Source of the DNA: Candidatus Heimdallarchaeota archaeon
Lineage (GTDB): Archaea > Asgardarchaeota > Heimdallarchaeia > JABLTI01
DNA: 45,508 bases
Direction: 5' to 3'
NCBI GenBank assembly: GCA_019056785.1
Contig: DXJV01000021.1
Span: 1 to 45,508 of the forward strand
In this document: positions 1 to 45,508 of the stretch, piece after piece
Layout of the letters: each line of letters opens with the position of its first letter
How positions within the stretch are numbered: the first letter of the stretch is position 1
The notes under the pieces: generated by a model
The model's input: the letters and a program-made list of their open reading frames with translations, nothing else
Told to the model about the DNA's origin: nothing
Databases searched by the model: none
Position numbers and translations under genes: made by a program

Positions 1-364
1 GCCCTGATGGTTCTTTTCTCGCTTTACAATACAAACTCACCGTGTTCCCACCTTCAAACGAGTCGCCTTCCTTGACTTTTCAGATTCAAAGAAATATGTC
101 GATATTTATTCCCCTCGGTGGTCGCCTAATGGTCAATTTCTTGCTGTGAGTTGTGGGGATGGCCGGGTGCGTATTTGGTGGATCGCTGATTAGTCGGTTA
201 TCCACATGTTAAAACTGCATGGTTATTGGTTGGAAGCAGAATATCAAGTGGCCTTTAGTCCTGATAGCTGATACTTGATCAGTGGTGGTTTTGGTTCGGC
301 AAAATTGCTCTCGACAGCTAATTGGGAAGAAATTTATCAAAATCGCTTTTATTTATATAAGTAA
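1..364 (+). pseudogene. 3' end of a decayed WD40-repeat protein gene
   Basis: Frame 3 starts PDGSFLAL. After a frameshift, frame 2 reads YSPRWSPNGQFLAVSCGDGRVRIW...AD*SVIHMLKLH...VAFSPDS*YLISGGFG...YK*. These are WD40 blade motifs interrupted by TAG 191-193 and TGA 269-271. Not in the ORF track. Confidence 0.8.
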
Positions 365-454
365 GTCAAATGATTCTATGAAGAAAATGGAAGAGAAGAA
401 GCTTTCAACTCTTCCTAGAAGCATTCAGTAAGTCTATCGTCAAATTTCTTATGT

Positions 455-2320
455 TTAAGTCTGTTTTCTTCTTCGGGTTATTACTGTCGTTGCCCACCAG
501 ATCCCTATGTTGGCTCCAAGTAGACTGCAAATGACTGTCAAGATTGGAAGTGCTGCATTGGTTGTGTAGTTTCCGTAGCCGGCTTTGCTTAAATATTCTT
601 TGGCAAGAGAATAGTCGTGAGAGTAGCGAATGATGTTGGGATTCAACCAGATACCCATTGTTGCATAGATTGGATAGTGGGAGATTTCTTCTTCTCCAAA
701 AAAGACCATTCGATTAATCTCTTCTTTGTTAATGGCATAAGCGATTGCTTTTCGAACAGCAAGTCCTTTAGTGAGAGATGGATCTTCGTCACATGGTTCT
801 CGGTTCCCAATGATGGTTCTTTCTTCACGTAAATTGAAAGCCAAGAATTCCATCTGTTGGACTAATTTTGACTGGACGTTAAAATTGTTATTATTTGAGT
901 ATTCAACTCTCTTTTCTCGATAATTGCTCACATCGGCGATATCTATATGTCCAGATTCAAATTTCATCAATTCTTCATAGGGATTCATTATTATATAAAT
1001 TTTCAACTTCTCTAGAGCCCAAGTAGTTCCAAATCGTCTTTCAAAGTCCATACCTGTTTTGTCTACTGAAGGGTCAAGAAGCCAGCAATCATTGAATCGT
1101 GTTAAGGTTGTGCAATAGCCTTCTTGAAAGTCATTAAATTCGAATAATCCTGTACCAAAGGGATGTTTTGAAAAAGTAGTCCATGAAGGATGGGAAGTAT
1201 CAGGGTGACCAAAATGTTGCGTTTGGTTCAGATAGTGTTCGGGTAGAATTCTTTCTGTTAAGGCATTTAAGAACAGCGCGCTTGGCTCATTTTCTGGTGT
1301 GCTAGGATCGCCATCGATAAAAAAGTCAATCGTATATTTATCGATAATTTTCATGTCATCTATCCAAGCTATTTCTGGAAGGATACTACTGTAAAAATAG
1401 GTTAGCATATAATAGGTGAAGTAAACATCATATGCATCAAATTCTTCATTAGGAAAGAGCCCATCTGGATCGAGCTGCCATTTAATTCCCTTTCGAAGGT
1501 GTATGCGCAAATGTGTTTCATTTAATAATTCCCAGCTTGAAGCAAGATGCGGCCATGCTTTTAGATTAGCATCATATGAAACCAATGGCTCTAAAATAGC
1601 ATTTGTGATAAATTCGGAGGCACTACCTTCTTGGGTTAGCGGATTTAAGTCTGCCCAAGAAATATCTGCAATTGCAAGTTCTTTATCTGAAAGTTGGCCA
1701 GAATGAAGCCCATCAAAAGACATTTTCCCCCAAGATTGAATGATTCCTTCTGTAGAATTATACCCTTGTAAGTTGCTCCAAGAGGCATAGTATGATCTTG
1801 GCGTGAAAAATGGTATGCACGGAAGAATCTTATCCATTAGGTAGTTCTCCCATTCCCAGTAGTGTTGGATGCGTTCTTCTCTGGGCATAATTAAAGTACC
1901 TTGTTTTATGTACCATTCGTTCCTTCCTGTTCCCAAATCGTCGTCCCAGTCCATGCTTGTATCATAACCGAAGAGGTTTAGCGGACCGTTTTGATTATAA
2001 ACACCAGTGAAATCTGGGTCTGTACCGCTACCAACAATGTCGATAAAGCAAAGGTCAAACCTATGTAAAAAGAGTATCTCGCGAATAAGAACAACCCAGT
2101 CAATGATGTGTATCTTAAGGTTAATCCCTATCGGTGCTAATTGTTGTGCAACAAGATTCAGGATGTCCGCTTTTTCTCCTGAGATGGTTATAGCCTTTAA
2201 AGTGAAAAAGGGTTCGATGGCTTTAGTAGGTCTTGAAAAGCTCGGAGAAAGACTACTGCAGATAATAATGATCAGGAAAAAGGTTAATTTGAAATGTCTT
2301 GAATTTTTATCCCGTTTCAT
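455..2320 (-). CDS. Family-5 (OppA/DppA-like) ABC solute-binding protein, circularly permuted, with C-terminal membrane anchor
   Basis: Signal peptide; motifs DLNPL..ILEPLVSYD..PHLASSWE..LRKGIKW, PFGTGLF, VRKAIAYAINKEEI, AKEYLSKAGY; QQLAPIGINLKI..DW segment at the N-terminus; C-terminal TM plus RRRK; GGAG upstream. Confidence 0.9.
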   Translation of the reverse strand: MKRDKNSRHFKLTFFLIIIICSSLSPSFSRPTKAIEPFFTLKAITISGEKADILNLVAQQLAPIGINLKIHIIDWVVLIREILFLHRFDLCFIDIVGSGTDPDFTGVYNQNGPLNLFGYDTSMDWDDDLGTGRNEWYIKQGTLIMPREERIQHYWEWENYLMDKILPCIPFFTPRSYYASWSNLQGYNSTEGIIQSWGKMSFDGLHSGQLSDKELAIADISWADLNPLTQEGSASEFITNAILEPLVSYDANLKAWPHLASSWELLNETHLRIHLRKGIKWQLDPDGLFPNEEFDAYDVYFTYYMLTYFYSSILPEIAWIDDMKIIDKYTIDFFIDGDPSTPENEPSALFLNALTERILPEHYLNQTQHFGHPDTSHPSWTTFSKHPFGTGLFEFNDFQEGYCTTLTRFNDCWLLDPSVDKTGMDFERRFGTTWALEKLKIYIIMNPYEELMKFESGHIDIADVSNYREKRVEYSNNNNFNVQSKLVQQMEFLAFNLREERTIIGNREPCDEDPSLTKGLAVRKAIAYAINKEEINRMVFFGEEEISHYPIYATMGIWLNPNIIRYSHDYSLAKEYLSKAGYGNYTTNAALPILTVICSLLGANIGIWWATTVITRRRKQT

Positions 2321-2625
2321 AATATCCCACTCCTATTATCATAAAAAATCTTAATACTAAAAAATATTCCGCTTAACTGCTTAATAAGTGCCTTTAACCA
2401 AAGAACACTTTAATTGCTCAAAGAGATTAATATACTGGCATTTTTTCCGTTTAAGAGAACTAGATTCTAAATACGCAATGTTGAAAATCGAATAGTCTAA
2501 CTTTTTTTCACTAAAATACTAAATCATCTTTTTAAATTATTTATTGAAAAAAACAGATGAAATTCTCTGCCTTTGAGAGGAAGTGTGAGGTATGAGTTTT
2601 GAAGCAGAAATTACTGGTAGCTTCG

Positions 2626-2859
2626 TCATATATCCATCTCAATTTGACTTGTGAATTTGAGTTTGGTATTAAATGCAGGGAAATAATCATCAAGGATCCC
2701 AAGTGCTTTGATGATCATTTGTGATTCATTATTAAGGAGCGAAAATTCTCTTGGGTTAGAAATTCCTGCCTTAATACTTGCTGGCTCTATACTTAGCAAA
2801 CAAATTAAGACGCAAAAAAGAAGCACAAAATGTTTGCTAAAATTTTTTTTAATCTTCAT
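2626..2859 (-). CDS. Short secreted-protein ORF, possibly a truncated gene remnant
   Basis: ATG 2859 preceded by AGGTGGT; basic plus hydrophobic signal peptide (MKIKKNFSKHFVLLFCVLICLLSIEPASIKA); only about 45 residues follow. Confidence 0.4.
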   Translation of the reverse strand: MKIKKNFSKHFVLLFCVLICLLSIEPASIKAGISNPREFSLLNNESQMIIKALGILDDYFPAFNTKLKFTSQIEMDI

Positions 2860-3210
2860 TATTAAAATTACCACCTAATAAATTACTTTTTTTTGATAGC
2901 ACTTCATAAAAATAAACATGAATAATCTTTCACTTTAGCCAATATTTTATATATTTTGGTTGTGCTAAATAACGGCTTTTTTTCGGAGGATATTTATTCT
3001 CTTGGTGCTTACTCCCTTAGTTGCTTATTACTTAAAGGTCTCCCTTATTTTTGGTAAAGGTTGGTTTGCGCTATTTCGGTTTTTTTATCTTAGGATGTTT
3101 ATGACAAAGCTATTGCTATTAAAATTTAACAAACCTAGAAAAAAAAGTTTAAGAAACGGTTATTGTATTGAACCGTCTTTAATATCTTTAATAAAGTTTA
3201 TAATTTTTTT

Positions 3211-5865
3211 TCATGTGGCGCACTTTTTCTTTCGCACTTTCACAACAATAACTATTGTAAGGATGCCGATAATTAATCCTCCAGCACCAGCAGTAAGGTA
3301 TGGCCACCATTGTTTGAAGAAGTTTGCAACTTGTTTTGTCCATGGTACAGGGTTGGAAACAGTATAAGTGTAGGTTTGGATAGCTTCATTGCCGGCATTG
3401 TCTCTTAAAATGAAGGTTATACTATATTTGCCATTCTCAAGTTGCTCGGTATTCCAAGTGACATTTTCGATAGTTGCTCCAGAATAGAGAAGCGTTCCAT
3501 TTACATCCACTTCAAACGATCCGATGCCACTGCCAATATCGCTGCCGGTAACATTAAACTGCACCGTGCCATTAATTGTAGTTAATACAGGGGCTTGGAT
3601 GTTGAGCTCAGGGTTTACAGAATCACGGATAATTATTTGGTAAGGATTGACATCGCTTCCCAAAAAGCTACTGAAACCATGGCTATCAACAGCAAAGAAG
3701 TAGTACTCAACTTCGGTGTTCCAATCAAGAGGGGGAAGTGTTACTTGATAGGCTGTCCCTTGGAATGTCATTGATTCTTCTTGCCAAGAGAGACCGTTAA
3801 GCCGGTAATAGAAGATAACCTCTTGAACTGCAAAATTATCTATTGCCTCTATGGAGAATACGATTGAATCATAATATTCGGGTTCTGAAGGCGAAACTGT
3901 GGGGTTGTTGATTTCAGGCGGTTGAATGTCTCTGACGAATTGTATATCATCATAAATTGTTTCAACGACAGAATTTCCTGTGGCATAACTTCCAAGTTCA
4001 ATACCTATTATGTACCAGTTGTTCTCTCCAAAAGCATCGAAAACATCGTTAGAAACATTTCGGAAGAGGTTGTTCCAATTACCAGTCATATTGAAATTCT
4101 CAACAAAATAGAAAACATTAGTGGAAGTGTTTACAAAAGAACTTGAAGCTGCAGAGCCTAAAATGTAATTAACGATATTTGTTTCATTAATTATAAACTT
4201 AATAGAGCTATATGCATTGCCATCAATAATTAACTTGTTAATCTTCCACCAGAAATCGGTATAAAGATTGTGTTCTACGTGAAGAAATGTTCTTCTGTAG
4301 CAGTATTGATAGTATTTATTATTATATGATGAAATGTTTGCTGCATAGAAACCACTATGTGCATCTTCGGTTCGATTAGTGTACTCAGCGCTTGTGCTAT
4401 ACCAAGTAATCAGTCCATTGTTGGAAAGCCAATCAAAACAGTTCTCAAAGCCTGGATCAGCTGCTGGATAGGTGATGAATTGGAGGTCATCAACTAATAG
4501 GTTAGCATATGTATAAGACTCAGAATACAAATACAGATAATATTCTAATTGATAGAAACAAAGGTTCTTCAAGTTTAAACTGTCTAGTAGGGTGAAGATA
4601 TCTATACTGAAATGATGCCATGTATTGGTTAACTCATATCCTGGTGCTCCCAGAACAATTAGTTGATAAGTGCTCGAAGAGTAATTTGAATAATGGAGGT
4701 CACCAGTATTAGTTCCCAAACAGAAGTAAATGTCAATACTTTTAGTCATATTACCAAAATGGAGCAAAGCAAAAGCATATTGTGGATTGCTGCCTGAAAT
4801 AGTGTGATTACTAAATTTCCAATCGAAATTCAAAACAAGGTCATCGGGTTTGTTCACATACAAGCCATCATAATAGCCACTCCAAGAGGTAAAAGTATAT
4901 TTAATGAGAGAAGTGTAGCTATAAGAAGAGGGTCGTTTTGTGCTTACAGTCAAATTCGCAGCCCGATTCCCCTCTCTGTAATCTAAAGAAGTTAATCGTA
5001 TCGAAGAAGGTGAGCGATTCGTATTAGTCCAATATTGACCGGTACCATACTCAAAATCTCCGTTTAGGTGGAGAAAATCATAGGAAGAGCTGTTAACTAG
5101 ACTCGTATCATCTATGAGAAGTTCAGTTGCGCCGGTGGGGTTAATTGGAGAGGTTATATAAAAGTAAAGATAAAAAGCACACGTGTTGCTGTCAATAGGA
5201 ATGCCAAAAGCATCTATAAAGTCTTGTGTGAGATTTCGATGAAGATTCACCCAACTACCAATGGGCACACGCGCATCAAAATAGGCAAAAAAGGTGTTGT
5301 TACCAGGAAGACTATTTGCTGAGAAATAATAATTGAGATAATAACTATATGAAGATGTTTGAACAGTAATTCGGCAATAAGCGCTACCTCCGTTAAGAAT
5401 ATCAGGGTTTGCTTTCATTTTATACCAGAGGTTCAGAATAATGCCTTGTTCAAGGTAAGGGATGTTACCATCTCGTCCTAAAAACCGATAAGCATTTTCA
5501 GTTTTTGCAGTTTGATCTGTGGCTTTAACACTTAAATAATAGCCGTAGGAACCGGAATGGGCATCATCTTGATAGGAAGCATTTAGTATCACATCGGCCG
5601 TAATGATAAAGGGATAATACTTTGGTACTCCACCAGCTAAAGGATCGGCAATCTCAAAACCGCCATTTTCCACAATATTTGCTTTGATAACTTCCGTTCC
5701 ACCAGGAGCTTTCATCCGTGGAAAGTTTTCTCTAATTATTGGCATATCTTTTTGAACCTCATGAGAAGACAAACTTCTAGTTCTATAGTTAGTGAAGGAG
5801 ACAAGAAAGAATGAAGAGATAAAAAGACATAATGTTATAAGAGTAATGATTTTTTGTTTTTTCAA
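3211..5865 (-). CDS. Membrane-anchored surface protein with repeated CBM-like (galactose-binding jelly-roll) modules and C-terminal Ig-like domains
   Basis: TTG start with GGTGA upstream; signal peptide; three repeats opening NGGFE/NGDFE/DPGFE with DAHSG-like and DD-terminal motifs; Ig-like domains; C-terminal TM plus VRKKK; many N-x-S/T sequons. Confidence 0.75.
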   Translation of the reverse strand: MKKQKIITLITLCLFISSFFLVSFTNYRTRSLSSHEVQKDMPIIRENFPRMKAPGGTEVIKANIVENGGFEIADPLAGGVPKYYPFIITADVILNASYQDDAHSGSYGYYLSVKATDQTAKTENAYRFLGRDGNIPYLEQGIILNLWYKMKANPDILNGGSAYCRITVQTSSYSYYLNYYFSANSLPGNNTFFAYFDARVPIGSWVNLHRNLTQDFIDAFGIPIDSNTCAFYLYFYITSPINPTGATELLIDDTSLVNSSSYDFLHLNGDFEYGTGQYWTNTNRSPSSIRLTSLDYREGNRAANLTVSTKRPSSYSYTSLIKYTFTSWSGYYDGLYVNKPDDLVLNFDWKFSNHTISGSNPQYAFALLHFGNMTKSIDIYFCLGTNTGDLHYSNYSSSTYQLIVLGAPGYELTNTWHHFSIDIFTLLDSLNLKNLCFYQLEYYLYLYSESYTYANLLVDDLQFITYPAADPGFENCFDWLSNNGLITWYSTSAEYTNRTEDAHSGFYAANISSYNNKYYQYCYRRTFLHVEHNLYTDFWWKINKLIIDGNAYSSIKFIINETNIVNYILGSAASSSFVNTSTNVFYFVENFNMTGNWNNLFRNVSNDVFDAFGENNWYIIGIELGSYATGNSVVETIYDDIQFVRDIQPPEINNPTVSPSEPEYYDSIVFSIEAIDNFAVQEVIFYYRLNGLSWQEESMTFQGTAYQVTLPPLDWNTEVEYYFFAVDSHGFSSFLGSDVNPYQIIIRDSVNPELNIQAPVLTTINGTVQFNVTGSDIGSGIGSFEVDVNGTLLYSGATIENVTWNTEQLENGKYSITFILRDNAGNEAIQTYTYTVSNPVPWTKQVANFFKQWWPYLTAGAGGLIIGILTIVIVVKVRKKKCAT

Positions 5866-5990
5866 AATTTTTCACCAAATTTTGTTTATAAGTTAGTATT
5901 TGTTAACAACTTTAAAAAGTGTTTTCTGAATGTGCTGGCATTTAAGAAAACAAGACATAAACATGAATTTTTAAAAAGTGAAAGAGTAAA

Positions 5991-6037
5991 GAAATAAAAA
6001 AAAGAAAAAAGGCGACGAGGAATTCTTTAAACTCCTC
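5991..6037 (-). terminator. Probable terminator of the S8 protease gene (hairpin plus oligo-T)
   Basis: GAGGA...TCCTC inverted repeat at 6017-6037 followed on the minus strand by T-tracts (A-run 5991-6010), just past the stop at 6052. Confidence 0.5.
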
Positions 6038-6051
6038 AGTAAGTGTTAAAA

Positions 6052-9000
6052 CTAGTGCTCCTTTTTCTTCTTAGAAAGTAGAAATACAATCGGTAACAAT
6101 ATGAACAATGGTAAAATAAGAGCATTGTTTTCTGTAACAGTATTTCGTATTGAGAAGGGTTGATCACAGACGTCAGAACTATTTGTCGTACCATCGCTTA
6201 CAATTATCCTTAAAAGATAATCGTCTCCATCGGGGACTTCTGTAGTGTCCCAATAATATTCGTTACCTTGGACATTAAATGCTATTGTTAACCAATTTTC
6301 TCCGTCCCAGAGTTCAATAGTGAAATCCAGTGGGTCATCTTCCCAGTCGAAAGCAGACCATCGTATATCCACCATTCCATACAGTTCGCCCCCATTGTTG
6401 GGTTCGAGCAAAGTGACTTCGGGAGGATCATTTCTGTATTGAACCCATTCGACAGCATTAATGATCATTCTATGGAGGAATTCGTTATTCCAGTGCTCTC
6501 CATCATAAAAATGAACGGCCCTTCCGGCGTTTGTTGTACTATATGCCCCTACAAGATAAATGGTTTGCGAAAGATAAGTTGCTTTGACTATGGGAACGTA
6601 ATTACTCCAAGCACTCGAGGAACTGACTGTTGAGCGATAGGCACAAAAGTCGTTGACTGTGAATGACAACCTCATATAACCTCGTTTCAGGTAGTGTTGG
6701 GTGTTAAGAATCATTGCTGTTATTGAAGAGCTCTCAGCAATAAGATAGTCAAAAAAGCCAGACGTGCCCTCTGCTTCTGGAACAAAAATTCCTGCCCAGT
6801 TAAGAAAAGTAGCGCTCTGGCCAAAAGTAATCACATTCCCAAACGCTCTTGCCCAAGCTTTTACTTCCAGTGAGGCATCATTATTTGGAAAATTGTTAAT
6901 TAAAATGAGCACTGAAATATCTAACAATGCAGTACCCGAAAGATCAGCATTTGTGACAATTCTGGTGGTAAATCCTTCGTTTTCAAGACCAGTTTGAATT
7001 GTTTGGTAATCATTTTTCCATGAAGAGAGAGGATTAAAGTAAGCTGGTTGGTCAGCCCCGTCAGTATTTAATATTGCTACAATCCCCGTTGCCACATTGC
7101 AAGCCTTTACGAGTGTGATTATCCGATTATTCATGATTGCTATCTCTTCTCCAGAAGCTTGCACGAAAACAGTAATGTTATATGTTCCTATGGTTGATGG
7201 AAGCCATTGGTAGTTAAATGTTCGCTGACTCGAGGGAGCTAGAATAGTAGCAGTCTCTGTCTTCACTTTGAGATCATTGATTAAGAGTGAAAGTTCCACA
7301 TTGGTTTCTTCATTTAATCCAATGTTCTCCACAGAATATGCGATTGTTTGTGCTTTGTTAATTTCCACATACCTATCGCTAATCTCGAGAGTGACAGAAA
7401 GGTCGTGTTGTTTGTTCTCCATGTTAAATAATAAGGCAAAATCCTTAGCTGTTTTAAGTGGAAAAGTATAGCTGTTGTAAAAAGTACTCATCAAGCCATA
7501 ATTTAAGCCTACTGTTGGAGAACGAACTTCCATGATTTGATCATATTGGAAAAGGATTTCTCCCGACTCGTAAAGGATGACCTCAAAAGTTCCAGCAAGA
7601 ACCCCTGTAGAATATTCCATGTTTACATAACCAATTACCAATCGGTTTGGATTAGTAAGTGAAAGAACATAAAAATCGCCGGTGGCAACCATTTGATCCC
7701 AGAAGGGAGCTATAAGATAATAAAAACGACTGTCGTCAGAGGGGAAAGGAACATTACTACCCCACCATGGATAGCTATAAGAGAAAGAGAGCAAACCATT
7801 TGAACCCACATAGACAGCATCAAACTTCCGGTCATAAAATTGGAATTGGAATGGTAAAGTGACCTTAATTGCAGAATTATAGGTGAGAGGCAAAAGCGTT
7901 CCAATAGTCGGGTCCACCCAATCAAAAGTATACTCTGTTATCATATGATAATTGCTTACTACTGAACCATATTTTGTCTCAATGTTATTTACGAGTATCT
8001 GCTCTCCTGGCACGGCAGCAGCTTTTGCCGTAAAGTTATAGAAGCCATGTGAAACAGGTCTCCATGTGTAAGAGAGAGTTAATAACTCTTGGGGGGCAAT
8101 AGTAGAAATGGAAAAATTGGTGGCTAATTCCCCTTCAATGAAAAGTTCTACCTGAACATTTGTTTCTATAGCTGCTCCACCATTATATAGGGTGATATTT
8201 ACTTCGGTGTCTTCATTGATAGTAGCATAGATTTCTTTAACATGGAGAATTATGTCATGAGTTGGTCGATCCCAAGAGAGGAGGTTTTTAAGTAAGATGT
8301 CATTATCTCTTGTATAGGGCATGAGGTTAATGTTACTAGCAATCACACAAAAATGTCCTCCACCGACTTCTGCAGAGGCACCAATAATGTGTTCCGAGGA
8401 ATTATCCCATAAAAAGGGAGTGGCCATTTTGGAAACCACCAACTCTTTATTGGTAAACGAGGGGAAGTAAAGACTTGAGACACCTTGGAGTAGAGGATGA
8501 TGTGGGTCAAACTGTATTGTTTCACCAGAAAGGCTCGGGATGGAGTTACTGCTGATGCCAAATTTCAATCCAAGGTTTTCGACAACATTTGGAAAAGATG
8601 CTGGACCATTAAGCGATACAAAGGTACCCCCAGCAATAATGAAATTCTCTACCGCATCAATTTCACTCGAAAGCCATGGGTCACCACCAAAACTCACGAA
8701 GACTACTGAGAAACAGCTTAAAAGGTCAACAGTTATACGTGAATAGAGGTCATATGTTTCATTTCCGTTATTTTGGTAGAAACTTTCGAGGGAGAATTCT
8801 GTTTCGCCGTGGGAATAAATAAATGCTATAGAGTTGCTGGGGTCAGGCACGCTACAAATAGTAGTATAATTATTGTCTATGAGCAGAGTCTCACCGGCTA
8901 CTGGAGAAACAGCCACCCTAATGGAATATTTATAGTACGCATGAGGAGTCCATAAATAACTATCCTGTGCCTCCGTTCCAGATAGAAGAGAAGGCAATGT

Positions 9001-11466
9001 TTTGGCGAGAACAAGGGTTTCATTAATGTAAAGTTCATAAAAGACTGAAGTTTCATTTGATATGCCGGTATTGATGATAGAGATATTTAGTGACACACTC
9101 GAGTCTTTTGGAAGAATTTCGGGTGCCGTTACTGAAATCCGTAAGTTGTGTTCTGGCAAACTCCAATTCAAGAAATTTTTGAAGAGTTGTTCAACATTCC
9201 CTTCAGCTTTATGAAGCTCAATATAAATAGCACTACTGATAACAGCGAAATGACCAGCACCAATCGCAACAGAAGCCCCTACAGGTGAAAGATCGAGAGG
9301 ATCAAAGAGAAATGCTTTAGCATCCCCACTCACGGTTAAGATGAAATCATGGTCCGGGAGAGGTAGTTCTGAAATGCCTTGCACTAAAGGATGATAAGGA
9401 TCGAAAATCGTTGTGTCGAATTTTTCTCGAGGATTCAAAGTCAATGAAATGCCATAGTCAGTGCCTAATTTAAGGACACCATATCTATTTAGCTTCCCTC
9501 CTATAGCAAGTACTTTTCCACCGGCAGCAACAAACGTTTCAATGAGGTTTTTATCGCTTGTTGACCAATCCCATCCACCAGAGTTAACGAGAAGATAACC
9601 AAAGGCACTTAAAGGTAACTCATCTAGTGGCTCAAAAATCTCGTAAAAATTATAGCTCAAATTCTCGTAGAAGTCTTTTAGAGCAGAAAAGTAATACTCA
9701 TTATGAGAATAAATAGCACCTATACTTTTTTCAGGCGCGACAACTTTAACCCACTTTGTTTCATTGTTATTTGCTATTGCAACTTCTGAAACCACTGGAA
9801 GGAGATAAGCAGTTAAATTAAAAGCCCCCAAATTTTCCGGGGTAAATGAAAAACTAAACACTTGTTCCCCATTAACTGGTACATTGGCGAAGGTCTTCTG
9901 GGCGATAAGAGAACTATTAGCCCAAATTTGTAGAACAGCATTGGTGATATTTGTCTGTCCAATGTTTTTCACAGTTGCAGTTAATTGTACTGTTCTGTTC
10001 ACACCAAGAATTGAGTGTGGAGTGAAATCAACTTTAATATCAACTGGTTCTGGATCTAAAACAGCCTGATAAGCATTCACAAGCCCATAACCATAATATT
10101 CGTCCCAGCCTTGTGCTCCAAGATCCTCAGCAGAATTTCGCAACCGTTCTCTAATGCACTCAGCGCTCCAAGTGGGGAACTTCGACTTTATTAATGCTGC
10201 CACACCAGCCACATGCGGGCAAGCCATGGATGTGCCTGACATAGTCCCATAACTGCCAGCTGCGACTCGAAAGGTGGAATAAATGTTAACACCCGGCGCA
10301 CTCATTTCAATAGTTGAACCATAATTACTGAAATCGGCCAGAATATCAGCATTATCTGTCGCACTTACCGAAATGACTTCCGGATAAGCTGCCGGAAAGT
10401 AGAATTTATTACTGTTATCATTTCCTGCAGCAGCAATAGAAACAACATTGTGTTCTGCAGCATATATAAACGCATCATGAATTATGGTGGAAGGTTCATA
10501 TCCAGTCCAACTGTTGGAAAGAATGTCTGCTCCGGCATCAACAGCATGTACAATCGCAGAAGCGGCACCATCGGAAGTGCCAAAACCAGAGGAGCTGAGA
10601 AACTTTTCAGCCATAATTTTCACATTGGCAATGCCGGCAATGCCTATCGAATTATTTATTGTTGCAGCGATAACACCTGCACAATGGGTTCCATGGTTAT
10701 GATCATCCATTGGATTACTGTCATCATTTACCCAATCATACCCCAAGGGAACATATTGCGAGCTCAAATCAGGGTGGTTATAATCAATGCCCGTATCAAT
10801 AATTGCCACCAGGACCTCTGAAAAATTGCCAGATTCGATGTTCCATGCTTCAGGGGCATGGATTCTTGTCAAACCCCATTGTGAAGGGAAGTCAGGGTCA
10901 GTGGGCGTACCAGCTACAGAAAGAAGGTAATTTGGTTCGAGAAAACGAATTGTTGGTATTTCTTGCACACGCTTAAGGAAAGCTTTCAAGTCATCAATTG
11001 GAACGTTCAAAACTAATGATTGTAACTTTGGGATGCTTCTTTCAACACTAAAATCGTCTAAGAGACTAGAAAAGTGCCTGTCCTCTTTGGTTGCAAAGGC
11101 CAAATCTGTTCGTAATCCTACAATTATTTCTACTTGATTATTGTTAATTTCAATTAGACCTCTTTTGCTTTCATGTCCACCTTGAGGATCTGATTTCCCA
11201 AGGAGCTCAGACCAGCTCAAGATGCCATCTGGGAATTTTGTTCGTGAAAAATTGTCCTGTAAAAGTGGGCCAAAAACTGGGCTATCGGCCAACTCAAGTG
11301 TCGTATCTAGGGGGTTATCCTTCATGCTTTCCTCTAATTGCTTACCTTCCATTACTGGTGAATTTGGTTGAGCAATTAGCTGAAAAGCCTCAAGTGAACA
11401 AAGAATAATTATCATTAACCCTAGCACAGATATTTTGCTAACTCTTCTCTGTGTCAATTCTCTCAT
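6052..11466 (-). CDS. Large membrane-anchored S8 (subtilisin/thermitase-like) serine protease with CARDB, GIFT/GATase-like and NIDO-like domains
   Basis: Catalytic triad motifs VAIIDTGID, HGTHCAG, GTSMACPHVAG; oxyanion AAAGN. Likely start is ATG 11466 (MRELTQRR plus signal peptide) rather than 11565. Four CARDB-like repeats, three alpha/beta modules, an LPFQFQFY..GSNGLLSF..IAPFWD module, C-terminal TM plus KKKK. Confidence 0.92.
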   Translation of the reverse strand: MRELTQRRVSKISVLGLMIIILCSLEAFQLIAQPNSPVMEGKQLEESMKDNPLDTTLELADSPVFGPLLQDNFSRTKFPDGILSWSELLGKSDPQGGHESKRGLIEINNNQVEIIVGLRTDLAFATKEDRHFSSLLDDFSVERSIPKLQSLVLNVPIDDLKAFLKRVQEIPTIRFLEPNYLLSVAGTPTDPDFPSQWGLTRIHAPEAWNIESGNFSEVLVAIIDTGIDYNHPDLSSQYVPLGYDWVNDDSNPMDDHNHGTHCAGVIAATINNSIGIAGIANVKIMAEKFLSSSGFGTSDGAASAIVHAVDAGADILSNSWTGYEPSTIIHDAFIYAAEHNVVSIAAAGNDNSNKFYFPAAYPEVISVSATDNADILADFSNYGSTIEMSAPGVNIYSTFRVAAGSYGTMSGTSMACPHVAGVAALIKSKFPTWSAECIRERLRNSAEDLGAQGWDEYYGYGLVNAYQAVLDPEPVDIKVDFTPHSILGVNRTVQLTATVKNIGQTNITNAVLQIWANSSLIAQKTFANVPVNGEQVFSFSFTPENLGAFNLTAYLLPVVSEVAIANNNETKWVKVVAPEKSIGAIYSHNEYYFSALKDFYENLSYNFYEIFEPLDELPLSAFGYLLVNSGGWDWSTSDKNLIETFVAAGGKVLAIGGKLNRYGVLKLGTDYGISLTLNPREKFDTTIFDPYHPLVQGISELPLPDHDFILTVSGDAKAFLFDPLDLSPVGASVAIGAGHFAVISSAIYIELHKAEGNVEQLFKNFLNWSLPEHNLRISVTAPEILPKDSSVSLNISIINTGISNETSVFYELYINETLVLAKTLPSLLSGTEAQDSYLWTPHAYYKYSIRVAVSPVAGETLLIDNNYTTICSVPDPSNSIAFIYSHGETEFSLESFYQNNGNETYDLYSRITVDLLSCFSVVFVSFGGDPWLSSEIDAVENFIIAGGTFVSLNGPASFPNVVENLGLKFGISSNSIPSLSGETIQFDPHHPLLQGVSSLYFPSFTNKELVVSKMATPFLWDNSSEHIIGASAEVGGGHFCVIASNINLMPYTRDNDILLKNLLSWDRPTHDIILHVKEIYATINEDTEVNITLYNGGAAIETNVQVELFIEGELATNFSISTIAPQELLTLSYTWRPVSHGFYNFTAKAAAVPGEQILVNNIETKYGSVVSNYHMITEYTFDWVDPTIGTLLPLTYNSAIKVTLPFQFQFYDRKFDAVYVGSNGLLSFSYSYPWWGSNVPFPSDDSRFYYLIAPFWDQMVATGDFYVLSLTNPNRLVIGYVNMEYSTGVLAGTFEVILYESGEILFQYDQIMEVRSPTVGLNYGLMSTFYNSYTFPLKTAKDFALLFNMENKQHDLSVTLEISDRYVEINKAQTIAYSVENIGLNEETNVELSLLINDLKVKTETATILAPSSQRTFNYQWLPSTIGTYNITVFVQASGEEIAIMNNRIITLVKACNVATGIVAILNTDGADQPAYFNPLSSWKNDYQTIQTGLENEGFTTRIVTNADLSGTALLDISVLILINNFPNNDASLEVKAWARAFGNVITFGQSATFLNWAGIFVPEAEGTSGFFDYLIAESSSITAMILNTQHYLKRGYMRLSFTVNDFCAYRSTVSSSSAWSNYVPIVKATYLSQTIYLVGAYSTTNAGRAVHFYDGEHWNNEFLHRMIINAVEWVQYRNDPPEVTLLEPNNGGELYGMVDIRWSAFDWEDDPLDFTIELWDGENWLTIAFNVQGNEYYWDTTEVPDGDDYLLRIIVSDGTTNSSDVCDQPFSIRNTVTENNALILPLFILLPIVFLLSKKKKEH

Positions 11467-12260
11467 CCTAATAATATTATAATAACTATCGATGATAAGG
11501 AAGAGTCCATTATTTAAACGTTGATAATAGACCACTAATCCTCTCGAGAAAGGCATAAACCACAATAATTAAAATGATAAAATCGCGATTACTTTCGGAA
11601 CGTCCCCTTCAAATCTGTTTAATTAGCCAAGAAATCGAATTACTCTTTATCAATTGTTAGGAGGATTTTCAGCAAGGATGATAGTGAGAACCACTCTGGT
11701 GTCTTGATAATTTATTTCCGGAAAAAACATTGAACAAAACAGAAGAACAAGGTGAGAAAAAAAAGAACAGATTAGTACAGCTAGGAAAAATAGTTTGGTT
11801 GTGGAGCCATTTCCCAACAGGCTATCTACCTGTAGCCTATGACGCGATGCTCATATCGGAACTTTCCAATAAATCAAACATCTCTTGACGAATACTGACC
11901 AATCTACTCGAGTTTTAATGATCATTTAACGAGAAAAAACCTATTACTCTTTTCTTTCTTCTGTATGCAATTTCAGTTTCAAGTCCATGGGTCTCTAGTT
12001 TGTCTAGGATTTTGCTGCAAAAATTTTGGTAAATTTACAAAAATAATAATAAATGTGTAGTATAAGAACAGATAGTAGACAAAGTAAGAAAATTATCCTC
12101 TGTTGAATTATTTTAGTGAACTGATAAGATGGGATTTAGATTTGATTAAATAATAATTACTATCTTTAATACTTCAGGTTTTAGAGAAAAGACTTTGCAT
12201 AAAATTCACCTCAAATTTCGTAATTGAGTGATTCTAAGTTTCACTTGACAGTTCAAGAAA

Positions 12261-13175
12261 TTGGTGATAAAAATTAAAATAACAAGCAAGATAATCATTG
12301 GCGATTCAACAAGCATGAAAGAGATAGGCGATAATGAGATCCATCTAATGATTACCTCCCCTCCCTATCCTATGATTAAAATGTGGGATGACATTTTTAA
12401 ATCAGCAATTCCTGAAGTGAAAGTTCTCGAACAACAGATGGAAGAGGAAACAGACAAAAGTAAAAGAGAAAACTATGTCTCTAAAATCTATAGTTTATTC
12501 CATAAATATTTGGAAAATGTTTGGAAAGAAACGTATCGAGTGTTAGTGGATGGTGGGATTGCGTGTATAAATATTGGTGATGCCACCAGAAAAATCAATG
12601 GGATTTTTCGTTTATTTCCAAACCATTCAAAAATAATCGAAATATGTGAGAAGATAGGCTTTATAACTTTGCCATATATACTTTGGAAAAAACCGACAAA
12701 CAAACCAAATGCATTTCTCGGTTCTGGATTTTTACCAACAAATGGTTATATCACACTTGATGTGGAATACGTTTTAATATTTAGAAAGAATGGGCCAAGA
12801 AAATTTCCCCCTAAAGATCAACTGAGATATGCAAGTAAATTCACTAAAAAAGAGAGAGATGTATGGTTTAGTCAAACGTGGAATATACGGGGTGAGAAAC
12901 AGAACCATTCAGAATTCATCAGGAGAACAGCAGCATTTCCAGAAGAAATCCCTCGAAGGCTTATAAGAATGTTCTCAATAATCGGCGATACAGTTTTGGA
13001 CCCCTTTTTAGGAACCGGCACAACAGCTAAAATGGCAATGGAACTTCAGCGGAACTTTTTAGGGTATGAAATTGATGAAAAACTGAAGCCAATAATTGAA
13101 AAAAGATTGGATATAAACCAGATGACATTATTAAAAGAAGATGAAATTGAAATCAATTTTCTAAAAAGAAATTAA
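12261..13175 (+). CDS. Beta-class N4-cytosine DNA methyltransferase, M.MthZI/M.MjaI/Zim-like (probable CTAG specificity), orphan
   Basis: Motif IV TSPPY precedes motif I DPFLGTGTT (beta order). Strings TSPPYPMIKMWD, NIGDATRK, FLGSGFLPTNGYITL match my recollection of the M.MthZI-type family. Confidence 0.88.
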   Translation: MVIKIKITSKIIIGDSTSMKEIGDNEIHLMITSPPYPMIKMWDDIFKSAIPEVKVLEQQMEEETDKSKRENYVSKIYSLFHKYLENVWKETYRVLVDGGIACINIGDATRKINGIFRLFPNHSKIIEICEKIGFITLPYILWKKPTNKPNAFLGSGFLPTNGYITLDVEYVLIFRKNGPRKFPPKDQLRYASKFTKKERDVWFSQTWNIRGEKQNHSEFIRRTAAFPEEIPRRLIRMFSIIGDTVLDPFLGTGTTAKMAMELQRNFLGYEIDEKLKPIIEKRLDINQMTLLKEDEIEINFLKRN

Positions 13176-13582
13176 TAGTGAACGATTAAAAATTACCAAG
13201 TTCAATTTCTATAGTAATTCACTCTCTGAATCATCGCAATTAATTAGATCTTTGATGTTAAATTTTTCCTACAAGTATTAATATCCATTTAATAATGAGT
13301 TTTAGTTCAAGAATCATGAGTCAGTAAACTACTAAATAATGTCAGCAAACGACTTTTACGTGGACTGTTCTTAACACATCAAAACTCTTGTCACTTGTAT
13401 TTTCACTACAAACTTCGTAGTTTCTATTAGATTTCCCATAAATTAAAAGGCCAATTATACTTCCTGAAAAAAGAAGCAACAATTGTCAATAAAATTAATA
13501 TGACTTTAATATGAGTTCTCATAAAATCCTCTCAAGAAATTTTACAATTCTTTTTTCCTTAAAAACTTTACAAAAATACTTT

Positions 13583-14410
13583 TTAGCAGAGTACAAAATA
13601 AAGAACTATTGGAAATCCAATCCCAAAGATAATCATTAGAAGAATTGAAACAAGATACTTTACGTACTTATTCTGTTTAGTTTTATAGCGGCCTGATGAT
13701 CTACGGGCAATAGCGTATTTTCTATATAACCAATTAGTTAGGGGTTTTAAAATGCAATCAAATTTCTGTCCCTTTGGATTTTCTTCAATATATAATAAAT
13801 GATTCCACGTTTTAACTTGTAAAATACAATGAAAATCTTCAAACGGTACTTTTGTGATCTCATTATTTTTGGTTATATTATAGAATTTTTTTCCTCTCTT
13901 TATTATTTCTGTAAAACAATGTTTCGGCATTTCTATAGATGCACCTTCAGCTAGAGTTTCAAAACTAAAGGATAAAATATCACCCGTCTTTCTATCAATT
14001 ACAATTTCTATAAATTCAATATCTTTAATTGAACCATAAAATATCCATCTAAAGAACTTGTATAAATTATGAACTAAAAGATTCGGATGGATTTCATCGG
14101 TCCAAACAGGGCGATAAATTAAAATCATTTTGTCTTCTTGACATATAAACTCGTAAAAGATAAATTTAATATCTAATTTTAGGCTATTATCTTGATATAT
14201 GTATGGTTTATATTTATTTAAAATTTCAATAACAGTAGAACCATCAACTTTTTCATTTGCATTAAGTGTTAAATAACTCCTTCCTTTCATACCTGTTATT
14301 TTAAAACCCACTAGAAATGCAATTAATCCGAGAACTGGGGCCATATAAATGAGCATTATAATACAATTTATTGTTTCCATCGTGAAAACACAATTTAAGA
14401 GTTCAATCAC
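13583..14410 (-). CDS. Hypothetical membrane protein (N- and C-terminal TM) with a central soluble domain
   Basis: 275 aa, very AT-rich; conserved-looking strings KYKPYIY, WTDEIHP, FYGSIKDIEFIEIV, TWNH. Confidence 0.65.
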   Translation of the reverse strand: MIELLNCVFTMETINCIIMLIYMAPVLGLIAFLVGFKITGMKGRSYLTLNANEKVDGSTVIEILNKYKPYIYQDNSLKLDIKFIFYEFICQEDKMILIYRPVWTDEIHPNLLVHNLYKFFRWIFYGSIKDIEFIEIVIDRKTGDILSFSFETLAEGASIEMPKHCFTEIIKRGKKFYNITKNNEITKVPFEDFHCILQVKTWNHLLYIEENPKGQKFDCILKPLTNWLYRKYAIARRSSGRYKTKQNKYVKYLVSILLMIIFGIGFPIVLYFVLC

Positions 14411-14635
14411 TTTTATAATACAAACATTTCCCTCAACTAAGGTTTTGTTGTATTTAAAACTTGGGATTGAAAGTTAATTATTCGCAAAATTGTATTTGTA
14501 AAAACTTACATTTTAATAATGACAAACCTTTCATATGTCTGTAGATTTTAATAAAGTATTAAACAGTAGATAATTTAAAACAATTAAAAAAAAGCATATC
14601 GATGACTCAAAAATCAGCAAGATTCTTTAAGAAAA

Positions 14636-15021
14636 TTGGCACTAATTGGTATAAATCTTCAAGTTAGAATTCTTGATTGGCCTACTTTTGTTGGTTAGTT
14701 AATCTATTTCCGTAATTTTGACCTTTGTGTTACATTAGTCTTGTTGGAGGCGAGAGAGATCCTGATTTCACCGGCCTGTATAAGAAAAATGGCTCTCTAA
14801 ACTTCTTTAGTTATGATGGTGGCATGGATTGGGATAATAGTTTGGGAACTGGAAAGAATAAATGGTATATGAAATAAGGGCTTTTTATTATTCCTCCCTA
14901 TTCACAAGCACGAATTAAGCATTATTGGGATTGGGAAAATTACTTAATGAACAAGATTCTTCCTTGTGTGCCAATGTTTATATCGCAGGCTTATATCTTG
15001 CTGAGAATTAGGAGTTTCTAA
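14636..15021 (+). pseudogene. Decayed internal fragment of a paralogue of the 455..2320 solute-binding protein
   Basis: Manual translation: LALIGINLQVRILDWPTFVG*LIYFRNFDLC/(frameshift ~14727-14731)/YISLVGGERDPDFTGLYKKNGSLNFFSYDGGMDWDNSLGTGKNKWYMK*G...RIKHYWDWENYLMNKILPCVPMF. This aligns with about aa 61-175 of the intact SBP. Stops at 14696 and 14875. Confidence 0.92.
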
Positions 15022-15170
15022 ATTGCACGCATTTTTCAAGAACCAGCTTGAGTAAGTTCCTGTAAAATCATGCTATTTTGTCTTAAAAATTAACAAGAAC
15101 AAAGAGCTATTATAAATCAGAAAAATAAGCGCGAGATGTGAAATCCATCCTTCTTCTTGGTGGGTATTAG

Positions 15171-15560
15171 TTGACTGAAGAGAAAAAATTCATATCAAAA
15201 ATCGCCTTTTACTTCGGTTCAGTAAATCCAGTGGCAGAACTCCTTTTCCAGCAACTTCTCATTGACGTTCCTCGAGAAAAAATTCACGGTTTGCTTGAGC
15301 TGTTAATAGAATTTGTGAAAGTAGAGAAGGATGATTCTGCTAACAAACAATTGAGCGAAAGCATTATGGAAGATATTTTCAATTTCTTTATCCAGCTTCG
15401 ACTTGAAGAGCTTCAAAATTTCATTGGTTTGCTTCTTCGTTCTTTTCCGATAAAAATGGCAGCCATTAAAGAAACTTTCCTCTCGCAGCTCCGAATAGAA
15501 GAATCTCAACAGATTTCATACGAACAACAAAAATTGTTGACTTTTATCCATAACTTGTGA
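15171..15560 (+). CDS. Hypothetical alpha-helical protein
   Basis: 129 aa, TTG start after GGTGGG, amphipathic helical pattern, no recognisable motif. Confidence 0.6.
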   Translation: MTEEKKFISKIAFYFGSVNPVAELLFQQLLIDVPREKIHGLLELLIEFVKVEKDDSANKQLSESIMEDIFNFFIQLRLEELQNFIGLLLRSFPIKMAAIKETFLSQLRIEESQQISYEQQKLLTFIHNL

Positions 15561-15789
15561 AGATGGTCTATCTCTCATTGGGCACTGTGAAAAGCTTGAG
15601 CGTTCAAAGAGTTGCAAGCACCTTCAAATAAAAGTCGTTTATCCCACCAAACAAGTGGGAATTAATATACTCTTTAAATTTGATTTGTATGTCGAACAAC
15701 CACTCTTATCAAGACAAATGAACATGCAAGATTAAAGTTCGGTTCTTAACTCGAGTAAAAAAAAGAGGAATGGTTTAAAACGCCATTTC

Positions 15790-16302
15790 TCATTTTAAAA
15801 ATCGTTTTTTTACCTTAGAAAAAGCAACAATTGATAGTGTCAATGTCGCAAGTACTAACAGAGTAGCTTTGAATGTCATTCCTGGTAAAGACGGTGTCCC
15901 TTGTAAACCTATTACGAGTAAGTCGAAGTAACCTCCATTTGCTAACCTGTCGATAACTTCCATATAATAAGAACCAGTTATATTAGCTTGGAAGCTAAAA
16001 ACTTCACCGAGTGTTGAATTAGAATCAAAGACCTTTGCTTCTGTGACAAACTCATCTTCGTAGAGGATGACATAAATATCTGTTATAGTAAATGTTTTAA
16101 GACTCAGATTCACAGTGTAATCTTCGTCTTCAATCAACCCCCGAATTTCAACTTTCAAGTCAATGACTTGTAGGCCACTGTACTTGTGATTTAATTCTAC
16201 TACTAAAATGTCTGCCTTGGTTAACATTACTTGAGTAGTAAATAAACCGGCAATGACAAATGGTAGCATTACTAATAGTAATTGTTTTGGATTTTTCATC
16301 AT
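15790..16302 (-). CDS. Small secreted beta-sandwich protein with a PG-type C-terminal anchor
   Basis: Signal peptide, beta-rich core (ANITGSYYMEV), C-terminal LPG, TM and KVKKR, resembling archaeal sorting signals. Confidence 0.7.
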   Translation of the reverse strand: MMKNPKQLLLVMLPFVIAGLFTTQVMLTKADILVVELNHKYSGLQVIDLKVEIRGLIEDEDYTVNLSLKTFTITDIYVILYEDEFVTEAKVFDSNSTLGEVFSFQANITGSYYMEVIDRLANGGYFDLLVIGLQGTPSLPGMTFKATLLVLATLTLSIVAFSKVKKRFLK

Positions 16303-16621
16303 AAAACCTTCTCACAGATATCTTATTTATACTAACTATTTAAATGTTTTAAAAATGAAAAAAATAATACACTAGAGCCATAAACGAATAAAAAAAAGAG
16401 AAAAAGAAGACTTGTTGTGACCAAGATAAAACTTTAGGGGGAAAGTTATATCAGGAGTTTTTTCAAGTTTCAGTGGTTTTTCTTTTTGACATTTGAATCA
16501 TTGGTGATTTTTCAGCCACAACGTTTTCTAATATAGGCTCTTCTTTAAGAAATTACTTCTGTTTGTAGAAGAATTTCTTGGATTGGTGAGTCGATCATCC
16601 TGAGTTTCCGACTTTTTTCTT

Positions 16622-18514
16622 CTATTTGGTTCCTTCTAGTGCTACTGGTTCAGCTATTGAGAAATCTGCTGTTTCAAATTGGCTATTATAGAGTTCTGCG
16701 TAGAATCCATTCTTCTCGAGTAATTCATTATGTGTTCCTTGTTCGACGATATCACCATCACGAATGACGAGGATAAGATCTGCATTTCGGATGGTTGATA
16801 AGCGATGAGCTATCACAAAGCTGGTGCGATTTTTCATCAAGTTGTCCATAGCTTTCTGGATTAGAATTTCTGTTCGTGTATCCACAGAGCTTGTTGCTTC
16901 ATCAAGGATTAGTATCGGTGGATTTGCAAGTACTGCTCTAGCAATTGTCAGTAATTGTTTTTGTCCTTGGGATAAGTTGGTTACTTCTTCATTTATTTCC
17001 ATATCATATCCTTTCGGGAGAGTATGAACAAACTTGTCCACATAAGCAGCTTTTGCAGCCTCGACCACTTCCTTATCTCGTGCATCTAGCCGGCCATAGC
17101 GGATGTTTTCTCTAATTGTTCCATTGAATAGCCAAGTGTCTTGAAGGACCATGCCGAACTTTGACCGGAGTTCATGGCGGCTAATATCATTTATATTAAT
17201 GCCGTCAATGAGAATCGCTCCGCCATCTAAGTCATAAAATCTCATTAAAAGTTTTACAATGGTGGTCTTACCTGCACCAGTTGGACCAACAAGAGCGATC
17301 TTTTGTCCTGGCTTCGCTATTGCTGAGAAATTATGGATAACGGTTTTCTCTGGTGAATAGCCAAATTTGACATTCCGAAATTCTACCAGACCCTTAATTT
17401 TACCCAGCTTTAGCTCCTTAGCTGATTCATCACTTTCTTCTTGCTCCTCTAAAAAGGTAAAGACACGTTCTGAAGCCGCAGCGGTGCGTTGCAAAACATT
17501 TGATGCGCTGGCAATTTGCCCCATCGGTCGGGTAAAGGATCGAACGTATTGAATGAAAGCTTGGATGTCACCAACTGTTATTGTTCCCTGGCTTGTTAAC
17601 CACCCACCAAAAATAGCGACTGCAACATACCCTAAATTACCAATGAAGGTCATTACTGGCATCATAATCCCTGAAAAGAATTGTGACTTCCAGGCAGCCT
17701 TATAGAGTGTGTTATTGTATTTATTGAATTTTCGGATGCTTTTTTGCTCGCCGTTAAATGCTTTCACGATTTCATGACCACCAAACATTTCTTCCACATG
17801 GCTATTCACATGTCCGATGTAATCTTGCTGTTGATTGAAATGCTTTTGTGAACGCTTTACAATGAAAGAAATCATAAGTGCTGATAATGGGAGAACACCC
17901 ATAATCACCAAAGTTATCTTCCAGCTAATCGTAAACATCATTACAAGTACACCAACAACAGTTACAACAGAGCTAATGATTTGTGTGATGCTTTGGCTCA
18001 AGGTCTGGTTGATCGTGTCAACATCATTCGTTAAATAGGACAGTACCTCGCCATACGTGGTTTTGTCAAAATATTTGAGGGGTAAACGATTGATCTTTCG
18101 TGAAATGTCTTTTCGCAGCCGGTAAGAAATGTCTGCAGAAACTTTTGCCATGATCCATCCTTGAAGATAAGACAAAATAGCTGAAGCAATATACCATGCA
18201 AGAGTAACAAGGACGATTTTTCCAATATAATCAAAGTCCACAGAACCGGTCCCTTGAATCGTTGCAATTAATCCTTCAAAAAGTTTGGTAGTTGCTTTTC
18301 CAAGTGTTTTTGGACCAATGATGTTTGCTGCAGTAGATGCAGCTGCAAGAAGAATGGCAAAGAGAATGATGAGTTTATATCTTCCTAAATATTGAATGAA
18401 TTTCTTAAAAGCGGCTTTGAAATCCTTTGGTTTTTCCCCGCCTCGCATCATAGCTGCCATTGGCCCCGGACCGCGGGAGCCTTGTTTGGGTGGTTTGTTT
18501 CCATGAACGCTCAT
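16622..18514 (-). CDS. Heterodimeric ABC exporter subunit (TM288-like; consensus Walker B and H-switch)
   Basis: TMD plus NBD: GPTGAGKT, degenerate signature LSQGQ, ILDEATSSVD, AHRL. Start re-assigned to ATG 18514, which overlaps the upstream TGA (ATGA). Confidence 0.93.
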   Translation of the reverse strand: MSVHGNKPPKQGSRGPGPMAAMMRGGEKPKDFKAAFKKFIQYLGRYKLIILFAILLAAASTAANIIGPKTLGKATTKLFEGLIATIQGTGSVDFDYIGKIVLVTLAWYIASAILSYLQGWIMAKVSADISYRLRKDISRKINRLPLKYFDKTTYGEVLSYLTNDVDTINQTLSQSITQIISSVVTVVGVLVMMFTISWKITLVIMGVLPLSALMISFIVKRSQKHFNQQQDYIGHVNSHVEEMFGGHEIVKAFNGEQKSIRKFNKYNNTLYKAAWKSQFFSGIMMPVMTFIGNLGYVAVAIFGGWLTSQGTITVGDIQAFIQYVRSFTRPMGQIASASNVLQRTAAASERVFTFLEEQEESDESAKELKLGKIKGLVEFRNVKFGYSPEKTVIHNFSAIAKPGQKIALVGPTGAGKTTIVKLLMRFYDLDGGAILIDGININDISRHELRSKFGMVLQDTWLFNGTIRENIRYGRLDARDKEVVEAAKAAYVDKFVHTLPKGYDMEINEEVTNLSQGQKQLLTIARAVLANPPILILDEATSSVDTRTEILIQKAMDNLMKNRTSFVIAHRLSTIRNADLILVIRDGDIVEQGTHNELLEKNGFYAELYNSQFETADFSIAEPVALEGTK

Positions 18515-20751
18515 AATGCTTCCTCCAATTCTAATTGTGAAATTGCTATCTCTCGATATATGGGACATGTTTCCATAAGTTCGTCATGTGTTCCTTTTCC
18601 TACAATCTTGCCTTCATCAAGCACTAAAATCTGTTCAGCATTTTTAATCGTTGAAACTCGTTGTGATACCATAAATACTGTGCTTTCGCCTGTGCTCTCT
18701 TTGAGTGCCTTGCGAAGGGCGGCATCTGTTTTAAAATCAAGAGCAGAAACACAATCATCAAATACATAAATTGGCGCTCTTTTTACTAAGGCACGCGCAA
18801 TTGAAAGCCGTTGTTTCTGTCCTCCAGAAACATTCATCCCACCCTGAGCGATTTCCATATCAAATCTTTCAGGCTTCGAATAAACGAATTCTTTTGCTTG
18901 AGAAACTTCAATTGCTTGTTCTAATAACTGTTCATCAGCATTTTCGTTAGCAAAAAGAAGATTGCTTCTAATCGTCCCTGAAAAGAGTGCGCTTTTTTGG
19001 GGCACAAAGCCTATCTTCTCTCGAAGGGTTTGTTGGGTAACTTCTTTAATGTTTAAGTTGTCTATGAGAATTTCGCCACTTGTTGCTTCATAAAATCGTA
19101 GAATGAGTTTTGCTAATGTGGACTTTCCTGAGCCTGTAGCACCAATAATACCCGTGGTTTGTCCTGGTAATGCAGTAAAATTAATGTTATGTAAGACGTC
19201 GCTTTCTGCACCGGGGTAACGGAATGAAACATTTCGAAACTCGACTTTTCCTTTAAATGGCTCGACAAAAGTCTTTGGGTTTGGCGGGTCTTTTATTACT
19301 TCTTCCGTTTGCAGCACTTCATTAATTCTTCTAGCTGAGACCACCGCACGGGGTAAAAGGATGAACATCATGGTCATCAGCAGAAATGCGAAAACAATTT
19401 GCATAGAATATTGCATAAAGGCCATCATATCTCCTACTTGCATAAAACCATCTGCTACTTGATGTGAGCCAATCCAAATGATGCTTAGTGAAAGACCACT
19501 TAAAACAAACATCATAAATGGCATAAGAATAACAATTACGCGATTGATAAAGAGAGAAACACCCGTTAGATTCAGATTTGCTTGGTCAAAACGGTTTTCC
19601 TCATATTTCTCTCGGTTAAAGGCGCGAACAACCAACATTCCTGTTAGTCCTTCTCGGGCAACAAGATTTATCCGGTCAATTAATGATTGCATTTTATTGA
19701 ATTTTGGCACAGCAATTAGGAAAACTGTTAGCACAAGCACTAGTAATGCCAGTACTGCTACGCCAATAAGCCACCACATCGAGGTGTTTTTATTAAGTGC
19801 ATGAATGATGCCACCTATGCCGAGAATGGGTGCATAGAAGACCATACGAATGATCATGCTTGTAACAGCTTGGATCTGTGTGACATCATTGGTTGATCTT
19901 GTAATGAGTGATGCGGTGGAAAACGAATCAAATTCTGTCCCGGAAAAGCCCTCGATTTTTTCAAATAATCCTGCTCGAATGTCTCGCGCCATTCCCGCTG
20001 CAATTTTTGCTGATAAGAAGCCAACAGAAATGGTACAAACCACTGAGAGTAATGTCATCAAGAGCATTAGTCCACCGGCTTTTAGAATATAATTCCGTTG
20101 GAGTTTATTCATGTTCATGCCAATTGTTTCATATTCTTGTCGAACAGCAAAGGCCGCCATCTGACTGACCATATTCTTCCCCATCGCTTCAAAAGAAGAT
20201 ATAATGCCTTTCAGAATTAACTTGCGGTTAATGAAAGGCAGTGATTCAAGATAGTCAAATAGATCCATGCCTGGGGGAAGCGTAGAGGGGTCAACACCAA
20301 GTGCATCCCACAGAGCCGTGGCATTTTCCGGATTAGCTATTGCTTGTTCGAGAATAAATACACCAACAAAAGGTCGCTCGAGAATATCACTTACTGTTCT
20401 GATTTCTTTCCATTTTAGTTTGTTTCGAATATACAATGACTCATTCTGCAGTATGGGGTAGTCAATTACATACTCTGAAAAATCAGAAGAATTTTCCATT
20501 ACCAGAGTGTAACTTTCGAGAACAACTGTTTGGTTTGTCGAGCTAATGAAGATGAACAACCGATCCATTTCTTGCTGGCGGATTGCTAACGGGGCAGCAT
20601 TTTCAACACCACCTTGCTGTATGCCAGTATCAATAATATTCGAAAGATAGTCAGGCAACTGGAGGTCCAAATTCGCCTGAGCAAAGAGTAAGCCTACTGA
20701 AAGAAAAATCATGAAAAGATAAGGTTTAACATATTTTACTAATTTCTTCAC
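18511..20751 (-). CDS. Heterodimeric ABC exporter subunit (TM287-like; degenerate site) with a large extracytoplasmic insertion
   Basis: GATGSGKS, VSGGQ, Walker B VFDD (D for E), switch SQR (Q for H); about 170 aa insertion after TM1. Confidence 0.93.
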   Translation of the reverse strand: MKKLVKYVKPYLFMIFLSVGLLFAQANLDLQLPDYLSNIIDTGIQQGGVENAAPLAIRQQEMDRLFIFISSTNQTVVLESYTLVMENSSDFSEYVIDYPILQNESLYIRNKLKWKEIRTVSDILERPFVGVFILEQAIANPENATALWDALGVDPSTLPPGMDLFDYLESLPFINRKLILKGIISSFEAMGKNMVSQMAAFAVRQEYETIGMNMNKLQRNYILKAGGLMLLMTLLSVVCTISVGFLSAKIAAGMARDIRAGLFEKIEGFSGTEFDSFSTASLITRSTNDVTQIQAVTSMIIRMVFYAPILGIGGIIHALNKNTSMWWLIGVAVLALLVLVLTVFLIAVPKFNKMQSLIDRINLVAREGLTGMLVVRAFNREKYEENRFDQANLNLTGVSLFINRVIVILMPFMMFVLSGLSLSIIWIGSHQVADGFMQVGDMMAFMQYSMQIVFAFLLMTMMFILLPRAVVSARRINEVLQTEEVIKDPPNPKTFVEPFKGKVEFRNVSFRYPGAESDVLHNINFTALPGQTTGIIGATGSGKSTLAKLILRFYEATSGEILIDNLNIKEVTQQTLREKIGFVPQKSALFSGTIRSNLLFANENADEQLLEQAIEVSQAKEFVYSKPERFDMEIAQGGMNVSGGQKQRLSIARALVKRAPIYVFDDCVSALDFKTDAALRKALKESTGESTVFMVSQRVSTIKNAEQILVLDEGKIVGKGTHDELMETCPIYREIAISQLELEEAL

Positions 20752-20778
20752 TACAATTTACTCCTAAAATTTCTGCGA

Positions 20779-21327
20779 TTAATCATCCATACAACAGTCA
20801 TTAAATTGGAATTGCACATTATTTTCTTTGGCAAGCTTTTCAAGGGACTCAAGTGTCTTTTGAATGATCATTCCTGTCTTTTCAGGTTTTTTATGCAAAA
20901 GCAAAAAGGTAAGGCGAGAAATTCGCGCCATGTCTCTTAAAATCGCTTGAATTTGTAATTGTAAAGCTCGGGATTCTTCCAAATTCCCAACCTCACCAGC
21001 CATTTGAATAAATGACAAGAATTGAGAGAAATTCTTTAATATGCGATTTCGAATTGCTTCTTGATGTTCATTAAAAACATGTCTCCCTTCCTCTGTTATC
21101 GAGTAAATCTTTTGCACACGGCCGCTTTCAATTCGCTCTTCAGAAGAAACCAAACCAGCTTTTTCCATAGATTTTAAAGAGTTATAAATTGCTGTCTGAC
21201 TTGGCCTCCAGTTGAATTTTTCTTCAATTAATGCTGCTAAAGCATAGCCATGTTGTGGTCCTTTTAGGACTATCTGCATGAGGATCAGAGCGTCGAGTAT
21301 TTTTGTTGGTGAGAATAATGGCGACAT
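20779..21327 (-). CDS. padR: PadR-family transcriptional regulator, first gene of the ABC exporter operon
   Basis: PQHGYAL..IY.SLKSMEKAGLV..KIYSITEEG; 27 nt gap to the ABC gene. Confidence 0.88.
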   Translation of the reverse strand: MSPLFSPTKILDALILMQIVLKGPQHGYALAALIEEKFNWRPSQTAIYNSLKSMEKAGLVSSEERIESGRVQKIYSITEEGRHVFNEHQEAIRNRILKNFSQFLSFIQMAGEVGNLEESRALQLQIQAILRDMARISRLTFLLLHKKPEKTGMIIQKTLESLEKLAKENNVQFQFNDCCMDD

Positions 21328-21348
21328 GAGAAGAATGTCCCATAATTG

Positions 21349-21358
21349 TTATATAAAA
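21349..21358 (-). promoter_or_regulatory. Archaeal TATA box for a probably leaderless padR transcript
   Basis: Minus strand reads TTTTATATAA ending 21 nt before ATG 21327; no SD in between. Confidence 0.55.
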
Positions 21359-21559
21359 AATTTGTCATATCTCCCCTCGCACATATTAGTAAGTTGATTT
21401 TCTGTCAGCTGTTTTTCGATGCCCTTATTTTTTGCTTTTAAGGTGTTTTATGTTCGTGAGACGTTCTTACCAGAAAAAATTTCACATCATCTGATAACTC
21501 AAAAACTTTTTTTAAGTAATAAGAGAATCTTTTTTTTAATTCCATCCGGAGGATTCGGA

Positions 21560-22891
21560 ATGCCGCATAAAAGAAAAATTTCGTTGATAGGGATAATAGG
21601 GATTAGCTTAACGACGGTAATTGGGAGTGGTATTTGGAAAGATTCTCTTGTGTGGTCAAATAAAGTTGGGATTTTTAGTTTAGTAACAATTACTATTGGT
21701 TGGCTTTTAATTCTCACAGCAGGCCTTTCTTACGCAGAATGTGTAAGTATGTTTCCTAAAAGTGGTGGCCCCTATTCCTATGTTGGTGGTGTTTTCGGTA
21801 AGAAAGCCGGTTCAAGTGTTGGTATTCTCTATCTTCTTGGCTATCTCATAGGTAGTACTATACTGGCCTTTTTAGCCGCACTCTTTACTCTTTCAGCAAT
21901 AAACACTGCTTTATTAAACGCTCTAAATCTCACACTTCTAACCTTTGCTTATCTTTTATTATTTGTAATTCTTGCTGCTCTAAGCAGCCCGCGAATTTTT
22001 GGGATAATCTCATTTACCTGGGTTGTCATTAAAATTGTCTTGGTTGTAATTGTTTCGATTATTGCCCTCACTCATTGGTCTTATTCTCCTCCAGGAAGTA
22101 TAAGCTTTGTTAATTATCAATTGGCAATTAATGGTGGTCTTTGGTCGCTTATGGGTTTTGAACTTGTCCTCGTCTTTTCAGGTGATGTGGAGAATGTGGA
22201 GCAGAAAATGCCTAAAGGACTTTTGATAACACTGCCAATTATTTTAGTTTTGTACTTATTTGTGACGATTTCATTTGCCGGTTTAATATCGATCGGTGAG
22301 ATCCCAGTTGATGCTGATATTGTAAGTCTTATTTTTCTTCTCGCTTCAAAGTCCTCCATTCCCTCTTGGATTGTTTTTGCTTTTGCAGCGTTCTCTGCGG
22401 CAGGGACAGGCTATGCAATACTTACAATGGTGCTTAAACAAGTGAAGGTTTTAACAGAGGATGATGTTCTCCCTTCCATCTTTAAAAAAAAGCTAGCAGG
22501 CATAAATGTATTTAGTAGTCTTTTTATTCTTCTTGGAACTTTTATTGTTGCAACAGTAATGGTGGGAACAGTTGATGTTTGGGAGAATTCCATAGTATCT
22601 TTTATTGCTGTAGGTTTGGGGTTAATTTTAATTTCTGCGATGTTTCCGGCAGGCTTAATTGCGCTCTATTTGCGGATAAAATTGCCGGCATTGAAACGAC
22701 CATTCAAAACTCCTCTCGCGGTTATTATCTTCCCTTTGGCAATACTTCTAAGTCTTTATCTTCTTGTTTTGAATTTTTGGGAAATAAGGAAGCTGTGGCC
22801 AGGACTAGTAATTCTTATTACTTTTCTAATTGTAATTCCACTTTTGGTGTTCCTCTTCCAAAAAGACGATACAGAATTGCCGACAAATTAA
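21560..22891 (+). CDS. APC-superfamily amino acid/polyamine permease
   Basis: TM1 IGSGI, YAE..SMFPKSGGPYSY, GFE in TM6, RPFKTP; about 12 TM. Start re-assigned to ATG 21560 (GGAGG at 21548-21552). Confidence 0.9.
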   Translation: MPHKRKISLIGIIGISLTTVIGSGIWKDSLVWSNKVGIFSLVTITIGWLLILTAGLSYAECVSMFPKSGGPYSYVGGVFGKKAGSSVGILYLLGYLIGSTILAFLAALFTLSAINTALLNALNLTLLTFAYLLLFVILAALSSPRIFGIISFTWVVIKIVLVVIVSIIALTHWSYSPPGSISFVNYQLAINGGLWSLMGFELVLVFSGDVENVEQKMPKGLLITLPIILVLYLFVTISFAGLISIGEIPVDADIVSLIFLLASKSSIPSWIVFAFAAFSAAGTGYAILTMVLKQVKVLTEDDVLPSIFKKKLAGINVFSSLFILLGTFIVATVMVGTVDVWENSIVSFIAVGLGLILISAMFPAGLIALYLRIKLPALKRPFKTPLAVIIFPLAILLSLYLLVLNFWEIRKLWPGLVILITFLIVIPLLVFLFQKDDTELPTN

Positions 22892-22968
22892 CTCCTAAAT
22901 TTTTTTTCACTAAAAACATTTTAAAACTAAAGAAACAGTTTATTCTTTGTAAATTGGTGAACTGCTGA

Positions 22969-23637
22969 ATGGCTGATTTAGTTATAAAATGTATATGTGG
23001 TGAAACATTTACATATAGTATTAATTTAGCCCCTTTTATAGAAGAATTTGAAACAGCAGGAGAAATACCATTAATAATCCCCCACAAAGACCACTTCGTA
23101 ACTGCTTATATCGACCGGCAATTCAAAATCAAAAGCGTCGAACGCATAATTATGGTCGATAAGCATCAGCGTTCAACCATTGTTTCCTCAGAAACTATTT
23201 CGGAAAACGAAATTAAACGAATAATCGATAATGTAAAACAGGAAATAAATCTCCACAAGGATTATCTCGGATTTGCGCAGAAGATCCTCGACATAATTCA
23301 AGAACCAGAAGCACTTTTTATCGCCGGCAGACAAATGGGTTATGAAATGTGGCGAGAGATGAGAAAGTCCATATTAAAACTCGGAGCAACTTATCAACCG
23401 AAAATCAATTTGATTCTAAAGACTGAATTAAAGCCTATTTTAGATAAAACCGGCAAAACCAGACTCGAGAAAGACAATCAGTTAGAAGTGGATCAAGTAA
23501 TCGCCCCACAACTTGTAGTCGGGCTTGCACAAGGAATATTATTAGCCATTGGAGAAACGGCTGAAGAAAAAATGGACATTAAAATTGAATATACCATTGA
23601 AGGAAACAAAGTAGATCTGATATTGAAGAATGAATAA
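22969..23637 (+). CDS. N-terminal CxC/HxxH metal-binding module fused to a V4R/Bet3(TRAPP)-like domain
   Basis: KCICG..IPHKDHFVTAYID..; C-terminal PEALFIAGRQMG and GLAQGIL helices typical of the V4R/HNOB/Bet3 fold. Confidence 0.55.
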   Translation: MADLVIKCICGETFTYSINLAPFIEEFETAGEIPLIIPHKDHFVTAYIDRQFKIKSVERIIMVDKHQRSTIVSSETISENEIKRIIDNVKQEINLHKDYLGFAQKILDIIQEPEALFIAGRQMGYEMWREMRKSILKLGATYQPKINLILKTELKPILDKTGKTRLEKDNQLEVDQVIAPQLVVGLAQGILLAIGETAEEKMDIKIEYTIEGNKVDLILKNE

Positions 23638-23836
23638 GCCATCTGAAAGTATTTATCGTTTTTTTTTAGTATTTAAGGGGTGTTCTCCATTCAAGACTTT
23701 GTGGTATAACAATAGACACCGGTTAGAATTTATGTTCCTCCTCCTGGGTAAAATCCATTGTAAATAATAACTGGTTGGTTGTTTCGTACAATTTACTACC
23801 TTGGCAGTGATTTTTTCCTAACTCTCTTTGGCAAGT

Positions 23837-24697
23837 TTATTGTATGAGAAAGCGCCTTGTTTTTTTGAGAAGCATTTTGAGTTCTTCAGTACCCTCATAA
23901 CTCCGGAAGAAACTATCCAAATTTATTTTCTTCTTCTGCTTGTGCTTGTATTTCTCTGTTAATTCTTGTAAGCCAACAATTGCTGTTTCTATTGTCTTAT
24001 GAAGTTTGACTAATAAAAATGAGAACCGTATTAACTCTAAATGTTTTTGAATTCTCTTACCAATGTTGTCACATTCAGTAAAAATAACAGGTATTTCATA
24101 GAAAAGGGTATTTGGCATTAAGCGCTCTGAGAGAAACAAAGTGACATTAAGGGCTTCTTGCAGATCAGTAATAAGAGGATTGACGACTTTGTTTCCGGAT
24201 AAAGCTACTCCTTGGTTTTCAAATAACTTTAACATTTGATAAAGGCTCTCCACTAAGCCCAAAAAATTTTTCTCGTTAAAGTAATAGAAATAGCTAAAAG
24301 TAAAATCACTTTCATCAATAGTTTCGCTTCGACCAATTAAGGCATAGCTTACATAGTCTTGAATATATTTGCAGGGTTGAACTAAATTTTGTAATAATCT
24401 ACTAATATCCATTAAGAGGTTAAAAGTAACATTAAATGAAGTAAGGCCGGGAAGAACCTCATAGAGATTCTTCTGCAATAACTTCAATTCTTCAATAATT
24501 GGATAGAGGTTCTCAACTAGTATTTTATTGTATGAAATTAATTTTTGAATTTCTTCTAAAATCTCGATGCATTCTTGTGACTCTTTTTTAATTACTGCCG
24601 TTTGATCGAAAACAGGCAAATAAAGTTTGGATACAAGTCCTTGATGTTCTTTTAGGTATTTCAAGGATTCAGAATAAAACTGGAAGTTCATAGACAA
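23837..24697 (-). CDS. Hypothetical all-alpha (helical bundle or coiled-coil) protein
   Basis: 286 aa open frame, L/E/K/I-rich amphipathic helices, no motif recognised. Confidence 0.65.
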   Translation of the reverse strand: MSMNFQFYSESLKYLKEHQGLVSKLYLPVFDQTAVIKKESQECIEILEEIQKLISYNKILVENLYPIIEELKLLQKNLYEVLPGLTSFNVTFNLLMDISRLLQNLVQPCKYIQDYVSYALIGRSETIDESDFTFSYFYYFNEKNFLGLVESLYQMLKLFENQGVALSGNKVVNPLITDLQEALNVTLFLSERLMPNTLFYEIPVIFTECDNIGKRIQKHLELIRFSFLLVKLHKTIETAIVGLQELTEKYKHKQKKKINLDSFFRSYEGTEELKMLLKKTRRFLIQ

Positions 24698-25252
24698 TTC
24701 ATATTCTCTCTTTCAAATGGTCTTTTTCAATTATTTTTCAGGAATTGGATCTAAACCAATTTAAAATGTCTCAACCGTATTTAAATACATACTGATTCTT
24801 AACTGATTTTTACAAAGAAAACTGGTGTTTCCTAAGCCAATGAGAGTTTTATTCACTAGGGTAATATACACAAATAATAGTTATGCTAGAAAAACTATTT
24901 GATAAGAGCTTTCCTGATAGCAACTACTCATTTCTCTTTTCAAATTATGTAGAGTTAAATTAATATCTCTCAAGTTCAAGCACCACCTGAATGTTAAAGC
25001 ATTTGATGATTTTGGGTTTTAGACGCTTGGCTATAGAATCTTGTAGAAAAAGTTTCAACATTCAAAAGAATTCATTTTGTCTCCCTCTTTTTCCTTCTTT
25101 AATCCGGTTTCCAAAACTTCTATAAAGTTTACAATTCAGTAAAGTAGTTCGCTACTCTTTTTAACTTAAATGAGTAAAATTAAAATATTTATATTTTATA
25201 AAATCATACCATCCAGAATAACTCTGGGAGAACTTATTCGAGAGTTTTATTT

Positions 25253-25804
25253 ATGGCCATTGAAAAGGAAAAAGTAACTATTAGTTATCAGCAGACAATT
25301 GAAGATGCAAGAAAAGCGATCTTGGAAATAGGTAAAAGAAGAATACGGGCTTTTTTAATACTTCTTATTTCAATTTTTATTTTCTTTGAAGCCTTTTACA
25401 TCTGGTATGGCTTCTCCTTTGGCTTTTCCACTTATACTTATTTCTTATTGATTTTTTTCCCCCTCTTTCTTATCACAATGTTCCTTCTTCCAAGGATTAT
25501 TGCTCGAAAACCTCCCTTTTCACAGCTTCATCCTTTAAACAATCAATTTGCTATTAGTGAAAAAGGCATCGAAGCAAAAATTGGCTTTAATACCTTCCAC
25601 CTTCTTTGGAGTCATATTAAGAAAGTACAAGAGAGCTCTTCATTTTATTATTTCATCTTACCATTGAATATTACTATCCCGTTGCCAAAGCAACACTTAG
25701 CTCTTGAACAAGAACGGATCATTCGAAAGTTATTGGAACAAAACTTGGAGAAAAAAAATCTCCGCCTTAGAAAGCGAACAATGAAAGAGAAAGAGGCGCA
25801 ATGA
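25253..25804 (+). CDS. YcxB-family membrane protein
   Basis: Two TM followed by ISEKGI..LLWSHIKKVQE..YYF..IPLPK. Confidence 0.75.
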   Translation: MAIEKEKVTISYQQTIEDARKAILEIGKRRIRAFLILLISIFIFFEAFYIWYGFSFGFSTYTYFLLIFFPLFLITMFLLPRIIARKPPFSQLHPLNNQFAISEKGIEAKIGFNTFHLLWSHIKKVQESSSFYYFILPLNITIPLPKQHLALEQERIIRKLLEQNLEKKNLRLRKRTMKEKEAQ

Positions 25805-25807
25805 AAA

Positions 25808-26383
25808 ATGTCGGAAGAAGAGAAAAGCAAACTTAACTTTGAGTATGTTTATTGTTGGGATGATCTTAAAAAAGAGACTTCTATACTAACCAAATATATG
25901 CCTGTTCTTGGATCTTTACTCTTTATGTTTCTAATACCTATAGTAGTTGATTTAATACTCCTAATTATCGCCTTGCTCTTTGATTTTACATGGGAAATTA
26001 AAATGGCTATGATTGTATTTCCTGTTGCTTTTATTTTTGTTGCACTCTTGGCGATAGCAATATTTCCATTAGCATTGAAATACACTTGGAAAGAGGTACA
26101 AAAGCTTCCTCTCGAACGACAGTGGACTTTTACCCAACATGGTATTTATATTAACCAAACCTATCTGGAAACAAACATTCCATGGGAATTAATTTCAAAC
26201 ATCCAAGAAACTAAGTGGTTTATACTGTTTAATTTTAGTGACAAAAGATTTTTCAACATGGCATTCCAAATCTTCCCAAAGCGAGTCTTATCATCTGAAC
26301 AGCGAAAGCAACTATTTAAGCTTTTTATTGAATGGTTGGGTTCTGAAAAAGTAAAACTGAAAACACCGCTTGAGCAAGTTTGA
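25808..26383 (+). CDS. YcxB-family membrane protein (tandem paralogue)
   Basis: Two TM followed by FTQHGI..IPWELISNIQETK..IFPKR; 3 nt after the previous stop. Confidence 0.75.
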   Translation: MSEEEKSKLNFEYVYCWDDLKKETSILTKYMPVLGSLLFMFLIPIVVDLILLIIALLFDFTWEIKMAMIVFPVAFIFVALLAIAIFPLALKYTWKEVQKLPLERQWTFTQHGIYINQTYLETNIPWELISNIQETKWFILFNFSDKRFFNMAFQIFPKRVLSSEQRKQLFKLFIEWLGSEKVKLKTPLEQV

Positions 26384-26410
26384 TGTTTTACTCTCGAATT
26401 TATTTTCTTT

Positions 26411-26429
26411 GGGGGTTCCCCTTTTTTTT
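26411..26429 (+). terminator. G/C inverted repeat plus T8 after the ycxB pair
   Basis: GGGGGTTCCCC followed by TTTTTTTT, 28 nt after the stop. Confidence 0.55.
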
Positions 26430-26608
26430 CAATCTTCTCAAGAGTAAGAATTATCATTTATTTTGAAGCTCCATTTGTAAAACCAAAGCCAGAAAAGATT
26501 TTGCTTTTAGAGAAAGTGGTCGTTCGTTTTCATTTGAAATCCCAGAACGACTTCAACTGTTTATTATGGAATACACTTTTGCTTAACAGCTACAAAAAAT
26601 ATAAATGA

Positions 26609-27448
26609 ATGGAAAATAATGTCTCCCCCATGCCGAAAGAAAAAAATTACCATGTGAGGAAATTTTCGACTAATCGACTCATTCTTGCTGATTATAATAA
26701 TGTAGCCGCCACCTTTTACCGGGTGAGTGGCCTTATAGAAATAGACATTACTGCTGCATTGGCAAGAATGGAGGAAATTAAACAAAAAGAAAATTACAAA
26801 GTTTCGATGACCGCTTGGGTAGCTAAATGTCTTGCTCAGGCTGTGATTGAGAACAAACATCTCAACTCCTATCGAAAAGGACGCAAAATCATTGTCTTTG
26901 ACGACGTTGATATTAGTGTTGTGGTAGAAATCACAACAAAAAGCGGGAAAAAAGTGCCTTTCAACCATGTCATTCGTAAGGTAGAAACAAAAAGTGTCAA
27001 AGAAATAACAGACGAGATTCGAGCGGTTCAACAGCGAAAGATCGACGAATTAGAACAACTCACTCGAGACAATAGCACAAAATATATGTGGTTCTACCCT
27101 CTTCTCCCACGCTTTTTCAGGCGTTTTGTTATCCGGAGAATGCTGAAGAATCCCTTCCGGTTGAAAAAATTGATTGGCACCGTAGGAATAACTTCTCTCG
27201 GAATGTTTGTCAAAGGGCAAGGCGGTTGGGCAGTTCCTTTTGCTGATAAAACATTAAATGTTGCTCTTGGAGGCATTCGCGAACAAGCAATTCTTCGAGA
27301 TGGGAAAGCTGTAGAACAAAAATTGCTTTGTGTTACTTTTCTCGTTGATCATGACATAGTTGATGGTGCCCCTGCTGCAAGATTTATTGCTCGACTTTCG
27401 AAACTAATGACTGGGGCAGCATATCTGAAAGACCTTACTGAGAAGTAG
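26609..27448 (+). CDS. Stand-alone 2-oxoacid dehydrogenase E2-type (CAT-fold) acyltransferase catalytic domain
   Basis: EIDIT, GTVGITSLG, DHDIVDGAPAARF (HxxxDG); no lipoyl or E3-binding domain. Confidence 0.85.
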   Translation: MENNVSPMPKEKNYHVRKFSTNRLILADYNNVAATFYRVSGLIEIDITAALARMEEIKQKENYKVSMTAWVAKCLAQAVIENKHLNSYRKGRKIIVFDDVDISVVVEITTKSGKKVPFNHVIRKVETKSVKEITDEIRAVQQRKIDELEQLTRDNSTKYMWFYPLLPRFFRRFVIRRMLKNPFRLKKLIGTVGITSLGMFVKGQGGWAVPFADKTLNVALGGIREQAILRDGKAVEQKLLCVTFLVDHDIVDGAPAARFIARLSKLMTGAAYLKDLTEK

Positions 27449-27628
27449 TATAGATTTGAAATTAATTCAAGCTCGGAAGATTTCCTCTCAATTCCTATCG
27501 ATTCCTTACAATCCGATTAACCAATAGCACTTTCTATACTTAGGTTAGAGTAATCGATAAAAAAAGATGGGGGCTATTTTAAAAAAATGAGCCGCCAACA
27601 AAGACGGCTTAATCATTAGTTGAAAGAT

Positions 27629-28783
27629 TCATTTCTCGTTTATTTCTCCTTTCTCTAGGATTAAGAATGGAAAATTCTCTTCGATTAGCGAGTAGGCTTC
27701 TTTAAAATTGCTCTTCAAGACCACCGGTTTGGATAACTCTTCTTTGTAAGTTTTTTCTATTGCTTTCCGCAAGTTTCTCAAAGAACGAACTAAAAAGAAA
27801 GTCGGGCGTTCGCAGAGAACAGCACATGTTGCTAAGGGACCTGAGTCAAGTACAATTGTTCGATCCTCAGAAACAATTCTTTGCAGGGGTTTTTTGCTTC
27901 CCAGAGACTCACTTAAGAGGTTGGAAATAGCGGTAATAAGCGAGCTTAACAAAGTCTCATTTACAATTGCTGTTTCTTCGTTAATTCTTCCCTTTGTTGG
28001 ATTCTTGGTTCGTATATTAAGAACATTCAAACCAATATAGTTAAATGCCATGATGAAATAGACATTTACTGGCAAGCGATAAATAAAATCAATTCGGATG
28101 ATATAAATAATAATGAAAATTAGCATTCCAACAATTTTTACCATATCGCCATATTCTAGGAAACCATCTGCTTTTACAAGATCGCCTCCTATATAGCCAA
28201 CAAGAAAACCTGCAGCAATAATTATGAGTGAAATGGCTTGGGAAAGAACAATGCTTTCATGATTTGATCTATAGGATCGAAGATGAACATATGCTCCTAC
28301 AAAAAAGATGAAAACACCCAGAGCATTATAAGATAAATCTGAAAGATTAGTTAAGGAACTTGAAAAAGCCTCAAATAATTCTTTGGCTGGAGGAGGAATT
28401 GTGCTTCCAATTTCAGAGGGGAAATAAAGGACTAATTGATTAAAAATAATTGCAGTAAAGAATAATACTGTGGCAATCACAAGCCGAACTCGTTGTGGGC
28501 GTGCTTGATCTAGCTCCTCAAAAAAGATATAGATGAGAAAGTAAACTATACTCCAAATAATGAGTGAGTAATAAAGGTAATATTGTGCTCCAACAGAAAC
28601 AACATTTTGCAGGACACTCAAAATACCGCCAATACCACCAACGAATAAACTTATTGTCAGAACATATGCTTTGCGTGCTTTTCGTAATGATTGATAAAGC
28701 ATAAGACCAAAGAGAAGAAAGAATAAACCTGTAATAATTCCTGAAATGATTGTTCCAATATCTGCCATAAACATAAACACCAA
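27629..28783 (-). CDS. Seven-TM membrane protein with a C-terminal longin-like cytoplasmic domain
   Basis: Seven hydrophobic segments in aa 8-230, then VYFIMAFNYIGLNV..ETLLSSLITAISNLLSE..LQRI..TIVLD..CAVLC..LRNLRKAIE..F..LIEENF (beta-beta-alpha-beta-beta-beta-alpha-alpha). Confidence 0.65.
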   Translation of the reverse strand: MVFMFMADIGTIISGIITGLFFLLFGLMLYQSLRKARKAYVLTISLFVGGIGGILSVLQNVVSVGAQYYLYYSLIIWSIVYFLIYIFFEELDQARPQRVRLVIATVLFFTAIIFNQLVLYFPSEIGSTIPPPAKELFEAFSSSLTNLSDLSYNALGVFIFFVGAYVHLRSYRSNHESIVLSQAISLIIIAAGFLVGYIGGDLVKADGFLEYGDMVKIVGMLIFIIIYIIRIDFIYRLPVNVYFIMAFNYIGLNVLNIRTKNPTKGRINEETAIVNETLLSSLITAISNLLSESLGSKKPLQRIVSEDRTIVLDSGPLATCAVLCERPTFFLVRSLRNLRKAIEKTYKEELSKPVVLKSNFKEAYSLIEENFPFLILEKGEINEK

Positions 28784-28937
28784 GTAAATTGTAAGTCGAT
28801 TGTTTTTACACTCTTTTTTCCATTTAAATTTAAGACTATTTCGTTTTCGGCATTTTAGAAGGTTGACCTAGCTTGTATTTGTAATAAAAAACAAACTGAC
28901 TTTTGAAGAAGATGCAAAAATGTTTTTCCCTAACAGT

Positions 28938-29300
28938 TCAACATAATTTGTTTCCAAAGTTTTTGCTATCCCTTTCCGCAAGTTCATCCTGAGCTTTTGC
29001 AGCTTTATAGGCTGCATAGTTTAGCTCTTCGACGATTTGCTCAAAAAGCGGTTTGAAATCATCGCTTAGGCATTGATATTCACCAGAAGGTTTAAAGATT
29101 GCAACTTTCGTTCCCTCTTTATCTATAATTTCGAAAATCGTGCGAATTTTTTCTTCATCTCTTGAGATCTTGTCAATGTCAACCGGGGGGACCTCTTTTA
29201 ATTGGAACTTTTCGTCACAAAATCGTTTAAAAGCCAATGGAATGCGTGTTGCTATTCCGAGTTGAACATAGTGGTTTTTAATTTCATCCATATTTATCAT
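28938..29300 (-). CDS. Hypothetical protein
   Basis: 120 aa, globular composition, no overlap with better ORFs. Confidence 0.6.
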   Translation of the reverse strand: MINMDEIKNHYVQLGIATRIPLAFKRFCDEKFQLKEVPPVDIDKISRDEEKIRTIFEIIDKEGTKVAIFKPSGEYQCLSDDFKPLFEQIVEELNYAAYKAAKAQDELAERDSKNFGNKLC

Positions 29301-29434
29301 TCGACCAAAACGTCCATCACATTTCTTTATTAATCAATAACAAATAATAGTTTTCCCCAATCACCTCTACCATCTTTTTCGTTCTTTCAGTTCAGTGCTT
29401 TTCCTTAGAAATAAATACAAAATAATATAAAGAA

Positions 29435-29914
29435 TTGCTAACAAAGGAAGGTATGTCTCTTTGGCCTTCTATCTGTGCTCGTTGTGGCGAGTCAGATAAC
29501 AAAAAATTAACGAACCAGAAGTATCGATGGCAACAAATTATTTTTCAAAGCCAAACACAAACAACTAGATATACTCGTTCGGTATATGTAGATGTTGAAG
29601 GTTACCTTTGTACGCGGTGTAAAAAAATTGCATTAATTCGTTTGATCATCTCTTTACTTCTCTCAATGGTAGGCTTAAGCATTGGTTTTGCCTGGACATT
29701 TGGTGCCTTCGGTGGTGTCAATTTACTCGGCTTAATAGTCTTGGTCCCATCGATTTTTTATTTTATCTTTCTTGTATTATTACGACGTCATTATGTTCGA
29801 TTTTATATGCACTTCTATCATAGTGGTGGTTATATACAAGGTTTCTTTAGAAGTAAAAAATATAAAGAAGCTTTTTCTCAGAGTTTTCCAGGAGGAATTT
29901 ATATAAGAGAGTAA
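29435..29914 (+). CDS. Putative zinc-binding (CxxC...CxxC) two-TM membrane protein
   Basis: WPSICARCG, YLCTRCKK, then two TM helices and a short C-terminal alpha/beta tail. Confidence 0.7.
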   Translation: MLTKEGMSLWPSICARCGESDNKKLTNQKYRWQQIIFQSQTQTTRYTRSVYVDVEGYLCTRCKKIALIRLIISLLLSMVGLSIGFAWTFGAFGGVNLLGLIVLVPSIFYFIFLVLLRRHYVRFYMHFYHSGGYIQGFFRSKKYKEAFSQSFPGGIYIRE

Positions 29915-30070
29915 ATTATTCTGACATCAATTACTTTTTATTGAATTGCTTTCTAAGAACAGCAATTTACAATTAACTCTCTTTCTGGGAAGGGGTAAAA
30001 AAAACAAGATGGCCTGTCTCTTACTCTTACAAAAGTTCGAGTTTAAAAAAAAGAAATTGAACAAAACCTC

Positions 30071-30784
30071 TTATTTCATCACATCAGATGAAGTGAGTTT
30101 TGTCCAGCGCTTCGCTTCACCAGAACGTATTTTCTTGAATTCTGGCAAATAGCGTAACAGAATAACTAGGATAATACCAAAACCATATACAATTGTAAAG
30201 GCTATCCCATAGGTTCCATCAGTTAGAAATGGATGTGGTATCGGTTGAACAATCTGCATACTCGGTCCAATCAGGTCAATAATGAAGAAGAAGGGCGAGA
30301 TAAAAGATACTCCCCAGACTGAACCAACGCCAGAATAACCTGAGAGGAGGCTTAAGAGCCCAATCAAAATGGGGAAGATGAGGGGAGACATTGGCCAGTA
30401 GAAAAAGAGTAATGTGCCTGCCATTGTTCCAAGTCCTTTTCCACCCTTGAAGCCTAAATAAGGCATCCAACAATGCCCTGCAACAGCAGCAAGAGCAGTT
30501 AAAACTACAATATAATCAAGATTTGGATGAGCCGGACAAATAGCAAATTCAACAATTGCACATGCTGCAGCGCCTTTCATCATGTCTGTGAAACCATTAA
30601 CCAACCCCCAGGGGAAAAAGCCGCCAGTGGCTCGAATGACATTTCTGGTGCTAACCGAACCGGAACCAAATTCCCGGGGATCAATACCTTTCACCAGCTT
30701 GCAAATTATATATGCTGTTGGAAAACCACCAAAAAGAAAACCTATCAGTGGCCCGACAAAAAATTGCCAAACTAAAGATGCCAT
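30071..30784 (-). CDS. plsY: PlsY-family glycerol-3-phosphate acyltransferase homologue with non-canonical motifs 1 and 3
   Basis: DPREFGSGSVSTRNVIR, DMMKG, AGHCW..GFKGGKG; multi-TM; GGTGA RBS. Motif 3 reads RYLPEF instead of RHxxNI. Confidence 0.85.
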   Translation of the reverse strand: MASLVWQFFVGPLIGFLFGGFPTAYIICKLVKGIDPREFGSGSVSTRNVIRATGGFFPWGLVNGFTDMMKGAAACAIVEFAICPAHPNLDYIVVLTALAAVAGHCWMPYLGFKGGKGLGTMAGTLLFFYWPMSPLIFPILIGLLSLLSGYSGVGSVWGVSFISPFFFIIDLIGPSMQIVQPIPHPFLTDGTYGIAFTIVYGFGIILVILLRYLPEFKKIRSGEAKRWTKLTSSDVMK

Positions 30785-30927
30785 TGTTTGTAATCACCAT
30801 TAATACTCTATTTTGAGATATTGACTTTCACCTTTTTAGCTGTAAAGCTTTCAAGTTTTTAACATTTTTGTAGGCCATTAAATAATGCTTAGGAAGAAGC
30901 ATCGCTCTCTTTTTCAATAGTGTTTTT

Positions 30928-32331
30928 CTAATTGGCTGTTTGCTTTTCAGGTATAACTTCTTGGGTTTCAGTGTGTTTATTGCCAAAATCGCGCATTGAT
31001 TTTGCCTTCCGTAGTTTCTTCGTGAGGGCATAATTCAAATGTTCGAATCCAAACTTGAAATCAATTTTTGACCAGAGGTAAACGAATAGTTGCCAGAAGC
31101 CCACAAAAGTTATCACAAAGAGAATGATCCCCCACCAGCTATACATAAAGGCATCCTTATCGCCCCAATCAACTACTTTATGTGGAGGAAACATTAGGTG
31201 AAAGGAGGTTGCAATTGATTCATTAATAAAGGCTTCAAGCACATAGAGTGTTAATGTTACTTGCCCAAAATTACGAACAATTTTTGTCTTATTTTTAATT
31301 GCCTCCACTTTCTCATCAGGTATATATTCAAATTTCTTCACCAATAAAACGAAAATCAAACACATACATCCAAGGCTGAAAAAGAGAAGCTCACGGGGAT
31401 AGATTCTATAAGAGAAGAGAACCTCAAAAATGTCTCCACCGACTTTAAGAGTGTTATTGATGGTAAAGCCCATGTTAATTATGAATGCTGCTAAAAAGGT
31501 GAACCCGAACCCAAAACCAAACTTTCTGATCGTTTTGAAGTCAGTTTTCATAGCGATTAAATAGCCACCGATCATCCCAAAGATTGCATATAACCCTATT
31601 GGAAAATATGTTAGTTGTTCGCCAATAAACACACGCAATACAAGCGCTAGAAACCAAAAAATTCCTCCTTTTGCTTTCCCGAGTTCAATGTATGGTGCAA
31701 GCCAATTATTGAGGGGGTTATTAATTAATACTAAAACAACACCCAAAGTTCCAAGGATGATAACATTCCTCCTTACTTTTTCCCTACCATTGCCAGCAAA
31801 GAGAATCCAAAGCAAGAAAACAGTTACAAAACCTGCAACAGCAATTGTAGGTAAGATTAGCATTCGGAAAAATCGCTCAGCGTCCGGCCAAGGGAGATCC
31901 CATCCATTATAAAGATTAGTAAAAAGTGAGGAAACATTCCCCATACTTGGGCGTTCAAAAAAGAATCCCTTAATTGGTGAGACAAGAAATAGAAAGGTGC
32001 TGTTAAGTAAGATGGGAGCAACTGCACGACGGAAAGGCATGCCTTTCTCTGTCCGTTTGAAAATATTATAGGTATTAACTATACCACTCATAAAGGTAAA
32101 ACCTCCACCCCAAGTAAAAAGCACGATTATTGGAAAGAGAGTGATCAACGCTGGAGTTGGTACAATTTCAAGAGCATTGGTATCAGTTCGCCAAGTGCCA
32201 TAAACCATGGGATGAACAAATAACACACCGATAATTGCCACACCACGCATAATATCAACAGAAAGCAATCGTTTCCGATTCGCTGGTGGTTTTGGCAGAG
32301 AATCTTCTAGAACACGAGAAGTTGTTTCCAA
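30928..32331 (-). CDS. HGSNAT-catalytic/DUF418-like transmembrane acyltransferase
   Basis: N-terminal RLLSVDIMRGVAI...H, FTFMSG, C-terminal FGQVTLTLY...W..FGFE; about 11 TM. Confidence 0.75.
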   Translation of the reverse strand: METTSRVLEDSLPKPPANRKRLLSVDIMRGVAIIGVLFVHPMVYGTWRTDTNALEIVPTPALITLFPIIVLFTWGGGFTFMSGIVNTYNIFKRTEKGMPFRRAVAPILLNSTFLFLVSPIKGFFFERPSMGNVSSLFTNLYNGWDLPWPDAERFFRMLILPTIAVAGFVTVFLLWILFAGNGREKVRRNVIILGTLGVVLVLINNPLNNWLAPYIELGKAKGGIFWFLALVLRVFIGEQLTYFPIGLYAIFGMIGGYLIAMKTDFKTIRKFGFGFGFTFLAAFIINMGFTINNTLKVGGDIFEVLFSYRIYPRELLFFSLGCMCLIFVLLVKKFEYIPDEKVEAIKNKTKIVRNFGQVTLTLYVLEAFINESIATSFHLMFPPHKVVDWGDKDAFMYSWWGIILFVITFVGFWQLFVYLWSKIDFKFGFEHLNYALTKKLRKAKSMRDFGNKHTETQEVIPEKQTAN

Positions 32332-32412
32332 TTAAATCGCCAACTATTTTATACCCTCACTTTTTTTAAAGTTTTAGCGTCGAAAAAAGTTTCTCTCTTA
32401 TGTTTGTGAGTT

Positions 32413-33100
32413 TTAGTGAGTGTGGTTTACTGTGATTACACAAAAAATACTCGAGTTGTCCACTTCTTCAATAATCGCTTCGAGTCCGAGTTTGTTAACC
32501 AGTTGTTGGAAGTCTTCTCTTGAAAAAGTTGTTGCTCGAAAGTCATCTTTACCAATTATTGCCCCGTTGCCTGTTTTTTCAAGATCAATCTCTCCCAACA
32601 GGCCGGCTTTTGCTTGCTGGAGAAACCATTCCAAGCGAGCTTCCCAGATCTTTTCAGAATAACTAGAGAGAAGAACCTTCCCTTTGTATTTTGTTACCCG
32701 AAGACTCTCTTGGATTACTATTTCAGGAGCAACTTTGAAGGCTGAAATGCCATTTTGAATTGCAAGTACCACATCAAATGTTTGAGGAGGAAACTCTAAG
32801 GCTTTGACATTCATCTTGAGTAATTCTATAGTGTTCAATCCTGTTAAGTACTCTTGCAAAATTAAGGCTCGCTTTAGAAGTGTCAATCCCAAAAACTTTT
32901 GCTGCATTTGGAGCAAGCCGTTTCAATACTTGGCCATACCCACACCCCAACTCGAGAATAATATCTGTTTTTTTAATATGGTTTAAAACAAAGTTAATTT
33001 CAGCAGATAAATATTGTTTTATCCTTTCATTTGCAATATCATAGCATTGTTTCAATCGCTCTGCAGAGAGTTTTTCACTGTAATATTTGTCTTCTTGCAT
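32413..33100 (-). pseudogene. Class I SAM-dependent methyltransferase split by one frameshift
   Basis: ORF 32774..33100 carries ILELGCGYG and GIDTS up to SLNFA; ORF 32413..32916 continues EYLTG..TFDVVL..LRV..GKV. Junction about 32851-32857. Confidence 0.82.
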
Positions 33101-33314
33101 TTCTTTTCTATCTCCCTCCAGTTATTTGTTTGTCGTTTTTAATTATCTTTTACTTGCTCTAAAAAGCTTGCTTAATAAGGAGCCAGTCCTTGCTTTTTCC
33201 TTTCTTGATTGTTCAATTTGTCATTATGCTCAAAAAACGGTGTTTCGTTAATTTTTTCTGTTTTCTTACATAAAATAGAAATTTTTATTAATTTCTTTCA
33301 CCTTAGATTATTCA

Positions 33315-33339
33315 AATCTTAACTTGGTTAGTTAAGATT
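33315..33339. promoter_or_regulatory. Perfect 10-bp inverted repeat upstream of the secreted-protein gene
   Basis: AATCTTAACT-tggtt-AGTTAAGATT, about 25 nt downstream of TATA-like TTTTTATTA (33282-33290) and 43 nt before the ATG. Confidence 0.55.
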
Positions 33340-33382
33340 CAAGAAAATGAAAAATTGATAATCAATTATGGGATGATTTATA

Positions 33383-34195
33383 ATGAGAAAAGCAACAAAA
33401 ATAGCTATTTTGGCAGGTTTTTTGACTGTCATTGCAACTAGTTTTGTTTTTTTAAATTCAGCTTTGGCCTATGTCGAACAATATGGTTGGGAAAGTACTA
33501 ATGCAAATGGTATGGTATCACAGGTAAAAATACAAGCACATGCAGTTTACAACGAGAATAACCAGGGTGGTGTGACCGCTTATGGCATTTGGATCCATGG
33601 GATCTATGATCTCTTCTTTTGTACAAAAGTGGTTGTCTATATTTATCTTTCAACAGAGTATTATTACGAAGAAATCAATTGGAAAACTATGGAATATTTT
33701 CATTATACTTATTGGGATCCTTCGCCTTCAACCTTTATGAGCTGGGATGGGGAATATTCTTATAACTCTGCTGTTCCAGGCGAATGGACTTGGACTGCCG
33801 GTGGAGAAGCTTATGGTATGTCTTTAAGTGCTTCCTATAAAGCGAATCCCTATGCACGATATCGTTCAGAAAATTCGGTTAGCGGTGACTATCGTTATCT
33901 AGGGTGGTTTAAAAGCGAGTATGATATGTTTGGGGGGCATGAATTCTCTGCCCTTTTGAAGTTGCACTTAATAAACGATGAAGCTCAAAAGTGGGCAAAT
34001 GGTATCTATTCCTATAATTACTATGTTGAACAATTAACAAAGATTACTAACTTGAGAATAAAATTGGTTTTTAATTTCTATTTTTATGCTAACTACATTT
34101 GGTGGCTACAAAGCTCTCGTACCTATATCCTCGGAGATGGCTCACCAGCAACAGATCTAAACTATATACCTCTTACATCTGGTTCAGTTCCATGA
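33383..34195 (+). CDS. Secreted aromatic-rich beta protein of unknown function (candidate beta-pore-forming protein)
   Basis: Signal peptide ending ALA; Tyr/Trp-rich; no anchor; amphipathic hairpin WTWTAGGEAYGMSLSASY; oligo-T after the stop. Confidence 0.75.
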   Translation: MRKATKIAILAGFLTVIATSFVFLNSALAYVEQYGWESTNANGMVSQVKIQAHAVYNENNQGGVTAYGIWIHGIYDLFFCTKVVVYIYLSTEYYYEEINWKTMEYFHYTYWDPSPSTFMSWDGEYSYNSAVPGEWTWTAGGEAYGMSLSASYKANPYARYRSENSVSGDYRYLGWFKSEYDMFGGHEFSALLKLHLINDEAQKWANGIYSYNYYVEQLTKITNLRIKLVFNFYFYANYIWWLQSSRTYILGDGSPATDLNYIPLTSGSVP

Positions 34196-34255
34196 ACTAA
34201 CCTTCTCTTTTTTTATTTTTATCGAGAAAAGCTCTTTTTACGTGGAAAAAAAAGT

Positions 34256-36088
34256 TCAAAGGGGCAGGCCCAATGAACTAATTTTAACTATCGAAAGCAC
34301 GATAATGAAAGCTGCAAAGAAGACACAGCCAATGATCGAGAGTATCAACGCTGCGGTGTTTCGTTTGTTCTTCCCCTCAAGTTTACGAGCATTAAGAGCA
34401 ACAAATAATCCAAAAATACTCGCAATATTGAAAATGATGGATGCCATCCCCACGATTGCAAGTGTAAGTGCCAATTTCGAATCTCTTTGTTCTGCTTGAA
34501 ATGTTTCAGGGTCAGCCTCTTTCTCTGCTTCCGGTTCAACAAGGTCAAGCCATTCTGGCTCATAAAAGGCTCCTGGTACATTTACCATTCCTTTTTGCCA
34601 CCATTTAACAGACGGGTCAAATCTTTCACGCCTTGCTGGGATAACATTGTTTGTAAATGTGCGAATGAACCACTCCAAAGACCCAATGTAGCCAATTCGT
34701 TCCCATCCAAGAAGTAGTAAATGAAAGAGGAGCAGGGTGAGGAAAATTGTTAGAAATGTTCCTGCCCAATAAAGCTTTGCGTAAGGTGTCGCATAGATCA
34801 GAAGTGACATCAAATAAAACATTATATAATAGAGCCATTGATTGTTGTAGTTTGAAAACGCAACTGTGCCAAATCTTCTAATAAATCGTGTTCTGTCAGA
34901 AAAGGCTTTACTCTTTCCGCGGTATTCTACAAGCCTGAAAAGAATCATAATAAGCATAAGAGCAAACCCATTCACACTCAGAAATTGCCATACCCAAGAG
35001 AAGAGTGGGATGTAACTTTTGAAATCCGGTGTCCAATGCCGGTGATAGGGGATAAACTGATAGATCATAATTGCCGTGTCAAAGTCTTCTACAGTGATAA
35101 TATGAATAATGACCGCTACAACACCTATAACCCCAACAATGAACATGGCTAATCCGGCAAGAAACATATTTCTGGGGAATTTCTTGTTGATCTCTTCGCG
35201 GGGTTGGGTAATAGCAATACCAATAATGCTGCCAATAAAAGACACTGCAAGATAGGGGAAGATTGGTTCCATTGGTGCGGCGAGGGGTGTTAAAATAGGT
35301 GCTAAAAGGATTCGCCACCAACTGTCTTGCCCAATAAGCGGTGTGAAAAGAGCATTCCCAGTTTCAGGTATGAGCCCAAATGGATATCCGGGCATAATGA
35401 GTTTAACAAGCTCCCAAACAGGTTGGGTAAGCAACACAACAGCAACAGCTAAAAGAGCATAACTAATTATCATCTGTCGACGATTTTGCCATCGTTTTTT
35501 CAAGGAGAGAAGGCCTTGAGTTACACCATTTAATATTAAACACCAGGCAATAGTATGGATCGTCTCAAAATGGTTCCAACGGTAAAGGAGTACCTGCCAA
35601 TTGTAGTTTAAACTATCCTCCCAATGTTCATAGTTAAAGAGGGGATTATACTCGAAATATTTACTTGGGTCATTCAAGTACTTGAAGAAATTTCCGAAAG
35701 CGCCATGATAGCCGATCAATCCTTCACAAAGCATGGCAAAAACCAATAATAATACACCGCCAACAATTTGCTTTATGACAATACTTTTGATTGAGCGGCC
35801 TTTTTCTAAGTCACGATACATGCTCACCATATTGCTTGCGGCAGATACGAGAAGGAAAAATCCAGCAAGACCCCCATAAAAAGGAAGAATAATCAATGCA
35901 ACGAGATTTATCACAGCAAGATTATCAATAACTGCCAGCAAATCGGGGATATTTAAAACAAGGCTGAGCGTATGAAGGGCAATCATTAAAAAGATTGCAA
36001 TCCCTCGAGCAAAATCAAGGGTAGCAAAACGTTTCACTTTTTTAACCGGTTGAGAAATTAACATCCTTGGTGTGGCGTTTAGATTCAA
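34256..36088 (-). CDS. HGSNAT-catalytic/DUF418-like transmembrane acyltransferase with a C-terminal two-TM (DUF4190-like) extension
   Basis: RFATLDFARGIAI...H, ETIHTIAW, PIFPYL, FGTVAFSNY, GSLEWFIR; GGAG upstream. Confidence 0.78.
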   Translation of the reverse strand: MNLNATPRMLISQPVKKVKRFATLDFARGIAIFLMIALHTLSLVLNIPDLLAVIDNLAVINLVALIILPFYGGLAGFFLLVSAASNMVSMYRDLEKGRSIKSIVIKQIVGGVLLLVFAMLCEGLIGYHGAFGNFFKYLNDPSKYFEYNPLFNYEHWEDSLNYNWQVLLYRWNHFETIHTIAWCLILNGVTQGLLSLKKRWQNRRQMIISYALLAVAVVLLTQPVWELVKLIMPGYPFGLIPETGNALFTPLIGQDSWWRILLAPILTPLAAPMEPIFPYLAVSFIGSIIGIAITQPREEINKKFPRNMFLAGLAMFIVGVIGVVAVIIHIITVEDFDTAIMIYQFIPYHRHWTPDFKSYIPLFSWVWQFLSVNGFALMLIMILFRLVEYRGKSKAFSDRTRFIRRFGTVAFSNYNNQWLYYIMFYLMSLLIYATPYAKLYWAGTFLTIFLTLLLFHLLLLGWERIGYIGSLEWFIRTFTNNVIPARRERFDPSVKWWQKGMVNVPGAFYEPEWLDLVEPEAEKEADPETFQAEQRDSKLALTLAIVGMASIIFNIASIFGLFVALNARKLEGKNKRNTAALILSIIGCVFFAAFIIVLSIVKISSLGLPL

Positions 36089-36312
36089 GTTTTATCTCCT
36101 GTTAAATTTGGTAAAACTAAACTTATCAGATAAGCAAATTGCTCTTTAAAAATTTATAGTTCGAGAAAGTTTTAATTCAGATGATAGAAAAATTGATGGT
36201 TTGAACTCTAATCAAATTCGACTTTTTTTAAAAATTGCTTGTTCAATTTTCATTTACATTTTCAAATTTTTCTCCTTATCTCTCTCAAGACTGCGCTATC
36301 AAAAGGTGTTTC

Positions 36313-36852
36313 TTAGTTTTTCAAAACAAAGTCTTTAGAGCTAATTTCCTTTAATTAAACTAGTTTAGGGCGGATAATAAAATTGCAATACCGATTGCCG
36401 GGCTTTCGTTCGTAGGATCTTTGATGGTAATCTTCTGCTTTAAAAAAAATTAGGGCGTTTTCGTATTTCGGTCACAATAGGGTCTTCCCAAGCTTTTGTG
36501 CTTTTTCAATAGTCGATTTAATAATCCTCTTTTCTTCTTCGTTTTCGTAAAATGCGATCGAGCGACACTATGTTCCAATATCATTTCCTTGTCGGTTTAT
36601 AGTTATTGGATTGTGCATCTGAAAGAAAAGTTCCAGAATTTTTTCAAGAGAAATAACTTTAGTGTCGTAAATAAGTTTCACAACTTCAGTATGTCCTCTT
36701 ACCCCTTTGCAAACTTCTTGATAGGTTGGGTTTTCAGTTTCCCCTCCAGTATATCCTGGAGTCGCTTCGACACCTTTAAGGCTATTAAAAATTGCTTCTA
36801 AACACCAGAAACATCCTCCCCCCAGAATAATTGTTCTTCTTTCTTTTTTCAC
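36313..36852 (-). pseudogene. msrA: Peptide methionine sulfoxide reductase A pseudogene
   Basis: [32 protein letters not shown], then TAG at 36568 in place of the Q of QYRS. Homology continues CRSIAFY..(-1)[12 protein letters not shown](+1 in T8)[19 protein letters not shown]. Confidence 0.92.
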
Positions 36853-36997
36853 AGATAAGCTTCCATTAAGCTGTTTTCTTTCTTTGTTCTTTTAATTCTT
36901 CCTCCTTAAAATATTAAGGCTCGAAAGAATTTCTAATAGCATTCTGGTTTTTCTAACTCATAGAACAATCAACGCGAAAAAAGAAAAAGTTGGTGTT

Positions 36998-38768
36998 TTA
37001 GAAGATTCCTAGAACGCCAATGGGTAAAATAAAACCTGTGATTGTAAAGGCAATAATTCATGCAATGCTTATCGAAGAAAGGGCGATTGCTGCAGTGTTT
37101 ATTTTGCTTTTTCCCTCGCCTTTTCGTGCTTGTATTGCAATCCCAAAGAGAGAAAGCTAATCACAATGAAAATAATCGAGAATAAAGCGATCAAGACAAT
37201 TGAAAAGCAAACTTGGAATCTTCTCTCTTATTTTGAGGTTTGGCATCATTAGAGTGTTCTTTTCTGAGGTTAATTCAAGAGGCCTTATAAAAGGTGTTTT
37301 CAATATCCACCTGCCCTTTTTACCACCATTTGGTCCCTTCTTTAAACCGATCCTTCCGAGCTGGGATGAGATTGTTTGCAATTGTTCTAATAATCCACTC
37401 GAACGAGCCGGTGTATTTTATCTTCTCCCAACCAATGAGAATTATATGGTAAAGTGCATATGTTAGAATGACGGTTAAAAATACTCCCCCCCAGTATAGC
37501 TTAGCATAGAGTGTAAAATAGATCAATGAAGACGTTAAACAGAAAACAAGGAAGAAAAACCATTGATTATTATAGTTCGTAAAAGCAACAATTCTAAACC
37601 TCCGGACGAATTTGGTTCGATCAGCAAATTGCTTACTTTTATTGCGAAATTCAACCAAGCGGAATAAGAACATACTGGCCATTAGACTGAAACCATTTAC
37701 TGCTAGGAATTGGCCTAACCATGCAAAAGGTGGTATGGATGTTAAAGTAGGGTTATAAAGTACATAATCTGGAGACTACGCGCGGTGATTAATTATGGTC
37801 ATATAGAATGCGGCTGCTGCATCAAAATCTCGAGCACTCATAACAGCTGCAATGGAATAGAATACCCCAACAAGTCCTCCGATAAACATTGCAAGACCAA
37901 CTAGAAACATTGACTTAGGAAATTTTTTCGTTATGTTCTCTCGCGGTTTTGAAAGAACAATGCCAATAATACTACCTAGAAAAGAAACTGCGAGGTAAGG
38001 GAAAATTGGCTCCATGGGGGCAGACAAAGGATTGAGAAAAGGTGCCCTGAAAATCTGCCAAAAGCTTTCGGTGCCTATTTCTGGTAGGAATAAGGTGTTG
38101 CCACTCGGATAGCTCCCAAAGGGATAGCCGGGTACGATTGTTCTCACCAAATCCCACATTGGCTGTGTTAAAGCAACAATAATAACCGCTAAAATGCCAT
38201 AGCTGATGATCATCCGTTTTGTATTTTGCCAACTTCCTTTTAGGGATAACAACCCTTGGACGCAACCGTTTATAATAAGACACCAAGCAATAGTATGGAT
38301 GGTTTCAAAGAAATTCCAGCGCCAAAGCATCACGGTCCAATCTGTTGCTGCAGGATTATTTAAATGTTTGAAGAAATTACCAACAAGCCCTTGATAACCA
38401 ATTAACCCTTCACAAAGCATTGCAAAAATGAGTAATAAAAAGCCCCCAAAAACTTGCTTAAGAACTAATGCCTGTACGCTTTTCCCTCGATGCAAGTCAC
38501 GGTACATACTGACCATATTACTGGCAGCTGAAATGATGAGGAAAAAACCTGCCAAGCCGCCATAAAAAGGAATCAAGGATAATGCTAAGAGATTGATTAT
38601 CGGTTGCTGTTCGATGGTATTAAATAAAGCATCAATATTAAGTGTCCGTTGAACAATATGTAAAAAGAGCATTACAACAATTGCTAAGCCACGTGCAAAA
38701 TCAAGCGTGACAAAGCGTTCAAATTTTCTGCCCGAACATGATGAGACTATATTTGAAGAAACCGCCAC
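36998..38768 (-). pseudogene. Decayed paralogue of the 34256..36088 transmembrane acyltransferase
   Basis: ORFs 37776..38768 and 37320..37682 are in one frame and align with the intact paralogue. TAG 37776 (W), TAA 37320 (Q), TGA 37275 (W), TGA 37058 and two single-base deletions near 37200 and 37140. Homology runs to ...INTAAIALS...LGIF* at 36998. Confidence 0.92.
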
Positions 38769-38997
38769 AAGTTGTCACTTTCGGGATTCGTAGGTATCAA
38801 ACTTTACTAATGATTGTTAAATCGTTTAATACTTTTTCGCGATAACTTAGCATACTCTCAAGTAAAACTGCTCTAAAAGTTGTTTTTGGGCTGTAATCGA
38901 CAAAAAAAGAACGTTACATGTACAAAAGAAGCCCTTAAAAACTATAGCAGTTAATTTTTATAAGAAGTTGTTTATTAAGAAAACATCAAAATAGCAA

Positions 38998-39492
38998 GTG
39001 GATTTAAGATTGACAAAAGTGGATACATATTTTGCCCCCGCGAAAAAATTGGATCAAGGCGATATTTATTTACAAACAATAAAAGTTCTAGGTAAACGAA
39101 AATTAATCAAGGTCTTAAATCTTTTGCCAAACATTGTTGCCATAATTAATATGGAACGACAAATACTCTTTGCTAATGACTCTTTTATAAAAACAATTAA
39201 CATGGAAAACTTTGAAGATGGACTGGGAATGCGCCTCGGTGATCTCTTTGCTTGCGTAAACTCTCATGATACCGAATTTGGTTGCGGAACGGGAAAAGAT
39301 TGCAAATATTGTAGCCTTATTCTTACCTTTCTGAAAAGTCAAGAGACAGGGGTAAGACAAGAAAATGTTGGAACAATTACAGTAGAAAGAGATGGAAAAA
39401 ATGTCGCATTAACATTTCATGTAATTGCAAGCCCATTAACAATTGACAATGAAATTTTCTACATTATTATTCTAACACCAAAAAATAAGTGA
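38998..39492 (+). CDS. Stand-alone PAS-domain protein with a four-cysteine cluster
   Basis: VLNLLPNIVAIINMERQILFAN (PAS start), GMRLGDLFAC-x8-CGT-x3-C-x2-C; ends right after the last PAS strand. Confidence 0.75.
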   Translation: MDLRLTKVDTYFAPAKKLDQGDIYLQTIKVLGKRKLIKVLNLLPNIVAIINMERQILFANDSFIKTINMENFEDGLGMRLGDLFACVNSHDTEFGCGTGKDCKYCSLILTFLKSQETGVRQENVGTITVERDGKNVALTFHVIASPLTIDNEIFYIIILTPKNK

Positions 39493-39562
39493 CCTATTAC
39501 AAAGCCAATTGAAAAGCAAGCCACAAACAGTTTTTAAAGCCTAAAAAACAGTAGCTAAATAT

Positions 39563-40083
39563 ATGCCAGAGAATAATGATCTCTTGCTTCTTTTCTTTCA
39601 AGAAGTTCTCCCTTTCGCTTCAAAGTTGAAAAAAGAATTGGCTGAGTATCTAAAGCTAAAAATAAGGATAAAAGTGATGTTAAAACTTCCTCCTGCAAAG
39701 AGACGAGGACAACAAAAACTCGCAAGTGACTTTTTACCAATACTTTTAACTCTAAGTCAGTCGGCGGGCTGTCAGCTCGGCCTTGGCATTATCGCTGATG
39801 ACCTAAATGTGCCGGCATTGAACTTCGTCTTTGGCCTGGCGTCTCCAAGAATAAAAACGGCAATAGTTTCTTATTATCGCTTATTAAGCACAAATGAAGA
39901 GGTAACTTTCAAACGGCTCTTAACAGAATGCGTCCACGAACTGGGCCATCTTTTTAATTTGCCATATTGTCAAAATTCTCATTGCGTGATGTTTTTTCTA
40001 ATACATTAAATGATACTGATCGAAAGGGCTACCTCTTTTGCCAAAACTGTTTCCAAAAATTCACTCGTTATCGATTTTTATAA
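39563..40083 (+). pseudogene. amzA: Archaemetzincin (peptidase M54) gene, frameshifted and with a degraded zinc motif
   Basis: LNFVFGLA, HELGHLFNLPYC..CVMFF; one T is missing in T6 at 39992-39997. The corrected frame gives SNTLNDTDRK..FCQNC..* at 40083. Third His ligand is Tyr. Confidence 0.85.
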
Positions 40084-40271
40084 TCTTTTTTATAGAATCA
40101 TCCGCCCTTCTTTTCATATTGTCCATTTTTGCTCTTTTTTAAGACAATTTCTTTACTTTAAAAGCAACAAAAGGAATGAAATTATTTTTTATATTGGTTT
40201 TAATCAAAAAATATATAATTATTAATTGCTTATTTTTTACCACCAAATAAAAAAAAGAGTTGAAGGAAAAA

Positions 40272-41321
40272 ATGCAAAAAAAGAAAATACTAATAACGTT
40301 CTTTATCACAGCATTTTTTGCAGTGAACCTTTTTCTGGCTGTAAATAATGCTCTCTCATTTGCCCCGCCAAGTGTTGGTCATAGCTTTACCTGTTATGGC
40401 TATGTTAAAGATGGAAGGGGAGTTGTTCTCTCAGGTGCAACAATAAAAATAATTAGTCCTGATGGGATCGTATATGGAACAACAACAACCGGCAGTAATG
40501 GCTATTACTCGTTAAAAATTTATACAAATGATTATGAAAACTATAAGGTTCAAGCATCAAAAAGTGGCTATTATACAAAAGCAACGTATCTCTACTCAAG
40601 TGGGAGTTATCGTGTCGATTTCACCTTACTTTCAACAACACCACATAATTTCATTGTAGAAGGATATGTTAAAACAAAAGACGGAAAAATAGTAGCAGGA
40701 GCAACAGTCTTAATAGATGACAATTATATCGAAGCTACCACAACAACTAATTTGCAGGGTTATTATCGCTTTGAAATATCAACTATTTATTACTATCATT
40801 GCTCCATAATGGTCTCAAAGAGTGGATATCACAACGAAATAAAAACTGTTTATACTGACGGAATTCATAGACTTGATTTTACAATAAACTATGTCTATTC
40901 GGAAGAAACCATTTCTGAGACAATAACCCTAGGTTCGTATGCTCCCTGGCCATGGGTTTATAGGACTTATTATTTGACCATTACAACAACAGTTTACCGT
41001 GATAATTTTGGTGGGGGATATATCGGAAGTCAAACTATTACGATGACTTATGAAAATTCCTATTTCGCACCAGCCGAAGAAACAATTTTCACAGTGGCCT
41101 ATAACGATGGGGTAGAAAGCTATTGGAAAGCATACTCTCCAGTTGTATATGATAACTCTTACATTCGTTTATCCTCAAAAGATAGTTCGGTTTCAGATTC
41201 TTTCAGTTATTTCGATGGTGAATTTGGTCAGCAGAATACATTACTGAAAATGCATGTTTACTATACAGTTAATGGTAGATACGTCGATCTTGGCTATATA
41301 ACATATGAGTTTCTTTTTTAG
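40272..41321 (+). CDS. Secreted protein with two carboxypeptidase-regulatory-like (prealbumin-fold) domains and an unknown aromatic-rich C-terminal domain
   Basis: Signal peptide; two repeats GYVK(D/T)..G...GAT(I/V)..TTT..GYY...SKSGY...(V/L)DFT; no anchor; oligo-T terminator at 41342-41357. ATG 40272 preferred to TTG 40260. Confidence 0.78.
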   Translation: MQKKKILITFFITAFFAVNLFLAVNNALSFAPPSVGHSFTCYGYVKDGRGVVLSGATIKIISPDGIVYGTTTTGSNGYYSLKIYTNDYENYKVQASKSGYYTKATYLYSSGSYRVDFTLLSTTPHNFIVEGYVKTKDGKIVAGATVLIDDNYIEATTTTNLQGYYRFEISTIYYYHCSIMVSKSGYHNEIKTVYTDGIHRLDFTINYVYSEETISETITLGSYAPWPWVYRTYYLTITTTVYRDNFGGGYIGSQTITMTYENSYFAPAEETIFTVAYNDGVESYWKAYSPVVYDNSYIRLSSKDSSVSDSFSYFDGEFGQQNTLLKMHVYYTVNGRYVDLGYITYEFLF

Positions 41322-41540
41322 GTTAAATGACTAAAAGCACCTTTTTTCTTTTTTTTTCTATATTTCATTATCCAAGAGCACAGTGGAAGAGCTTACCAAT
41401 ATTTTAATAGTGTTGTTGAAGAACTGTCCGGGTCTACCAACGTAAACGCTCAACACACCAAAAAGAAAACGTTACTGGCGGCTCGGAATCTGTTAAGACA
41501 TTTAAGATAAAGGCTTAAGTTACGAGACGGAAAGAGTATA

Positions 41541-41559
41541 TAGACCGTTCAACGGTCTA
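41541..41559. promoter_or_regulatory. Perfect palindromic operator-like site
   Basis: TAGACCGTT-C-AACGGTCTA (9-1-9), 12 nt before the next ORF and about 20 nt after AAAGGCTTAAGT (BRE/TATA-like). Confidence 0.7.
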
Positions 41560-41571
41560 ACTAAAAAAAGG

Positions 41572-42018
41572 GTGTATGTGTTGACAGAACAGCTATTTTT
41601 TGATACCATTCCTTGCCTTCTCCCTGGAGCTATTTGTGACCTAACCTACATCATCGAGAAGGCAATGATTGAGGAAAGAAAAGAGCTGGGAACAATTTCA
41701 ATTGATCCTCAAGTCGAAGATTGGGAAAAGAATCAATTCTTTGAGATTACCTTACGAAGATACGGAACAAAGTACGGCAAACTCTTACTAGAAACCGTAT
41801 GGAAAGCCGATGAAAAGGAAACAATTACTCAACTAACTGGCGAGTATTGGGGTTTTGGTTGGGAATATGAACAACGATACAAGGAAGCCGCAAAGGTTAT
41901 GGTTAAGTATCTGGAGCAATTAAAAGCGTTCGCTGAGGGCTATTGTCATGACTATACCATCAAAGTAATTATTGAAAAATTCTCGGTAGAAATTTTGCAT
42001 GTGCAAATAAGATGGTAA
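41572..42018 (+). CDS. Hypothetical protein, possibly SRPBCC/START-like
   Basis: Beta-rich core followed by the helix YKEAAKVMVKYLEQLKAFAEG, typical of SRPBCC C-termini. The true start may be TTG 41581. Confidence 0.45.
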   Translation: MYVLTEQLFFDTIPCLLPGAICDLTYIIEKAMIEERKELGTISIDPQVEDWEKNQFFEITLRRYGTKYGKLLLETVWKADEKETITQLTGEYWGFGWEYEQRYKEAAKVMVKYLEQLKAFAEGYCHDYTIKVIIEKFSVEILHVQIRW

Positions 42019-42305
42019 AAACAGTCTTATTTCTTTGTAGAAGTAGTTTTTTCTTTTTTTGCCGGCAATAATGTTTGCACCTGTAATTTCTACTTCCATC
42101 TTCTACACCAATTCTTTTGTTTAAGAATATCACTGTAAAAAATTTCCATGGTGTAAACAAAACAATTTTCAATTAGTTTCTCACTTTAGGGCTTATTTTG
42201 TCGCTTGGACTTTTAACTCCTAATGTTTTTATATTTAAATTCAAAATTACTAATTAGTCATTATTAGAAGTATGATTAATAATTAACAGGGTGGAGCGGT
42301 AATAG

Positions 42306-43346
42306 TTGCTTGATAAAACAAAAGAGGAAAATTTTCAAGCAGAGAAGAGTGAAAAATTAAAAGAATCCTCTCTATCAGTTGCAGAATTTTCTATCCTGGA
42401 GAATATCCAGCAACTGCAAATCGATGAACATTACGAAGATCCAGCTATCGCAGAAGAGATGCGAAAGATTAAACAGAAACGAAGAAAAATCATTTGGGTT
42501 AGCATCATTGCTGTAGTTGTTGTGGCAGCTATTCTGGCTTTCATACTACTCGTAATTTATCTTTTATTCGGTTCTGAAGCCATTCATGATATTTTTTCTT
42601 TAACAAAATATGCACTTCTTCTCATTGGTTTAGGAATTCCGCTTTTCATCATTCCGATAATTATCCTTCTTTTTTTCACTTTAGCTGCTGAGAGCGGACC
42701 CAAAACTGCCATTAAAAATGAAGTCAAAAAAGGAAATTTTGGGTTACTTCTTCAAAACTGTTCCACGCTTCCGGTTTCAGCACAAGAAGCCATCCGCAAC
42801 CCAAGAAAATATTCCCGAGCTAAATACAGCCTATTAGCCTTAGCAAATTTTACAACTATTAATGCCGGTCGAGTTATTTACAGGCACTTACAAAGGCTGG
42901 CTCCAGAAACAATTTATTATTTTTTTGAAAAGAAACGGTTCAAAAATGCAGGTATTCTTTATGAATGTAATCTTTATGCTCTCCTAGAGATTCTTTTAAA
43001 GCGAATAGCAAAAATAAATGGTTATACTCTTGAGGAATTAATTGAAAGATATAATGCCGAGGTACAACAACTGAAGATATTCAAACCTGCCACACCGGCG
43101 CTAAAGAAAGCACTAAAAATCATTTATCTGAAAAAAGCTCCGCGTGAAAAAAGCATGATTTCAAGTTTGTTGCTCGATTTTGAGCATGACACAATTATTG
43201 CTTGCCCCTTTTGCAGACATATGGCAGAAAGAGAGCTTCTTGAACAGTGGTTGGAAAAAGAAGGGACTTGCCCTGTTTGTTTGCAAGATCTAACAATAGA
43301 AGAATGTTTGGAAGTCCGTTTACAACGAAAAACTAAACAAATATAA
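42306..43346 (+). CDS. Two-TM membrane protein with a C-terminal degenerate RING-like zinc finger
   Basis: Two TM at about aa 62-127; C-terminal SMIS..IIACPFC..AERELLEQWL...CPVCLQDL; GGAG upstream of TTG. Confidence 0.72.
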   Translation: MLDKTKEENFQAEKSEKLKESSLSVAEFSILENIQQLQIDEHYEDPAIAEEMRKIKQKRRKIIWVSIIAVVVVAAILAFILLVIYLLFGSEAIHDIFSLTKYALLLIGLGIPLFIIPIIILLFFTLAAESGPKTAIKNEVKKGNFGLLLQNCSTLPVSAQEAIRNPRKYSRAKYSLLALANFTTINAGRVIYRHLQRLAPETIYYFFEKKRFKNAGILYECNLYALLEILLKRIAKINGYTLEELIERYNAEVQQLKIFKPATPALKKALKIIYLKKAPREKSMISSLLLDFEHDTIIACPFCRHMAERELLEQWLEKEGTCPVCLQDLTIEECLEVRLQRKTKQI

Positions 43347-43479
43347 AAGTAAAGTTCACTACAAAGCCAAATATTTGTTCATAAACTATATGATAATTAA
43401 TTGGTTCGGTTGCAAAAATTTTCAATTATAACTACATTTTTGAGGAAAATTTTTAGGTTTATTTGCGGTAGCTTTTAAA

Positions 43480-45508
43480 ATGACATCTAAAACTTTCTCT
43501 TTTAATCAATTTTATTCGGAAACACTTCTTCTTGGTATCCTTTTCGTATTTTTCTTCGAGTTACTTTCTGACATGATTAGTAGCATTTTTGCTCTCAACC
43601 TTTTAACAGCTTCATTGAATGGCTATGTTCTGATTATTCTATTCCTTTTACTGCCGGTTATTTTAGTCTTTTTTAGAAAAGCACAATCAGAATGGTTCCT
43701 CTTTATTACTGGGTTGTTGATAATTCTCTGTCGGGTTTTAGAACCGCTTTTCGCCATTCCACCGGTAAAGGCAATCTTTTCTGGAATTGGTGTTGCAAGT
43801 TTCCTCGTCTTTTTGATTATATTTATTTGGAGGAAAGCACATTATTCAATAATCGACCAGTCAGCTCTTAACCTTGGGGCAGGGTTCACTTTCTCAATAG
43901 GTATGCTGGTTCTTTTACGAACAATAGGCAGTTCGATAGACATCTCACTATTTAACTGGGGGCAAATTATCGGTTGGTTCTTAGGAATAGTGGCCCTTTT
44001 TCTTTTATCCCTTCGTCTCTTTAAGAAAGAAGAAACATTCGTAACAGAGGGGCTCGAAACTTCCTTTAAAACAACAGAAGAAAATGGTCAATTAGACTCG
44101 AGTAAAAACACTTCTCCGAAAAGGGCATTTTGGAAAGTTTTAGGGCTTGCATTGAATATTATAGGTATAATAAGCTTAGCATTTTACATTTTTTCTAGCC
44201 CTGGCATTCTTTCAAGATGGGTGGGAAGTAATTATTTAGCCATTATATTGTTAATTGCAGGAGGGACAGGAGCTTTCTTTATTATTCTTATAGTAAAACC
44301 ATCTCTTCTCTCGAGAATTAAGAACTGGTTACTCTGGCTTCTAAATGTCAGTTTTGCATTGTCACTTACAGTGACTCTTCTGGCCAATCAACCACGATGG
44401 TTGGTTCTAAGACAAGTTTTCCTATACCTAATGCTATTACTTTCTCCGGTTATCTTTCTAGACTTTCTTTTATTATGTAAAGAATTGCTTACTATGAAGC
44501 CTACTCTTAGAAAACTAGGCGGAAGCTTCACTATTAGCATCTTTGTGTTGATCCTTACGATTTTTGGAATTATCTTTACCATTGCCTACGATTATATCCC
44601 CATTGTTGGTCCCTTCTTCAGGAATAAACATTGGTTTGTAATGATGGTTGTTGTGATAATGGGTTGTATTCCCACTGCCTTTGTGAAAAAGAAACGCTTC
44701 AAAATCCAAGGGAAACTTTTCAAGTCAAAACCTGAGAAGAAATTTCTTGTTTCAATAATCAGTTTGTTATTTATTGGTACCTTGGTCAGTGGAATTGCTA
44801 CTTTGCCTTTCCCTCAAACACAACCCGCGGGAAAAACAACAATAAAAGTAGTGACTTTTAATGTTCAACAAGGATTTGATATAGAAGGTAACCTTAATTT
44901 TAGTGGCATACTGGCTGATTTGCGAAAAATAGATGCTGACATTATAGGCTTGCAAGAATCTGATACTTGTCGTGTCTCAAGTGGAAACAATGATCTCGTT
45001 CGTTTTCTCGCGAGCAAACTCCATTTGTACTCCTTTTTTGGTCCATTAACTGTGACGGGAACCTTTGGGATTGCCTTGCTTTCAAAATATCCCATACTTT
45101 CAGCAAGGACGTATTTTATGTATAGCGATGGCGAACAGACAGCAACCATTGAAGCACAAATAACAATCCAAGGACGAACCTTCAATGTCTTTGTAACACA
45201 TTTCGGTGAAAAAGAATTCGACAAACAACGACAAGCGGAGACAATTGTCATGCTGACAACGGGAAAGAGTGATGTAATTGTTTTAGGCGATTTTAATTTC
45301 GAGCCCTGGTCCAGTCAATACAATACTACTACCGCTCAATTAAAAGATGCTTGGTTAGCTGTTTGGCCAACAGGAGTCGATGATACAGGTTATAATGGCT
45401 CTACATTTAACTGGAGAAATCCCTATACCCACATTGATTTCATCTTTGTTTCGCCTTCCATGGTTTTAACTGACTGCCGAGTAATACGCGATGCTCACTC
45501 GTCGGACC
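43480..45508 (+). CDS. CWH43/PGAP2IP-like polytopic membrane protein with a C-terminal EEP (endonuclease/exonuclease/phosphatase) domain; runs off the window
   Basis: Open from ATG 43480 to the window end, so absent from the ORF track. MTSKTFSF.. multi-TM region with FSSPGILSRW and FTIAYDYIPIVGPFFRNK, then TFNVQQGFD, DIIGLQESD, GNNDL, FGP..GTFGIALLSKYPI, VTHFG, LGDFN, IDFIF, SSD(H). Confidence 0.88.
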   Translation, partial: MTSKTFSFNQFYSETLLLGILFVFFFELLSDMISSIFALNLLTASLNGYVLIILFLLLPVILVFFRKAQSEWFLFITGLLIILCRVLEPLFAIPPVKAIFSGIGVASFLVFLIIFIWRKAHYSIIDQSALNLGAGFTFSIGMLVLLRTIGSSIDISLFNWGQIIGWFLGIVALFLLSLRLFKKEETFVTEGLETSFKTTEENGQLDSSKNTSPKRAFWKVLGLALNIIGIISLAFYIFSSPGILSRWVGSNYLAIILLIAGGTGAFFIILIVKPSLLSRIKNWLLWLLNVSFALSLTVTLLANQPRWLVLRQVFLYLMLLLSPVIFLDFLLLCKELLTMKPTLRKLGGSFTISIFVLILTIFGIIFTIAYDYIPIVGPFFRNKHWFVMMVVVIMGCIPTAFVKKKRFKIQGKLFKSKPEKKFLVSIISLLFIGTLVSGIATLPFPQTQPAGKTTIKVVTFNVQQGFDIEGNLNFSGILADLRKIDADIIGLQESDTCRVSSGNNDLVRFLASKLHLYSFFGPLTVTGTFGIALLSKYPILSARTYFMYSDGEQTATIEAQITIQGRTFNVFVTHFGEKEFDKQRQAETIVMLTTGKSDVIVLGDFNFEPWSSQYNTTTAQLKDAWLAVWPTGVDDTGYNGSTFNWRNPYTHIDFIFVSPSMVLTDCRVIRDAHSSD

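Follow-up and report, generated by a model that had tools for sequence, protein, structure and literature searches.

Does the PlsY-like gene of this Heimdallarchaeota contig encode an ordinary glycerol-3-phosphate (G3P) acyltransferase, or has its active site been turned to another use? The locus bears on a wider matter: among prokaryotes, no group known is closer to eukaryotes than the Asgard archaea, and their capacity for bacterial/eukaryotic-type ester lipid synthesis is an open question of the 'lipid divide', a debate in which genes annotated as 'PlsY' routinely serve as evidence. PlsY homologues of the same gene family have been published for Heimdall, Loki and Thor bins, where their function was termed unknown (Coleman 2019, PMC6431249; review PMC9385802; PMC13400652); the PlsY passages of these papers, to which our comparison is confined, say nothing of the altered residues, the three-type clade, the multiplication of copies across the family or the pairing with degV described below. 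A literature search also returned no paper combining Heimdallarchae* with DegV or FakB. The window, by which we mean the whole analysed stretch of 45,508 nucleotides, holds one such gene, here called type B, which is most likely a young, dispensable paralogue and not the housekeeping glycerol-phosphate acyltransferase. It is to be noted that all the genomes compared are metagenome bins, for which gene absence means 'not found', and that the host assembly (2.87 Mb) is itself 82.5% complete.

Translation of the minus strand gave 237 amino acids from an ATG without an internal stop, and a putative ribosome-binding sequence precedes the start codon (Table 1); the intact frame with its ribosome-binding site, as first annotated, was thus borne out, and the N-terminus, MAS[LI][IV]WQFF, is common to all near orthologues. 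The protein matched Pfam PF02660 (G3P_acyltransf) with E 7.1e-30 and 104.7 bits (cut-off 24.1) over profile positions 1-161 of 164, and by sequence its sole solved relative was the PlsY of Aquifex aeolicus (E 3e-11). An AlphaFold2 model built on 150 sequences (pLDDT 95.1, pTM 0.92) showed the seven-transmembrane PlsY fold, and Foldseek at E<=1e-3 matched this model only to five chains of Aquifex PlsY (5xj5-5xj8; TM 0.68/0.80). Since the profile, the Aquifex sequence match, the model confidence and the structure search all agree, the predicted fold and the superfamily are without doubt those of PlsY. Against TIGR00023, the NCBIfam equivalog for PlsY (EC 2.3.1.275), the score was 92.6 bits, below the cut-off of 137.2.

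The 467-residue membrane protein upstream had zero Pfam matches; its language-model features and Atlas structure liken it to HGSNAT, acyltransferase-3 and DUF418 membrane acyltransferases, which we take as a lead only. Its synteny with type B is seen only in a 98%-identical relative and not around a 73% orthologue, and a conserved operon around the window copy was rejected on this ground. Farther upstream, the gene of a class I SAM methyltransferase has lost 2 bp (AG) from an AGAGAG run and reads as two ORFs, while in the 98%-related genome it is unbroken, at 229 amino acids; the split may reflect either a pseudogene or an assembly error.

Table 1. Location of the features discussed; plain positions refer to the window, and prefixed positions to contigs or loci of the genomes compared.
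Feature	Location	Strand	Basis or remark
CDS, PlsY-family type B paralogue, 237 aa + stop	30071..30784	-	ORF, profile and structure matches
Start codon ATG of type B	30782-30784	-	translated ORF
Shine-Dalgarno-like GGTGAT, 8 nt 5' of ATG	30793..30798	-	consensus match only, putative
Motif 1, GSGSVSTRN, residues 40-48	30641..30667	-	codons read, alignment
Motif 2, GHCWMPYLGFKGGKG, residues 103-117	30434..30478	-	codons read, alignment
Codon of S155 (= Aquifex S142, second glycerol 2-OH ligand)	30320..30322	-	alignment
Motif 3, RYLPEFKK, residues 211-218	30131..30154	-	codons read, alignment
467-aa multi-pass membrane protein, co-oriented, upstream of type B, 143 bp gap	30928..32331	-
Split class I SAM methyltransferase	32413-33100	-
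Unbroken SAM methyltransferase, 98%-related genome	L041:7689-8378
Other seven PlsY paralogues of the host genome	C98:134398-134931, C94:28772-29311, C92:5431-5907, C57:53506-54135, C4:2660-3235, C93:10042-10638, C95:9754-10266
fakA-degV-plsY operon, examples	G175:C6:63849-66403, G181:C88:3084-5640, G183:C47:17730-20240
degV linked to type B, G175	L071:6438-7331
PLAT/LH2-domain gene upstream of the degV-type B pair, G175	L071:7506-7913
Homologue of the PLAT/LH2 protein, host genome	C99:5913-6320
C74 degV, host genome	C74:25043-25912
degV beside the C92 PlsY paralogue, host genome	C92:6208-7062
degV beside the C93 PlsY paralogue, host genome	C93:9050-9901
Fragmented degV, type B and patatin	L074:3767-6587 (GCA_019058195.1), G177:C52:55569-57853
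PlsY-like fusions, other Asgard class	L057 = G083:C106:5000-9600, L058 = G049:C25

The active site can be read against that of Aquifex PlsY, for which crystal structures and mutants are available. In those structures, acyl-phosphate is received in a 'phosphate hole' built from motif 2 together with H92, its acyl carbonyl is bound by T41, and the oxyanion is probably stabilised by N37; the phosphate of G3P is clamped by S35, R45, K104 and N180, the glycerol 2-OH is held by S142 and H177, and motifs 1 and 3 make up mainly the G3P pocket (PMC5700162). The substrate itself assists catalysis, in which His177 does not act as a base (PMC5700162). Our residue equivalences rest on HMMER and MAFFT alignments plus the fold match, rather than on superposed coordinates. 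All three motifs of the first-pass annotation, motif 2 being given there as GH..FKGGKG, were confirmed codon by codon. The phosphate hole (H92 and G102-G103-K104-G105) was found complete, H104 and K116 standing for H92 and K104, with H104 and FKGGKG invariant. The clamp retains three of its four residues, S41, R51 and K116 for S35, R45 and K104, and carries E215 (GAA) in place of N180. At the acyl carbonyl and oxyanion, T41 and N37 are replaced by R47 and S43; among the ligands of the 2-OH, Y212 (TAT) replaces H177, and S155 is present. Further changes in motif 1 are G39 to S45 and A40 to T46. The first-pass claim of a lost motif 1 Asn holds for the first Asn (N37) and fails for the last, since N42, here N48, is invariant in every aligned sequence. 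Its broader proposal, that the phosphate pocket is kept and the other chemistry changed, fits the crystallographic assignment, motif 2 being conserved and motifs 1 and 3 altered (PMC5700162).

These states are uncommon in the family at large: at the T41 position, 7,288 homologues have Thr in 86% and Arg in 3%, and among the nearest representatives outside the clade of type B (n=107) the canonical residue is present in 83 at T41, 92 at H177 and 89 at N180. Single substitutions in the Aquifex enzyme left 0.03% of activity for H177Y, 2.3% for N180Q, 4.8% for T41A and 18% for N37S, and N180D retained 3.3% with a 22-fold increase in Km (PMC5700162). Considering these mutants together with the residue frequencies, the residue set of type B, if placed on a canonical scaffold, would be expected to leave almost no G3P acyltransferase activity.

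Are these changes a conserved design or the debris of a decaying gene? Homologue searches covered 5.8 billion clusters and 1.84 billion representatives, and only three representatives reached E<=1e-30 with type B, ordinary PlsY following at no more than 40% identity; the closest group is a small set of Heimdall/Asgard proteins, and a search with the C-terminal half recovered near orthologues of type B only. Within the taxonomic class, matches at E<=1e-20 occurred in all 11 relatives of the same family and in none of 72 genomes of the class outside that family. The relatives of type B form a clade of three paralogous types, A, B and C, all from one Heimdallarchaeial family. In the tree, B (support 98) is sister to A (98), followed by C (99), and the whole clade is monophyletic (99), separated by a long stem from canonical PlsY. 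Type A, with RHxPEF in motif 3, lies in a conserved locus, HSP20-CDC48-HTH-A, whose neighbours (HSP20, CDC48 and the HTH protein) gave no clue to a lipid; type C has RL/MxPDF.

In all 48 clade sequences, S41, R47, N48, R51, H104 and K116 are invariant, as are G114, G115 and G117 of the phosphate hole. R47 underwent no change on the tree, and residue 215 is Glu or Asp throughout with a single change. Residue 212, on the other hand, is labile, with six changes among His, Tyr, Leu and Met. The motif 3 His, which the first-pass annotation counted among the near-invariant residues, is replaced by Tyr in the window copy, but it does not serve PlsY as a catalytic base, and within the clade His and Tyr alternate; the changes that define the clade are T41 to Arg and N180 to Glu or Asp rather than His>Tyr. 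Pairwise dN/dS of type B, calculated on unsaturated pairs only, was 0.040-0.125, comparable to that of type A (0.06-0.24). Of the residues whose conservation under purifying selection the first-pass annotation wished to see checked (Tyr/Glu and SVSTRN), R47 and the acidic residue 215 are conserved, with low dN/dS, and residue 212 is not.

That type B is decaying in this strain, with His>Tyr as a recent inactivating transition, is barely credible. The 2-bp frameshift of the neighbouring methyltransferase and a type B pseudogene in one relative speak for it; the frame is nonetheless intact, the comparison with the 98% identical orthologue in the sister genome gave a dN/dS of 0.040 at a dS of 0.18, and Tyr212 recurs in nine of the 16 type B sequences from metagenomes and in all four intact genomic orthologues. 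With no clade member carrying RHxxN and dN/dS at 0.04-0.13, strain-specific decay was rejected.

The lability of residue 212 is itself patterned. Within type B, eight sequences pair Ser155 with Tyr212, seven pair Ala155 with His212 and one pairs Ala155 with Tyr212; at least two to three branches show a joint switch of the two positions, and none shows them changing in opposite directions, although a sign test of this covariation was not significant, there being too few independent events. Because both positions jointly hold the 2-OH in Aquifex PlsY, the pattern suggests that Tyr212 with Ser155 and His212 with Ala155 are alternative working solutions, and also that a glycerol-like hydroxyl may still be read there, in which case an ordinary acceptor would fit equally well. 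Type B could then be a PlsY isozyme that runs the ordinary reaction, acyl-phosphate plus G3P or glycerol-1-phosphate (G1P) to 1-acyl-glycerol-phosphate, in a pocket rebuilt by compensation: R47, held by E215, would substitute for N180 at the phosphate, and Tyr212 with Ser155 for the His at the 2-OH. We regard this as rather unlikely. Of 11 functional residues six are retained, as is the entire fold, the covariation is consistent with a maintained 2-OH contact, and bacterial PlsY takes both G3P and G1P (PMC13400652). P0162, an unrelated metagenomic protein outside the clade (GSGNVGARN ... HYYEWRR), also has Arg for T41 together with Glu for N180, and may be an independent occurrence of the pair. 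Single substitutions at these sites, however, nearly abolish the activity of Aquifex PlsY, and the related 'b/c' copies of the neighbouring Heimdall family, f2, carry the Arg without the Glu, so that R47 and E215 are not an obligate pair.

The genomic setting bears on the same issue. PlsY-family genes number 4-13 in each of the 12 family genomes, against 1-3 in other sampled Asgard genomes. The host assembly has eight PF02660 genes, none of them canonical, and six of the other seven form a separate group without S35, mostly without R45, and without the HxxN motif. The notion that the window copy is the only PlsY of its genome was consequently rejected, and the first-pass label of an archaeal PlsY homologue needs dividing: type B is a PlsY-family protein with a conserved non-canonical site, but it is one of eight and not the organism's PlsY orthologue. 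A canonical PlsY (GSGNTGFSN..R, FKGGKG, RHRDNIKRL), grouping with bacterial PlsY on the tree, is present in eight of the 11 relatives as one high-scoring copy each, and in at least seven of those eight it stands last in a fakA(Dak2)-degV-plsY operon. Such an operon is the Firmicute-type route from fatty acid through acyl-phosphate to lysophosphatidate. It was not found in the host assembly, G176 or G179; the genes that flank it elsewhere have no close match in the 82.5%-complete host assembly, so loss and an assembly gap look alike here. For an ordinary reaction in type B, it counts that no canonical copy was found in the host assembly; on the opposite side, intact type B and a canonical copy coexist in G175, G181 and G183, and type B was not found in five of the 11 relatives and is broken in one. 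Its occurrence is patchy even within the single genus that has it: of the 10 other genomes there, four carry it intact and one carries it broken.

The source of the acyl-phosphate was linked by the first-pass annotation to PlsX, which was found neither in the window nor in the 82.5%-complete assembly; the link to PlsX is not needed, since the lineage has FakA and DegV genes. FakA is present in nine of the 11 relatives, and about nine degV copies were counted in the host assembly. FakA was not found in that 82.5%-complete assembly, so that, with PlsX also missing, no known acyl-phosphate source is visible in it. PlsC (PF01553) was not found in any of the 12 family genomes, though nine have FakA and eight canonical PlsY, and for the second acylation step there is, as judged from sequence, no candidate among known families. 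GpsA gave no match above cut-off in the host genome, where two Fe-ADH_2 matches are candidates for a G1P dehydrogenase.

The family genomes have 5-23 degV matches each, and 28 of 96 family PlsY genes have a degV no more than 1.5 kb away, where chance would give about 1.75; counts over related genomes are not independent, and the 28 may therefore represent perhaps eight orthologous pairs. Type B lies directly downstream of degV on the same strand in four of six genomes (G175, G179, G181 and G177), where the gap between the ORFs is 29 bp in both G175 and G179, and that between the Pfam matches about 113 bp throughout; the window copy is without a degV neighbour. In one lineage, in G177 and in GCA_019058195.1, degV, type B and a downstream patatin are all fragmented (Table 1), and the fragments recur in an independent Logan assembly; the called neighbours at L074 (GCA_019058195.1) are full-length. 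This is a co-decay of a three-gene module. In G175, a small PLAT/LH2-domain gene lies just upstream of the degV-type B pair, and a 61% homologue of its product is encoded elsewhere in the host genome; PLAT/LH2 is a lipid-binding domain, mostly eukaryotic.

The carriers themselves are altered. In FakB a His binds the carboxylate, and in S. suis FakB2 it is H264 (PMC10848957). The DegV of the fakA-degV-plsY operon retains this His, and the type B-linked DegV has Phe in its place and may therefore not carry a plain fatty acid. An own-genome orthologue of this DegV could not be assigned, the best match (C74) being only 45% identical, with uninformative neighbours, although it too has Phe; the DegVs beside the C92 and C93 PlsY paralogues have Tyr at this position.

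Could type B, then, be a PlsY-fold protein without catalysis, serving as a membrane receptor or channel for a DegV-carried lipid, or as a regulator? The catalytically important N37, T41, H177 and N180 are all changed, the linked DegV is without the carboxylate-binding His, and no acyl-phosphate source was found in the host assembly. Yet H104, G114, G115, K116, G117, S41 and R51 are held invariant in the 48 clade sequences, and the phosphate hole, along with S41 and R51, would be of little use to a protein that did not bind a phosphate ester. Loss of the His does not by itself end catalysis either, since the reaction of PlsY is substrate-assisted and needs no protein base. We consider a non-catalytic role quite improbable on balance.

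The Arg at the acyl-carbonyl position could alternatively mean a different donor for type B: another carboxylic-phosphoric anhydride, or an isoprenoid phosphate, with Arg47 reading the changed group beside the phosphate. T41, the sole side chain at the acyl carbonyl, is Arg across the clade and the f2 'b/c' copies, the head-group residues of the partner DegV are altered, and another Asgard class fuses PlsY-like domains to a domain resembling CTP-dependent lipid kinases or CdsA, the last point being a lead only. That fusion belongs, however, to a different PlsY subgroup, and isoprenoid monophosphates are poor alkyl donors. A changed donor has, in our estimate, only a slim chance of being correct. 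As to the fusions as such, the C-terminal membrane domain is of about 200 residues, three tandem copies occur on one contig, and the domain had zero Pfam matches; its likeness to CTP-dependent polyprenol/diacylglycerol kinase or CdsA comes from language-model features, with a score of 0.94.

The reading we prefer, and to which we give an even chance, is that type B is an accessory, DegV-linked acyltransferase that depends on acyl-phosphate and has a remodelled acceptor pocket. From the fold, residue states, conservation, purifying selection, paralogy and gene linkage observed above, we infer its donor, acceptor and catalysis as follows. The phosphate hole of H104 and FKGGKG would retain the donor site for acyl-phosphate, and S41, R51 and K116 would still clamp the acceptor phosphate; given this kept donor site and the three clamp residues, transfer of an acyl group from acyl-phosphate is the most likely reaction. 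The acyl-phosphate would be made by the family's FakA and delivered by a carrier of the DegV/FakB type. R47 and S43 stand in place of the acyl carbonyl and oxyanion contacts of Aquifex PlsY, E215 in place of the fourth clamp residue, and Y212, alongside S155, in place of the ligands of the 2-OH. The acceptor would then be a phosphorylated, hydroxyl-bearing molecule bound otherwise than sn-G3P is in canonical PlsY; with the acceptor, and perhaps the carbonyl, positioned differently, type B would make another product than the operon PlsY does. The candidates for the acceptor would be the 2-OH of 1-acyl-glycerol-phosphate (PlsC being absent from the family), G1P or an ether lyso-lipid, and dihydroxyacetone phosphate (DHAP). 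That type B is an ordinary glycerol-3-phosphate acyltransferase is unlikely, as it probably holds its acceptor differently.

A bolder version, which we put forward as unlikely but worth stating, is that the family runs a hitherto undescribed lipid-transfer system of co-expanded DegV/FakB-like carriers and PlsY-like transferases, both with replaced head-group residues, in which the A/B/C reaction would be novel for PlsY, for example acylation of a lyso-lipid at the 2-OH in place of PlsC, or acylation of G1P or an ether precursor. If true, archaea closely related to eukaryotes would have ester lipids or mixed ester/ether ones. For the 'lipid divide', the immediate message is one of caution. The 'PlsY' annotation in this Heimdall family covers at least four kinds of protein, of which, by sequence, only the fakA-degV-plsY operon copy looks like a true G3P acyltransferase; type B belongs to a conserved clade with a rebuilt acceptor pocket, in a family that is also without PlsC, and such genes are not proof of bacterial-type membranes. 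These proteins, together with the back-mutations R47T, E215N, Y212H and S43N, offer a concrete panel for finding out what these archaea acylate.

Among known systems, the closest comparison is with Aquifex PlsY (PDB 5XJ5-5XJ9), which has the same seven-helix fold at 23% identity. Type B keeps its phosphate hole (H92 and GGKG), its clamp residues S35, R45 and K104, and N42, and departs from it by N37>S, G39>S, A40>T, T41>R, H177>Y and N180>E, by about 25 extra residues in a loop (about 170-195) and by a conserved C-terminal tail, GEAKxW...K. The genus's own canonical PlsY, such as that of the G175 operon on contig C6, belongs to the same Pfam family and is likewise adjacent to degV, but scores 155-164 bits on PF02660. 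Nearer still, types A and C and the f2 'b/c' copies share with type B the Arg at the T41 position, a non-canonical motif 3 and the C-terminal GEAK tail; the f2 copies, which join the A/B/C clade at an SH-aLRT of 83, read SRQxxNF and so retain the Asn. Type B differs from type A in its distribution, being genus-restricted and patchy, whereas type A is present in all 12 family genomes.
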